Positions 1 through 64,000 of a DNA stretch of 64,000 nucleotides are shown here, in pieces. The stretch is from an uncultured Gemmatimonadales bacterium (GTDB lineage: Bacteria; Gemmatimonadota; Gemmatimonadetes; Gemmatimonadales; Gemmatimonadaceae): NCBI GenBank assembly GCA_963707505.1, contig CAVPQB010000005.1, positions 99,753-163,752 on the forward strand, in the 5' to 3' direction. Position 1 is the stretch's first letter; the number at the start of each line of letters is the position of its first letter. The position numbers were made by a program, and so were the translations under genes. The notes beneath the pieces were generated by a model. The model was not told where the DNA came from, did no database searches, and saw nothing but the letters and a program-made list of their open reading frames with translations.

Positions 1-307
1 CTCGACTGCGCGGCGACTTCGCTCAGCGCCACTGAACGCGGAGCGTGAAGTCGCGGTTCGAGCCGAACTGCTGGATCTCGGCATCGTGGAATCCGGCCCG
101 GTCGAGCGTGCGCGAATCTCGCCGACATCCGGCGGCTGCGTGAACTGCAGCTGCATGAGCGTGCCGCCGGTGAACTCGATGCTGTAGTTCAGCTCCCTTG
201 ATGGCGAGCGAGCCGATGCCCGAGGACGATGAAGGCGATCGTGAGACCGACGGCACCTTCCACCAGCGGATGAAATCGTAGTTCGTGTCGTGAAGAATTC
301 GAAGCAT
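1..307 (-). CDS. secF: Protein translocase subunit SecF, 5' part (runs off window; frameshifted)
   Basis: N-terminus MLRILHDTNYDFIRWWK; other frames give NYSIEFTGGTLMQL and AEIQQFGSNRDF; directly downstream of secD. Confidence 0.85.
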
Positions 308-314
308 TAGATGC

Positions 315-1981
315 TCAGTGCCTGTCTGGTCGCGCGATGCGGGTGAGCCAGATCATGTAGAAGGTGCGCACGACGAAGATCGAGGTGACCATCGAGGCGG
401 CGATACCGGCGAGCAGCGTAACGGCGAATCCGCGCACGGGTCCCGTACCGTACTGATAGAGAACTGCGGCGGTCAGCGCGGTCGACACGTTGGAGTCGAC
501 GATGGCGCTCATGGCGTGACGGAATCCCTCATCGATCGCGAGACGCGATCGGTCTTACCGTGGTCGAGCTCCTCGCGTATTCGCTCGAATATCAGCACGT
601 TCGCGTCGACAGCCATACCGATGGAGAGAACGAAGCCGGCGAGTCCGGGCAGCGTGAGCAGTCGCGTCGAATCCGGCGAGCGCCGCCAGCGTGTACAGGA
701 TGTAGAGCACGAGTCCGAGCACGGCGAGCACGCCGGAGAATCGGTAGTAGCCGATCATGATGATGACGACGAGCGCGACGGCGATCACGCCGGCGGTGAT
801 GCTGTTGTGAATCGAGTCCTGCGCCGAGACTCGCGCCGATGTTCGCGACCTCGGCGATCTTGAGCGGCACCGGCAGCGAACCGGCGCGAAGCACGAGCGC
901 GAGATCCTGCGCCGCCTGCAAGATCCGTGCCGCCGAGTGTGATCTGACCGCTGCGTGCCGATCGCGCTCTGAATGACGGGCGGACGTCCCATGACGCAGA
1001 CTGTCGAGGACGATCGCCATGTAATCCTTGATGTGCTTGCGACGTCTCGTTGCGGAAGCGGCGGCCGCCTTCGTTGTTGAGCGTGAACTCGACGACGGTT
1101 CCTTCCGTCGGCGACGTGTTCGGCTTCGCGTCGGTGAGATACTCACCCGTGATGATCGGGTTGGCATCGAGCACGTACATCGCACGGTAGGTCTGCGATT
1201 GCCGAGCGATGTGGTGTCGCTGGACCAGCGGATCACCTTGCCTGGCGGAAGCGCGCCCTGCACCGTGGGGTATCGCGAGGTAACGCTGGACCGTCGGGAC
1301 GTCGTTCTGCGCGACGTAGTACTCGCCGGGCATCTGGCCCTGCTGAACCAGCTTGCGAGAACGCGCCCGCCAGTGCGTCGGCCTTGGCGTGTCCTTCTTC
1401 GATGTATCGCCGGCGCCTTCTTTGTCGTATCCGTTGGAGAAGAGGCCCTGGAGCGCGTTCTTGGCGCTGTCGTCGGCGCGGCCGCGGCCGGCGCACCTGG
1501 AGTGGCCTTCGCATTCGATGCGAGCGATTTGACGGCGGCGTCGAGACGCGGAAGCGCCTTCTCGAGCGCTCTGGTCTTGTCGGTTATCTGGAATTGAAGG
1601 AACGCCGATTTCTGAACGACGTCCATCGCGCGTTGCGGATCATCGATGCCAGGCAGCTCGACGATGATTCGGTCGTTGCCGGCCTTCTGCACCAGCGGCT
1701 CCGAGACGCCGAATTGATCGATACGAGTGCGGACGACCTTGAGCGCTCGATCGATTGCCTCGCCCTTGTTGGCAATGACGCCCTTGGACTCGTCGACTTC
1801 GAGCGCGAGGTGCATGCCGCCCTGGAGATCGAGTCCGCGCTTGAGCGGCACGCGCTGGACGGTGTCGTACGACGAAGACGCCGTTGCGCTTGACGCGCTC
1901 GATGACGGTGCGCGGAAAGAGCGCCCAGACCGAGCCCGCGATGAGCGCGAGGATGATGGCAATGCGGTATTTGAGTGACAT
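315..1981 (-). CDS. secD: Protein translocase subunit SecD (several frameshifts, likely sequencing indels)
   Basis: Motifs across frames: [56 protein letters not shown]. Confidence 0.95.
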
Positions 1982-2006
1982 TGAATATCGAGTTTAGCCC
2001 TTAAGG

Positions 2007-2966
2007 TTACCCTGAGACGAGGCCACGGTCAACGCAGACCGCGCATCGCGACTCATCCAGTTTGATCTGCTGCAACCAGCTCGGCGGGCGATGCGAACGC
2101 CCTGATGTCCCTGAGGCGCTTGAGGACGTCGAGCCTGACCGGTTGCCCATAGAAGTCGCCCGAGACGTCGAACAGATACGCCTCGATTGACCGTTCGTGC
2201 TCACCAAATGTGGGCCGCGGACCGAGATTCATCATCCCGCCGTAGGTGCCCTGCGGCGTGGCCACACGGACCGCGTATACGCCATCAGGAGGCAGCAGCT
2301 TCCGGGACGAAGGCTGCGACAGGTTGAGAGTCGGAAAGCCCAGCCCGCGCCCTCTGGCAGCTCCGGGAACGACGACCCCACTTATCGAGTACGGCCTCCC
2401 CAGCAGCTCTGCTGCACGCGGGAGATCGCCACCCGCGACGGCGCGACGGATCGCAGTCGACGATATCCAGCGTCCATCGTCGGCGGCGACGGGATCGACT
2501 ACGTCCACTGTAAAACCGCGGCTCGCACCGAGCGATTGGAGCACCGCCGCATTCCCTGCTCGCTCGCGGCCGAAACCGTGGTCGTGGCCGATGAGAAGGT
2601 GCTTCATACGGAAGTCGTCGCGGAGCACCTGGTCGACAAATTCGGTCGCGCTGAGTGATGCGAGCTCGTGGGTGAATTCGAGCACCACTACGTGGTCGAG
2701 ACCCGTCTCGTGCAAGCGACATCCAGCTTCTCTTCACCGACGGTCAGGAGCGGTGGTGCCGCAGCGGGATTCACGACGTCGAGCGGATGTGGCTCGAACG
2801 TTATGGCAACGCTGTGCAGTCCTTCACTCTTCGCGGCGGCTACGAGGCGAGAGATCACATCGAGGTGGCCGCGATGAACGCCGTCGAAGGTGCCAACGGT
2901 CACTGCGGCTCCCTTCACTTCCGGCGGCAGATGCGCACCGTCGCGAACTATCCGCGCTGCACTCAC
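2007..2966 (-). CDS. ribF: Bifunctional riboflavin kinase/FAD synthetase (frameshifts near 2715 and 2070)
   Basis: GTFDGVHRGH, TFEPHP, ISSTAIR, GRGLGFPTLN, NLGPRPTF; follows truB. Confidence 0.95.
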
Positions 2967-3663
2967 TCGGCGATCACCCTGAGCTTGCGTACCGTCGGCT
3001 TTGGAGTCGCACGCAGATCGTCGATCGTTGCGGCGTCGATGACGTCGAACTCACCGCTACGTGTTCGACGCAGCGAGGTGAGATGTGCTGCGCTGCCGCA
3101 TGCGCGCCCGAGGTCGCGCGCAAGTGCGCGCATGTAGGTGCCGCCGCCGCAGATGATGGAAACGTGCAGGTCGTCGGTCAGTGTGCGACGCGATTCGCCA
3201 CTCGTGCACAGTGACGGGCGACGGTGCGAGCACGACACTGGCACCGGAGCGCGCCGCACGATATGCTGGCGCGCCCTCGTACCTTTTTCGCCGAGAACTC
3301 TGGCGGGACTTGCGGTATGACGCCGGTGAGTGATGGAATCGCTGACAGCACGGCATCACGGGATGGGAGAGCTGCTGTACGAATCACGTCGCCGGTAGGA
3401 TCGCCCGTGTCGGTCTCCTCGCCGAAACGGATCGTCGCGTCGTAAACCTTGGGCTCGTTATCGATGAAGGTCGCGAGGCGTGTGGCCCGTCCGAGCAGAA
3501 GTACGAGCAGTCCCGTGGCAAATGGATCGAGGGTGCCGAGATGGCCGATGCTGCGTTCGCCGTATACGCGGCGCGCGATATCGACGACATCATGTGATGT
3601 GATTCCCGCTGGTTTGTCGACGAGCAGCAGACCAGAGTACGTCGCCGTCGTCACCGCTTCCAC
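2963..3663 (-). CDS. truB: tRNA pseudouridine(55) synthase (frameshifted; no C-terminal PUA domain)
   Basis: DKPAGITSHDVV, GHLGTLDPFATG, CGGGTYMRALARDLG, LRRTRSG. Confidence 0.95.
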
Positions 3664-4019
3664 GGTTCGAGTCTTCCGCCTTGATCTGTGCCAGGAGCGA
3701 CTCGATGCGCGACGCTTTCGCGCGCAGTCTCGTCGATCTGGAAATCGAGCTCGGGGGCGAGTCGCAGCCGGAGCGCGCGACCGATCTCGCCGCGCAGCCG
3801 ATGGCCGACCTGATTCAGAACGGCGACCGGATCGGTGCCATCACTATCCATCACGCTCACGTAAACTCGCGCGCGCCGGAGATCCGACGTGACATCGACG
3901 CCGGTGACCGTGACCATTCCGCGGATGCGAGCATCACGCGAGCCACTCGTGAGATAGGATGCGATCTCCTCACGAATGGCGGCGGCTACGCGCTCAGCGC
4001 GGCGATTGTCGCGAGGCAT
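3651..4019 (-). CDS. rbfA: Ribosome-binding factor A
   Basis: [42 protein letters not shown]; between infB and truB. Confidence 0.95.
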
Positions 4020-4028
4020 TGCGAGACC

Positions 4029-6958
4029 TCACGATGCCGCCGCGCTCGACGCAAGCGTGCGCGCGACCTGTTCCTTGGTGTAGCACTCGAGGACGTCGCC
4101 GACCTTGATGTCGTTGAAGTTCTCGATGCCGATACCGCACTCGAAGCCTTCGCGCACTTCCTTCACGTCGTCCTTGAAGCGGCGCAGCGAGCCGATGACT
4201 CCGTCGTAGATCTCGACGCCATCGCGAATGACACGCACGCGACCAGTGCGGTTGATGATTCCGCTCCGCACACGAGCAACCGGCGATGACGCCGATTCGC
4301 GAGACCTTGAACATCTCGCGGACCTGTGCGTCGCCGAGCACGACTTCGCGCTCTTCGGGACGAAGCATGCCTTCGAGCGCGAGCGTGACGTCTTCGACCG
4401 CTTCGTAGATGATCTTGTACAGCTTGATCTCCACGCCTTCGCGCTCGGCGGCAGTGCGCGCGTTGTTGTCCGGACGCACGTGGAAGCCCGACGATGATCG
4501 CACCCGATGCACGCGCGAGCAGAATGTCGCTCTCCGTGATCGCACCGACACCGCGATGAATGACCTCGACCGAGACTTCGTCGTGCGACAAGCTGGCCCA
4601 ACGCGTCGGCGAGTGCTTCCGCCGGACCGCCCTGATCCGCCTTGATGACGATGCGCAGCGCGCGCGCCTGACCTGGCGCCGTCTGCGACATGAAGTCTTC
4701 GAGCGACACGACTGCCCTTCGTCGTGCGACGGCTCTTCGCTTCGCGGTCGAGCCGCTGACGACGCTGCGCGATCTCGCGCGACTCCAGTTGCATCCTCGA
4801 CGACGACGAACTGATCGCCAGCCATTGGAACGCCACCGATGCCGAGGACCTGAACCGGAATCGCCGGACCAGCGCTCTTCATGGTTGCGACCGCGCTCGT
4901 CGAGCAGCGCGCGCACGCGGCCGGAGTACATGCCGCAGATGAAATCGTCGCCGACGTGCAGAGTGCCGTTCTGACGAGAACGGTCGCAACGGGACCCTTG
5001 CCCGGATCGAGCTGCGCTTCGATGACGGCGCCGACGTGCGCGACGGTTCGGATTCGCCTTGAGGTCGAGAATTTCGGCCTGCAGCAGAATCTGATCGAGC
5101 AGCGCGTCGACGTTCGTTGCCCTTCTTCGCGAGATCTCGCTCGAGAGGTCAGTGCCACCGAACTCCTCCAGCACGACACCGTGCTGAAGGAGGTCCTGCT
5201 TCACCTTCATCGGATTTGCGCCCGGGAGATCGATCTTGTTGATCGCGACGATCATCGGCACGCCGGCGTTCTTGGCGTGCGAGATCGCTTCGATCGTCTG
5301 CGGCATCACCTGATCGTCAGCAGCGACGACGAGCACGACGATGTCGGTCACCTGTGCGCCGCGCGCGCGCATGGCCGTGAATGCTTCGTGACCAGGAGTG
5401 TCGAGAAACGTGATCGCGCTTGTCGCCCGGCAGCGTGACGTGATACGCGCCGATGTGCTGCGTGATTCCGCCCGACTCGCCGGCGACGACGTTCGCCTTC
5501 CGGATGTAGTCGAGCAGCGACGTCTTACCATGATCGACGTGACCCATGATGGTGACGACAGGCGGACGCGGACACGAGCTCTTCCGCAGTGTCCTTCGTC
5601 GAGCAGTCGTTCCGAGATCCGCGGCGTATTCCTCTTCCTTGCACGGCCTGGAAGCCGAATTCGCCAGCGATCAACTCGATCTGATCGAAGTCGAGTCGCT
5701 GATTGATCGTGACCATGAGGCCGAGGTTCTTGAAGGCGAACCCGACGATCTGGTTACCGCGGGAGTCTTGAGCATGCTGCGCAAGCTCGCTGACGGTGAT
5801 GAACTCGTTGACGCGAACCGTCTTCTTTTCCTTTTCGACAGCGGCCTTGCGCTGCGCCTCCACTTCTTCGCGCGATATGTTCCATCGTCGGCGCGGCGAG
5901 CTCCGCCGCGACGAGTCTGGCCGCGCATGGACGTCATCGTCTTGAAGATGTTCGCCGACACCGCTTCCTGATCTACGCGACGACCGCGACCGCGTCCACG
6001 CGAGCGGTCATCCTGGCGTGCAGGTGCACGATCGCCCGTAGGCCGTGGACGACTCTCGCGCGACGGAGTACCCGGAACGCTGGTCGAAGCGGCGGCGGCT
6101 GGACGCGCATTCGGTGGTCCGGAACCCTGGCGCTGATTGCTCGAGCTGCCCGGGCGCGGACGTGGACCACCGGGGGTCAGCGGACGCGGAGGCGTCGCGC
6201 TGGCGCGGGGTTGAAGCGGCGGCAACGGTGTTGGACGCGGGCGGTCTGGTCGTGCAGACTGCGGACGCGGTGTAGCTGGCGTCGGGGCAGAATGCGCGGT
6301 CTGCAACTCTGGACGCGCGGGCGGCACCGGTGCGGGAGCTGGTCGTTCCGCTTGCGGCGCAGCAGCGACTGGCTGCGGCGTGACTTCGCGTGGCGGCCTC
6401 GCCGGCTCGGCGGGCTTTTGCACCTGCTGTGTCGGCGCAACCGGAGTTGGCCTGGCAGTCGCTTCGACCGCAGGCGCCGGCTTCGTTTCGGCCGACGGCT
6501 CAACGACAGGTGCGGGACGGCGCACGCGAGCAGCCTGAACTGGCTCCGGCTCCGCGGCCTTCTCGACCGGAGCGGGCGTCGGAGCAGGCGCCGGAGCGGG
6601 CGTCGGAGCGGGCGTCGGAGCAGGCGTCGGATGGTGCGGCAGCCACTACTTCAGGCTCGTGCACCACTTCGGCAGCGCGACGACGACGAACCGCTGGAGC
6701 TGGCTCGGGTTCAGGCGCAGGGGTTTCGGCCGCAGCGGCAGAACCGCGGCGACGTCTGGCACCGGCGGCAGGTGCGGGCGCGGCGGACCGGGCGCGCTTT
6801 TCACGCTCCCAGCGCGCACGAACTCGCGCGACCTGATCGTCGGTTAGCGGACTCACGTGACTGCGTACTGGGATGTCCATCTGACGCAGGAGGTTGATTA
6901 CCTCGTCAGCGGGAATCCCAAATTCACCAGCCATGTCCGTTACGCGCAACTTACTCAC
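4029..6958 (-). CDS. infB: Translation initiation factor IF-2 (many frameshifts)
   Basis: MSKLRV N-terminus, Pro/Ala-rich linker, [51 protein letters not shown]. Confidence 0.97.
6568..6631. repeat. 12-bp tandem repeat (CGGAGCRGGCGY) x~5.3 inside infB, encoding an APTP-type linker
   Basis: Units read directly at 6568, 6580, 6592, 6604, 6616 plus partial CGGA. Confidence 0.9.
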
Positions 6959-7277
6959 CCAGTTCTCCCTGTCCCCGGTACGTGGCTCTCACGCCACGTG
7001 CCAACTTGGCATCCAGGACGCCGACGACAGCCGTCGTCGTGCGCCCAACAGCCCTTCCGAGCTCGTCGGCTGAGGCTGTTTCAATCATAGTAACACCGCG
7101 CCCCTGGAGCAGCGGGACGATCTTGTCGCGGCTGTTGGATGACGCGTCGGCAGCTACAATCGCCAGCCGAAGTGTCCCCTTGAAGGCCGCATCCCTCGTT
7201 CTATCAACGCCTACCACGACCAGTCTGCCACGTGCTCCGAGGCCGATCAGTCGCAGAGCGGCTTTATCGTCCGTCAC
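6951..7277 (-). CDS. Ribosomal L7Ae/YlxQ family RNA-binding protein
   Basis: LIGLGARGRLVVVG, IVAADAS, ELGRAVGR; canonical position between nusA and infB. Confidence 0.9.
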   Translation of the reverse strand: MTDDKAALRLIGLGARGRLVVVGVDRTRDAAFKGTLRLAIVAADASSNSRDKIVPLLQGRGVTMIETASADELGRAVGRTTTAVVGVLDAKLARGVRATYRGQGELGE

Positions 7278-8647
7278 GTCGTGGCCGGTGGCTCCGCTTC
7301 CGGAGCAGCCGGCTCGGTGGTTTCACCGTCCACCGCCGTCGCTTCCTCGTCCGGAGCATCGGTGGTCAACTCGTCGATGATCGCCACGAGCTTTTCCGCA
7401 TCTTCGATCATGATGCCGGGAAGCTTGAGGAAATCCTCACGCTCGAGATCGAGAATGTCGTCCAGACGCCGATAGCCAGCATTTTCCAGGATTGCAACCG
7501 TCGCGGGTGGCAATCCTTCGATGTCGGCCAACTTCGGGTTGGTTGCGTTTGGCTGATCTTCGAGCGGTGCGAACGGCAGCGTGTCAGCTGCGCGCTCCAT
7601 CCACTCTCGACTCGAGTAGAGATCGATCTTCCACTCGGTGAGCTCGGAGGCGAGACGCACGTTCTGTCCATTCTTGCCGATCGCGAGCGAAAGCTGATCC
7701 TCGTCCACGATCGCCTGAATCGTGCGCGTGGTGGCATCACTGAATACACGGGCAACCTTGGCAGGTGCCAGTGCGAGACGCGCGAAGCGCTCAGGATCAC
7801 CGGACCACGGGACGATATCGATGCGCTCACCGCTCAGCTCGTTCACGACCGCCTGCACGCGTGCGCCCTTTACGCCGACGCATGCACCGACCGGATCGAC
7901 CGCCTCGTCCCGCGAGAAGACGGCGATCTTGGTGCGGCTTCCGACTTCACGTGCGACCGAACGAATCTCGACCGTGCCAGCCTGAATCTCGGGCACTTCG
8001 AGCTTGAACAGCGCCTGAACGAACAGACCGTCTGCGCGGCTTAGCACGAGGCGCGGGCCCTTGGGCGTCTCCTCGACCTTCTTGAGAACTGCGCGAATCG
8101 GCTCGCCCTGATGGTAGTGCTCGCGGTGATTCTGCTCGCGATATGGCATCACGGCTTCTGCTTCGCGGAACCGGTTGAGCATGATGACGAGCTTGCCGCG
8201 CTCGATCTGCTGCACCTCGCCGCTCAACAGCTCACCAACGCGCGACGTGAACTCATCGCGAATCTTGGAGCGCTCACCTTCGCGCACGCGCTGCAGAATG
8301 CGCTGCTTGGCCGCCTGCACTGCCGAGCGCCCGAACTCCGCAAAATCGGTGGGGATTTCCATGACGTCACCGACCTGGAACTCCGGATCTTCAAACCGTG
8401 CTTCTTCCAGCGATATCTCGCGAGCGGCGTCTTCGACCTTGTCCACGACGGTCTTGAGCAGCACGATACGAATGGCACCGCGATCTTCGTCGATGTCGAC
8501 TTCCGCCTGCACCGGACCGCCGTGCTTCTTGGCGAGTGCGGCGAGGATACCGTCCTGCAAAAGATCGCGCAGCTCCGAACTGTCCATTGACTTGGAGTTC
8601 GTCAGCTCGCGTATCGCTGTCAGGATGTTTCCAGATTCGACTGCCAT
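7274..8647 (-). CDS. nusA: Transcription termination/antitermination factor NusA
   Basis: FGRSAVQAAKQ, EVPEI, DPVGACVG, LAIGKNGQNVRLASELT. Confidence 0.98.
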   Translation of the reverse strand: MAVESGNILTAIRELTNSKSMDSSELRDLLQDGILAALAKKHGGPVQAEVDIDEDRGAIRIVLLKTVVDKVEDAAREISLEEARFEDPEFQVGDVMEIPTDFAEFGRSAVQAAKQRILQRVREGERSKIRDEFTSRVGELLSGEVQQIERGKLVIMLNRFREAEAVMPYREQNHREHYHQGEPIRAVLKKVEETPKGPRLVLSRADGLFVQALFKLEVPEIQAGTVEIRSVAREVGSRTKIAVFSRDEAVDPVGACVGVKGARVQAVVNELSGERIDIVPWSGDPERFARLALAPAKVARVFSDATTRTIQAIVDEDQLSLAIGKNGQNVRLASELTEWKIDLYSSREWMERAADTLPFAPLEDQPNATNPKLADIEGLPPATVAILENAGYRRLDDILDLEREDFLKLPGIMIEDAEKLVAIIDELTTDAPDEEATAVDGETTEPAAPEAEPPATT

Positions 8648-8652
8648 GGTGC

Positions 8653-8928
8653 CTACCTCTTCCAGTTGATTTCAGCATCATCGGCAATGCCACGCGACGA
8701 CACTTCGAGCGTATAGAACTCGCCCAGCGACCTCTCGGCATCGAGGCGTTCCTCGATGGCGCGCGACGCACGAGCGCAATCTCCGGCAGTGACACCCTCG
8801 CCATCGCGCCGAGTGATTCTCACCTCGAGCACGGATCGACTTCGGGTACCACGCTGCCGGACACTAAAAACATCAAACCCCAGAGGTGCAATCGCTTGTA
8901 CCACAACGTCTTGCAAGGCAGGGTTCAT
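8653..8928 (-). CDS. rimP: Ribosome maturation factor RimP (91 aa, N-terminal domain only)
   Basis: GVTAGDCARASRAIEERLD, YTLEVSS; first gene of the nusA-infB operon. Confidence 0.9.
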   Translation of the reverse strand: MNPALQDVVVQAIAPLGFDVFSVRQRGTRSRSVLEVRITRRDGEGVTAGDCARASRAIEERLDAERSLGEFYTLEVSSRGIADDAEINWKR

Positions 8929-8951
8929 GTGATTTCTAACTGACCTCTATG

Positions 8952-9010
8952 AATAAAAAAATGCGGGGGACCACCCCACATTGAAAACGCCTCCAAGGTG
9001 CGGGGCGTGA
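8952..9010 (-). promoter_or_regulatory. rimP-nusA leader with terminator and alternative antiterminator pairing
   Basis: Minus strand AATGTGGGG-TGGTC-CCCCGCATT then T-run, ~30 nt upstream of rimP; second CCCCGCA copy at 8999-9005. Confidence 0.65.
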
Positions 9011-9014
9011 TGGA

Positions 9015-9042
9015 AATCTACTCATATAAGAGCAGAAAGCAA
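9015..9042 (-). promoter_or_regulatory. Putative sigma70 promoter for rimP operon
   Basis: TTGCTT-16 nt-TAGATT on minus strand in AT-rich intergenic DNA. Confidence 0.45.
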
Positions 9043-9060
9043 CTCTGTGAGTAGGGGCGC

Positions 9061-9609
9061 TTACACCTTCTGCGCCAGCGCCACTATCCGTTGAACCTGG
9101 TCCTGCTGCGTGAGATAGGTAGTGTCGATCAGAACGGCGTCGCGCGCCTGAAGCGTGTTGGTGGCATCATTGGCATCGCGCTCTACGAGCAGTCGGGTTT
9201 CGTCGGCGATCTCGGCGTCGGTGGCAGAGCGCTCCAGACGCTGGTGCAAACGGCGACGGGCGCGCTCCCACGGGTCGGCGACGAGAAAGATCTTGAGCTG
9301 CGCGTCGGGAAAAACAACACTGCCGATGTCGCGACCATCCACTACGACATTCTCGGTCGCGGCTGCACGCCGAAGCTCCGCATTCACCGCGGCGCGGACC
9401 TCAGGCATCTGGGCGACCGACGAGACCGCCGCGGTAACCTCCATGGAGCGCAGATCGGCGATCCCCAGGCGGCGACCGGTTTCGGCGCGATACAGCGCGC
9501 CCGAGTCCAGGTGCCTGTATCCCAGCTCGCGCGCCACCCACGCCGCTGTTGACGATTTACCCGACGCGGCTGGACCATCGATAGCGATCACCACGGTGCT
9601 ACGCGACAC
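9061..9609 (-). CDS. cmk: Cytidylate kinase (short, ~182 aa)
   Basis: IAIDGPAASGKSS, HLDSGALYR, VVDGRDIGSVVFPDAQLKIFL; downstream of aroA; start taken as GTG 9609. Confidence 0.93.
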   Translation of the reverse strand: MSRSTVVIAIDGPAASGKSSTAAWVARELGYRHLDSGALYRAETGRRLGIADLRSMEVTAAVSSVAQMPEVRAAVNAELRRAAATENVVVDGRDIGSVVFPDAQLKIFLVADPWERARRRLHQRLERSATDAEIADETRLLVERDANDATNTLQARDAVLIDTTYLTQQDQVQRIVALAQKV

Positions 9610-10870
9610 GTCGCAGATCACTCCAGAATGAAGGATAGGACACACTGACGCAATCCGGGGTTATGATCTCGATCTCGTTGCCTGGGAGGGCGCCGAGTAC
9701 GCCGAACGCCATCGCGATACGATGGTCGCCGTGCGTCTCGATGCGGCCTGAAAGTGGCGATCGACTTCCGCGAATCACCATGCCATCGGGACGCTCTTCG
9801 GCATCCACACCGATCGCCTGAAGATTTCGCACGACGGCTGAAATGCGATCGCTTTCCTTGACTCGCAGCTCGCTGGCGCCGCTGATCACCGTCTCGCCTT
9901 CCGCGCGAGCCGCGAGGCACGCGAGGATGGGGACCTCGTCGATCATCGAAGGCATCTCGGCGGCGCCGATCGCCACGGAGCGCAGGGTGTCCGTGCCTGT
10001 CGCGCGTATGGTGGCAGTGGGCTCGCCGCCTTCATCGGATGAGTCCAGGAGCGAGACCAGCGTGCCCATCCGTTGAACGACGTCGAGGAAGCCGGTGCGC
10101 GTGGGATTGACGCAGACGTCAGGCATGTCAAGCGTGCGCCCGGGAAATAGCGCCGCGAGCGCTACGAAAAATGCCGCGGACGACGGGTCGCCCGGTACGT
10201 GCGTGTCCATCGCTCGCATCGAGCGCGCAACGCCAATCGACACGGACTCACCGTCCACGACGATCGGAACGCCGCGCGCAGCGAGCATGCGCTCGGTGTG
10301 ATCGCGCGACCGGGTCGGCTCTGTCACGTTGGCGCTGACCTGCGCGTTGAGCGCGGCGAGAAGAATCGCACTCTTTACCTGCGCGCTCGCGGTGCGGCTG
10401 TTCCAGCCAATGCTTCCGAGGGTGCCGCCATGGATCGTCAGCGGCAGCCCGTCAGCATCACCCTCGATCGTGAAGTGCGCGCCCATCTGCTCGAGTGGCT
10501 CGGTAACTCTTCGCATCGGCCGACGACTGAGACTCACGTCGCCGGTGAGCGTGCTGTCGAAAGGATGCGCCGCGAGCACGCCGGACATGAGCCGCGCCGT
10601 GGTCCCACTGTTGCCGCAGTCGAGAGGCCGTCTGGGCGCCAGGAGACCACGAAGTCCACGACCATGCACGGCTATGCTGTCATTATCCGGCTCGATGCGC
10701 ACGCCGAGCGCGCTCAACACCGACGCGGTGCTATCGACGTCGGCAGAGCGCAGAAGACCGCTGATATGGCTCGTGCCATCGGATAGCGCTGCGAGTATGA
10801 GGCTGCGATGGGAGATGGACTTGTCGCCGGGGACCCGTACGGTGCCGCGAACTGACGCGGTGCCGGTCAT
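9599..10870 (-). CDS. aroA: 3-phosphoshikimate 1-carboxyvinyltransferase (EPSP synthase)
   Basis: PGDKSISHR, DCGNSGTT, SAQVKSA, RDHTERML, RVKESDRI, DHRIAMAF. Confidence 0.98.
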   Translation of the reverse strand: MTGTASVRGTVRVPGDKSISHRSLILAALSDGTSHISGLLRSADVDSTASVLSALGVRIEPDNDSIAVHGRGLRGLLAPRRPLDCGNSGTTARLMSGVLAAHPFDSTLTGDVSLSRRPMRRVTEPLEQMGAHFTIEGDADGLPLTIHGGTLGSIGWNSRTASAQVKSAILLAALNAQVSANVTEPTRSRDHTERMLAARGVPIVVDGESVSIGVARSMRAMDTHVPGDPSSAAFFVALAALFPGRTLDMPDVCVNPTRTGFLDVVQRMGTLVSLLDSSDEGGEPTATIRATGTDTLRSVAIGAAEMPSMIDEVPILACLAARAEGETVISGASELRVKESDRISAVVRNLQAIGVDAEERPDGMVIRGSRSPLSGRIETHGDHRIAMAFGVLGALPGNEIEIITPDCVSVSYPSFWSDLRRVA

Positions 10871-11742
10871 CGGAGAGCCTCCTCGAGTGCTGTCGCCGCA
10901 TCAGTGCGCGCGTCGCGATACTTGACGATGATCGGCGTAACGATCGAGAGTTTCATTTCAGCCGCCCACTCCGATGAAGCGGGCCGCGTTCCTGGTATCA
11001 CAACCGCACCCGCGGGGATGATGAGCGGGCGGTCCGACGATGCGCGGTGGACAGTCTGGTTGACGAGGTCGAACACGGGTGTGCTGCGTGTAAGAACGAC
11101 GCCGGCGCCGAGCACTGCCCTGCTGCGAACGACGGTCCCCTCATAGACGCCGCAATTCCCGCCGACCACGACATCATCTTCGATGACGACAGGAGACGCA
11201 TTGATTGGTTCCAGCACGCCCCCAAGTTGCGCGGCAGCGCTCAGGTGAACGCGCTCCCCGACCTGCGCGCACGATCCGACCAGTGCATGGGAGTCGATCA
11301 TCGTCCCTGCACCGACGTACGCGCCGACATTCACGTAACTCGGCGGCATGCACACAACGCCACGGGCGAGGAATGCGCCACGTCGGATTGAAGACCCTCC
11401 CGGCACCACGCGAACGCCATGACTCAGGCGAAGCGCACGCGGCGGGTAGGTGTCCTTGTCGAAAAACGAAAATGCTACGCCGCCCTCTCCGGCCTGCGCA
11501 AACGACATGTCGACCATCGCCCCGACACGAAAGCCGAGCAGAATACCGAGCTTGACCCATGGGACCGCGCACCAATCGCCGCCGGCACTGCGCTCGGCGG
11601 CGCGCACCGCACCGTCCTCGAGCAATGTGAGTAGCTCATCGACCGCGGCGCGCGCGTCCGTCGGTGGCGTGCCACGGACCGAAGAGAACTCTTCAATGAT
11701 GCTCGCAAGGGCTGCATGCCGGTGGCTGGACGCAAGCGTCAT
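10867..11742 (-). CDS. dapD: Tetrahydrodipicolinate N-succinyltransferase
   Basis: VRVVPGG, MPPSYVNVGAYV, VGSCAQVG, GGVLEP, hexapeptide repeats. Confidence 0.95.
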   Translation of the reverse strand: MTLASSHRHAALASIIEEFSSVRGTPPTDARAAVDELLTLLEDGAVRAAERSAGGDWCAVPWVKLGILLGFRVGAMVDMSFAQAGEGGVAFSFFDKDTYPPRALRLSHGVRVVPGGSSIRRGAFLARGVVCMPPSYVNVGAYVGAGTMIDSHALVGSCAQVGERVHLSAAAQLGGVLEPINASPVVIEDDVVVGGNCGVYEGTVVRSRAVLGAGVVLTRSTPVFDLVNQTVHRASSDRPLIIPAGAVVIPGTRPASSEWAAEMKLSIVTPIIVKYRDARTDAATALEEALR

Positions 11743-12638
11743 GCGGGTAGTGCTCCGACGGACACGAGCGCGGAGCGCACTATGGCGTGATGCTGGTGAG
11801 CAAGTGGGACAAGCGGAAGGCGAAGGTTGTCGCCCATCAACTTCATCATCGCGAGCGCGGCCTTGACCGGTATCGGATTGGATTCGACGAACGCTGCGTG
11901 CGTCCAGAGTGCGAGGCGACTGTCGATGGCTCGCGCATCATCGTAATCGCCGCGATGCGCGGCCGCGCAGAGTTGCGTGACGAGTGCCGGGGTCACATTG
12001 GACGTCACGGATGTCACACCGTCTCCGCCGGCCACCATCACCGCAAGCGTGAGCGCGTCATCTCCCGAGAGTACCGAGAAATTGTGAGGTCGATGGCGAA
12101 GTATCTGCGTTATCTGCGCGAGATTTCCCGAGGCCTCCTTCACCGCTACAATATTGGGGTGAGCCGCGAGCTCGAGCGTCGTCTCGGCGGTGACATTGCT
12201 CGCGGTGCGTCCCGGTACGTTGTACACGACCACGGGGAGATCGACCGTGTCGGCGATCGCCCGGAAGTGTGCCACTATGCCGCGTTGCGGCGGCTTGTTG
12301 TAGGACGGAGACACATGCAACAGATGCGTCGCACCCGCGTCGCGCATCATCCGAGAATTTGCAAGTGCACGCGCAGTATCGTTGGATCCGGCGCCCGCGA
12401 CGACGGGGATGCGTCCGGCGACCACTTCTACAGTAATCTCGACGACGCGCCGCTGTTCTTCGGCGGTCATCGTTGCGGCTTCTCCTGTCGATCCGCAAGG
12501 GACGACGTAGTTGATTCCCTCCTCTATCTGCCACGCGACGAAGTTTCGCAACGCACTTTCGTCCACCTCACCCGTCGCGGTGAACGGAGTGACTATCGCC
12601 GTGCCGGCACCACGAAGCATCGGAACTGTCGATTTCAT
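11739..12638 (-). CDS. dapA: 4-hydroxy-tetrahydrodipicolinate synthase
   Basis: TAIVTPF, CGSTGE, YNVPGRT, VKEASG, ESNPIPVK. Confidence 0.97.
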   Translation of the reverse strand: MKSTVPMLRGAGTAIVTPFTATGEVDESALRNFVAWQIEEGINYVVPCGSTGEAATMTAEEQRRVVEITVEVVAGRIPVVAGAGSNDTARALANSRMMRDAGATHLLHVSPSYNKPPQRGIVAHFRAIADTVDLPVVVYNVPGRTASNVTAETTLELAAHPNIVAVKEASGNLAQITQILRHRPHNFSVLSGDDALTLAVMVAGGDGVTSVTSNVTPALVTQLCAAAHRGDYDDARAIDSRLALWTHAAFVESNPIPVKAALAMMKLMGDNLRLPLVPLAHQHHAIVRSALVSVGALPA

Positions 12639-13327
12639 CGAACCTCCTCATTGGATAACACATCGTCCAGCGTGAAGACGCCACGACGTCCAATCAGCCA
12701 TCGGGCCGCAACGAGTGCGCCTTCCGCGAATACCCGCCTGTCGCGCGCTTCGTGAGAGACGACGATCTGCTCGAATCGACCATCGATAATGAGCGTGTGC
12801 GTGCCCGGAACTGAGCCGACGCGAACGCTCGTTACCGGAATCTCGCGAGCCGACCCCTCCGCGAACTTTTCCTGCAGCATGCGCGCCGTGCCAGACGGCG
12901 CATCCTTCTTTTCCGCGTGATGCGTCTCAACCAGCGCGGCATCGAATGTCGGGATATTCGCGAAAATCTCGCCTGCGCGACGCATGATGCGGGCTACCGC
13001 GTGCACGCCGAGCGAGAAATTCGGCGCCCAGAGGAGTGACCCGCCTTTCTCGGAAACGAGCCGCGAAAGCTCTGGCAGCTCATCATACCAACCGGTAGTG
13101 CCGACTACGATCGGGCATCCGGCGATGATACACGCTCGGGCATTCGCCGCAGCTGCCCCTGGCTCCGTGAATTCAATCGCGACATCCGCACCTGCGAGCG
13201 AAGTCGAGTTGACGACAGTGGTGGCGCCGAGCGTCGCGACCACGTCGATCCCGCTCGTACGTGCGAGATCGGCGACTGCAGTTCCCATCTTACCCGGACC
13301 TATGATTGCCAGCCGAAGCGCAGTCAT
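12635..13327 (-). CDS. dapB: 4-hydroxy-tetrahydrodipicolinate reductase
   Basis: GKMG, VVGTTG, PNFSLGV, ETHHAEKKDAPSGTA, FAEGAL. Confidence 0.96.
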   Translation of the reverse strand: MTALRLAIIGPGKMGTAVADLARTSGIDVVATLGATTVVNSTSLAGADVAIEFTEPGAAAANARACIIAGCPIVVGTTGWYDELPELSRLVSEKGGSLLWAPNFSLGVHAVARIMRRAGEIFANIPTFDAALVETHHAEKKDAPSGTARMLQEKFAEGSAREIPVTSVRVGSVPGTHTLIIDGRFEQIVVSHEARDRRVFAEGALVAARWLIGRRGVFTLDDVLSNEEVR

Positions 13328-14686
13328 GAAACCGTCTCATGCGGAAAGAACTCGTCATGCAGCGACCGCATTGCGTCCTGCATCGAGGCACCGTCGACGA
13401 CAACGGTGAGATTGATACCGCTGGCACTCAGTGAAACCATGTGAACGTGCATGCCGCCCAACGCCTGCAGCGCGCGGCCCATGCAATCGCCGCGGTCGCC
13501 GATACCCGAGCCGACTATCGCGACCACTGCGCGATCTCGCTCTATTGAAACGTCGCCGAGCATGCGCAGGTCGACGAGCAGCTCATCCAGGCGCGTGGCG
13601 TCGTCGAGTGTCACCGAGACGGACACTTCGGATGTGGATACGACGTCAACGGATGTGCGATGCCGCTCGAAGATCTCGAAAACGCTACGGAGAAATCCCT
13701 TCGCGAGCAGCATGCGAGGTGCGCTCACTCTCACGGTCGTGACGTCGCCCTTGGCGGCGATCGCGGTCACCGGGCGTCGGGGCGCATCGAACATGATGCG
13801 CGTGCCGGATCGCGTCGGGTTACGAGTGTTGTAGATGTACACCGGGATTCCCCGGCGGACGGCCGGTGCGATCGTATTCGGATGCAACACCTTCGCGCCG
13901 AACGACGCAAGCTCCGACGCTTCGTCGAATCGGATCTGGGAGATCAGCTTCGCACCACTCACCACGCGCGGATCGGCCGTCAGCATTCCATCCACATCGG
14001 TCCATATCTCGATGTCGTCCGCCCCGAGTGCTGCGCCAAGCAGCGACGCGGTGTAATCGGAGCCGCCGCGCCCGAGTGTTGTCGTTACGCCGGTCACCGT
14101 AGCGCCGATGTAGCCGCCGAGCACCGGAACGAGCCCCGACCGGACCATCGGTGCCACACGATCGCGCGCGCGGTCCGAGATCGAATCCAGATTGGGTTCG
14201 GCTTGATTGAAATGGTCGCTGGTGACAATGACTTCGCGCGCGTCCACATGCTGCGCTGGAATTCCTCGCGCACGAAATGCTTCGGTGACCAGCAACGCCG
14301 ACATCTGCTCGCCGAATGACGCGACCGCGTCGAGGCTCCGCGGTGTTATGTGGCCGAGTGTCGTGAGTGCCTCGGCGAGACTCGCGACCTCGTCGCACAT
14401 TGCGGCAATCTCCGCGGTCGTGTCCGGACCACCTGGAACATCGCGAAGCAGAACGTCGCACATCGCGACGTGCCGCTCGCGGATGTGCTCGACCGACCTG
14501 AGTGCGCCGATGAGCTGGCCGCGCGCCGCCTGTTCCGCGATGCCGAGTAGCTCGGTCGTCGGTGCCGCTCGCTGCGGAGACCACGACTACGGGCGCACGA
14601 TGCACGCGGCTCGCGACGACGTCCGCGGCGCGGCAGATCGCATCCGCGTCGCCGACTGACGTGCCACCGAACTTGACGACTATCAC
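13324..14686 (-). CDS. lysC: Aspartate kinase (frameshift near 14560)
   Basis: VVKFGGTSV in one frame, then TTTLGRGGSDY, DVDGMLTADPR, FGAKVLHP and ACT domains. Confidence 0.95.
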
Positions 14687-15759
14687 GTACGCGCCACGTA
14701 GCCCTGGGTAACGAGCAGCTCCGCATTCATTATTGCGCCGCCCGCTGCGCCGCGAATGGTGTTGCTGCCCATTGCTACCATCCGTACATCGAGCAGCTCG
14801 TCGCGCCGGATGCGTCCGACAGTTACGGTCATCCCGTTGCCCCGCATCACGTCGCGACGCGGTTGCGGATGATCCGGCGCTGTCGTGACAACTATCGGTC
14901 GATCCGGACGCGACGGGAGATCCATGGCTTCCACACGGCCGGTCCACGCCATGATTGCATCGGTGACCTGCTCCGGCGTCGCGGAGGACGCGAGTCCGAT
15001 CGACATGCACGTCGTGTGTCCGTGCTCCACCGGGACACGATTGGCGTGCGCAGTCACCCGGAATGGCGCCGACTCGATGGCCCCGCCACTCACGACGCCG
15101 AGCAGCTTGCCGATCTCAGCTTCGATCTTCGGCTCCTCGTCCGCGATGTACGGAATGACGTTGCCCATTATGTCGAGCGACGGTACGCCTGGGTATCCGG
15201 CGCCCGAGACCGCCTGCATGGTCGCGATGAACATCCGGGTTATACCAAAGGCTTCATGCAGTGGCGCGAGCGGCAGCGCCGCAACCGTGGATGAACAGTT
15301 GGCGTTCGTCACGATCGCGCCGGCCCAGTCGCAGCGTTTGCGCTGCGCGTCGATCACCGCGAGATGTTGCGCGTTGATTTCAGGAATGAGCAGCGGAACA
15401 TCGCTCAACATGCGGTGATTCTTCGCGTTGCTGCAAACGAATCTGCCGGCGCGGGCGAACGCGATCTCCACGTCGCCCGCCACGCCCGAGTCGAGCGCCG
15501 AAAACACTATCGACGATGAAACCGAATCCGGCGTGCACGGCGTTACCATGAGCGACGCGACGTTCGCAGGCATCTCTCCCTCGAGCCAGTGCGCGGCATC
15601 TGCGTACCGCCTGCCCGCAGATCTTTCGGATGCCGCAACCTCGGCGACGCGAAACCAGGGATGATCGCGCAACAGCCTGATGAACGTCTGCCCCACTGCA
15701 CCCGTGGCGCCGAGCACCGCGACCGGGATGCGATCGCGACCGATTTGATTGTCTGTCAT
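14683..15759 (-). CDS. asd: Aspartate-semialdehyde dehydrogenase
   Basis: VLGATGAVGQ, TNANCS, QAVSGAG, NRVPVEHGH, NTIRGAAG. Confidence 0.97.
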   Translation of the reverse strand: MTDNQIGRDRIPVAVLGATGAVGQTFIRLLRDHPWFRVAEVAASERSAGRRYADAAHWLEGEMPANVASLMVTPCTPDSVSSSIVFSALDSGVAGDVEIAFARAGRFVCSNAKNHRMLSDVPLLIPEINAQHLAVIDAQRKRCDWAGAIVTNANCSSTVAALPLAPLHEAFGITRMFIATMQAVSGAGYPGVPSLDIMGNVIPYIADEEPKIEAEIGKLLGVVSGGAIESAPFRVTAHANRVPVEHGHTTCMSIGLASSATPEQVTDAIMAWTGRVEAMDLPSRPDRPIVVTTAPDHPQPRRDVMRGNGMTVTVGRIRRDELLDVRMVAMGSNTIRGAAGGAIMNAELLVTQGYVART

Positions 15760-16754
15760 TGAGCTAGCAGTTGCCTTACGAGTGACACGTACGTCGAGAC
15801 GCTCGCACGTAGCTCATCGACATCGACGTATTCGTCGGGCGTGTGTGCCACATGGATGGATCCCGGTCCGAACAACAGAGGAGTTCCCCAGCGAGCGAGC
15901 AGCGGGATGTCGGATGTGTACGAGACCGGTGCGACCTCATAACCATCCAGCACATGAAAGCGTTGAGCGGGAATCGTCGATCCGAACTCGACGTCTGCGC
16001 CGCCTGCATGGGCCCAGTCCGAGATCAGGCGCTTGATTGGCTCGACGTCGCTCACGAGACGCAGCATCACTTCTGACTCCGCGCTTCCCGGAATGATGTT
16101 CGCTTCCGTTCCACCGGTGATCGTCCCAATGTTGACGGTTGTTGCGCCGAGCACTGGATCGGAGGGGAAATCGACGGCGTGGATCGTGGGAAGCAAACGC
16201 AGGAGCGGCTCGATTGCTGACGCGCCGAGCTCGGGATACGCGGAATGCGCCTCCCGTCCGTGGGTGCGCACGATGAAGCGCAACGATCCCTTGCAGCCGC
16301 TCGCCAACTTGCTCTCGGTTGGCTCGCCGTTGACGAGGTAGCGACTCGTCGCGGCGAGGTTGTTGGCGGCGCGCGCGCCGTCAGATCCTTTCTCCTCGCC
16401 TACGACGAACAGGAGATCCACGCGGTCTTCGCCTTCGTTTACGAGCTGCTCGGCGGCAGCCATCATTGCCGCTGCAATCCCCTTCGCGTCGCACGCACCA
16501 CGGCCGTAGAGGCGATTGCCGCTCAGCCGTGGCGGATGGTAGGGCGGAACGGTGTCGAGATGCGTGGAAAGCGTCACTCCTCCACCGCGCCGCGAAGCCC
16601 AGATGTTGCCGCGTCCAGGCGAGACTTCCTGGATCGACACGTTCCAGTGCCGACTCACGAGCCAGCGCGCGACGAAATCGATCGCTGCTCCCTCGTCTCT
16701 TGTAAATGATTGTATCGACAGCAGTTCTGCGGCGAGCGCGACGACATCGGTCAT
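15756..16754 (-). CDS. M20/ArgE/DapE-family metallopeptidase, likely the N-acyl-DAP deacylase of the lysine operon
   Basis: THLDTVP, GRGACDAKG, VGEE, GEPT, AHS, GPGSIHVAHTPDE; first gene of dap operon. Confidence 0.85.
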   Translation of the reverse strand: MTDVVALAAELLSIQSFTRDEGAAIDFVARWLVSRHWNVSIQEVSPGRGNIWASRRGGGVTLSTHLDTVPPYHPPRLSGNRLYGRGACDAKGIAAAMMAAAEQLVNEGEDRVDLLFVVGEEKGSDGARAANNLAATSRYLVNGEPTESKLASGCKGSLRFIVRTHGREAHSAYPELGASAIEPLLRLLPTIHAVDFPSDPVLGATTVNIGTITGGTEANIIPGSAESEVMLRLVSDVEPIKRLISDWAHAGGADVEFGSTIPAQRFHVLDGYEVAPVSYTSDIPLLARWGTPLLFGPGSIHVAHTPDEYVDVDELRASVSTYVSLVRQLLAQ

Positions 16755-16794
16755 GCGCGCAAGTTAGTGGCAGAGGTATCGCGTTGGGAGCGGA

Positions 16795-16824
16795 GAGAAA
16801 TGGGCAGGCGCGGGGGCCTGCCCG
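16795..16824 (-). terminator. Putative intrinsic terminator of the ferritin-like gene
   Basis: GGGCAGGC/GCCTGCCC stem (16802-16823) followed on minus strand by ATTTCTCT. Confidence 0.5.
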
Positions 16825-16841
16825 TACGACGGTTCGTGCGC

Positions 16842-17363
16842 CTAGCGGCTGAGCTCCGCCGTGGCTGTCGCAGCGACGTTGTGATCACCTTGTCGGACCT
16901 GCTCGACGAACAATTGCTGCACGAGTCGGTTCGCGTCGCGATTGTAGGAGTCGTGATCGCGCTCGCCTGTCTCGCCGATATCCGCGAGCCGCGGCAGGCC
17001 CAGCGCGCGGCCGGCCTCCCGGAAAGTCTTGAAGGTATCTTCGGCCTGCCGCGACATGACGATGTCGCCTACCAGGCGCAGGAAGTCGCTCTCGCGGACC
17101 GAGTCAGCCAGGTCGCGGGCGGCATTGGCCGTTGCGCCGAGGGCCCGCTTGAGTACGCCTGCGCTCGGCGCACCGAGCTCATTCTGATAGTCTTCGAGCA
17201 TGCGTTGGTGATCGCGCATGGCGGGTATATAACGCGTGCAGAGATCGCGAAAACGCGGGTCTTCGGCCTGGGATTCGTGGTCCTCCAATCCCTTGAGAAA
17301 GGCGTGATGCTGTGCGGCTGCGTTGTGCACCTGGGATTTGAGAAAGTCGTTGCCTGTATCCAT
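16842..17363 (-). CDS. Hypothetical protein, probable ferritin-like four-helix bundle (DUF892/YciF-like)
   Basis: GGAGGAG RBS before ATG 17363; helical with E/D-H clusters (LEDHE, RDHQRMLE, ERDHD); fold is inferred. Confidence 0.6.
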   Translation of the reverse strand: MDTGNDFLKSQVHNAAAQHHAFLKGLEDHESQAEDPRFRDLCTRYIPAMRDHQRMLEDYQNELGAPSAGVLKRALGATANAARDLADSVRESDFLRLVGDIVMSRQAEDTFKTFREAGRALGLPRLADIGETGERDHDSYNRDANRLVQQLFVEQVRQGDHNVAATATAELSR

Positions 17364-17478
17364 TGCTCCTCCGTGGGGTGGTTGAGGGTTATTCGAGAGG
17401 TGGCCGAGCACGTCCCGAGCCATGGTGCGGGCGCGGGGCCCCACGCTCGAATAGCCGGTACTTTTCCACATAGCGCCC

Positions 17479-17507
17479 TTGCTTTGAAACACGCAAAACA
17501 CTAGGTT
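17479..17507 (+). promoter_or_regulatory. Putative sigma70 promoter of the SWIM-like/Rad52-like operon
   Basis: TTGCTT (17479-84)-17 nt-TAGGTT (17502-07). Confidence 0.6.
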
Positions 17508-17515
17508 TACACATA

Positions 17516-17531
17516 CCGAATAATCACCGAA
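17516..17531 (+). promoter_or_regulatory. Direct-repeat operator CCGAA-N6-CCGAA (candidate LexA/SOS-type box)
   Basis: CCGAATAATCACCGAA just downstream of the predicted start site; 12/16 identical to the site upstream of mutS2. Confidence 0.55.
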
Positions 17532-17570
17532 AACCGCATCGTAAGTAGTGAATTACCAACGACTTGGCAC

Positions 17571-17903
17571 GTGCCAATAAAACAGGTCAAAGGCCGCGCC
17601 GGGGCTCGGAAAACGCGAAAGGTCCAGATTCCGCAGGTCCCGTCCAGCTACGACGTGGAGCCGCTCAATCCGTGGCTTCAATGTGGGCCGGACACGACGG
17701 TGACAGAGTTGTGGAAGGTGTGGGAGCGGACGGAGAAGGAAGCCACGCTGCACCTGGTGTACTTCGATCGGTACGGTTGGTACTGCGAACACGGAGCTGG
17801 CTGCAAGGCAGTTGCGGAGGTACGGAGGATTGTTCGGACAATGAGCGCGAATGCGCCTAGACCCAGGAGCTCTGGCAAGACCAGGGCGAGGAAACGGAAA
17901 TGA
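17571..17903 (+). CDS. Small basic hypothetical protein with degenerate SWIM-like Cys/His motif
   Basis: HLVYFDRYGWYCEHGAGCKAV; K/R-rich termini; stop overlaps next ATG (ATGA). Confidence 0.7.
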   Translation: MPIKQVKGRAGARKTRKVQIPQVPSSYDVEPLNPWLQCGPDTTVTELWKVWERTEKEATLHLVYFDRYGWYCEHGAGCKAVAEVRRIVRTMSANAPRPRSSGKTRARKRK

Positions 17904-18733
17904 TTGCGAGACAGGAAACATTCAATTCGAAGGACGCCGTATGGTCAGCGCTGGCGGCCCCGGTGCCTGCGGGAACGATCTCGTGGCGCCAGGACGGAAA
18001 GCCGGTAGCTCGTGACGGACGTCACTTCGCGCGCTTCGTGTGTTACATCGAAGCGAACACGGTGCGGGAACGCCTCGACACAGTTGTCCCGGGCGAGTGG
18101 GATCTGACTCTCGAGATGCTGCCGCAGATCCACGGCGCCGAGGTCGATTCGGATTCAGTCTGCGCGTTCAAGGCGCGACTTCAGGTACTCGGCGTGATCC
18201 GCGAGGACGTCGGGACCGGTCGGGACTACAAGCAGGCTGCGACAGATGCGTTCAAGCGCGCAGCGGTGCGGTTCGGAATTGGAAACGAGCTGTACTCGTA
18301 CGAGCAGAACTGGGTCGAGGTCGATGGCGACGGCAAGTATGCCAAGCCAGTGGAAGATCCGGCAACCGCCTACGAGCGCAGGCACGGCGGTAGCGCCGGA
18401 AAGTCGAGCCGGTCCGCGGTTGCGACTGACGACGTGAGCGCGATGAAGGAAGCGAACACGCTGACCGACGTCGATGCGGTGAGCTGCCCCAAGTGCGGCG
18501 GCCGCATGTGGGACAACCGTCTGACCAAGCGGAACCCCAAGGCGCCCGACTACAAGTGCAGAGATCGAAACTGCGACGGGGTCGTGTGGCCGGCGAAAGC
18601 CAGTGGAAGCAACGCGGAGCATGATGGAGCTGACGCCGCAGAAGAAGTGGTCGCCGAGGTGGAGACACCGAAGGCACCTGCGCGGAAGACGCGCGCGGCG
18701 AAGCTGGCGTTGACGGACGAGATTCCGTTCTAA
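17900..18733 (+). CDS. Rad52/Rad22 (DdrA/Sak-like) ssDNA-annealing protein with C-terminal zinc ribbon and SSB-like tail
   Basis: YIEANTVRERLDTVVPGEW, REDVG, KQAATDAFKRAAVRFGIGNELY (Rad52 signature); CPKC...C-x4-C; ends DEIPF. Confidence 0.88.
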   Translation: MIARQETFNSKDAVWSALAAPVPAGTISWRQDGKPVARDGRHFARFVCYIEANTVRERLDTVVPGEWDLTLEMLPQIHGAEVDSDSVCAFKARLQVLGVIREDVGTGRDYKQAATDAFKRAAVRFGIGNELYSYEQNWVEVDGDGKYAKPVEDPATAYERRHGGSAGKSSRSAVATDDVSAMKEANTLTDVDAVSCPKCGGRMWDNRLTKRNPKAPDYKCRDRNCDGVVWPAKASGSNAEHDGADAAEEVVAEVETPKAPARKTRAAKLALTDEIPF

Positions 18734-18756
18734 CTCTGAAGTGAATCTCATGTGAA

Positions 18757-18797
18757 CAAAGAGGGGAAGCGAATCCATGATTCGCTTCCCCTCTTTG
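18757..18797. terminator. Bidirectional terminator hairpin between Rad52-like gene and tRNA-Leu
   Basis: Perfect 19-bp stem CAAAGAGGGGAAGCGAATC-CAT-GATTCGCTTCCCCTCTTTG. Confidence 0.85.
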
Positions 18798-18838
18798 GAT
18801 CAGGACAGCGCAGACAATGCTGCGGTCGTCACAAAAAA

Positions 18839-18923
18839 TGCTCGGAGCCGGACTCGAACCGGCATGGAATTATGTTCCAAGGGATTTTAAGTCCCTCGCG
18901 TCTACCCATTTCGCCATCCGAGC
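18839..18923 (-). tRNA. tRNA-Leu (anticodon TAA), CCA not encoded
   Basis: Reverse complement GCTCGGATGGCGAAATGGGTAGACGCGAGGGACTTAAAATCCCT...GGTTCGAGTCCGGCTCCGAGCA; long variable arm. Confidence 0.96.
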
Positions 18924-18990
18924 TAACACGCGCAAAGGGCGTGGTACAAGACATCAATATACGAAGCTCCGCTGGCTTACGAAGGGCGGA

Positions 18991-20802
18991 TCAACCAGCG
19001 GGGATGCCAAGCACACTGACGGCATACCAAACCGAGTATGCGATGAGCGCCGAGAGCGACGCGTCACCGCCATTCGCTATCGCCATGCCCTCAGCGTCCA
19101 CGAATTCCGCCGCGAGACCACCATCGAGATCGGCTCGACGTAACCACTCGAGTGTCTTCGCGGCGTCCGGTCCCATCAGCGTAGCGCATCGCTCGGCGAG
19201 GTTGATCTGCGCGGCGTCGGCATCGGATTGCTCGAGCCGGCGAACGGTGCGGCGATAGATCGAATCGTCGCGGGAGAGCATGTGATAGAGCGGGAGCCAG
19301 AACACCGACCCCACGGGATCATCACGCATCGACGTTGCGCCGGCGAGATCCGTTGCGGTAGAGAATAAGGTTCGCGACGAGTCCTTGTCGGTGGCGAACT
19401 GGCGCGTGATTGCGGCGCGGACCGCATCGGCGTTCTGAACGTGCTCGGCGGTCTTCTCGTCCAGCGTCTGCTTGAGCACCTCGAGCGCGTCCGCTACCAG
19501 CGCGTTGCCGTGCAGCGTGTATGGCAGCTCCGCGTCGGCGCCGGACGGAGTTGCGTCGGTTCTGTACAACGGCAGCGAGCCGTGGCGTGATGCGGCGATG
19601 TCGTCGTTCGCTGCATAGAGCGCTTCGGCGATCGGCGCGTCCTCGACGATGCGATCGTCGCCGGTCTGCGCGACGTAGCGATCGACAGAGACCGGATATG
19701 CAGCTGCTGCATCGAGACAGAACGCTACGTCGAACGGAGTGCCATCGATGTAGTTGACACCGCGGCCCGGCGCGTAGCCGTGCAGCTCGCAGGTTCTCAG
19801 CAACAGCTCTCGCGCGAGCGCGGTGTCGGCGAGCTGAAATGCAGGCACGAGCCACATCAACGCCTCATAGTCGCGTACTGTCAATCCCTGCGCGCACCAT
19901 GGAATGCGAGAGCGGAAGATATACCACCGCGCGTCGTCGATCGCGCGACCGGCAGCGTAGAAGTACGCGAACATCAGATGCCGATTGATCAGACGATCTG
20001 CAGCCGGAACGCCGGTGGATTGCTGCAGCATCGAGATTGCGTCGCGCGTCTGTGACGCAAGCGTTCGCCAGCCACGGCGTCGCATGCGCTGCACCATCGC
20101 GACGGCGCCGTCGACTTCGGGACCTGCCGCAGCGTACAATGCAAGATCGACTCGCTCGCCCGGTTGGAGCGAAGCCTCGCGGCTCAGGGTGAAACGTGCC
20201 GTGCCGTCGGTGGTCGCGGCGACCGCTCCAATCATCGAATCACCTGTCAATGCCAACGCCGTTTCGGAGCCGCGACTCGTTCCGCGCAGAGTGATAATAT
20301 CGTCCGTCAGTGTCGCGACGTGCGCGTCGTCAAAGCGGCGCGCTGTACGAATGCGGTGTTGGCGAACGCCAAGTGTGCCCTGAGCGCGGAAGTTGACAGA
20401 GGCAGCTGATTGACCGCGATTCTCGATCGATATCGCGTAAACGAAGCCGGGGAAGTCGGCCGCGCGGCCACAGGGAGCGAAGATGGTGCCGCGAATGACG
20501 AGATCGCCGACGGTCGAATTGAAGGCCGGCAGCCATTCGAGGACCCGTTGCCAGGCCATCCGGGTCGTGGCGAGCTCGATCGGCGAGCCGTCGGACTCGA
20601 AGCTCAACCGCAACAGGGGTTCACCTGCGCCATTCTCGAAGTCAGGTGCGCCGGCGAACTCGATGGCGCCCCGGTGAGCCAGGGAGATCAGCCCGACTCC
20701 ATGGATGGAACCGTCGGCCGGATGCACGCACGGCAACGAGAGCCAGTGGTTCCCGGTTACCTGCCACGGAATGGTTGGTGGCGTGCGCAGCTCATACCTC
20801 AC
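18991..20802 (-). CDS. Putative six-hairpin glycosidase (GH125/GH15-like)
   Basis: 603 aa intact ORF; beta-rich N-half and helical C-half with RDYEALMW, YIDG, GLAAEFVD; family inferred. Confidence 0.55.
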   Translation of the reverse strand: MRYELRTPPTIPWQVTGNHWLSLPCVHPADGSIHGVGLISLAHRGAIEFAGAPDFENGAGEPLLRLSFESDGSPIELATTRMAWQRVLEWLPAFNSTVGDLVIRGTIFAPCGRAADFPGFVYAISIENRGQSAASVNFRAQGTLGVRQHRIRTARRFDDAHVATLTDDIITLRGTSRGSETALALTGDSMIGAVAATTDGTARFTLSREASLQPGERVDLALYAAAGPEVDGAVAMVQRMRRRGWRTLASQTRDAISMLQQSTGVPAADRLINRHLMFAYFYAAGRAIDDARWYIFRSRIPWCAQGLTVRDYEALMWLVPAFQLADTALARELLLRTCELHGYAPGRGVNYIDGTPFDVAFCLDAAAAYPVSVDRYVAQTGDDRIVEDAPIAEALYAANDDIAASRHGSLPLYRTDATPSGADAELPYTLHGNALVADALEVLKQTLDEKTAEHVQNADAVRAAITRQFATDKDSSRTLFSTATDLAGATSMRDDPVGSVFWLPLYHMLSRDDSIYRRTVRRLEQSDADAAQINLAERCATLMGPDAAKTLEWLRRADLDGGLAAEFVDAEGMAIANGGDASLSALIAYSVWYAVSVLGIPAG

Positions 20803-20880
20803 TTAGCTTTGGTTGACACGGACGGAACCGGAATGCTAACGTCCCCGCGTCGCGCCTACAACGATTTTTACCGAGAGCAC

Positions 20881-22495
20881 ATGCCCGGACGCTGGTTCCA
20901 AGCAGCAATTTTCACCCTCACGGCGTCGCTGTGCGCTGGCGCCGCTGGTGCCCAGGCGATCACCGGATTGGGCGAAGATGCATCGATCACGCCGTCTGGC
21001 AGCTTCCGGATCAAGGTGGAAAGCGACTGGTCGTACTGGGATCAGCTGTTCGTTTCGCCCAAAGCCGGGCGTGGCGGGAGTGCTCCAGCCGCTCGGCGGC
21101 CGGTTCAGTCTCGACAGCGTCGGGGTGGCACAGCTGTCCATCCTCAAGCCAGTTCAGGACACCTTACGGGCAATCACGGGGGTGTCAGGCCTCAACGTGT
21201 CGATCGGCAAGACAGTTACACAGGTGACGGACCGGGTCGCGAACGTTCCAATATCTCTCGAGGCTGGAATCTCGCGCTGGCTGTCGGTGACGGCGATGGT
21301 GCCGATCGTGCACACGCGGACGAGCGTGTTCTTTCGTGCGAACCCCGGGGCGAACGAGGCGAATCTGGGCCCCAATCCGGCAGCGGCCGGAGATGCTGTC
21401 GCGCGCGCAACCGATTCCATCTTCACGGCACAGGTGATCACGGCCGCGACGGCGGTGAAGGCCTATTGCTCCGGCGCGGGCGCACGTGATCCTCAATGCA
21501 CCGGATCTGCGGCGCTCGTCACGTCAGCGACGGGATTCGGCAATTCGATCGCGTCGCTTTACATGAATGGCGCGCTGGTGCCGACGCGCGGAAGTACCGT
21601 GCAGAGCGCAGTCGATGCGCGCGTCACCAGCGTGCGCGGCGCATTGAATGCGTTCGCCGCGAATCCTGCAACGGGAGTGCCCGCCATCACAGCAACAGGT
21701 GTCGTTGGAGCCCCGACCCCGTTGGCGACTCCGGGCGTGCAGACACTGCTGAGCGATCCGTCATACGGCGTTGCGCTGCAGCCGTTCCAGACGATCGAGC
21801 GAACGGGCCTCGGGGATGCGGAGCTGACGGCGAAGTTGCTGCTGTTCGATTCATTTCGGTTACGCGATGCATCGCGCTTCACACCACATGGAATCAATGC
21901 ACGGCTTGCCGTTGCTGGTGGGTATCGGTTTCCGACCGGATCGCTTCCGGCGTCCGATGCGCTCACTGACATCGGAACGGGGACGCATGCAGCCGCGGTT
22001 CTCGCGCGCGGCTACCTGGACATTCTGCTCGGAGGCCACTTCTGGGTCTCCGGCGTCGCGCGCTATGCGAAGGCGACGAGCGATTCGATGACGGTACGGT
22101 ACGCGCCCGGCGTTACGTTCCCGCCGGCGACCAGCGCAGTTGCTGTGACGCGTCAACTAGGAAACATGCTCGAGATCGAGGCGACACCGCGCTGGGTGTT
22201 CAACGATTTCATCTCGCTCGGCGGCCAGTATCTGTATCGTCACAAGACGGCGGATGCGTACACGGCGGCCGGCGTTGCGCTACCGGACCTGGGGCTTGGT
22301 ACGGACTTCAAGGAGCAGCGAGTCGGTGGCGGCATCGCGTTCTCGAATGCACACGCAGTCAGTCTGGGGAAGTCGAAGATTCCGTTCGACGTGAGTTATC
22401 TGCATACGGAGACGATCAGCGGGACTGGTGGTGCGGTGCCGAAGTTGATCAACGATCAGATCCTGATTCGGTTGTATTGGCGGTTGAAGCGATAG
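20881..22495 (+). CDS. Putative outer-membrane beta-barrel/transporter (frameshift near 21060)
   Basis: Signal peptide MPGRWFQAAIFTLTASLCAGAAGA; GLGDAELTAK...PTG...GTG pattern of MetA/SphA-type barrels; alternating beta-strands at C-terminus. Confidence 0.6.
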
Positions 22496-22507
22496 ATCGG
22501 CGAGCCA

Positions 22508-22536
22508 CGTCATCCTCGCCGAAGACGGGGATGACG
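22508..22536. repeat. REP-like palindrome, copy 1 (between convergent genes)
   Basis: CGTCATCCTCG-CCGAAGA-CGGGGATGACG; similar to 52065-52092. Confidence 0.7.
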
Positions 22537-22544
22537 ACTGCCCC

Positions 22545-24212
22545 TTACGCGCCCGCGGCCTGCAACAATTCCTTCGCGTGCGCCCTGCTTGCCTTGCTTT
22601 CGGGATCGCCGCCCAACATGCGCGCGATTTCGGTCACTCTATCGTTGGCCGAGAGAACGCTGATGTCCGCGGTAGTCACGCCTTCACGCGCGCCCTTTGC
22701 AACCACTATGTGATGATGCGCGCGCGCGGCAATCTGAGGCAGATGTGATATCGCGAACACCTGATGCTGCTCGGCGACGCGACGCATCGTGTCGCCTACC
22801 TGCAGGCCGACGCGGCCTCCGATCCCCGCGTCGACTTCGTCGAACACGAGAGTCGGGATGTGATCAACTGCGGCGAGCACGGTTTTAAGCGCGAGCATGA
22901 CGCGCGCGAGCTCGCCGCCGGACGCCACTCTTGCGAGCGGTCTCGGGTCGTAACCGACGTTCAGCGCGACACGAAATTCCACGTCCTCGGCGCCTTGCGG
23001 CGATATTTCCGCGCGCGACGTCAGTGCAACCGTGAAGCGGCCGGAATCCATCCCCAACTGCGGAAGCTCCGCAGACACTGCCTTGCCAATTGCGGTCGCG
23101 GCGCGCTTGCGAAGCGCTGTGAGACGCGCTGCCGCAGCGTGCAGCCGATCCGACGCGTCGCCTTCCTGCTTCCGGAGCTGCGCGACGTCGAACTCGGCTG
23201 AATCGACGAGATCGAGCTCGGCCTGCGCCTCGGCGCCTGTCGTGATGACGTCGGCGAGCGTACCGCCGTACTTCTTGCTCAGCCGGAAGATCAGCTCGCG
23301 GCGAGCACGGACACCGGCGAGACGCTCGGGGTCCAGTTCAACCGAAGACGCATAGTCGGATGCTGCACGCGCAAGCTCGTCAAGCGCGTAGAAGCCAGTA
23401 TCGTACAGCTCCTGCATCTTTGACGCGCTTGCGTCGATCCGTGAGATCTGGCCGAGCGCACGATGGACCGATGCGAGGCGCGCAAGCGCTCCGTCCTCAT
23501 CATCGCTCAGTGCCTCCGACACTGCCTGCGCAAGTGTACGCAGCTCGTCCGCGTTCTCGAGAACGCGCGCGTCGTCTTCGAGCGTGACGTCCTCGCCCGG
23601 GACGAGCTGCGCGTCGCTGATCTCGCGTGCGACGTGTCGCAGGTAGTCCGCACGACGCTCGGCATCCGCGCGCCGCTTGGTTATCTCTTCGATTCTCCGG
23701 CGGACTGCCGCGAGCGAGGCGTACTCCGATGCAACGTCGCGCGCGGCGGAAGTAGCGTCCGCATACGCGTCCAGAATCTGGCGTTGCGACTCGTCATCGA
23801 GCAACGTCTGCGCTTCGTGCTGGCCGTGCAAGTTGACGAGCGCGCGACCGATCTCCGCGAGGATCGTCGCCGTGACGGGCGTACCGTTCACCCAGGCGCG
23901 GCCGCGTCCTGACGCGGCGATCTCACGCTTGAGCACCAACGTTTCTCCCTCCGTTTCGATGCCTCGCTCATCGACGAGCGCGACAAGAGCCGGACGCTCC
24001 GACAGATCGAACACTCCCTCGACCGTCGCACGGTCGGCGCCAGGGCGCACGAGATCGGCGCTGGCCCGCTCTCCCAACAGCAATCCCAACGCGCCCACGA
24101 TTATCGACTTGCCCGCTCCAGTCTCGCCCGAGAGAACATTCAGTCCGCGTTCGAGAGGAAGCGTTACCGAATCGATTATCGCAAAGTTCCTGATTCGAAG
24201 TTCGGTCAGCAC
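22545..24212 (-). CDS. recN: DNA repair protein RecN
   Basis: SGETGAGKS, HGQHE, VASGGELAR, FDEVDAGIGG, SHLPQIAA. Confidence 0.98.
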   Translation of the reverse strand: MLTELRIRNFAIIDSVTLPLERGLNVLSGETGAGKSIIVGALGLLLGERASADLVRPGADRATVEGVFDLSERPALVALVDERGIETEGETLVLKREIAASGRGRAWVNGTPVTATILAEIGRALVNLHGQHEAQTLLDDESQRQILDAYADATSAARDVASEYASLAAVRRRIEEITKRRADAERRADYLRHVAREISDAQLVPGEDVTLEDDARVLENADELRTLAQAVSEALSDDEDGALARLASVHRALGQISRIDASASKMQELYDTGFYALDELARAASDYASSVELDPERLAGVRARRELIFRLSKKYGGTLADVITTGAEAQAELDLVDSAEFDVAQLRKQEGDASDRLHAAAARLTALRKRAATAIGKAVSAELPQLGMDSGRFTVALTSRAEISPQGAEDVEFRVALNVGYDPRPLARVASGGELARVMLALKTVLAAVDHIPTLVFDEVDAGIGGRVGLQVGDTMRRVAEQHQVFAISHLPQIAARAHHHIVVAKGAREGVTTADISVLSANDRVTEIARMLGGDPESKASRAHAKELLQAAGA

Positions 24213-25078
24213 TGTTTGGGTTGATCGCGTGTCGGAAGTCCGCCCCAGCCTAGCTTGACGCGGAGCCGATCGAAGAAGCTGTTGCCGGGAAAGCGAACTA
24301 TACGCACTGCGCGCGGCGCGCGGCGAACCGTTAATGTGTCTCCCGAAGCCAATCGCGTACCGGCCTGTCCGTCGACGGTGATCAGCACCTCGTCGGGACC
24401 ATCCAGCGATTCCAGCGTCACGGTAACATTCGGTGGAAGGACTATCGGCCGAATCGCAAGCGCGTGTGCAGAGATCGGCGTGAGGATGATGGAATCGAGC
24501 GATGGCGTGACGAGCGGGCCGCCAGCCGACAGACTGTACGCGGTGGAACCGGTCGGGGACGCTACGACGATTCCATCACTGTTGTAGTCGCCGAGCGTTT
24601 CGCCGTCGACTATGACGCGGACACTCAGCATGCGCGCGAAGCCACCCTTGTGCATCACGATATCGTTGAGCGCCTGCCACTCTTCCGTGGGAGTTCCGTC
24701 ACTGTGCTTCGCTTCACCGCGCAGTGCCATCCGCTCGTCGACGTCGTAGTCCCCGGCAACCACGGCTTCGAGCGCAGATTTGAGTTCCGGCGCGCTGCAG
24801 CTGGTGAGGAAGCCCAGCCTTCCCAGATTGACACCAAGGATGGGCACCGCTGCACCGTCGAGAAAGCGCGCAGTGCGGAGTAACGTGCCATCACCCCCAA
24901 GCGATAGCGCAAGGTGAATCTGCGCTGGCGACTTGAGTAAACGGTCGTCAGGAACGTCGAGCAGACCGGGTTCGAAATACAACGTCGCGCCAAGCACGCG
25001 TGCTTCGCGCTCGAGCACGTCCATGATGGAAGCGAGCGCGGGGTATCCTCGGTGACCGATTACCCCGATGTCGATCAT
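24206..25078 (-). CDS. nadK: NAD kinase
   Basis: LGGDGTLL, NLGRLGFL, ALND, SPTGSTAYSLSAGGP. Confidence 0.96.
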   Translation of the reverse strand: MIDIGVIGHRGYPALASIMDVLEREARVLGATLYFEPGLLDVPDDRLLKSPAQIHLALSLGGDGTLLRTARFLDGAAVPILGVNLGRLGFLTSCSAPELKSALEAVVAGDYDVDERMALRGEAKHSDGTPTEEWQALNDIVMHKGGFARMLSVRVIVDGETLGDYNSDGIVVASPTGSTAYSLSAGGPLVTPSLDSIILTPISAHALAIRPIVLPPNVTVTLESLDGPDEVLITVDGQAGTRLASGDTLTVRRAPRAVRIVRFPGNSFFDRLRVKLGWGGLPTRDQPKQC

Positions 25079-26973
25079 CCGGCGACGGTCTCGGCGGCAC
25101 TACCGTGAAGAACACGCACCCGCTCCGCAATTCCGGCCGCATCGAGTCCAGTCAGCTGAAGCTGACGCGCGCGCGATGCCTGCTCGATGAACTTGTCAGC
25201 GACTCCGTGCGCCATGACGCGAACGGCGGGATCCAGTCGCGCGACGACAGAGGTCATGTACGCGCCGAAGCCATTGACCACAGTTCCTTCCTCGACGACG
25301 AGGAGATGCCGGTGGTCCGCGAGAAGCGCGTTGAGTGTGACCTCGTCATGCGGCTTGAGGAAACGGCAGTTGACAACAGTGACCGACAAGCCTTCGGCGG
25401 CGAGAATGTCTGCTGCAGCGAGGGCATTGTTGACCATCGGACCCACGGCGAGCACCGCGAATTCGGAACCACGACGCAGCACTTCCCATGTTCCAAACGG
25501 GATCGGAGCGATCTCCGCGATCGGAGGAACGATGTCGGGCGATGCGTCGCGCGGATATCGCAGCGAGAACGGTCCGCCCTTGTGCGCCATGCTGGTGCGC
25601 AGAAGCCCAAGCATCTCGCTGCCGTTCCGGGGCGCGGTTACGGTCGCACCTGGAATCGAAAGCATGTACGCTATGTCGTACAATCCCATATGTGTCGGGC
25701 CGTCCTCGCCGACGAGGCCGGCTCGGTCCATCGCGAACACGACGGGTAGATGCTGCAGAGCGACGTCGTGTATGACGTTGTCATACGCACGCTGGAGGAA
25801 AGTGGAATAGATCGCGCACACCGGCTTGATCCCGCGCGTGGCGAGACCGGCCGCGAATGTAACCGCGTGACCTTCCGCAATTCCAACGTCGAAGAATCGC
25901 TTGGGAAAAGCCTTCGCCATGACTCCGGTACCGGTTCCGCTCGGCATTGCCGCAGTAATTGCGACGAGCTTGGGATCGATGGCAGCAAGCTCTGCCAGCC
26001 CCTTTCCAAAAACCGCGGTGTAGCTCGGATTCGCGGATGACGCCTTGACCTGCTTGCCGGTTGCCGGGTCGTGACCTGCGGGGAGAGCGTGCCACTTCTC
26101 GACGTTCTCGCCCGCGGGAAAGCCCTTCCCCTTCTTCGTGACGACGTGAACAAGTCGCGGGCCTTCCATGGGGCGCACCGCTGCGAACGTCTCGAGAAGA
26201 AGGTCGATGTCGTGTCCGTCGATCGGCCCGAAGTAGCGGAAGCCGAGCTCCTCGAACAGCACGCCCGGCGTGAGGAACGACTTCATGCTCTCTTCCCACT
26301 TGCGCACCAGCGTGCTCATTCCCTGCAGCGGTCCGGGCATGCTGTCGACAACCGTACCGATGGTCGAGCGCAGCCGGTTGTAGATCGGATTGCGCTGCAC
26401 CGAGTTGAGATACTTGGCCATCGCTCCAACGTTCGGAGCGATGGACATCTCGTTGTCATTCAGCACGACGATGAAATCGCGGCCTGATGCCCCTGCGTTA
26501 TTCAATCCTTCGTATGACAACCCGGATGTCAGTGCGCCGTCGCCGAGCACAGACACCACTTTGAATGACTCGCCGGAAATGTCGCGCCCGACCGCCATTC
26601 CAAAACCGGCGGAGATTGCCGTGGCAGCGTGGCCCGCGCCGAAGGTGTCGTACGGGCTCTCGGAGCGCTTGAGGAAGCCGGACATGCCGTTCTCGGTGCG
26701 CAGCGTGTCGAAGCCGCTGGCACGGCCGGTAAGGAGCTTGTGCGGATAACCCTGATGACCGACATCCCACACGATCTGATCGGTGGGGGTGTCGAAGGCC
26801 GCGTGCAGCGCGATGGTGAGCTCGACCACGCCGAGTCCCGCGCCGATGTGACCGCCGGTTCGCGAGCATGAGTCGATGAGGAATGCGCGCACTTCGTCAG
26901 CGAGCGTGCGCAGCTCGTCGCGCGTGAGAGTCTTGAGGTCCGACGATGAAGCGATCCTTTCGAGTATTGCCAT
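25075..26973 (-). CDS. dxs: 1-deoxy-D-xylulose-5-phosphate synthase
   Basis: WDVGHQGYPHK, GDGALT..NDNEMSI, DVGIAEGHAV, YSTFLQRAYD, DRAGLVGEDGPTH. Confidence 0.98.
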   Translation of the reverse strand: MAILERIASSSDLKTLTRDELRTLADEVRAFLIDSCSRTGGHIGAGLGVVELTIALHAAFDTPTDQIVWDVGHQGYPHKLLTGRASGFDTLRTENGMSGFLKRSESPYDTFGAGHAATAISAGFGMAVGRDISGESFKVVSVLGDGALTSGLSYEGLNNAGASGRDFIVVLNDNEMSIAPNVGAMAKYLNSVQRNPIYNRLRSTIGTVVDSMPGPLQGMSTLVRKWEESMKSFLTPGVLFEELGFRYFGPIDGHDIDLLLETFAAVRPMEGPRLVHVVTKKGKGFPAGENVEKWHALPAGHDPATGKQVKASSANPSYTAVFGKGLAELAAIDPKLVAITAAMPSGTGTGVMAKAFPKRFFDVGIAEGHAVTFAAGLATRGIKPVCAIYSTFLQRAYDNVIHDVALQHLPVVFAMDRAGLVGEDGPTHMGLYDIAYMLSIPGATVTAPRNGSEMLGLLRTSMAHKGGPFSLRYPRDASPDIVPPIAEIAPIPFGTWEVLRRGSEFAVLAVGPMVNNALAAADILAAEGLSVTVVNCRFLKPHDEVTLNALLADHRHLLVVEEGTVVNGFGAYMTSVVARLDPAVRVMAHGVADKFIEQASRARQLQLTGLDAAGIAERVRVLHGSAAETVAG

Positions 26974-26980
26974 CTGCCTG

Positions 26981-27880
26981 TCAGTGCGTGCGAGTAATCA
27001 CCAGATCGGCCAGGTGGCGAAGCTCCTGGCTGAGCAGGTTGTGTTCCTGCAACGTTTTGCAACCCTGCCTTGCGAGGGCAACAGCGCGATCCATTGCACC
27101 ATTCACACCCAGCAACGCCGGATATGTGCTCTTGCCCAGCTCCGCGTCGCGCCCAACCGTCTTGCCGAGCGCGTCTGAGGAGGAAGTGACGTCGAGCACG
27201 TCATCCACTATCTGGAACGCGAGGCCGATGTCGGCACCGAAGCTGCCAAGGGCCTCGACAGCCGGACGGGTGGCGCCGGCCGCCATGCCACCGACCTTTG
27301 CAGACGCGGCCATCAGTGCACCCGTCTTCGCACGGTGAATCCGTTCCAGCTTTTCGAGCGAATCTGCCGGAATGTCTTCGGCAATGAGGTCATGAAGCTG
27401 TCCTCCAATCATACCACTCGCGCCGGCCGCCTGCATCAATACCGCAACGATCGGCGCTGCACGTGGGGCGCCACCGTACATCCCCCGCATCGAGCGCGCG
27501 GCCGCGGCCGCCGCGATCGGGATAATCGCGACGCCAGCAACGACAGTCGTGGGGACGCCGCACGCCTTGTGGGTGGTCGGACGCCCGCGCCGCATGTCGT
27601 CATCGTCCATGCAGGGGAGATCGTCGTGCGCAAGTGAATACGCGTGCAGCATCTCCACCGCGGCTGCCAAACCGTAGACATTGCCCCCGCCGCCGGCTGC
27701 GCGATATGAAGCTGCAACGAGAATTCCACGCAGACGCTTGCCGGGCCCGGAAAGAGTGTAGCGGACAGCCCTGGTGAGCCGCTCCGACATTGCCGGAAGC
27801 AGCTCGCAGGTCGCGCCCAGTGCAGCGTCGATGTAGCTGCGATCGGATGCGAAGTCCACAGCGTGGTTTGGCTCAGACAT
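26981..27880 (-). CDS. ispA: Farnesyl diphosphate/polyprenyl synthase
   Basis: GKRLR, HDDLPCMDDDDMRRGRPT, KTGAL, FQIVDDVLD. Confidence 0.93.
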   Translation of the reverse strand: MSEPNHAVDFASDRSYIDAALGATCELLPAMSERLTRAVRYTLSGPGKRLRGILVAASYRAAGGGGNVYGLAAAVEMLHAYSLAHDDLPCMDDDDMRRGRPTTHKACGVPTTVVAGVAIIPIAAAAAARSMRGMYGGAPRAAPIVAVLMQAAGASGMIGGQLHDLIAEDIPADSLEKLERIHRAKTGALMAASAKVGGMAAGATRPAVEALGSFGADIGLAFQIVDDVLDVTSSSDALGKTVGRDAELGKSTYPALLGVNGAMDRAVALARQGCKTLQEHNLLSQELRHLADLVITRTH

Positions 27881-28085
27881 CGATCTCGCGCGTCTCGAAG
27901 ACGCCTTCCGCGCTCTCGATGAGCAGTTGAACGCGACCTTCGGCCCTGGTCAGCTCGTCCGATGCGAGACGAAGTATCTCGATTCCCTCCTCGAACAGCT
28001 TGAGCGCGTTGTCCAGTGGTAGTCCATCACCTTCAAGATCAGCGACTATTTCCTGAAGCCGCTCGACTCGCTTCTCGTAGCTCAT
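27873..28085 (-). CDS. xseB: Exodeoxyribonuclease VII small subunit
   Basis: YEKRVERLQEIVADLE, LDNALKLFEEG; xseA-xseB-ispA-dxs order. Confidence 0.95.
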   Translation of the reverse strand: MSYEKRVERLQEIVADLEGDGLPLDNALKLFEEGIEILRLASDELTRAEGRVQLLIESAEGVFETREIDV

Positions 28086-29317
28086 GGCTTTTCCGCGACC
28101 CGCGCGGCAACGTCACCGTCGCGCAATGTGAGAGTGAAAGGCGCGCCGGGTTTGAAGTCGGCGACGCTTGCGAGCGTTGTCTTGCGGGTCGTGTCGCGCG
28201 CGACCGCATAGCCACGCGCAAGCGTTGCAAGCGGACTCAGCACGTTGAGACGACCCGCGGTTGCGCTGATTGCTGCGCGCCGCCGCTCCGCATCGATCGA
28301 CGCGGCGCGTCGGAGCGCAAGGGCGCCGCTCTCGAGATCGGCGCGCGCACGCGACGCACGTCCGGCGAGCGACGCACACAACACATCACTCGTATCACGC
28401 AGCGCAGCAAGCAAGTCGCTCCGCATCGGTACCGCAGCCTCCGCGGCAGCGGATGGCGTTGCTGCGCGATGATCTGCGATGAGGTCGGCAATTGTCACGT
28501 CGATCTCGTGACCGACACCGGAAATCACGGGAACGGTCGAGTCCGCTATTGCGCGCGCAACAGCCTCGCTGTTGAACGCCCACAAGTCTTCGCGTCCGCC
28601 GCCCCCGCGTCCGACGATCAAAACGTCGATTTCACCGAAGCGGCAAATCCGCTGGATCGCGGCGACGATTTCCGCCGGTGCATTGGGCCCCTGTACCGTC
28701 GCTGCGCTCACCACGAGACTCACGTGCGGCGCGCGGCGACGAATCACGGATATGACGTCGCGTAGCGCCGCACCATCCGGGCTGGTCACCATTCCGACCC
28801 GCGTCGGCGCGACTGGAAGGGTGCGCTTGCGCTCCGGCGCGAGCAGGCCCTCTCTGTCCAGGCGCAATCGCGTTTCTTCCATCGCCTTCCGCCAGAGCCC
28901 ATCGCCAATCGCATCGAGAGCGGTGACGTTGAGATGCATCTCGCCGCGTGCGGAATACACGGTGAGCTGGCCGAATGCCGTGACTTCCATTCCCTCGTCT
29001 GGCGACGTCGGAATTCCGCGCTGGCTGCGCGACCACACCACGCAGCGCACCTGCGCGGATGCATCGCGGAGACAGAAATACCAGTGCCCGTTTCTGTGAC
29101 GCTTGAAGTCGCTCACCTCACCGCGTACCCATAAGGGAGAGAACGAGCCCTCGATCACGGCGCGCGCGGTCTCGGTCAGCGACGCGACCTGTATCGCCGT
29201 CTCGGGCGATGAGCCTGGTGTTGCCGGTGCGACGAAGGGTGTCGCAGCAGCTCCCGACCCGAACAGATCGAACTCGACGCCCGAGCGCGTCGCGCGCGAA
29301 CCGTACGAGCGTCTCAT
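28082..29317 (-). CDS. xseA: Exodeoxyribonuclease VII large subunit
   Basis: WVRGEVS, GHWYFCLRD, RGGGGREDLWAFN, VGHEID, TPSAAAE, LARGY. Confidence 0.97.
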   Translation of the reverse strand: MRRSYGSRATRSGVEFDLFGSGAAATPFVAPATPGSSPETAIQVASLTETARAVIEGSFSPLWVRGEVSDFKRHRNGHWYFCLRDASAQVRCVVWSRSQRGIPTSPDEGMEVTAFGQLTVYSARGEMHLNVTALDAIGDGLWRKAMEETRLRLDREGLLAPERKRTLPVAPTRVGMVTSPDGAALRDVISVIRRRAPHVSLVVSAATVQGPNAPAEIVAAIQRICRFGEIDVLIVGRGGGGREDLWAFNSEAVARAIADSTVPVISGVGHEIDVTIADLIADHRAATPSAAAEAAVPMRSDLLAALRDTSDVLCASLAGRASRARADLESGALALRRAASIDAERRRAAISATAGRLNVLSPLATLARGYAVARDTTRKTTLASVADFKPGAPFTLTLRDGDVAARVAEKP

Positions 29318-29327
29318 CGCGCGAATC

Positions 29328-30215
29328 TCACGCTGCCGCCAGACGCTGCGCGGCGCGGACCGTATTGCGCAGCAACATCGCGATTGTCATGGGCCCAACG
29401 CCGCCTGGCACAGGTGTAATGAGGCCCGCGACTTCACGCGCCGCTTCGAAATCGACGTCGCCCACCAGCCGCGTACCGCTCTTGCGTGTCGCGTCTGGAA
29501 TTCTCGTGATACCAACGTCGAGAACGGCTGCACCGGGTTTTATCATATCGGCCGTGATGAGGCCCGGCCGGCCAACAGCGGTGATGAGTATGTCGGCCCG
29601 ACGAGTGAACGAGCCCAGGTCGCGCGTGTAGCGATGACAGATGGTGACGGTGCAGTTGGCGGTCGGCGCATCCTGCACCATCAACGCAGCCATGGGCTTG
29701 CCGACGATGTTGCTCCGTCCCACGACGACACAATGCAGTCCATGCGTCGTGACGTTGGACTGTCGCAGCAGCTCCTGGATTCCGGCCGGAGTGCACGGAA
29801 CGAACCCATCGCGGTCGCCGGCAAAAAGCTTCCCGACGTTCACAGGATGAAAACCGTCGACGTCCTTGCACGGATCTATGCGACGGATCACCGCGCTTGC
29901 TTCTATCTGTGGAGGAAAGGGCGACTGCACGAGAATACCGTGAACCGAGGAATCGGCATTCAGGCAATCGAGCAATTCCATCAACTCATGCTGTGACGTC
30001 GATGCCGGGAGGCGAATCGTATTCTCCTCCATACCGACTTCGACACACGCACGCGCCTTGCCCGCGACGTACACGGCGCTCGCGGGATCGTCGCCAATGA
30101 GCACGACCGTGAGCTTTGGCACGACGCCCATCGCCTTCAGTGTCGTCACTTCCGCACTCACCTCGCCGCGGATTCGCGCGGCAATAGCTGTTCCGTCTAT
30201 CAGTTCAGCGGGCAA
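29328..30215 (-). CDS. folD: Methylenetetrahydrofolate dehydrogenase/cyclohydrolase
   Basis: KDVDGFHP, PCTPAG, GRSNIVGKP, PVPGGVGPMT; start taken as TTG 30215. Confidence 0.97.
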   Translation of the reverse strand: MPAELIDGTAIAARIRGEVSAEVTTLKAMGVVPKLTVVLIGDDPASAVYVAGKARACVEVGMEENTIRLPASTSQHELMELLDCLNADSSVHGILVQSPFPPQIEASAVIRRIDPCKDVDGFHPVNVGKLFAGDRDGFVPCTPAGIQELLRQSNVTTHGLHCVVVGRSNIVGKPMAALMVQDAPTANCTVTICHRYTRDLGSFTRRADILITAVGRPGLITADMIKPGAAVLDVGITRIPDATRKSGTRLVGDVDFEAAREVAGLITPVPGGVGPMTIAMLLRNTVRAAQRLAAA

Positions 30216-31794
30216 TTCCGACGGCCCTCGTCTCACGAATCAACACGACCTTGATCTGACCCGGATATTGTAACTCGCGCTCGATCCTCAGGGCGATTTC
30301 CTCCGACAGTGTCTCCATCCGAGGATCATCGATCACATCCGGCGTCACAATCACGCGAACCTCGCGGCCGGCCTGGATTGCAAAAACCTTCTCGACACCA
30401 CGATAGTCCGACGCTATGCGCTCGATGCCTTCGAGCCTCTTCACGTACGTTTCGAAAGATTCACGACGTGCCCCCGGACGCGCTCCACTTATCGCATCGG
30501 CGGCCTGGACGAGCACGGATATCTCGCTCTCGTGCGGAACGTCGTCATGGTGTGCGGCGATCGCGTTCACGACCAGCGGATGCTCGCCGTACTTGGTCGC
30601 CATCTCGACGCCCAGCTGCACGTGCGTGCCCTCATGCTCGTGCGTGAGGACCTTGCCCACGTCGTGCAACAACGCGCCGCGGCGCGCCATCGGCACATCC
30701 AGCCCCAGCTCCGCAGCCATGATTCCTGCCAACCACGCAACTTCCTTGGAATGGTTCAGGATGTTCTGGCCATAACTCGTGCGCCACTTCATCCGCCCGA
30801 TGAGCTTCAGCAGCTCCGGGTGCAACCCGTGGACGCCACTCTCGTACGCTGCACGCTCGCCGGTCTCGATCAACGCCTTGTCGACTTCCTCGCGCGCCTT
30901 CGTCACAACTTCCTCGATGCGCCCTGGATGGATCCGCCCGTCGGCCACCAGCTTCTCCAGCGCCATGCGCGCAATCTCGCGCCGCATCGGCTCAAAGCAG
31001 CTCACCACCACCGTATCGGGCGTATCGTCGATGATCACGTCCACGCCAGTCGCCAGCTCGAAGGCGCGAATGTTCCGCCCTTCGCGACCGATGATCCGTC
31101 CCTTCATTTCGTCGTTCGGAAGGGCGACAGTCGAAACTGTGGTCTCCACAGTCTGCTCGGCGGCTATGCGCTGAATCGCCAGTGCGATGATCTTTTTCGC
31201 CTCCCGCTCCGCGTTGCGACGGGATTCCTCACGAATGACGCGCACGCGATTGGCGGCGTCGGCGTGAGCCTCTTCTTCCAGTCGCTTTATCAGCTCGTTC
31301 TTCGCGTCCGCCGCAGACATGCCAGCGAGTGTCTCGAGCCGGTGGCGCTCGTCGGCGATGAGCCTGTCCAGCTCCGCCTGTCGTTCGCCGAGCTTGCTTT
31401 CGCGAGTTGTAACTTCCGACGCGGTGCGCTTGATGTCGCGCTCGCGTTGCTCCAGCGCGTCGGCCTTGCGCTCGATTGTTCCCGTGCGCTCCTGCAACCG
31501 TCGTTCGTCGCCTTCGACGTCCTCGCGACGCTTGCGCGCTTCGGCCTCCCACTCTTCGCGGAGTCGGATGAGCTCTTCCTTTCCTTCCAGTACGGCGGTC
31601 TTGCGAAGAGCCTGCGCGTCACGCTCAGCATCGCTGATGATGCGTTTCGCTGTTTGTTCGGCAGAGGCACCAGCCGCCTGCTGCCGCTCCGCCTCCACTC
31701 TGGTACCAGCTTTACGCCCTATGACGAAAAAAAGGCCGCAGCCGGCGACCAGCACAAGAATCGCGCCCGCGGCCAAAATAGCCGTGAAGTCCAT
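30205..31794 (-). CDS. rny: Ribonuclease Y
   Basis: N-terminal TM, coiled coil, KGRIIGREGRNIR (KH), LLHDVGK (HD), PGARRE. Confidence 0.98.
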   Translation of the reverse strand: MDFTAILAAGAILVLVAGCGLFFVIGRKAGTRVEAERQQAAGASAEQTAKRIISDAERDAQALRKTAVLEGKEELIRLREEWEAEARKRREDVEGDERRLQERTGTIERKADALEQRERDIKRTASEVTTRESKLGERQAELDRLIADERHRLETLAGMSAADAKNELIKRLEEEAHADAANRVRVIREESRRNAEREAKKIIALAIQRIAAEQTVETTVSTVALPNDEMKGRIIGREGRNIRAFELATGVDVIIDDTPDTVVVSCFEPMRREIARMALEKLVADGRIHPGRIEEVVTKAREEVDKALIETGERAAYESGVHGLHPELLKLIGRMKWRTSYGQNILNHSKEVAWLAGIMAAELGLDVPMARRGALLHDVGKVLTHEHEGTHVQLGVEMATKYGEHPLVVNAIAAHHDDVPHESEISVLVQAADAISGARPGARRESFETYVKRLEGIERIASDYRGVEKVFAIQAGREVRVIVTPDVIDDPRMETLSEEIALRIERELQYPGQIKVVLIRETRAVGIAR

Positions 31795-31803
31795 CCTTAG
31801 AAG

Positions 31804-32103
31804 CTAATCGTAACGCTTGGCCGGTGGCAGCCACGGCCGGATCTCCTGACTGAGGGCGGTCATCTGCGCCGCGAGATCGGCGGCCTCGGCCTGGACCTGG
31901 GCAAGCTCGCCGGCCATGCGGAGGCAGGCCAGAATTGCGGCCTTGTGCGTCTCCACGACCAGACCTGACTGCATTATCTCGCGGATCGACTGATCCACCT
32001 GTTTTGCGATCGTCTGTGTCTCTTCGGCGGACGTCGCCGAACGCAGAGTGTAGTCGTCGCCGAGTATGGTGACGCGGACGGTCGTCGTTTTTGCTTTGGT
32101 CAT
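31804..32103 (-). CDS. zapA: Cell division protein ZapA
   Basis: VRVTILGDDYTLR, VDQSIREI, AILACLRMA; pheT-X-zapA-rny order. Confidence 0.9.
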   Translation of the reverse strand: MTKAKTTTVRVTILGDDYTLRSATSAEETQTIAKQVDQSIREIMQSGLVVETHKAAILACLRMAGELAQVQAEAADLAAQMTALSQEIRPWLPPAKRYD

Positions 32104-32393
32104 GCTGTGCCGTCCCGCTGTTGTTTGAGGAAGCGGACACGCGCGAGCATCTTTTCCGTCCGTGTCCGGGCGACTTTGAGCCTTCGATTGAGCTCGGCGT
32201 TCTCGCGCTCGAGCTCCAACACGCGCTGGGGGGACGTTCCCGCGACGCGAGCGGCCTCGTCCTCGACAGTACGGAGCCGAGCCTCGGCGCTCAATGCGCG
32301 CTTGCGATAGCTCGCCAGCTCCTCGCCCAGGCGGCGCACGAGGCGGCCCAGCTGGGCGAACTGCGGATTCTCAGGTAGTACGTGGTCTGACAC
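32100..32393 (-). CDS. Coiled-coil protein, ZapB-like
   Basis: Heptad pattern (LELERENAELNRRL); positioned before zapA. Confidence 0.65.
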   Translation of the reverse strand: MSDHVLPENPQFAQLGRLVRRLGEELASYRKRALSAEARLRTVEDEAARVAGTSPQRVLELERENAELNRRLKVARTRTEKMLARVRFLKQQRDGTA

Positions 32394-34753
32394 CGAGCTC
32401 CTCGTTGAGGGCGCGCAGGATCCGCGCGCGGCGGCCTTCGATTTCCTTGTCGCGTAGGGTGCGCTCTGGATGCCTGAACGTCAAGCGCCAGGCTATACTG
32501 CGGTATCCGTCGCCCACCCCGGCACCTCGAAATTCGTCGAACGGAACGAGCGATTCCAGCATCTCGCCGGAGTTCGTTTTGATGACGCGAGCGACGTCCG
32601 CGGCGACGACTTCGGCCGGTACCAGGAGTGCCAGGTCGAATTCGGCGGCGGGAGTGACCGGAAGCGGCCGATAAACAACCGCCTCTCGCACGATACCGAA
32701 CGCCGCCGTAATGTCGATCTCGATTCCGAAGACCGGCGGCGCCCAAACCGGCGCGTCAACCGTGATCGGTCCGACGCTTCCGATCGTCGAGCCATCGTGA
32801 ACGACATCCCAGCCATCGCGCGCCGCATTCGGCTGCAGCTCCGAACCCGACGGCCCGAAGGCTGCGCGAGCGATTGTCTCCGCGATCCACTTTGCGTCCC
32901 AGATGTCCATCTGAGCCGGCCTCGGATCGGTGAAATGCGCTGGATTGCGATCGCCCGACATAACAGCCGCGGCGACGGTGCGCTCGGCCGGAATCCGGTT
33001 ATCCGGACCCCGAGAGAACACGACACCGACCTCGAACAATCGAACGTTCCGCGTCATGTGCGCGAAGTTGTGCTCGACGCGACGCGCGAGTGTCTGGAGC
33101 GCGCTGGATCGGAGCAACGCCTCGCTCTCCGCCAGCGGATTGAGCACGCGCACACCATGCTCGCCCGCATCCGCGACGAATGGAATCGGGCGTACCTCCA
33201 TCATGCCGGCTTCCACGAGCGCGCGCGTCACGCGACGCGTGACGACGTATGCCGGCGACTCCGGCGCAGTACCGACTCTGAACGGACGCAGCTCGTCGGA
33301 GAAGGAATCGTAGCCACGCAAACGCGCGACTTCCTCGATCAGGTCCACTTCGAGCGTGACGTCGGAGCGCCAGCGCGGCGGCGTGACACGCAGCACCTCG
33401 TTCTCGCCAGAGTTGACGCCGAAGCCGACGCTCCCGAGCAGGCGCATGCACTCCGGGGCGGCGATATGCTCTCCAAGGATCTTCGCGACCCGCGATACGC
33501 GAAGTGACAACTGATGCGGCGACGGTCCCGGAGAACCGAGCGCGATCGGCGCGCCGTCCACGCGTCCGCCCGCAAGCGATATGATGAGTGCCGTGGCGTA
33601 GCGCGCAAGCTCGGCAGACGCGTGCGCATCGAGCGACCGCTCGAAGCGATAGCTCGCGTCAGTGGATGTACCAAGCGCACGACGCGTCGAGCGCACCGAG
33701 CGCGGATCGAATACTGCGACCTCGAGCAGGATGTTACTCGTGCCATCGGACACAGCGCTGTCGTTGCCACCGATCACACCTGCAATCGCCTGCGCATGCT
33801 CGGCGTCAGCGATCACCGTCATGGTCGGATCGAGCTTGCGCTCGACTCCGTCCAGCGTCGTAATGCGCTCGCCGCTCTGAGCCTTGCGCACGTGAATTTC
33901 CGGACCCTGCAGGCGATCGAGGTCGAACGCGTGCATCGGCTGACCGAAGCCATGAAGCATGTAATTGGTCGCGTCGACTACATTGTTGATCGGTCGCAGG
34001 CCAACGCTGATCAGACGATTCGCAAGCCATTCAGGACTCGGCGCGATCCTGACGCCGCGAATCACTGTCGCAGTGTATAACGGACACGCTGCCGGCTCAT
34101 CGACAAGGACACGAACACCGCCGGTGACTCCGTCGCCGCTACCGTGCTCGAATGCGGGTGCAGGCGACATGCCGGGATGTTCCGGCATGTGCAGGTCGTT
34201 GCCGGTGTACGCCGAGATCTCACGCGCCAGGCCCTCGTGCGACAGCAGATCGGGACGATTGGGAAGCACGTCCACGACAAAGCGCGTATCGCCGGCTGGA
34301 AAGGCGTCCAGAAACGGCGTGCCCGGCGCTGCATCGGTGTGCGAGCGTCAGGATGCCGTCGTGCTCGGCGCCCAGCGCGAGCTCACGTGCGGAGCACAGC
34401 ATTCCGTTTGAAGTCTCGCCACGTATCTTGCGGCGCTCGAGCTTGAGACCACCGGGTAGCGTCGAGCCCGATGGCGCGAAGGGATATCTGGAGCCCGCCT
34501 GAACGTTGGGCGCACCGCACACGACGTCGAGCAGCTCGCCCGTTCCGGCGTCCACCTTCGTAACCCAGAGATGATCCGAATTGGGATGCGGCTTCGCCTC
34601 GACTACGAGGCCGACGACAACGTCGCGCAGATCCGCGCGCAGCGAAATCACATCCTCTACTGTGGCTGCACGATTCGTTATCACGTCGCGCAGCTGTTCC
34701 GGTGTGAGATCGAAATCGGTGAACTCGCGCAGCCATTCATACGACGCGTTCAT
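32371..34753 (-). CDS. pheT: Phenylalanine--tRNA ligase beta subunit (frameshift near 34330)
   Basis: SYEWLREF, VVCGAPNV, PNRPDLLS, GQPMHAFD, SYRFER, DLIEEVAR, ERTL. Confidence 0.97.
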
Positions 34754-35790
34754 TGCGCGACCTGCCCGAGGAAGCGCACGTCGGAATCATACAGAACGCG
34801 AATGTCCGGAATGCCGTAGCGTTGAAGGGCGATGCGGGCGGGCCCCATGCCGAACGCCCAACCGGTGTACTTCTCGCTGTCGACGCCGGCGGCGTCCAAC
34901 ACGTTTGGATGCACCATTCCGGAGCCCAGAATTTCCATCCAGCCAGTTCCCTTGCACGCGGCACAGCCGGAGCCCTTGCAGAGCTGGCATTCGACGTCCA
35001 TTTCCGCGGACGGCTCGGTGAACGGGAAATAGCTTGGCCTGAAGCGCGTACGAGTCGCGCCGAAGAATCGCGTCGCGAAATGCGTGAGCGTCGCCTTGAG
35101 ATCGACGAAGCTGATTCCTTCATCGACCGCGAGTCCTTCGATCTGTGCGAACATCGGAGCGTGACTGGCGTCGAATGGATCGAGGCGATAGACGTTGCCG
35201 GGGATCACGACACGAATTGGCGGAGGGCCGGCCTGCAGTGACCGTATCTGCACGGGTGACGTATGCGTGCGCAGCACCACGTCGTCGGCGAGATACATGG
35301 TGTCGTGCATGTCCATCGCCGGGTGATCCGGCGGGAAGTTGAGCGCGGTGAAGTTGTACCATTCAGTTTCTGCTTCCGGCCCCGTCGCGACTGTGAATCC
35401 GATCTCGCGGAATATCTCGACGATTTCTTCGATGACTACCGTGACCGGATGTTCGGCGCCGCGGAACTGGCGGCGTGACGGCATGGTGAGATCTGTCTGT
35501 GGCGCGTTGGCACGGGCGCCGGATTCGAGCTCGGAGCGGCGCGCTTCGAGCTTGTCCTCGAGCCCTTTCTTCAGCTCGTTGAAGGCGCGACCGGCGACAC
35601 CGCGGTCGGCACCCTCGAACGTGGGAACGAGACGTTGCAGCTCGAGCAGGCGTCCGCTGGATCGGCCGATGAATTCCGCGCGCGCCTTTTCCAGTGAATC
35701 GGCCGAGTCGGCCGCGGCGAAAGCAGCTGATGCAGCGCGTTCGAGGTCGGCAGCCGATGACTGGAAGTCGTTAAGCGTCGTTGCTGGCAC
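34750..35790 (-). CDS. pheS: Phenylalanine--tRNA ligase alpha subunit
   Basis: HPAMDMHDT, LRTHTSPVQ, RPSYFPFTEPS, GWAFGMG. Confidence 0.98.
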   Translation of the reverse strand: MPATTLNDFQSSAADLERAASAAFAAADSADSLEKARAEFIGRSSGRLLELQRLVPTFEGADRGVAGRAFNELKKGLEDKLEARRSELESGARANAPQTDLTMPSRRQFRGAEHPVTVVIEEIVEIFREIGFTVATGPEAETEWYNFTALNFPPDHPAMDMHDTMYLADDVVLRTHTSPVQIRSLQAGPPPIRVVIPGNVYRLDPFDASHAPMFAQIEGLAVDEGISFVDLKATLTHFATRFFGATRTRFRPSYFPFTEPSAEMDVECQLCKGSGCAACKGTGWMEILGSGMVHPNVLDAAGVDSEKYTGWAFGMGPARIALQRYGIPDIRVLYDSDVRFLGQVAQ

Positions 35791-35810
35791 TTTTGCGATT
35801 GATGGTCTTA

Positions 35811-35851
35811 CAAATGAAAGGGGCGGACTCGTAAAGTATCGAGGCCGCCCC
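35811..35851 (-). terminator. Intrinsic terminator after rplT
   Basis: GGGGCGG-CTCG/CGAG-CCGCCCC stem followed on minus strand by TTTCATTTG. Confidence 0.65.
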
Positions 35852-35896
35852 GTCAGCGCATCATCCGGCGCGATGCCGGTGAATCGTTGACGCTCC

Positions 35897-36262
35897 TTAC
35901 GCGGCGGCGCTCAGCGCCTTGCGGGCCTGCTCGGCGAGGACGCCAAAGGCGGCTGCGTCGCGCACGGCGATATCGGCGAGGACCTTGCGGTCGATCTCGA
36001 TGCCGGCCTTGCCGAGTCCGTTGATGAAGGTGCTGTAGCTCATGTCGTGGATGTGGGCCGCGGCATTGATGCGGACGATCCAGAGCTTGCGGAACTCACG
36101 CTTTTTGTTCTTGCGATCGCGGTAGGCGTACTTCCAGCCGCGCTCGACGTTTTCCTTGGCGGATTTCCAGAGTTTGCTACGCGCGCCGAACGCACCGCGC
36201 GCGGCCTTCATTACCTGCTTTTTGCGCTTTAGACGCGCGACGTTGGATCGTACCCGGGGCAT
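35897..36262 (-). CDS. rplT: 50S ribosomal protein L20
   Basis: [36 protein letters not shown]. Confidence 0.99.
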
Positions 36263-36366
36263 GGGCTACTCCTCTATTATATGCGACACTTGGTCGCGGA
36301 ATGGACGGTTCGATTGCATTTGACGGGGCCAGGCGCGGATGATCCGCGCCCTACGTACGCGACCAA

Positions 36367-36564
36367 CTAGGCGACCAGCAACCTCTTCATCCGCTTCTCG
36401 TCGCCGGACGTGGCGATGGTGCCCGGGCGGCGCAGGTTGCGCTTCCGCTTGGCGGATTTCTTGGTGAGGATGTGGCTCTTGTTGGCCTTGTTGCGCCGAA
36501 CCTTGCCGCTACCTGTAATAGAGAAGCGCTTTTTTGCGCCCTTGTGTGTCTTCATCTTCGGCAT
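36367..36564 (-). CDS. rpmI: 50S ribosomal protein L35
   Basis: [20 protein letters not shown]. Confidence 0.99.
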
Positions 36565-36573
36565 GCTAATCCC

Positions 36574-37089
36574 TCACTTGGGTGCCAGAATCATCGTCAT
36601 GGATTTTCCCTCGAACTTCGGATCTGCCTCGATCTTGCTCACGTCGACCAGCTCCTGGGCGACGCGAATCACGACCTTCCTTCCCAGCTCGGGGTGCGCG
36701 ATCTGGCGCCCGCGAAACATCAAGGTGACCTTCACCTTGTTCCCTTCACCCAAAAATTCGCGCGCGTGCCGGACCTTGGTCTGGAAGTCATGCTCCTCGA
36801 TGCCCGGCCGGAATTTGACTTCCTTGAGCTCGATCACATGCTGCTTTTTCTTGGCCTGACGAGCCATCTTGGCCTGCTCGAACTTGTACTTCCCGAAGTC
36901 CATGATTCGGACGACCGGAGGACGAGCAAGTGGTGCGACTTCGACGAGATCGAGACCGAGCTCCTGAGCTCTGCTCAATGCCGTATCAACATCCATGATT
37001 CCAAGCTGGGCGCCGTCGTCGCCTATGACACGAAGAGGCGAGAAACGGATCTGACGATTGACGCGCGGACCTTTGACGTCTGGGGGGAT
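36574..37089 (-). CDS. infC: Translation initiation factor IF-3 (probable non-canonical ATC start)
   Basis: RVNRQIR, LDLVEVAP, IMDFGKYKFE, KEVKFRP, MFRGR; GAGG 8 nt before ATC at 37089. Confidence 0.97.
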   Translation of the reverse strand: MPPDVKGPRVNRQIRFSPLRVIGDDGAQLGIMDVDTALSRAQELGLDLVEVAPLARPPVVRIMDFGKYKFEQAKMARQAKKKQHVIELKEVKFRPGIEEHDFQTKVRHAREFLGEGNKVKVTLMFRGRQIAHPELGRKVVIRVAQELVDVSKIEADPKFEGKSMTMILAPK

Positions 37090-37110
37090 GAGCAAAACCT
37101 CGATAAGAGA

Positions 37111-37250
37111 GAAAACAAAAAACGCGGGCCTCCCACGTAGGAGTCCGCGCCAAACCCACCGTGGCGGTCACGGTGTGAATGATTCAGGACGCCTACAGCA
37201 CCTCGGCAACGCCGGGGCCGGAGGGTGGGTCGCCGCTAGGCAACCACTTT
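37111..37250 (-). ncRNA. L20-leader-like attenuator upstream of infC-rpmI-rplT
   Basis: ACCCACC/GGTGGGT helix (37154-60 with 37224-30) then CGCGGACTCC/GGAGGCCCGCG hairpin and T-run; position matches L20 leaders. Confidence 0.7.
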
Positions 37251-37279
37251 CCGCATTGAACTAAGCCTGGAAAGTTACC

Positions 37280-38164
37280 CTAGGCAGAAGCCGGACGCAA
37301 GCTGTAGGCCTTTCCGTCAAATTGCACCTGACCCCATGGCACCAGCGCGTCGTGCTCGAAGATCACGGTCCAGTTGTCCTGCTCCACGCGCCTGAGCAGT
37401 CCCCGCTTGGACTCCAGAGTCACCAGCGGCTCGACGTCGTAACCCATGATCCACGGGAGCGGGAGATGGGCATGAGTCGGGACCAGATCACCCAGAAAGA
37501 TCGCGGTCTCGCCCGCCGAACGAATGACTATGCTCTGGTGGTAGGGCGTGTGGCCGGGTGTCACGATCACACCAATCCCATCGACGATTTCGGATTCGCC
37601 TTCCAGCAGCTCGAGCTGTCCCGATTCGAGAGTCGGGACGTAGTTGCGATCGAAGTAGCTCGCCGCCGTGCGCTCGTTCGTATGAGTGGCGAATTCGTAC
37701 TCGCCGCGCTGCACGAAGTACCGCGCGCGCGGAAAGGTGGGATGCACAACACCGGCCTCGTCGACGAACGTATTGCCGCCGGCGTGGTCGAAGTGCAGGT
37801 GCGTGCTGATGAGAAACGCAATCTGTTCGGGGCTCACACCGACTTGTGCGAGACCATCTTCGAGCGCCGTGCGTCCATTGGCGCCGGCGTTCTCGACGCC
37901 ATAGATCTCGTGGAACTTCGCGTTCTCCTTGTTACCTGCGCCGCTGTCGACGAGAATGAGACCGCTCGGATGCTCGATTAGCAGACAGCGCATTCCGAGC
38001 TGGATGCGGTTGCGCTCGTCGGCCGGGATGCGACGCTCCCACAGGGGCTTGGGCACGACGCCGAACATCGCGCCGCCATCGAGTCGCTGGCCACCAGCCT
38101 GGATCGCGTGAACGTCCAGGTTGCCGATGCGACGCGATTGTACGAGTGGAGTGGGTGCTGGCAT
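37280..38164 (-). CDS. MBL-fold metallo-hydrolase (YtnP-like)
   Basis: LDGGAMFGVVPK, THLHFDHAGG, TPGHT, WIMGYD, FEHD. Confidence 0.9.
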   Translation of the reverse strand: MPAPTPLVQSRRIGNLDVHAIQAGGQRLDGGAMFGVVPKPLWERRIPADERNRIQLGMRCLLIEHPSGLILVDSGAGNKENAKFHEIYGVENAGANGRTALEDGLAQVGVSPEQIAFLISTHLHFDHAGGNTFVDEAGVVHPTFPRARYFVQRGEYEFATHTNERTAASYFDRNYVPTLESGQLELLEGESEIVDGIGVIVTPGHTPYHQSIVIRSAGETAIFLGDLVPTHAHLPLPWIMGYDVEPLVTLESKRGLLRRVEQDNWTVIFEHDALVPWGQVQFDGKAYSLRPASA

Positions 38165-38196
38165 GATGTGGTACCTGTATTGCCTGCGAGTATTAG

Positions 38197-38898
38197 CTAC
38201 GCGGTGCGGTCGTCGAGAGTGCCGGTCGGCATCGGCGACGGACGCCGGCTCTTGCGGCTGCGCGATCCGCGACTCGTGGCGCGCTGGATGTCGTCCCAGG
38301 TGGTGAAGCCGCGATCCGCGGCGTCGTCGATCATACGGAGCAAACAGTGCGCCGTAATGATCGCGTCACCCGCTGCACTGTGTCTCGTGCCCCGGTTGAG
38401 CGGATAGCGCGACGGAACATCGAGAACGCCGTAGTGATGCGCGACGTAGTCGAGCGATTTGCGCGGCAATTGCGGCAGCAACGCACGCGCGAGTCGCACC
38501 GTGCAGAGACGCAATGCCGTCGGCGTCTTGCCGACCGCGCGTTCCAGCTCTGCGCTCACGAATCCCCAGTCGAACTGTGCGTTGTGCGCGACGAAGATGT
38601 TGCCGGCCAGCGCCATCACAAGCTCCGGTACGATCTCCTCGAAGCGTGGCGCTGTCGCGACCATCCCCTCGCTGATGCCTGTGAGATGCGTAATGAAGGG
38701 CGGGATGAAGCGACCGGGATTCACCAGTCGTTCGAATATCTCGGTAATGCGACCCTCGGATACGACGACGACAGCGATTTCCGTAATGCGATGGCCGTAT
38801 GCAGGGCTGCCACCCGTCGTCTCGACGTCCACGACGGCGTATGACAGCCGGCTCAGGTCCATCGTGCTCCCGACTGCGCGGGTCACCGTATCGCTCAC
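38197..38898 (-). CDS. DEDDh 3'-5' exonuclease (DnaQ/PolC-like)
   Basis: VVDVETTG, VAHNAQFD, HSAAGDA; GTG start overlaps arcA stop. Confidence 0.9.
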   Translation of the reverse strand: MSDTVTRAVGSTMDLSRLSYAVVDVETTGGSPAYGHRITEIAVVVVSEGRITEIFERLVNPGRFIPPFITHLTGISEGMVATAPRFEEIVPELVMALAGNIFVAHNAQFDWGFVSAELERAVGKTPTALRLCTVRLARALLPQLPRKSLDYVAHHYGVLDVPSRYPLNRGTRHSAAGDAIITAHCLLRMIDDAADRGFTTWDDIQRATSRGSRSRKSRRPSPMPTGTLDDRTA

Positions 38899-40127
38899 CA
38901 GACGTCTTCCCGCTCTATCGGGCACGACATGCAGCGCGGTCCGCCACCCCCGCGCACGAGCTCGCTGCCGTCGATGGTGATGACCGCACGCTCGTCATCC
39001 TCGATCCTCTCCTGACCTTCGAGAAACGACGTGGACCCTACTATGCGATATCCAGCAGATTCCATCTCGCGCAGCGTTTCGTGATTGCGCGCGTAGCTCA
39101 CCGCCAGCCCCGGACGAATCGCGAAGAAGTTGCAACCCGACGCCCACTGCTCGCGTTCCTGCATTATACGCTTCTTGCCGCCGCAGACGATTGGTTCTAT
39201 ACGCATGCCGCATTGTTCCAGCGCGACAAAGACGTTCGGCATCTCGCGCATCGTCGCATCGCCCTTGCTCCAGTGCAGGATCGACAGACGCTCGGCGCCA
39301 ATGAAGTGCGGCGCGTGAATGACACACTGCTCGCGATCGATCTGCGTGAAAACCATGTCGAGATGGATCGCGGTGTTTTCCTTGGGCATCACGACGACGA
39401 TGATGTTGGTAAACGCGGTATTGCCGAACACGAGTGACACCAGCTCGTCGATCGCCGCGGGGCTGGATCGCTCGCTGAATCCGATCATCAGCAGATCCGG
39501 CCGCAACGGGTGCACGTCGCCGCCTTCGAGTGTGTAATTCACGCGCCGCTCGACGGACCCGTCGTACAGGATTCCGGCATTTGCGAGCACCGGATGGTGT
39601 GCGAAGAGCGTCTTCATGATCAGCTCTTCGGTCCAGCGGGTACCGTACCGCATGGAGCCGATCATGACGTGCTTGCCGAGTCCCATCGCGGTGTCGCGTG
39701 TGAAGAAGAGATTGGGGACTGGCGGGAGAGCGTAACCGGTTTCGTTGAGCGTACGCGCGAGTGGTCCCGGAGTTTCCTCGCGGCCTTCGATCAGGACGCG
39801 CACGACGTCCTCCGGCGGAAGGTCGTTGAGGTCCTTGGCGATGGGCGCCGACTGCAGGATGTCCATCGCCTCGCGGATAATCAGATGCCGAGCCTCGATA
39901 GTCGCTACGGTCTCCGCGAGCAGATCGCGCACGTAGTGTACGGTGGCGAACCGCTCCAGCACGGCGACGAGGCGACGGTGCTCCGTCTGCGCCGTCTCCA
40001 CGTGGATGATGTCGTCGTACAGGTAGTCCTCGCGCGTGTCGGGAGTGACGGCGAGGAGTTCCGGGCCGGGCTCATGCACCAGGACGGAGCGAAGGGGTCC
40101 GATCTCGGAATTGATGTTGACTGGCAT
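38895..40127 (-). CDS. arcA: Arginine deiminase
   Basis: NSEIGPLRSVLVHEPG, PNLFFTRD, LEGGD, HLD, ELVRGGGGPRCMSCP. Confidence 0.92.
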   Translation of the reverse strand: MPVNINSEIGPLRSVLVHEPGPELLAVTPDTREDYLYDDIIHVETAQTEHRRLVAVLERFATVHYVRDLLAETVATIEARHLIIREAMDILQSAPIAKDLNDLPPEDVVRVLIEGREETPGPLARTLNETGYALPPVPNLFFTRDTAMGLGKHVMIGSMRYGTRWTEELIMKTLFAHHPVLANAGILYDGSVERRVNYTLEGGDVHPLRPDLLMIGFSERSSPAAIDELVSLVFGNTAFTNIIVVVMPKENTAIHLDMVFTQIDREQCVIHAPHFIGAERLSILHWSKGDATMREMPNVFVALEQCGMRIEPIVCGGKKRIMQEREQWASGCNFFAIRPGLAVSYARNHETLREMESAGYRIVGSTSFLEGQERIEDDERAVITIDGSELVRGGGGPRCMSCPIEREDVW

Positions 40128-40184
40128 CTTTTCGTAAGATAGCGGCGCGGTCAACTTGCGGGCTTTAGTGCTTTTATCATACCT

Positions 40185-40202
40185 TTGTGAAGAATTTCAC
40201 AA
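40185..40202. promoter_or_regulatory. Rex operator (ROP box)
   Basis: Perfect TTGTGAA-GAAT-TTCACAA between divergent arcA and rex. Confidence 0.9.
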
Positions 40203-40215
40203 GCCAATCTCGTAC

Positions 40216-40842
40216 TTGAAACGCGTACCAGACTCTACAGTTCGTCGTCTCTCGCTCTATCTCGGATTCCTGGAGGAACTCGAAGAAAGCGGTGAAGCAA
40301 CCGTATCCAGCGATGTTCTCGCCCGCCTGGGCGGGACCACCTCGGCGCAAGTGCGCAAGGATCTGTCGATCTTTGGCTCGTTCGGCAAGCGAGGACTGGG
40401 CTATTTCGTCCCTGAGCTCACGACGCGACTGCGCGGTATCCTCGGGCTGGGACGGGACTGGCACGTGGCGATAGTCGGAGCTGGTAAGATCGGACTGGCG
40501 CTGGCTCAGTATCCGGGATTCCGGGAGAAGGGCTTCCACGTCTCGGCGCTTTACGACGCGTCGCCGGCAAAGGTTGGAACGCGGTTGGATTCGATTCCGG
40601 TGCGCGACGTGCACCGGCTGGCCAGCGACGCCGCGAAGGAGCACTTCGACATCGGCGTGATTGCTGTGCCGGCCGATGGCGCGCAGTTTGTCGCTGATAC
40701 GATGGTGGCCGCTGGCATCAAGGCAATCATGAACTTCGCGCCCGTGCAGATCACCGTTCCGCCAGACGTCGTGACGCGTACCGTGAACATGGGGCTGGAA
40801 TTCGAGGCGCTATCGTTCGCCCTGGCGAACCTCTCTAAATAG
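40216..40842 (+). CDS. rex: Redox-sensing transcriptional repressor Rex
   Basis: STVRRLSLY, SAQVRKDLS.FG.FGKRG.GY, VGAGKIG.AL, NFAP; start taken as TTG 40216. Confidence 0.97.
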   Translation: MKRVPDSTVRRLSLYLGFLEELEESGEATVSSDVLARLGGTTSAQVRKDLSIFGSFGKRGLGYFVPELTTRLRGILGLGRDWHVAIVGAGKIGLALAQYPGFREKGFHVSALYDASPAKVGTRLDSIPVRDVHRLASDAAKEHFDIGVIAVPADGAQFVADTMVAAGIKAIMNFAPVQITVPPDVVTRTVNMGLEFEALSFALANLSK

Positions 40843-41619
40843 CTCGACGAACTGTAGCGGCGTAAGCCGCTCGGGCCGCTCGGTGGGTGGAATACCGAGC
40901 GCCGCCAGTGCGTCAAACGTCACCGCGGGAACGCCCGAAGCCGATGGTGGCAGGCTGCGCAGAATCGTTCCGATCTGCTTGCGCCTCTGACTGAACAGAC
41001 TCTGCACGAAAGAGCGGAAACGTCCCTGCTCTCCCTCGCCGAGGACCGGATCGGTCAGCGGCGTGATGCGTATCACGGATGAGTCCACTTTCGGCGGAGG
41101 CTTGAATGCGCCGGGCGGAATGTCGAATACGCGCTCGACCCGTGCGAGCACCTGCAGGTTGACCGACAACGCACCGTAGCTTTTGGACCCGGCATCCGCC
41201 ATTGCACGAGTCGCAACTTCGCGCTGCACCAGAAACACCGCGCGACTCGGGAGCGAGCACGCAAGCGCGTGAAACATGATCGGCGTCGTGATGTAATACG
41301 GCACGTTTCCAACGAGCAGATAACCAGGACCGCCCAGTGCGCCGGGATCAGTCTTGAGTATGTCTGCTTCCACAATCTCTACGCTCGGCATCAGCGCGAA
41401 TCGCTCGCGCAGCAACGCCGCGAGTGCGCGATCGAGTTCCACTGCGACTACACGTCCCGCGCGTTTGACGAGAATGTCGGTGAGCGCGCCGCGGCCGGGC
41501 CCGATCTCGAGCACCGTGTCGGTCTCGGTCGGCGCGAGTGCGTCGACGATTCGTGCAAGCGCGCGCTCATCCGCAAGGAAGTGCTGGCCCAAGCCGTTTG
41601 AGCGTGGGCGGGAATCCAT
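40810..41619 (-). CDS. rsmA: 16S rRNA m6,2A dimethyltransferase
   Basis: LGQHFL, LEIGPGRG, GNVPYYITTP, FKPPPKVDS, QRRK. Confidence 0.97.
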   Translation of the reverse strand: MDSRPRSNGLGQHFLADERALARIVDALAPTETDTVLEIGPGRGALTDILVKRAGRVVAVELDRALAALLRERFALMPSVEIVEADILKTDPGALGGPGYLLVGNVPYYITTPIMFHALACSLPSRAVFLVQREVATRAMADAGSKSYGALSVNLQVLARVERVFDIPPGAFKPPPKVDSSVIRITPLTDPVLGEGEQGRFRSFVQSLFSQRRKQIGTILRSLPPSASGVPAVTFDALAALGIPPTERPERLTPLQFVELFREVRQGER

Positions 41620-41634
41620 CGCGTGTACGCGTGA

Positions 41635-42918
41635 TCAGCTCCGGAGCACGACGAGCGTGAGATCGTCGCGGGGCGGAATGTCGCCGGTGTGCTGGTTCAG
41701 CGCGTCGAATACGCGATCGACTATCACCGCAGGCGGCTCCGTGGCGTAGCGCTTGATCGTGTCGAGCACGCGACGCTCACCCATTGGTTGTCCGGCGTCG
41801 TTGAGCGCATCGGTGATTCCGTCGGTGAATAACACGAGCAGGTCCTTTTCGGACGTCCATTTGACCGTGCGCGACGTCGGTGCCTCGTCGCTCATGCCCA
41901 GCGGCGGGTCGATAGCACCGAGACGCTCCGGCTCGGCATTCGGACGGCAACAGAACACGTGGGGATGTCCTGCGTTGGCATACTGAAGCGTGCCGTTCTG
42001 CCTGTCCACCACCCCGTAGAACAGAGTGATGAACATCTCCGTGTTCGAAAGCTCTTCGCGCAGCGAGTAGAGCAGCGCATGCAGCATCGCGCCGGGATCG
42101 AGCGTGCTCTGCGCGTGAATCGCCGCGGCGCTCATCGTCAGCGCCATGATGAGCGCGGCCCGGTATCCGTGACTCGAAACGTCGCCGATCATCACGCCCG
42201 TTGCAGAGGGTGTGAGTCTGAACAGGTGATAGAAGTCGCCACCGACGCTCTCAGCGGGAACGACGCGCGCCGAAGCCTCGGCCTGCGGCGCGACCACGTC
42301 GCCGCTGGGCAGAAGCTTCATCTGCAGATCGTGCGCGAGTCGCACTTCCTGCAGCAACCGCTGCTGCTCGATGGATTCGCGCACGAGTCGCGCGTTCTGA
42401 ATCGCGCTGCCGATCTGTGTGGCGATAGCGGCAACGAGCTTGACGTCGCCGGCGCTGAACGCCGCACCGGTGGATCTGTTGGTCAGACTGACGGCGCCAA
42501 GCAGCTCGGGACGGCCGGCCTCCCCCGTCCACATGATCGGCACGGCGAGCACCGCGCCAATGCGAAAGCCGTCATCCGTGACGTCGTCATCGGGAGCGAT
42601 GACGACCGAGTGACGACCTCGAAATGCGCGTGCGGCGAGATTGCGCGGATCAGACAACGAGACGCTCGGAAGCGCGTGTGGGACACCGACGGACGCGATT
42701 GGATCGAGCATGTCGCTACCGGGCTCGCACGTGTAGATCGCGGCGCGGCGCGCTCCCACCGTTTCCGATACTTCGCGGAGAATCGTAGTCGCTGCACGAT
42801 CGAGCGAGACCGTGCGACCGAGGATCTCGCTGATCGTGTAGAGAAGATTGATCTCCTCGTAGCGCTCGGCCAGTTCGCGCGCGGCGTTCTCGATCTCGAG
42901 CTCGAGGTCGCGTGACAT
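41635..42918 (-). CDS. GAF-domain SpoIIE/RsbU-family PP2C phosphatase
   Basis: GAF region, VGGDFY, IGDVSSHG, YANAGH, FTDGITD, RDDLT. Confidence 0.93.
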   Translation of the reverse strand: MSRDLELEIENAARELAERYEEINLLYTISEILGRTVSLDRAATTILREVSETVGARRAAIYTCEPGSDMLDPIASVGVPHALPSVSLSDPRNLAARAFRGRHSVVIAPDDDVTDDGFRIGAVLAVPIMWTGEAGRPELLGAVSLTNRSTGAAFSAGDVKLVAAIATQIGSAIQNARLVRESIEQQRLLQEVRLAHDLQMKLLPSGDVVAPQAEASARVVPAESVGGDFYHLFRLTPSATGVMIGDVSSHGYRAALIMALTMSAAAIHAQSTLDPGAMLHALLYSLREELSNTEMFITLFYGVVDRQNGTLQYANAGHPHVFCCRPNAEPERLGAIDPPLGMSDEAPTSRTVKWTSEKDLLVLFTDGITDALNDAGQPMGERRVLDTIKRYATEPPAVIVDRVFDALNQHTGDIPPRDDLTLVVLRS

Positions 42919-43423
42919 CAGCGGTTCAGCGTGAGGCGTACGACGTGCTGTGGACCGCGGAATTGCTCGACACGATCCATCAGCTGGTGCATGAGAAAGA
43001 TGCCTCGACCGTCCTCGCGCGTGATGTATTCGGGAGTAGTCGGATCGCGCGACTCCTTCTGCATATCGAAGCCGCTACCCTCGTCCACCACGTCGAACAC
43101 GAGCGCCTGATCGGACACGGTCGCGCGCAGGCGAACGTGTTTGCGCGGGTCTTCGTGATTACCGCGGATTATCGCGTTGGAAAGCGCTTCGCTGAGCGCG
43201 ACCGGAATGTTCAGCGAGCACTGACGCCGCGACAAGTGCAGCGACTTGCAGTGCTCGGTGACCAGATTTACGATCGGCTCGATCTGTTTGACGTCGCTCG
43301 GGATCTCGACATCGAGCGCGACGTAGGAAGGCGTCACCGCGTCGAAGGGCGTGTCGTCAGGAACGTCGCACGGGCCGGCCCACGCGACGTCAGCGAGCCG
43401 GCGATGCTCCGGATCGGGGACAT
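42918..43423 (-). CDS. RsbW-like anti-sigma factor / Ser kinase (HATPase_c); start uncertain
   Basis: ALSEALSNAIIRGN, DEGSGFD, GRGIFLM. Confidence 0.88.
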
Positions 43424-43755
43424 CAAAAGCCTTCGAGTGCCCGCTCCCTCGTGTCCGATATCTGGAAAAGCGTATCGAGCTTGGTGAGCTCGAAGAGCGT
43501 CTGCAGATCGTCGTTGAGATTGGCCAGACGCAGCTCGCCGCCATGCTCGCGGATCTTCTTGCTGAGCGAAACGAGGACGCCGAGTCCTGAGCTGTCGATG
43601 TAGCCGGTCTGCGCGAAGTCGATAAGGAACTTGCGGTCGCCCTTTTCCAGCTCGTCCAGCACTTTCTGCTTCAGCTCCTGGCGATTGCCGACGATCAGCT
43701 GCCCTTCGACGTCCACCACTACCACATCGCCGTTCTTCTTAAGCGTAAAGCTCAT
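43423..43755 (-). CDS. STAS-domain anti-sigma factor antagonist (RsbV-like)
   Basis: [10 protein letters not shown] phosphoserine motif, LFELTKL. Confidence 0.93.
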
Positions 43756-44631
43756 CCGTTCTCCGTTTGTAATGCCGTGATCGCCGTCACATTGATTATA
43801 TCGTCCACCGTCGCGCCGCGCGACAGATCGGCAGCGGGTCGCGCCAATCCCTGCAGAATTGGGCCGAGTGCCGCGGCGCCAGCAAGCCGCTGGACCAACT
43901 TGTACGCGATGTTGCCGGCGTCGAGCGACGGAAACACGAGGACGTTCGCACGTCCGCCGCAGGGCGAATCGGCGGCCTTTCGGGCCGCGACCGCCGGCAC
44001 CAACGCGGCGTCTCCTTGCAATTCTCCGTCCACCACGAGGGCTGGGGCACGGCGCCGCACGATATCAACCGCGGCCCGGACCAGATCCACCGAGGGGCCC
44101 GAAGCGCTCCCGGCGGTACTGAACGAGAGGAAGGCAATTATCGGCTCGTCGCCGACGATACGGCGACGGTCGCTCGCGGCCGAGATTGCGATGTCGGCGA
44201 GCTGACTCGCGGTCGGATACGGTACGACCGCACAATCGGTAAATGTGAGAACCGGGGACGCCGCTTCCCAATCCCTTCCGGCGACCATGTAGAATGCGCT
44301 GGAGACGGTGAGCATGCCCGGGCGCGAGGCCGATCTTGCGGATCGCGGCGCGCAGAACGTCGCGCGTGGTGGTGACGGCGCCGGCAACCATCCCGTCGGC
44401 AACGCCGGCGGCGACCATTTCAGCGGCACGATCGAGAGCGTCGGGGCCCTGGTCGATCAGCACAGGATCGCAGATACCCATTGCGTCGAGGCGTTCCGCG
44501 GCCGCGAGGACGCGCGGGTCGCCGCTTTCCGGGAAGGCGATGCGGCGCTTCGATCGCGCTGCACGTGTCCGGAGCCCGGCGATGAAGCTGTGAAGACGTT
44601 CGTCCTTCACTGGCTGTTCGCTGCCTTTCAC
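43752..44631 (-). CDS. pta: Phosphate acetyltransferase (short; frameshift near 44318)
   Basis: [52 protein letters not shown]. Confidence 0.9.
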
Positions 44632-45113
44632 TGATGATCGAACTTGGCGCGGAGAGCTTCGGCGACCTTGGGATGCACGAGCCCCGTGAGGTCGCCACCG
44701 TAGCGCGCAACCTCGCGCACGATGCTCGAGCTGATGTAGGTGGTCTCCACCGAGGGGACCATGAAGACGGTTTCGATCCCTGGGCCGAGGTGGCGATTCA
44801 TGAGTGCCATCTGGAATTCGTACTCGAAATCGCCGGCTGCGCGCAAGCCGCGGATGATCAGCGATGCGCCGATCGAGCGCGCGAAATCGGCGAGGAGCCC
44901 ATCGAACGGACGCACGGTTATCCCCGGCGCATTGCCGATGGTGCACCTGATGAGCTGTGTTCGCTCCTCGATGGAGAACAGCGGACGCTTGCTCGAATTG
45001 GTCGTGACGGCGATGACAAGCTCGTCCACGAATGTCCGGCTGCGGCGCGCGAGCTCCTCGTGCCCTCGGGTCATCGGGTCGAAGCTGCCAGCATAAACGG
45101 CGATTGTCGGCAT
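44628..45113 (-). CDS. coaD: Pantetheine-phosphate adenylyltransferase
   Basis: YAGSFDPMTRGH, RGLRAAGDFEYE, ISSSIVREV. Confidence 0.97.
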   Translation of the reverse strand: MPTIAVYAGSFDPMTRGHEELARRSRTFVDELVIAVTTNSSKRPLFSIEERTQLIRCTIGNAPGITVRPFDGLLADFARSIGASLIIRGLRAAGDFEYEFQMALMNRHLGPGIETVFMVPSVETTYISSSIVREVARYGGDLTGLVHPKVAEALRAKFDHQ

Positions 45114-45625
45114 CAGCGATAGAAGGTAACGCCGGAATCGCCATACCGCCGCGTCTCGCCGCCCGCAGGCATGACGACAGCGCGCGCGTGCTCGATTCCG
45201 ATCATGTTCGAAAATGGTGCACGTAGCCAGCGCTCCGCGAGCCGCATCGCGGCGTCTGTCGCGTAGGGAGGGTCTGCGAAAACAACGTCGTACGAGCCGG
45301 GCGCGAGCGAGTCGGCAAAGGCGATGGCATCCGAGCGGAACAGCGTCGCCCGATCGGTAGCGTGGAGTGTAGCCAGATTTTCGCGGAGAATGCTGAGCGA
45401 TCGCGGATCTGAATCGACGAATTCCGCACTCACGGCGCCGCGCGACAGAGCCTCGATTCCGAGCGCGCCCGAGCCCGCGAAGAGATCGAGCACGCGCGCA
45501 CCGGGAAGTGACAGTTGAACTATGCTCATCCACGCCTCTCGAACACGATCGAGCGTGGGACGCACCGTCTTACCGCGCGGCGCCTTGATTATCCGTCCGC
45601 GCCACTCGCCGCCGACAATCCTCAT
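45113..45625 (-). CDS. rsmD: 16S rRNA m2G966 methyltransferase
   Basis: MRIVGG, RPTLDRVRE, LDLFAGSGALG, ADPPY. Confidence 0.95.
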   Translation of the reverse strand: MRIVGGEWRGRIIKAPRGKTVRPTLDRVREAWMSIVQLSLPGARVLDLFAGSGALGIEALSRGAVSAEFVDSDPRSLSILRENLATLHATDRATLFRSDAIAFADSLAPGSYDVVFADPPYATDAAMRLAERWLRAPFSNMIGIEHARAVVMPAGGETRRYGDSGVTFYR

Positions 45626-47331
45626 CGCACGACGATGTCTGCGAGACGGGCCTGAAGACGGCTTTCCCCTCTGTACTCATCGCGCTCCAGGCGAAACGCG
45701 ACATCGAGCGCCTTTCCGGCGCGAATTGCGGGCGCAAGGTCGGCCATCCCCCATCCGATCGCTTCGAGCTGAGTGCCGTTGGGGCCGACGAGAGTGAGCT
45801 TGAGTCCATCACGCCCGACGACTCTCGGAATTCCGAATACCGTGACGTTCCGCGCTGCGAAGACCGGCGCAGGATTACCGACGCCGAACGGCTCGAAGTG
45901 TCGCAACGTCGTTTCGAGATCGAGCGTTTCCTGATCGAGCTCGATCTCGGCGTCGACGCGGAGCTCGGGCACAAGCTCGTCGAGGGTAAGGCGCGCACGC
46001 ACTACTTCGTCGAAACGATGAGTGAAGGCACCGAGCTGATCAGTGGCAATCGTGATTCCAGCAGCCGCTCGGTGGCCTCCGAATCTGAGCAACAAATCGG
46101 AGCACTGTACCAGCGCCGAATGGAGATCGAATCCTGGAATCGAGCGCCCGCTTCCCTTGCCCACGCCGTCTTCAAGCGCGATCATGATCACCGGCCGCGA
46201 AAATTCTTCGACGATGCGCGACGCAACTATACCGATGACACCGGGATGCCAGCCTTCTTTCGCGAGGACAAGTCCGATCGCGCCCTCCGTGACCTGGCGT
46301 TCGGCCATTACGCGTGCATCATCCAGTGTCGTGCGATCCAGCGCCTGACGACGCTGATTCAACTCTTCCAGCTCGCGCGCGATTACGTTCGCCTCGTGCT
46401 CGGAATCCGTGAGCAGCAACTCCACTCCACGCAATGCGTGACCGAGTCGTCCCGCAGCATTCAACCGCGGCGCCAGTGTGAAGCCGATACGGCCCGCGGT
46501 GAGTGGCTTGCCATCCATCCCTGAAGCTCGGAGCAACGCACGCAGGCCCACGTTCTCGGTCTCGGAGATCATTCGCATGCCGTACCGAACGAAGATCCGA
46601 TTCTCTCCGCGCAACGATGCGACGTCCGCAACTGTCGCGAGCGCAACGAGGTCCAGCATCTTCCAGATGAATGCGTCACTGACCTTCAATGCGCTCGCCA
46701 ACGCGAGCGCAAGCTTGAACGCCACACCAACCGCGGCGAGATCCTTGTCGGGGTAGTCGCAGTCGGGGCGCCGCGGATTGAGCAGCGCCAGAGAATCGGG
46801 GAACGTCTCACGAGGCAGGTGATGGTCGCTGATCACAACGTCGATCCCGGCAGCGTTCAGCGCAGCAACGGGCTCGAGCGCGCTGGTGCCGCAATCGCAC
46901 GTAACCACGATCTTCGCGCCGATCTCGATTGCGTGTTTCACTCCCGCGGCGCCGAGGTCGTAGCCATCCGTCATACGATTCGGAATGAATGGAACTACAT
47001 TGCCGCCGAAACCACGAATCGCGCGCACGAGCAGCGTCGTCGAACAGATTCCATCAACGTCATAGTCGCCGTGGATCATGATGAGCTCGCCGCCATGGAT
47101 CGCGCGTACGAGGCGTTCCACCGCCACTTCCAGGCTCATCATCGCCGTGCCGTCGTGCAGCTGATCCAGCCGCGGCCGAAGAAAGCGCTTGGCGGCTTCG
47201 GTCTCGCCGTAACCGCGATGAACGAGCAGGCGCGCGATCGGCGCGGACACACCGAGCGCCGCAGCGAGCGTGGTGACCGACGCGATATCGATCACTGGCG
47301 CTTCAGTCCAACGGGTTTTTGCGCGCGTCAT
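45622..47331 (-). CDS. recJ: Single-stranded DNA exonuclease RecJ
   Basis: GDYDVDG, DCG, SDHH, APRLNAAGR, GSGRS, GGHRAAAG, EPFGVGN. Confidence 0.98.
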   Translation of the reverse strand: MTRAKTRWTEAPVIDIASVTTLAAALGVSAPIARLLVHRGYGETEAAKRFLRPRLDQLHDGTAMMSLEVAVERLVRAIHGGELIMIHGDYDVDGICSTTLLVRAIRGFGGNVVPFIPNRMTDGYDLGAAGVKHAIEIGAKIVVTCDCGTSALEPVAALNAAGIDVVISDHHLPRETFPDSLALLNPRRPDCDYPDKDLAAVGVAFKLALALASALKVSDAFIWKMLDLVALATVADVASLRGENRIFVRYGMRMISETENVGLRALLRASGMDGKPLTAGRIGFTLAPRLNAAGRLGHALRGVELLLTDSEHEANVIARELEELNQRRQALDRTTLDDARVMAERQVTEGAIGLVLAKEGWHPGVIGIVASRIVEEFSRPVIMIALEDGVGKGSGRSIPGFDLHSALVQCSDLLLRFGGHRAAAGITIATDQLGAFTHRFDEVVRARLTLDELVPELRVDAEIELDQETLDLETTLRHFEPFGVGNPAPVFAARNVTVFGIPRVVGRDGLKLTLVGPNGTQLEAIGWGMADLAPAIRAGKALDVAFRLERDEYRGESRLQARLADIVVR

Positions 47332-49208
47332 TCGCGTGGCGCTCGCTTGGGTGGATTCAGCACCTTGCCGTACGACTTGGCCGCGGGTTGGCCGAGCGAT
47401 TTGCGCTCTTGTTGCAGCTTCACCTTCTTCATCAACATGTCGGTCTGTTCCTGTACGGTGCCAACGCTCATCGTGCGGTCGATCTCGGCCTGGCTCGCTT
47501 CAATCTTGCGCATTTCAATGATCGCGATCGAAGCCGAAACCGTCTCGTCAGGATAAAGCAGCGCACCCCTCTCCTCCAGGATCGCGTTGAGCACGACAAT
47601 ATCGTTCGGCTCGAGCCGGTCCTCCAGGCGCTCAATCGTATAATCGTCGCTGAGGTCAAGCATCGCATAGAAAATGGCCCGGTAACGCTCGTCGATAAAG
47701 TCAGCGGGATCGATCTTCTCTGCTATTGCGACCGTTCGAGTTGGGTCATCGAGCATTGCGTGGATCAGTTCGCGCTCCGCTCCCGCTACGCCGCCATCGT
47801 GGATTCGCCTCCGCTCGCGGTGGCGCGCAGCAGGATGCGGCGGACCCGATTCACCGTAGGGATCGGCGGGCTCGCCATCATCTCCACTGATGCGTTCATC
47901 GGCGACCACGGGGCGAGGCTCACCGCGCGGAACGGTGTTCGCCTCTCGAATCAACGCCTCCTTCGCGATACCTGTCTTCTCCGCCGCCCGGCCGACATAC
48001 AGCTCGCGCAGCAACGGATCGGCCGTTGCGCGAATGGTCGGGAGCAACCTGTCGAGCGCTCGACGTTTCTTCTGCAACTCAGCGAACCATCCGCCGCGCT
48101 CGAGCAGTTGAATCTTGCGCTCGAACACATCCACCGACTGCGAGACCTGTTGCTCGAGCGCCGCAGCGCCATTCGCGCGAACGAATGTGTCCGGATCCTC
48201 TCCGTTGGGCAACGTGATGACACGTACAGCACACCCATGTCGCAACAGCTCATCGCCCGAACGGAACGTTGCCTTGAGACCGGCCTGATCGCTGTCGTAC
48301 AGCAGGTAAACGTTGCGCGTGTACCTCGCCACCATCGCACCCTGCGCTTCGGTGAGCGCCGTACCGAGTGGTGCCACGACTGTATCGATGCCAGCAATCA
48401 TGAGGCGTATCGCGTCCATGTATCCCTCGACGACGAACACACGATCAGCCTTGCGAATTGCGTTCTTGCACCAGCCCAGCGCGTACAGAGTCTTCGATTT
48501 ACTGAAGACCGGTGTTTCCGGTGAGTTCAGGTATTTGGGCTCCGCATCGCCCAGCGCGCGACCGCCGAACGCGACGTGCCGGCCTGACGCATCGAGGATC
48601 GGGAACATGACGCGATTACGAAAGCGCGGCCGCGGCTCGGAGTTCTCATCGCGGCGGCTCAGCAACCCACCTTCGAGCAGTCTCTCGACATCGAAGCCCA
48701 TCGTTCCCATGTGCGCGCGGAACGTACCGATGTCGTCGGGCGCGAATCCAAGCTCGAACCGATCCGCATCGGTGCGGGTAATCCCGCGGCCCTCGAGATA
48801 CGTACGCGCAACAATGGCGCGCTCGGAGTCCCACAGCTCGCGCTGGAAGTAATCTGCTGCCGCGGCGTTCATCTCCCAGAATGGATCGCGCGGATCGGGT
48901 CCAGCCCGCTCGATACGCTGCTGCGGAATCTCGATTCCGACGGTGGATGCGACAGCGCGCAGCGAGTCCGGAAAGCTCATGCCGAGCTGCTTCTGCAGAA
49001 ACGAAAATACGTCGCCGGACTCGCCGCACTTGAAGCAGTGATACTGGCCACGCCTGGGCGACACGCTGAAATTCGGATTCTTGCCACCGTGAAACGGGCA
49101 CGGCCCGCGAAAATCACCACCAGCGCGCTTGAGCTTCACGTGCTCGCCAATGATCTGCACGATGTCCGCGGCTTCGCGGACACGCTCGACTATCGGATCC
49201 GAGCTCAT
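47328..49208 (-). CDS. dnaG: DNA primase
   Basis: CPFH, HCFKC, FGGR, PKYLNSPET, EGYMD, YDSDQAG, DPD. Confidence 0.98.
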   Translation of the reverse strand: MSSDPIVERVREAADIVQIIGEHVKLKRAGGDFRGPCPFHGGKNPNFSVSPRRGQYHCFKCGESGDVFSFLQKQLGMSFPDSLRAVASTVGIEIPQQRIERAGPDPRDPFWEMNAAAADYFQRELWDSERAIVARTYLEGRGITRTDADRFELGFAPDDIGTFRAHMGTMGFDVERLLEGGLLSRRDENSEPRPRFRNRVMFPILDASGRHVAFGGRALGDAEPKYLNSPETPVFSKSKTLYALGWCKNAIRKADRVFVVEGYMDAIRLMIAGIDTVVAPLGTALTEAQGAMVARYTRNVYLLYDSDQAGLKATFRSGDELLRHGCAVRVITLPNGEDPDTFVRANGAAALEQQVSQSVDVFERKIQLLERGGWFAELQKKRRALDRLLPTIRATADPLLRELYVGRAAEKTGIAKEALIREANTVPRGEPRPVVADERISGDDGEPADPYGESGPPHPAARHRERRRIHDGGVAGAERELIHAMLDDPTRTVAIAEKIDPADFIDERYRAIFYAMLDLSDDYTIERLEDRLEPNDIVVLNAILEERGALLYPDETVSASIAIIEMRKIEASQAEIDRTMSVGTVQEQTDMLMKKVKLQQERKSLGQPAAKSYGKVLNPPKRAPRE

Positions 49209-51584
49209 GCGAGTTCCACCACTGTGACACCCGCCCCGCCCTCGTTCCACGCACCGAGCCGGAAATTGGCGACACGCGGCTCCTTCTGAAGCATTTCTGC
49301 GATCCGCTCGCGTAATGCCCCAGTTCCCTTCCCGTGGATTATGCGCAGCGCCTTCATATCGGCGCGGACGGCATCGTCCACGGCGTGCATCACTATGCCT
49401 TCGACTTCACCAACGCGCATGCCGCGCAGGTCGATCTCGCTTGCGACGTGTGCTTCGGGCACGTCACCTCTAATGCTGACCGAAAGCACCGGCGCAGGAC
49501 GCTGAGCGCGCGTAAGATCGGATAGAGGAAGACTCAGCTTTAGCGTTCCAACTGCGACGATTGCATTGTCATCGCGCATCTCCATGAGCTGGCCAACGCG
49601 TCCACCGAGGCTTGCGACCGCAACGTGATCGCCAACTGAGGGCGGCGCAGTATTGCGCCCACCGGGATTCGGCCGAGTCGTGCGCTCGCGCTCGTCCAGC
49701 CGATCGAGTTGGCGCGTCTGCTCCTTTGCGAGATCCTCGACGTGGCGTCGTGCATCGCGCGCTGTTTCTTCGGGGTTCTCCGACTTCTTCAGCGACCGAA
49801 TCGTATTCTCGATCTCACGCCGCGCAGCCAGCAGATATCGGCGCGACTCCTCGCGCGCACGACGCTCGGATTCGCGCTCACGCACACCGGCATTGTGCTC
49901 GCGCTCAGCGACCCTGCGCGCACGCTCCCGCGCGTCGTTCGGCGATCACCTCAGCCTCACGCTCGCGCTCGGCCAGTGCCGCGTCACGCGCCTCGAGATC
50001 GGCGAGCAATACATTCACGTCGCGCTCACCCACTGGCAGCCGAGCCTCGGCGCGCTCGAGCACTTCTGCGGGAACGCCCAACCTTCGCGCAATACTCAAA
50101 CCATATGATTGGCCCGGAATTCCCTTGATCAGTCGGTACGTCGGCGCCAGCTCTATCGCGTCGAACTGCAACGATCCGTTCACAACTCCAACGTCTTCAA
50201 CGGCCAGCTGTTTGAGCGCGCCGAGGTGCGTCGTCGCGACCGTACGAGCATTGCGAGCGGTGAGCGATTCGAGAACGGCACCACCGAGCGCTGCGCCCTC
50301 GACAGGATCGGTTCCGGATCCGAGCTCGTCTATGATGATGAGCGATCGATCCGTCGCACCAGCCAGAATCTCGCGCAGATTCTTGACGTGCGCCGAGAAC
50401 GTCGAGAGACTCGCCGCAATCGATTGCTCGTCGCCGATGTCCGCGTAGATCTCATCGTAGATCGCGATGCCGCTTCCCTCTCCGACCGTCGGCGGGATCC
50501 CTGCCTGAATACAGAGCGAGAGCAGCGCGATCGCCTTGATCAGGACAGTCTTGCCTCCGGTATTTGGGCCAGAGATGAGAAAGGTGCGCTCCGACTGGTC
50601 GAGCGACAGATCGAACGGAACGACGCGCGCGCCCTGCGCTAGCAGCAAGGGATGGCGCCCGCCGAGGATGTCGAAACTTTCAGTCGGATCGCGAAGCGTA
50701 ACCGGTGCGGCATTGAACTCCAGCGCCATTCGGCCGCGCGCATACAGGGAATCCAGCTCCGCGAGCGCATCGAACGCGTCCGCCAGATTCGGATGACTCG
50801 GACGAAGCGTGTCACCCAATTCGAAGAGTATGCGCTCGATCTCTATCGTCTCTTCGGACGCGAGCTCGCGCATTCGATTGCCAGCTTCGACTGCTGCGGG
50901 CGGTTCGATGAACAGCGTGCTGCCTGTGGATGAAGCATCGTGCACGATCCCGCCAACCGTCGCGCGGCCTTCGCGGCGCACGGGAATCACATACCGCCCG
51001 TTGCGAACTGTCACCGACATGTCGGAAACCTGCTGGCTCGGATCGAGTCGCGTCATGAGCCGTTCGAGCAGCGCGACGAGGTCGGATTCCGCATGGCGGA
51101 GCTCGCGGCGTATCCCGCGCAGCCTTGGCGACGCGGTATCGCGAACATCGCCGTCGTCGCTCAGCACGCGGTCGATCGCCGTCTCCGCGTTCGCATCGCG
51201 CACCAGACGCGAGGTGACCGGCTCCAGCACCGCGCGCGCCGCAACCGGAAGCCGCGGATCCGCCAGCGAATCCAGTGTCAGCCGAGAGCTGCGAAGGAGG
51301 GCCCGGATGAGCATGAAGTCCGCGGCCGCCAGCGTCGCGTTCTCCACGCGAAGCCGCTCCAGTGCGCGTCGCGCCGCCGGAATGGCGTGCGGTGCCCAGC
51401 GCGCCTCGCTCGCTATCAGCGCCCTTGCCGCGAACACCCGGGACTGTTCCCGCTCGATCCAGGCCCTGTCTGTGGTGGGCCTGAGCGCGCGGACGCGCTC
51501 CGATCCCTCCTCCGAAGTGGCGCGCTCGGCGACCACGTCGAGGACGCGGTGGAATTCCAGGACAGACAGGGCGTGGTTATTCAT
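49205..51584 (-). CDS. mutS2: Endonuclease MutS2 (frameshift near 49920)
   Basis: ISGPNTGGKT, DIGDEQSI, LSTFS, DELGSGTDP, TTH; Smr domain IDLRG, IIHGKGTG, GGAGVT. Confidence 0.97.
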
Positions 51585-51610
51585 TGAGCTTCTGAATAAT
51601 ACAGAGTGCG

Positions 51611-51626
51611 GCGAAAATACACCGAA
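51611..51626 (-). promoter_or_regulatory. Direct-repeat operator TTCGG-N6-TTCGC upstream of mutS2 (candidate SOS-type box)
   Basis: Plus strand GCGAAAATACACCGAA, ~27 nt upstream of mutS2 ATG; near minus-strand TATTAT (51601-51596). Confidence 0.5.
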
Positions 51627-51673
51627 GTGTCGGTGGCTTGGAGCTGGCTCACTTTTCGCGCCTGCCGCGACCC

Positions 51674-52039
51674 ATGACGATGCTCACGATTTTCAGGTCG
51701 GTGATCTTCCGGACCGCAGGATTGCTGGTGTGCTCCAACGTATTCATGACGTTCGCCTGGTACGCCCACCTCAAGAATCTCGAGGCCAAGCCGTGGTACG
51801 TTGCGGCTCTCATCAGCTGGGGAATCGCGCTGTTCGAGTACATGCTGCAGGTGCCGGCAAATCGAATCGGATACACCACGCTGACGCTTGGCCAGCTCAA
51901 GATCCTGCAGGAAGTGATAACGCTGAGCGTGTTCGTGCCGTTCGCGTACTTCTACATGGATCAGCCGCTCAAGATGGATTATCTGTGGGCGGCGTTGTGC
52001 ATTGTGGGAGCGGTGTTCTTTGTGTTCAGGGGGCATTGA
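51674..52039 (+). CDS. DMT family small membrane protein (DUF486)
   Basis: SNVFMTFAWYAHLK, SWGIALFEY, QVPANRIG, QLKILQEVITL. Confidence 0.92.
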   Translation: MTMLTIFRSVIFRTAGLLVCSNVFMTFAWYAHLKNLEAKPWYVAALISWGIALFEYMLQVPANRIGYTTLTLGQLKILQEVITLSVFVPFAYFYMDQPLKMDYLWAALCIVGAVFFVFRGH

Positions 52040-52064
52040 TGAGGAACAGCCGGGCACAGAGAAT

Positions 52065-52092
52065 CGTCATTCCGGCGAAAGCGGGAATGACG
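52065..52092. repeat. REP-like palindrome, copy 2 (between convergent genes)
   Basis: CGTCATTCC-G-GC-GAAA-GC-G-GGAATGACG. Confidence 0.7.
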
Positions 52093-52102
52093 AGTGGGTA
52101 TC

Positions 52103-52543
52103 CTACCCCTTCGCCAGCTCTTCCTTCGCGATGCGGCTGATCATGCTGCCGTCGGCCTTTCCCTTGAATTGCGGATTAACGCGGCCCATCAGCGGTCCCA
52201 TGGATGTGGCGCCGGCTGCAATCGCGGCGCGCACCGCTGCGCGGACTTCGTCTTCGCCTGCCTGAGCCGGTAGATACTTCTCGAGCGCCGCGACTTCCGC
52301 GCGCTCCTTCTCGGCAAGATCAGGGCGGTTCCCCTTGTCGTACATCTCGACTGATTCGCGCCTGCGCTTGATGCCCTTGCGCAGCACGTCGAGTACGTCG
52401 TCGTCAGTCGGCTCGGCGCGAAGCTCTATGCGCTTGTTCTTGACGTCCGACAGTATCGTTCCCAGCAGCAGCACCGCGCTCCTGTCCTGCGCCTTGCGCG
52501 CAGTATTGAGGTCGGCCTGCAGTTTGTCGCCGAGCAGCGACAT
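52103..52543 (-). CDS. GatB/YqeY domain protein
   Basis: KRRRESVEMY..GNR.DLAEKE, YLP, MG.LMG, GKADG; after rpsU. Confidence 0.93.
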   Translation of the reverse strand: MSLLGDKLQADLNTARKAQDRSAVLLLGTILSDVKNKRIELRAEPTDDDVLDVLRKGIKRRRESVEMYDKGNRPDLAEKERAEVAALEKYLPAQAGEDEVRAAVRAAIAAGATSMGPLMGRVNPQFKGKADGSMISRIAKEELAKG

Positions 52544-52731
52544 TACATCGCGCGATGACGGCGATTCTTGCGCGTCGCCGCATTCATCTTGCGCTTGCGA
52601 CGCTCGCTCGGCTTCTCGTAGTGGCGATGCTTGCGCAGATCCGCGAGGATCCCCGCCTTCTCGACCTTCTTCTTGAAGCGTTTGAGCGCGCGCTCAAAAT
52701 TCTCGTCTTCCTGAATGATGACTTCTGACAA
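52543..52731 (-). CDS. rpsU: 30S ribosomal protein S21
   Basis: ENFERALKRFKK, HYEKPSERRKRK. Confidence 0.98.
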   Translation of the reverse strand: MSEVIIQEDENFERALKRFKKKVEKAGILADLRKHRHYEKPSERRKRKMNAATRKNRRHRAM

Positions 52732-52784
52732 ACCCTATTGCCCCCGATCCTGTAACGGTTGATGTGTAGCCTTTAATAATAATC

Positions 52785-53132
52785 TCAGCCCGGGGGCCAC
52801 GCCATGTGTCGGCCGCCCAGAACATGGGCGTGGAGGTGGTGGACGGTCTGGCCGGCGTCCGGACCGGTATTGATGACCACCCGGTAACCCCCGTCCAGCC
52901 CTTCCTGGCGCGCCACGTCGCCGGCCAGCGCCAGCACCTCGCCCAGAGCGGCCGGATCGGCGGAATGGGCCAGCGAGACGATATGTTTACGCGGGATCAC
53001 CAGCACGTGTACCGGCGCCTTCGCGTCCAGGTCGCGGAACGCAATCGCCGCCTCGTTCTCGGCGACCAGGGTGGCCGGAATCTCCCCGCGGACGATCTTG
53101 CAGAAAACACAGTTTGCGGAGTCGTCCGCCAT
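52785..53132 (-). CDS. Histidine triad (HIT) nucleotide-binding protein
   Basis: CVFCKI, HVLVIPRKH, GQTVHHLHAHVLGGR, WPPG. Confidence 0.96.
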   Translation of the reverse strand: MADDSANCVFCKIVRGEIPATLVAENEAAIAFRDLDAKAPVHVLVIPRKHIVSLAHSADPAALGEVLALAGDVARQEGLDGGYRVVINTGPDAGQTVHHLHAHVLGGRHMAWPPG

Positions 53133-53137
53133 GAGAA

Positions 53138-53875
53138 TTACCGGTCTGAGATAAGTTTCGCTTCCAGCAACGCACGGGCCACCGCGATACCGGCGACGGC
53201 TGCCGTCTCGAACCGCAGGATCGAGTGGCCGATCGATGCAAGCCTGAATCCGGCCGCCTGAAGGCCATCCAGCTCTTCAGCGTCGAAACCGCCTTCCGGG
53301 CCCACCGCGACCACCATCGGCTCCGAGACGCTGATCGCGCTGAATGCACGTCCGCTGGCTTCGAGGACTACGCGCGAGCCCTCAGGCGACGCGGCCATCG
53401 CGCGCTCCGGTGTGGCTTCGGGGAATATCTCGGGCAGCCAGGCAGACCGCGACTGAAGCAAGGCAGAAGTCATTCGCGTGCGCACCTTGCTCCGAAAAGT
53501 CGGACCATCGCCGCGCGGCGACACACTCCGGGACCGCTGCCACAAAACCGGACGCCAGCTCGCGACGTTGAGCTCCGCGGCTTTCTCGGCGAGCCATAAC
53601 ATTCGATCGCGATCCGCGACTGGAACGAGAAGATGAATCGGTAGCGGCGGCGGCACCTCGGCAACCCGGTCTACTTCAACGAGTGCGTTCTTGCGGCCGA
53701 ACCGGACCAGTGTCCCCGACGCGATGTGACCCGCCCCGTCGCGCAGGCCGACACGTTCGCCAACGCCGAGGCGCAGTGCCGCGATGTGCGACGCGTCGCT
53801 CTCAGAGAGCGCGATCTGCGCTCCAACTGTGAACGCATCCTCCGAATAGAAGGCCGCCCGATCGGAATCCGTCAT
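53138..53875 (-). CDS. rsmE: 16S rRNA m3U1498 methyltransferase
   Basis: EKAAEL, VGPEGGF, ILRFETAA; prmA-rsmE order. Confidence 0.95.
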   Translation of the reverse strand: MTDSDRAAFYSEDAFTVGAQIALSESDASHIAALRLGVGERVGLRDGAGHIASGTLVRFGRKNALVEVDRVAEVPPPLPIHLLVPVADRDRMLWLAEKAAELNVASWRPVLWQRSRSVSPRGDGPTFRSKVRTRMTSALLQSRSAWLPEIFPEATPERAMAASPEGSRVVLEASGRAFSAISVSEPMVVAVGPEGGFDAEELDGLQAAGFRLASIGHSILRFETAAVAGIAVARALLEAKLISDR

Positions 53876-54700
53876 GAAACGCGACTCGCGAGAATGCTCA
53901 ACCAATCACCTTCCACATCTTCGGCTTCGATGCGAAAGCCCGCACGTACAATTGCGCGAATCATGAGATCGCGCTCCTCGACCAGTATCCCGCTCAACAA
54001 CACAGCGCCATCTGCTGTGAGCGACCCTGACATGCATGGAAGCAGTTCCATCAGCACGGATGAGACGATGTTCGCGAGAATCACGCGCACCGGCGCGACG
54101 AGCGCGAGCAACACCGTCGCGTCACCAACGAGATAACGGATCGCACTTTCCGAGCCGTTCATGCGAATGTTCTCGATCGCCGACCCTTCGGCGCCATCGT
54201 CGATTTCGATCGCAGCAACGCGCGTCGCGCCAAGCTTGGCGGCTGCGATCGATAATACGGCGCTACCGGCTCCAAGATCGGCGACCGAATCGCCCGCGCG
54301 GATGCTGCGCTGCATGAGGCGAAGCATCCCGCGAGTGGTTGGATGTTCGCCCGTACCGAACGCCATCGCAGGATCGATCACGATCGTCGTCGCAGGATCG
54401 AACTCTGCAGCACGCCACGGCGGCGTGACGACAAGCCGTCCAACGTGGTGCGCGTCGACATTTGCGCGCCACTCACTCCAGTCCACGGCGGGAACGTCGG
54501 CTATCGTGACTATCGCGGACGGATCAGCGCCATGCACCGCGGTCGATGACGCTTGCTGTATCGAACTCCGGCGGAAAATGCGTGACCAGCGCGTCACCGT
54601 CTTCGTGGACGCCCTGGGAGCCGGCTGCGAACAGCGCGCCCATCACCGCATCGCGATCGGCGCACTGCTCGACACGAACCGCGCGCCATTCGGTGCTCAC
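53872..54700 (-). CDS. prmA: Ribosomal protein L11 methyltransferase (frameshift near 54542)
   Basis: IDPAMAFGTGEHPTT, DLGAGSAVLSIAA, ANI, LSGIL; GTG start overlaps dnaJ stop. Confidence 0.95.
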
Positions 54701-54823
54701 GCGCCGAGCGATTCCTTGACCTTGGCCCAGAATCCGCGCTCTCGTCTTGCTGGCGCCAGAGGACGAATTTCATAGAGGCGACGGAGCAGTGCGGCCTCCT
54801 CATCGCTCATGACGTCGGGAGTC
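54697..54823 (-). CDS. dnaJ: Chaperone DnaJ, C-terminal remnant truncated at chimeric junction
   Basis: TPDVMSDEEAALLRRL...GFWAKVKESLGA; dnaJ-prmA-rsmE synteny. Confidence 0.8.
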
Positions 54824-54878
54824 AGCAATACGTAGGGCCTTGTTCTTGCCTCGTCCTTTACTTCGTTCAGTTCGTGCT
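54824..54878. other. Oxford Nanopore ligation-adapter remnants (chimeric read junction)
   Basis: AGCAATACGTA (54824-34, adapter reverse complement) and CCTTTACTTCGTTCAGTTCGTGCT (54855-78) versus adapter core TACTTCGTTCAGTTACGTATTGCT. Confidence 0.92.
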
Positions 54879-55836
54879 TCCGTGGCTGTCCCAGCGGCCG
54901 TAGCTGAGCGTCACCACCCGCACCCCGGCCTCGACCAGCCGGCGGGCGACGAGGAGCTGGTCGTTGACGGTCGGGGCGCGTCGTACTGGTACTTGTAGGG
55001 CTTACCGTCACCGTACTTGGCGCGAAGCCGCGGGTCTTCCTTGGAGAGGTCGAGCGCCTCGACGAGCTTGCTCGACGTGAGCACGTCGAAGGCGAGCGAC
55101 GTGGCCGAGTCGACGCCGTCGATCGCGCCGTGGCGTCGACGTCTCGGCGGAGCTTGTCGAAGCTGGAGAGGAGCCGCTTGCGGTCGTCGAGCCGGTCGAC
55201 CGTCACGCCGTTGAGCGTCATGTTCTGGACGGCCGGCCCGCTCGGCTTGAAGGGGGCGTAGGCCCGGCCGAGGAAGCCGGTCGCGCCGGTGTCGCTAGGG
55301 CAGATGTGGCGGGTTCGGCCACGAGGCCGACGAACGGCGGCACCGCCGGGTCAACCGGCCCCTTGAAGCTTCGCGACGACCGACCCGATTCTCGGGCGTC
55401 CGCCGAGGACCCGGAGGTCGTCTCGGCCCAGCCGGTGTTGCACTGGTAGAGGTCGTGCGGCCCGTCGCGCCGACGATCGAGCGGATGATGGCGGCCCTGT
55501 CCATCAGCCGGGCGAGGCGGGGGAAGACCTCGCAGATCTCCAGGCCCCCGGCACGTTGGTCGCGATCGGCTTGAACTCGCCGCGGATCTCGGCGGGGGCG
55601 TCGGGCTTGAGGTCGAACGTGTCCTGGTGGGGCGCGCGCCCGCCAGGAAGACGTTGATGACGGCCTTGTGACCGAGGCCGTCCGAGTCCAGTCCGGGCTT
55701 CGCGGCGCCTCGGCCCGGAACAGGTCGCTGAGGTTCAGCACGGCCCCGCCCATCGCGAACGTGCCGATCCGGAGGAAGCCGCGGCGACTGACTCCGTCGC
55801 AGTACCCCGCCCTTTCGGCCCGAAGATCGTCAGCAT
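54879..55836 (-). CDS. DUF1501 family protein (Planctomycete-type, Tat-like leader), truncated at junction, frameshifted
   Basis: [58 protein letters not shown]. Confidence 0.88.
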
Positions 55837-56230
55837 CGCCTGGCCCTCCGTCATCAACGCGCTGTCAACAGCATCGAGCAGCGTTCGTAATCCGCTCGTG
55901 CCGGTGAAGTTTAACATTTGCTCGCCAGCGAGTCGCCAGTCAATTGCAGCTTTCGCCAAACACGAAATAGCCCCAGGGGTACGGCCTGCGGATTGCTAGT
56001 TGCGACGACTTTTCCGGATTTACTGATTTTCCAGGCCGTCGTCTTGCCGATGATGGGCATCTCCGGCATTGCGCCACGACTCCGCCACCGGTTCCGCCCC
56101 AGGAAATTAGTCGAAGTTATCAGAAATGGCGGGCCTTCCAATCGCTTCAACACGGTTCAGCCAGTAACCTCAGCATTGCCCGGACGCCGCACTGTGTCCG
56201 GAACGGAGAGCCCGGAAAGGGTTTCCGACC

Positions 56231-57783
56231 ATGGAAAGGGTCGATCGCCGAGCCGCTTGAGGGGTGGCTGCTGGGAGGCCATCCCGGAGGATAGCGGCGG
56301 CGACCGACGAAGCCGACAGTCCGAGGGCCTGGAAGAGCCAGAAGTCTGCTCTCCCCACTGTGCTGCCCGATATTGGTCATGGATTCGGCGACGACGGTCG
56401 ACTCTCGGACGGTAACTTTCCAGTACGACATCAATAATGCTGCGGTCGCTCAACCGATCACGATTGAAGTTCTTCCGGTCGGCCGAGAAAACGGTCGATG
56501 CCGGGGCGTGCCAGTCGCCGCCGTCCAGTTGGTCCCATCCGGCCAGCCGGCGCGACGCTCGATTCGGCGGGGAATTCCGCCACGGACATCGGGCATCACA
56601 CGCTCACGGTTTCGCTACCCGGCGCGCTGCCGCCCAATCCAACGCTGATCCCTTCGTCGTGGTTGCGGCCTGATCCCCAAAATGCGGTCGCCGAGTCTCA
56701 CAAGACGAACAACTTCGGCGTCGTTTCAGAAGCACGGTGCCGGGGGTGATCAGTCACGGCGGCGTTCAGCCCATGAAGTGGAAGCTTAACGGTCCACCGT
56801 GGGAGCAGCGGATCGCCAAGGGGCTGCTCGCCGGCGGCTACGAGACCACGTGATCGCATTCAACTGGGTCGCCGACAGCGACCATGCCGGGGGCCGTGGT
56901 GCGGCAGTCGGCCCCGGATGGCCAATCTGGCTGGCGCAGGCTGCCAGCCAATTCCCGCGGGTGACCCGGGCGACGTTCATTTCATCGGCCACAGTGAGGG
57001 GACGGTCATCGAGAGCCAGGCCATCCTTCGTCTCAACGAGTCGGGCTGGCCGGCCTCGATGAAGGCAGGCTCACCCTCGAAATGACGCTTCTCGACCCCC
57101 ACGCCGCGAACAATGGTATCCCGGCCGAGCCAGTACAGCGTCTCCAACGGCCTTCTCGTCCGGCTTCATCCCGCGCACTGAGATCAACGACTTCCAATCT
57201 CGCGCCAAGGACCCCGTCGTGGTCGTGCCGCCGAACGTTCAGAACGCCGAGGTCTTCTTCAGCGGACGCCCGTTCCCGGTCACCGCAGGGCTCACGAAAC
57301 GGGGGCGTCTACAACTTGTGGGGCCAGGGCCGATTCATGGGACGGCGAGCTACTTCGACCTGACGGCGCCGGGGGAGATTCAGCCACGCCGGCAAGTTCG
57401 GGGTGCAGGACTGGTACCGGCTGAACGTCGTCCCAACGCTCGGTGACGGGAACACGTTCGTCACGCCGAACGCGCTGACCGGCACACTCACGCAAACCCG
57501 CGACAACTGCCCCGGTTACGCCTCCCGGATGGCGCCTTCAAGCTACTCTGGCACAGCGGGCCCGGGCGCTCTTGGTGCGGGTTTCGCGGAAGTGGCGCGG
57601 TACGCCGAAATCGATTCCCGTCGGCTTTACTCACGCCGGTTCCGATGGAACCTGGTCTCTGACCACGCGCCGCTCGCCACGGGCCGTTATAAAGTGCTCG
57701 CCGTGGCCGACGCCCCCCGTCAGCCCCGGGCTTCGCCAGCTCCACTTCCGGCCGATGACCTGGATGGGACCGATCACGATTGA
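56231..57783 (+). CDS. Secreted LEPR-XLL-domain protein with CARDB-like and lipase-like alpha/beta-hydrolase parts (heavily frameshifted)
   Basis: EGLE.RSLLS near 56330; DPQNAVAESHKTNN; DVHFIGHSEG at 56972-57001; MTLLDPH. Confidence 0.65.
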
Positions 57784-58049
57784 TCGGGTAAATCGGCTTA
57801 TCGGCGACGCGGCTTCGTTACGTTCCGGCAGGCTCATGGGCAGGCCGTGCACGTGCCGGCCCCCGGTAGAGGAGGTCGGACTGGGGACCAATTACGACCA
57901 AGAGCCGGTGTGCTCTCAATGGCCGTCGCGGGCGGCCGAGGCCGTCGCGACAGGCGGAGCGAGGTCCACGTCAACACCGTGGCGAGTGTGGCATAGCAGC
58001 ACACCGTCATGACAGCCAGTTCGGTTTGCGTGAGAATTCTGCTTTTATA

Positions 58050-59731
58050 ATCATAATGATCAAGCGACCACGAACCGAATCGGAGGCGAGGGCCTGCTCG
58101 AGGCATCGCCAGCTCGTCGGCGGCGACCTGGCGGCCGCCCGGCGGTCGTTCACCGGCATGAATCCGGGCCGAATTCGGGACTTCGAATGGCCTGGACGCC
58201 GCCGTACGCCCCTTGTCCCAGCAGGCCGATCAGGAGCAGACAGCGCCGCACAGGAACTGCGCCCGCCACGTCGACTTGAGCTGGACCGAGATCCAGATCC
58301 CAACGCCGCGGCGAACCAGACGTAGACGGCGATCGGCGGTGATCACGGCCAGCACGCCAATGGGGTGTAACGACATTGACAACCCGCCCACATCAGCAGC
58401 GAACCGATCGCCACGGCGACCCAGCGCGGGGTCAGGAACTTCGGCGCCCATTTTCAGAAGACGATTTCCGCAGGTCAGATCGGTCGACGTAAAGCTCAGC
58501 CACGTGTCGTCCTCGTGCTTCGACGTGATCGCCGCGGCCGCCGAGCCGGCCACCGCGATCACCCCGAGTACAAAAAGCAGGGGCAAGATACTCTGGATTT
58601 ACAAAATGAGAGCTTCCGGCGCCGCGTGTCATCGCGTAGCCGCCGCGGCCCCACGTGCCGGTCTCGCGGATCATCTCGTCGAATGCGGGAGCGGCGAACA
58701 TAAACGTCCTGTAGATAGTGGTAAGCCGACCGCGCAGAACCAGGAGCGCCCGATGATGCGCGAGCCGGCTCGACCGTGACGCGAAGCGTTCTTTCCAGAT
58801 CATCGGCCGGTCGCCGCATGCGCTCCGCTTCCGTTCCTGCGCCAGGCTCCCCGCATCGTGAGCCGCTCGGTGATCGTGCGACGCGTGGCGTCGGCCTGCT
58901 CGAAAGACCGTTCGCAGACGCCAGGCCGCCAGCCCAACGAAGCAGATGCCCATGGCCGCCTGGAGTCCGGCCATCAGATCGAGATCGTCGAGCAGCGCGT
59001 ACGAGCCCCGAAGATCCGAACAGGAACTGGCGTCCGATCGTCACGGGATTTGTCGCGTTGGCCATCCAGCGCCGCGGCCGCATAACGGGCCGATCACGCG
59101 GCCGCTCACCGGCACAACGCGCATGAGCTCTTCAGGCAAGATCAGCCACATCAGCTCGAGCGCATAGACCAGGAACAGGGCTTCCCGGAACCGCCGGGCG
59201 TAGGTCGGACCAGGATCGACAACCCGCAAGCACGAACGCGCTGGCAGCCGCGACCGAACAGCCAGCACGATAATCCGGGGGTCGACGCCTCCCGGCAGCA
59301 CGAGCAGGCTCAGGATCGGGAATCCGACCGCCAGGAAGGTCGCCATGTCGAAGCAGCCGAGCCAGCAGCTTGCCGACGACGATCTCGAGGCTCGAGAGCG
59401 GCGTCGCCATCAGGTAGTGGAGCGTCTTGCTCTGCTTCTCGGACGCGATCACCACCGCGCCACCAGTGCGGGCGTCAATACGAGCACGGAGCAACTCTTG
59501 CAAGACCGCCACTGCGATGAACGAGGAGCGCGCGGAACGACCCACTTGCGGGAGGCGTCGGTCTGCCCATCAGTATCCTCCCAGCCTCGAGTGAAACTGC
59601 GAGAGTGCGCGAGGAGTCACCACGGCATAACCGCCGCGAGGCGAAGTACCCGCCCTCTCCGCGCGGTCGGTGAGAAGTTCGCAACTCGAAGACGGGTCCC
59701 GGGATCGTAAAACGATATGTTCTCGAAGCAT
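58050..59731 (-). CDS. ABC-2-type transporter permease, Planctomycete-type (heavily frameshifted; ends approximate)
   Basis: PGPVF.ELRT, IASEKQSKTLHYLMATPLSSLEIVVGKL, GDRPMIWKE. Confidence 0.7.
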
Positions 59732-59821
59732 GCTCGGCGGCCGCAGCGGCGAGATAACCTAATTCGTTAGGTTTACATCGGAGGCTTGCAGACGTCAAGA
59801 CCCCGCGGGATTCGGGATGGA

Positions 59822-60067
59822 TCAATCTGGGTCGATGACGTTCTCGAAGAACTCCTCGACGCTCTCATCCTCGCGCTCGGCGAGCACATGCTGGGCCAGG
59901 CGGCGGATGAAGCCGTGCTTCAGGGCTTGAACCGCGGCCTTCATGATGGTTGTCAGCGACGCGGTCTCGTCGGCCGTTAGCTCGCGGCCGACGATCGTGC
60001 GGCCCAGACTCAATGCAGCCTGTTCGGCCTGCTGCTCGGGGGTCAATTCGGGTTCCGGTGCCGGCAT
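59822..60067 (-). CDS. Hypothetical 81-aa acidic protein
   Basis: Intact ORF with GAGGGA RBS and plausible codon use; no recognisable motif. Confidence 0.55.
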   Translation of the reverse strand: MPAPEPELTPEQQAEQAALSLGRTIVGRELTADETASLTTIMKAAVQALKHGFIRRLAQHVLAEREDESVEEFFENVIDPD

Positions 60068-60157
60068 CGTTGTTCGTCCCTCAGTCGGTCGGCTGTCCCG
60101 CCTCCCCTGGCACGTCTAGCGCCCATTTCGGCCGCCGCGGGTTGCTCGTGGCGGCTT

Positions 60158-61939
60158 TCAAGGCGTCTTCGCGGCCTCCTGAGCGTCCAACAGGCCGTCG
60201 CGGTCGGTGTCGAACGCGCGAAACTGCTCACGAGAGCCGAGGAACTCCCGCGGCGAGACGTCGCCATCGCCGTTGCGGTCCATCCCGACGAACCACGCGC
60301 CGGGTCGATCGCCGCGATCGGCCCGCCGCCCGCGCCGCCTCGATCGTGGCGAGGATGACCCGCCGGCCGTTGCTCTGCTCGATCCCCCGTCCAAGTGTGA
60401 GCTGCGTGCGTCTCGGAAGCTCGGCCAGGCTGATCCGGCCGTCGCGCGTCACGGTCAAGGTCTTTCAGCCGCTCACGTGCGCGGCGCGGAGCTCGCGGAT
60501 CGAAAGCCGGCCGTCGCGGTCGGCGTCAAGCCGCTCATGCAAGGCTCAGGCCGAGGTCGGCGATCGTCATAACCGTCGGTTCTCCGTCGCCAGCCTGCGC
60601 CTCGTTCGAGAGATCGCGTTCATCTCGTCCGCGGTCATCTTGGCGTCATCTTGTTGCGATCGGCCACGGGGAAGACCCGGCCCATGAAAAAATTGCCGCG
60701 CAGGCCTGCTTGGCGTCGATGGTCCAGTCGTTGTCCGCATCGGCACCGGCTTTGAACTGATCCGACGGAAATCATTGCCGACTTGTGGCGGCGTCGAGAC
60801 AGGCGCAGCCCGAAGTGGGATCCGTCAAACGAGACGACCAGTCCGCCGTCGTTCGATGCGCGGCTCGCGAGCGCATGGGCCGCGGGTCCGGTGGGCCTGC
60901 CGGGGTACCCCGTCCCGCGGCCAACTTTGGGAAGCGTGACAACAAGTTCCAGGTGCGGCGTCGGGTTCGCGAGGAATTCCTTCAGCTCTCGATCGTGAGG
61001 TCGAGAAGTCCATCCCGATCGCGTCGGCCGCTGCGGAACGCGACGGATCGGCCCCGAGCGCGCCGCCGGGCCGATTCGGATGGTCCTCCTGGCCGGGCGA
61101 GCTGGCCGTATTCGCGGGTGAGCCTGGCGGCGACTTGCTGTCGCGTTCCTCGCTCGAAGTCAGGGCGACGACGCGCTGGTCGCGATATCGACGGCGCCCG
61201 CCTGGATCTGACGTCCGAAGCGGTCGGCCAGCGGGCTGCGATCGGGGTGAGCTCGTCCATGCCGACCATCTCATCCTCGTCGGTATCGAGGCGGCCGACG
61301 CACGAATCGGTGTCGGCCAGCTCCGCCGAAGAGAGCACCTTGTCGCCGTCGTGATCGAGGTGGCCGAAGACCGCCTCGAGCCTCGGGTCGGACGCGGCGC
61401 CGGTGTGCATCGACAACGCATCGATCTCGTGCGTGGACCGCAGGTACTCCGCGAGTTCCTCGACGGTGACGATGTGCCATCCCGCGGGCTGGAATCGACC
61501 GCGACACCGGCCCGCTTCCCGACCTGGATGGCCGCCGGTTGAAGCGGGTCTTCAGCAGCTGGGTCCACGGGGCGCGAGTTGGCCTCTCCGCTGTCGTCAG
61601 CACGCCGTCGCCGTTGACGTCGAGATAGGAGTGGAGGCTCGAGCATGAAATCGGCCCACGCCGTGCGGAATCCCTTGTCGCCGATGGAGACGCGGAGCGC
61701 GCACGATGGGCCCGTGCGGTCCCGCCGAAAATCACGACCTCTACAAGGTCGTCGTCCGGAGTGAGGGCGAAGACACTCGCCGGCAGGGTCAACGCCGGAG
61801 GTGCGGGGCGACGAGCAGCAGGAAGTCGAAGGCGCGAGAACGTCAGGGTCAGCCAGAAGGCCAGGCCGAGTGCGAAGAGGGCTAGCAGTACGTTGGATCC
61901 GAGCAATGCTCGTATCCTAATATTTCCTCCAATCCTCAT
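60158..61939 (-). CDS. Secreted/membrane multi-EF-hand protein (heavily frameshifted)
   Basis: Hydrophobic N-terminus; DxDxDG loops [49 protein letters not shown]. Confidence 0.75.
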
Positions 61940-63326
61940 GCGAGGGCCTCCTTGATCGGCTTCGCGTCGGGGTCGACGATGCGGATCGGCCGGCCGACGT
62001 TGGAGACGTTCTGCTTCGTCGGGTCGATGCCGAGCGCCATGGCAGACGGTGGCCAGGAAGTCGGGCACCGAGACGGGCCGGTCCTCGACCGTCGATGCCG
62101 TCGGCGCTGGTCCGGCCGATCACCCGGCCCGCCCTTGATGCCGCCGCCGGCCAGCACGGTGGTCCAGGCGTTGGGGAAGTGGTCGCGGCCGGCGCTGCCG
62201 TTGATCTTCGGCGTGCGGCCGAACTCGCCCATCCAGACGATCGAGCGTCGTGTCGAGCAGGCCGCGCTGCTTCGAGGTCGTCGATCAGCGTCGCCCAGGC
62301 CGGGTCGAGCACGGCGCTGAGCTGCTTGACCTGGTCGAAGTTCTGCTGCGTGCGTGTCCCAGCCGATCGCCTGGCTGGCCGGTCGACGCCGCCGAGCGTG
62401 ACCTCGACGAACGGCACGCCGCGCTCGACCAGCCGGCGGGCCAGCAGGCAGCCCTGGCCGAACAGGTTGCGGCCGTACGCGTCGCGCAGCCGCGGCCGGC
62501 TCGCTGTCGAGGTCGAACGCCGCGCCGCCGTCGGACCGCATCAGCCGGACCGCGCGCTCGTAGGCGCGTGCGGTGGCTCTGCGGGCGGGCCGCCGGGGTG
62601 GCCGTCGACGAAGCTCGCGCGTTGAGCGGGTCGAGCAGCCCGAGCCGGGCGTCGGCCCGGCGGCGGTCGATCCCGTCGGGCGCGTCGCAGGTCCTTCGAC
62701 CCGGAGCGCCGACGCTTCGTAGTCGTCCTGCCCGGGCGGACGACCTGGCCCCGGCCCGTTCTCGCCGACGATCAGCGGGGCGTACTCGGGCCGAGGAAGC
62801 CCGGCCCGTACGCCGCCGGGTTCAAGGAACCGGAACGGGGCGATGCTGACGAAGCTCGGGCAGCTCGGCCTCCTCGTCGGCCAGTTCCTTCGCCACCAGC
62901 GAGCCGAGCGTCGGGATACTGGATCGGCCCCTGCGGCAGGTAGCCGGTGCGCAGGAAGTAGCGTGGCGCGGCCGTGGTCGCCTTCCTTGGTGCTCATCGA
63001 GCGGATGATCGCCAGGTGGTCGGCCATCTGCCGGGCGAGCTTCGGCAGGTGCTCGCTGATCCGGATGCCGGGCACGCGTGGTCGCGATCGCCTTGAACGG
63101 GCCGCCGTTGGCGTGGCCCGGCTTCAGGTCGAACGTGTCCATCTGGCTGGGCCCGCCGTTCATCCACAGCAGGATGCACGACCGCTGCCGCTGCGGATTC
63201 GCCGCCGCGTCGGCCGCCAGCGTTCTTCATCCAGCCGGCGACGACCCCACGGCGATCCCCGCCGCCGCCAGGCGCAGATCATTGCCGAGCGGGACCAGCT
63301 CGACCGATCGGGCGTTGCGGGACATG
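61936..63326 (-). CDS. DUF1501 family protein (frameshifted)
   Basis: [67 protein letters not shown]. Confidence 0.9.
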
Positions 63327-63435
63327 GGAGCACGCTCCTCCAGGTGCAGATCGTCTGATAGAACCGGAATGGGCTCGAGAATTGAGCGCGGCCAGGTTGA
63401 CGCTAATGCCGTCACTGATCAAATGGACGAATTCT

Positions 63436-64000
63436 TCAAGCACGAGCATGATCTTGGTCGGTCTTTGCCTTCTCATGTTGACCCATGGCCTCGTAGACTC
63501 TTGCACAGATTTTGGTAGCTCCTTGCATCATTGGGTTCGAGGCGAATGGCCTCGGTATAGTCAGTGAGGGCCTTGGCAAGCTCGCCTTTGGCAGCCGAGA
63601 CTCCAGCTCGATTATAGTAAGCGGGACAAGTTTCGGGTTGATGTGACTGCTTGATCGAAGTCGGGATAGCGCCTTATCATAGAGCACCTTTCAGGCCCAT
63701 CCCGCTCTTGATTCCGGAAATTGTCGGCGTTCGTCGGTTCGAGCCTAATCGCCTCGTCCAGGTCCGTGATTGCAGCTTGTCACGTCCTTAGTCATCAGCC
63801 GGGTCATTCCTCGATTGCCGAAGAAAGCGCGAGTCCTTCGGCACTTTCCAGTCGAGTCGGCCTCGGTGAAGTCTTTAATCGATTCGTTCAATCGATTGAG
63901 GTGTTGATATGACAATCCACGGATAGAAGACCGGCTTCTCTGTGGTTGGCGTCGATCGCGATGACAGCGGCATAATCGTCGATCGCTTTGAGGTACTCAT
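63436..64000 (-). CDS. Tetratricopeptide-repeat protein, 3' part (frameshifted, runs off window)
   Basis: AIDDYAAVIAID, AITDLDEAIRLEP, ARVYEAMGQHEKAKTD. Confidence 0.65.

Follow-up and report, generated by a model that had tools for sequence, protein, structure and literature searches.

A chromosomal two-gene unit of an uncultured Gemmatimonadales bacterium is best read, with a probability of roughly 55%, as a conserved unit in which a Rad52 gene taken from a phage has been placed under a LexA-type box, and whose main product would be a damage-induced ring protein that anneals or holds single-stranded DNA (ssDNA) ends. The unit lies in a stretch of 64,000 nucleotides (the window, in whose coordinates all features are given in Table 1). 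From the fold and domain layout of the proteins, their conservation, the synteny of the genes, and the position and company of the box, we infer the following mechanism. LexA would bind the direct repeat that lies over the start site and block transcription; RecA on ssDNA would then promote LexA self-cleavage, and both genes would be induced along with recA, uvrB, ruvB, and dnaE2. The Rad52 domain of the second product, ORF2, would oligomerise, bind ssDNA, and anneal complementary ends without ATP, while its DEIPF tail would dock in the SSB-binding pockets of host repair enzymes and so hand the DNA on, and its zinc ribbon would contribute a DNA or protein contact. The first product, ORF1, would be a co-induced basic zinc protein, likely DNA-binding, that need not act as a stoichiometric partner and has a role of its own.

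Table 1. Features of the unit and its immediate flanks, in window coordinates
Feature	Coordinates	Strand	Basis
Divergent gene, weakly DUF4142-like, conserved flank	16842..17363	-	Pfam E 0.016, below cut-off
σ70-type promoter: -35 TTGCTT (17479-17484), 17-nt spacer, -10 TAGGTT (17502-17507)	17479..17507	+	Sequence, conserved geometry
Direct repeat CCGAA-N6-CCGAA covering the predicted transcription start, likely the LexA (SOS) operator	17516..17531	+	Conservation, shared box
ORF1, 110 aa, predicted zinc-binding, SWIM-like layout without the SWIM motif	17571..17903	+	Conservation, model
ORF2, 277 aa, Rad52/Rad22-family protein	17900..18733	+	Pfam, PHROG, Foldseek
Rad52 N-terminal domain of ORF2 (aa 16-140), predicted ssDNA-binding and ring-forming	17945..18319	+	Pfam, model, Foldseek
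C4 zinc ribbon of ORF2 (C196, C199, C220, C225), between two variable linkers	18485..18574	+	Conservation
C-terminal DEIPF of ORF2, SSB-tail-like acidic tip	18716..18730	+	Conservation, likeness to host SSB
Perfect 19-bp inverted repeat (hairpin)	18757..18797		Fold z -7.4, 0/200 shuffles
tRNA-Leu(TAA), convergent flank outside the operon	18839..18923	-	41 nt beyond the hairpin

The initial annotation of this DNA had described a promoter, a repeat, two ORFs joined by an ATGA overlap, and a 19-bp hairpin, and all of these were found in place; it had overlooked the tRNA-Leu(TAA), the zinc ribbon, and the SSB-like tail. A consensus scan, for which TTGCTT-17-TAGGTT is too weak a promoter, called no site. 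The promoter is accepted here because its geometry is conserved: at 29 of the 30 loci that bear the repeat, a TTG-type -35 and a TAnnnT -10 are separated by 16-18 nt and end 4-8 nt ahead of the repeat, and the equivalent promoters at these loci are mostly of the TTGACA type. The repeat thus overlaps the promoter in the manner of a repressor site, at a position past the -10 element where a bound repressor would block the start. The ATGA overlap between ORF1 and ORF2 is a variable, non-fixed feature of the pair, since it is present at 10 of 32 loci and the remainder have gaps of 3-94 nt. The hairpin, which has a short U tract, was not called as a terminator in the consensus scan; in two genus-mates its arms have changed with pairing preserved, and strong hairpins unrelated to it trail many of the homologues. 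It is likely to be the terminator of the operon, and it possibly serves the convergent tRNA as well.

Within the flanks examined, the tRNA-Leu is found downstream at 14 of 33 loci (±1.5 kb), and the divergent DUF4142-like gene, whose product is helical, is found upstream at 13 of 33 (1.5 kb). The long ORFs of the 64-kb window look by eye like housekeeping genes. Seven expression runs gave shares of 0.06-0.11, and the four of these seven that were examined yielded contigs of relatives only; one contig from an RNA run reaches across the promoter region shared with the divergent gene, which indicates that DNA may be present in that run.

The repeat (half-sites at 17516-17520 and 17527-17531) is the element that would tie the unit to the damage response. 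Exact copies stand ahead of the genes at 30 of the 33 loci, while the three loci without one offered only 201-386 nt of upstream DNA, and its chance occurrence is about 0.001 per 300 nt. (It should be noted that the 6-nt spacer is not over-represented in a genome-wide count, with 22 hits versus 8-39 for spacers of 3-11 nt, and the evidence for the box is therefore its position and conservation rather than its number.) When a matrix derived from 27 loci in other genera was scanned over the genome that carries the unit, the repeat at 17516-17531 was the second-best site, and seven of the 12 best sites precede gyrB, gyrA, ruvB, uvrB, recA, lexA, and a dnaE2-type operon. The last of these consists of three genes ending with a DnaE-type polymerase, which we take to be imuA-imuB-dnaE2. 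Two further sites among the top 12 lie ahead of a radical SAM gene and ahead of a divergent pair made up of an HD-domain gene and a gene of unknown function; another two of the 12 do not lie ahead of repair genes. In this genome the box of recA is about 160 nt before the gene.

In this genome and in five of five relatives, a pair of boxes precedes the canonical lexA, and the second lexA paralogue has a box in none of the five. Across the phylum, two exact boxes are present at 16 of 30 lexA loci, divided as 16/16 in families f1, f2, and f4 and 0/14 in families f10-f12, with 0/118 among control windows. In these more distant families, f10-f12, a GCGAA-N6-GCGAA variant is seen before lexA at 6 of 14 loci by matrix and at more by eye (L070-L098). 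The second paralogue of this genome (L043, C3:213112) lies behind a tRNA-synthetase-like gene and has a conserved promoter without a box. In the assembly the canonical lexA (L044, C5:17853) and ssb (L100, C4:1072613) are frameshifted, and both are intact in genus-mates; assembly error is the likely cause, because many genes neighbouring lexA are broken as well.

Taken together, the position, conservation, and company of the repeat make it very likely that CCGAA-N6-CCGAA is the LexA box of these bacteria. It resembles the Alphaproteobacterial LexA box GTTC-N7-GTTC, described in PMC8565304, in being a direct repeat with an 11-bp period; it differs in its half-site, which here is TTCGG (and which before lexA in distant families takes the GCGAA form). 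In the titles and abstract openings covered, no account of a Gemmatimonadota LexA box or of this operon was found. By analogy with the established pathway, it can be held with good confidence that LexA represses the unit and that damage, through activation of RecA and self-cleavage of LexA, would induce it alongside the SOS set. The inactivation of LexA requires RecA. Consequently, the proposal that the unit is possibly RecA-independent does not hold as regards induction, which would need RecA if the box is a LexA operator, although the annealing chemistry itself may be RecA-independent. Likewise, the repeat is not an operator of the unit's own, as had been proposed, but a common box that also precedes recA, lexA, uvrB, ruvB, gyrA, gyrB, and the dnaE2-type operon; the same sharing with recA, lexA, uvrB, and ruvB lends support, at the level of sequence, to the suggestion that the unit is damage-inducible.

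The assignment of ORF2 to the Rad52 family is borne out by both profile and structure searches. The protein matches PF04098 over aa 16-140 with an E value of 2.2e-11 and 44.3 bits, above the curated cut-off of 20.3, and it matches phrog_1097 of PHROG with E 4e-16. Its model has a pLDDT of 67-89 across aa 11-160 and contains the β-hairpin and the β-β-β-α arrangement of the Rad52 fold. Foldseek returned 17 matches at E≤0.001, and the 15 listed are all human RAD52 or yeast Mgm101, with human RAD52 at the top (E 2e-6); PDB sequence searches with ORF1 and ORF2 gave nothing useful. As judged from the model, aa 1-160 thus find their best structural matches in eukaryotic RAD52 and Mgm101, whereas the C-terminal half differs and identity is about 15-25%.

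What follows the Rad52 domain is a zinc ribbon and an acidic end. Among 46 aligned rows C196, C220, and C225 of the ribbon are invariant and C199 is present in at least 90%; in Pfam the ribbon gave only sub-threshold zinc-ribbon matches, and an Atlas search with it gave only scores below 0.9. An acidic-[ILV]PF end is present in 114 of the 120 homologues listed. Like the tip of SSB, the end of ORF2 has acidic residues, a terminal [ILV]PF, and a flexible linker before it (pLDDT <50), and the host SSB terminates in DDDLPF in four of four relatives. E. coli SSB is described as ending in DDDIPF and such tails as binding maintenance proteins, RecO and PriA among them (PMC5928155), and the C-termini of annealases are described as binding partners and SSB (PMC11611040). 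By analogy, the DEIPF tail may act like SSB tails and bind the partners of SSB. On the other hand, the tail may have been left over from a phage, because an AAA_24 protein and a phage homologue end in it as well. This AAA_24 protein, which is encoded by a genus-mate (L014:1426-2490, minus strand) and is presumably Sak4, shares the ribbon and terminates in GEIPF, and its architecture indicates that the C-terminal module moves between recombinase-like proteins. A tandem ribbon that stands alone and ends in DDDDIPF was also seen (L008:1486-1986). Such tails or ribbons may already appear in the 2002 classification of annealase families; in the literature covered, no account was found of a LexA-boxed chromosomal Rad52 protein with a ribbon and an SSB-like tail.

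The nearest precedent for a chromosomal Rad52-family protein of this kind is DdrA of Deinococcus, from which chromosomal Rad52-family genes in the bacterial damage response are mainly known, under another regulator. In PMC6300522 DdrA is described as a damage-induced protein that protects 3' ends and does not anneal. It is further described there as the product of a chromosomal gene in a damage regulon with recA, gyrA/B, ruvB, and uvrB, and as patchy among relatives, and in these latter respects it resembles the unit described here. It differs in its lack of annealing and in its control, which is exerted by the repressor DdrO at a 17-bp palindrome and lifted by IrrE, whereas here a direct repeat shared with lexA is the likely operator; the conserved site is accordingly not the palindromic RDRM operator of the DdrA/RDR regulon. 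The passages of PMC6300522 consulted mention neither a ribbon nor an SSB-like tail on DdrA.

It follows from the DdrA precedent that annealing may be the wrong activity for ORF2. Under the same regulation, ORF2 could be a DdrA-like cap that protects 3' ssDNA ends for RecA-dependent repair without annealing them, and co-regulation with recA would fit a protein that feeds RecA. This explanation is possible but well short of probable. The closest relatives found for ORF2 are phage proteins in recombination and replication modules, and the characterised kin of such phage proteins are annealases. Annealing is ranked ahead of capping because the nearest relatives are of this type, and ORF2 is likely to be a phage-derived, DdrA-like annealing or end-protecting gene that was recruited into the SOS regulon.

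The phage connection is seen at several levels. ORF2 shares its fold with the phage Sak/Rad52-22/Erf-like annealases (80α Sak, Foldseek E 0.01-0.02) and belongs with them in PHROG 1097. Three viral contigs encode homologues at 65-67% identity and one encodes a distant homologue. Of the three closer homologues, one carries the ribbon, and genes for a replication initiator and DnaB come after it; the other two lack the ribbon and lie upstream of an HNH-like gene. One phage homologue ends in DLPF. Neither ORF1 nor the box was found near the viral homologues in the available flanks (only 540 nt upstream in one case), and a scan of the viral contigs with one pattern found no ORF1. Unlike the phage annealases, whose genes are described as usually lying beside ssb and replication genes (PMC8093625), ORF2 stands outside any phage setting, behind a host promoter that bears the box and behind ORF1, a cellular gene that was not found in viral contigs. 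The idea that the gene is domesticated is plausible in view of these close homologues in phage replication modules, and the sequence comparisons suggest that it was likely taken from a phage. A quick tree of 39 Rad52 domains (L012 was left out as having no frame, and L015 as a duplicate) did not settle the direction of transfer between phage and host: the phage rows fall in an unresolved fork or are nested on a long branch, and the outgroups are too distant.

Given such relatives, and given that the unit abuts the 3' end of the tRNA-Leu, it has to be considered whether the locus is a decaying prophage remnant, in which a phage recombinase gene has come to lie behind an existing SOS gene with no selected host role. 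Genes for tRNA are typical integration targets, and the distribution of rad52 is patchy with repeated loss (L104 has kept the ribbon and tail only, and in G306 the gene is split). Nevertheless, the hallmarks of an integrated element are lacking. As the initial annotation had stated, no integrase, phage gene, or att repeat was found on the contig or in the window, but close phage homologues (65-67%) do exist. Specifically, the six integrase-family matches of the genome all lie on another contig, no 12-mer of the tRNA-Leu has a second copy in the window, and no phage neighbours were found (by Pfam for four flanking genes and by eye for the rest). A 23-nt inverted likeness to the tRNA at 16797-16819, considered as an att site, belongs to a hairpin that follows the divergent gene, and we regard it as a chance resemblance. 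The GC content of the unit is like that of its surroundings. Moreover, the rad52 gene is intact in the great majority of the 82 genomes that have it, which span 33 genera, with homologues at 55-95% identity and dozens of invariant residues, and one locus that has lost ORF1 (L040) retains the box directly before rad52. A remnant with no selected role is therefore very unlikely.

Genes of the ORF2 type were found in 82 of 301 genomes of the family, which close homologues identify by their source labels as Gemmatimonadaceae, and in 33 of its 77 genera, at a single place per genome save for the one split in two pieces. The Pfam Rad52 model matched in nine of 201 genomes of the phylum and in none of the 96 genomes searched from the sister family. 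That rad52 was not found in 219 of 301 family genomes, nor in 96 of 96 sister-family genomes searched, indicates that it is dispensable. ORF1 lies directly upstream of rad52 in 75 of the 82 genomes. The suggested conservation of the pair is thus upheld within the family; it does not extend to the whole phylum, as the sister family shows. (The pairing tally took 91 of the 150 ORF1 places listed, namely the close clade and two partial hits adjoining rad52; the tallies include three genomes flagged as unpublished, G414, G303, and G460, and each count shifts by at most three on their account.)

Such frequent pairing fits a real partnership as well as it fits shared regulation. ORF1 might be a dedicated zinc subunit on the Rad52 ring, needed for its activity, as Shu2/SWS1 is beside RAD51 paralogues. 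Besides the adjacency in 75 of 82 genomes, the apparently one-sided loss, with rad52 seldom found without ORF1, would fit such a subunit, as would a distant ORF1 paralogue that lies directly behind a second clade of Rad52 genes at three of 13 loci, all in one genus, and an Atlas lead to the SWIM family. The ORF1 family, however, is found in 143 of the 301 genomes versus 82 for rad52, and among 90 genomes with an ORF1 of the close clade, 14 have no rad52 match. Ten of these 14 were examined, and all ten have kept ORF1 intact together with the box and at least one shared flanking gene; nine have no Rad52 sequence at the locus, and the tenth is L104. In at least four genera, then, ORF1 persists where rad52 is missing or no longer intact. 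Conversely, the phage homologues and L040 have rad52 without ORF1. In the genus-mates L101-L103, neither rad52 nor tRNA-Leu lies between ORF1 and a GH125-like gene. The ORF1-only loci and L040 argue that the pair is usual but not obligatory and that rad52 is more often the part that is lost. ORF1 is probably not the dedicated partner of the Rad52 protein that it had been supposed to be, and a subunit required on the ring is unlikely, also because its SWIM motif is wanting.

ORF1 consists of a 60-aa core between K/R-rich ends of low confidence, and it has no match in Pfam, PHROG, or NCBIfam. A profile search gave 241 clusters at E≤0.001, and conservation was taken from 148 of the 150 listed. 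In these 148 distant homologues among the matches listed, H61, C72, H74, and C78 never vary and C38 occurs in 98%; the N-terminal tail is between 0 and 270 aa long, K+R making up 28% of it and D+E 3%. The invariant residues H61/C72/H74/C78 would bind zinc, and the basic tails may bind DNA. The model (pLDDT 72) has β strands followed by a helix; Foldseek gave nothing at E≤0.001, and the best VIA match (Z 5.6, rmsd 5.5 over 77 residues) is too weak to be meaningful.

The SWIM motif is described as CxC..CxHxxA (PMC6316741), and the earlier naming of ORF1 as a SWIM-like protein fails at both of its pairs if membership is meant. In place of CxC, ORF1 has C72-x-H74 in 148 of 148 homologues; in place of CxHxxA, it has C78-x-A80 (A in 97%) with no His. 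None of 47 ORF1-family members matches the Pfam SWIM model PF04434 at E≤5, and the sole SWIM signal is the Atlas lead, which has rank 13, a score of 0.90, 168/256 features, and a cluster that is 19% SWIM. ORF1 does resemble Shu2/SWS1 in being a small Cys/His protein, with strands and then a helix, that adjoins a recombination gene; it differs in its signature, H-x10-C-x-H-x3-C-x-A versus CxC..CxHxxA, and SWS1 partners RAD51 paralogues rather than Rad52. A distant branch of ORF1 (L111-L120, e.g., L111:3010-3321, minus strand) has Q-[LFIM]-[DE]-[LFI]-[FW] just ahead of the core at ten of ten loci; this motif is close to the clamp-binding consensus QL[S/D]LF given in bioRxiv 10.64898/2026.05.27.728225. 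The same branch lacks C38, has CxxH in place of CxH, and is without the box at nine of ten loci.

A more far-reaching version of the preferred reading would join these pieces into a LexA-controlled, eukaryote-like Rad52 pathway, in which a ring with a crown of SSB-type tails acts as both annealase and hub and is served by the twice-paired zinc proteins, the other branch of which, with its sliding-clamp motif, would link annealing to the replication fork. This we regard as speculative. The system is not a new repair chemistry. Bacterial Rad52 proteins are described as numerous (PMC11783212), and soil metagenomes as containing long DdrA-like clusters (PMC10140301). If the preferred reading of a phage-derived Rad52 gene under LexA control is true, Rad52 would have been recruited independently into the LexA regulon, twice in one family of common soil bacteria, and the architecture predicts that the SSB-like tail binds the host's SSB partners. 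The box, the tail, and the four zinc ligands provide testable targets; ORF2 offers itself as an annealase candidate for recombineering in this phylum, for which tools are scarce; and an unnamed, predicted family of SOS-boxed zinc proteins, that of ORF1, is brought to light.

Other boxed genes were seen in the course of this work. The second Rad52 clade (L155-L167) is distant, is present in 11 of 301 family genomes, and has neither the ribbon nor the acidic tail; the box is found at eight of its 13 loci, and several genomes hold two boxed Rad52 genes. A 205-aa gene (L048:3302-3916; C6:491301-491918 in the genome that carries the unit) was considered as a second annealase, which we had assumed it to resemble, and was set aside, having matched neither a Pfam family nor, in a profile comparison, the Rad52 alignment; its only PHROG matches, 11717 and 23738, are both of unknown function. 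This gene, which is divergent from an HD-domain gene, has the best-scoring box of the genome; its homologues are present in 25 of 101 family genomes, and the box lies upstream at 20 of 20 loci.
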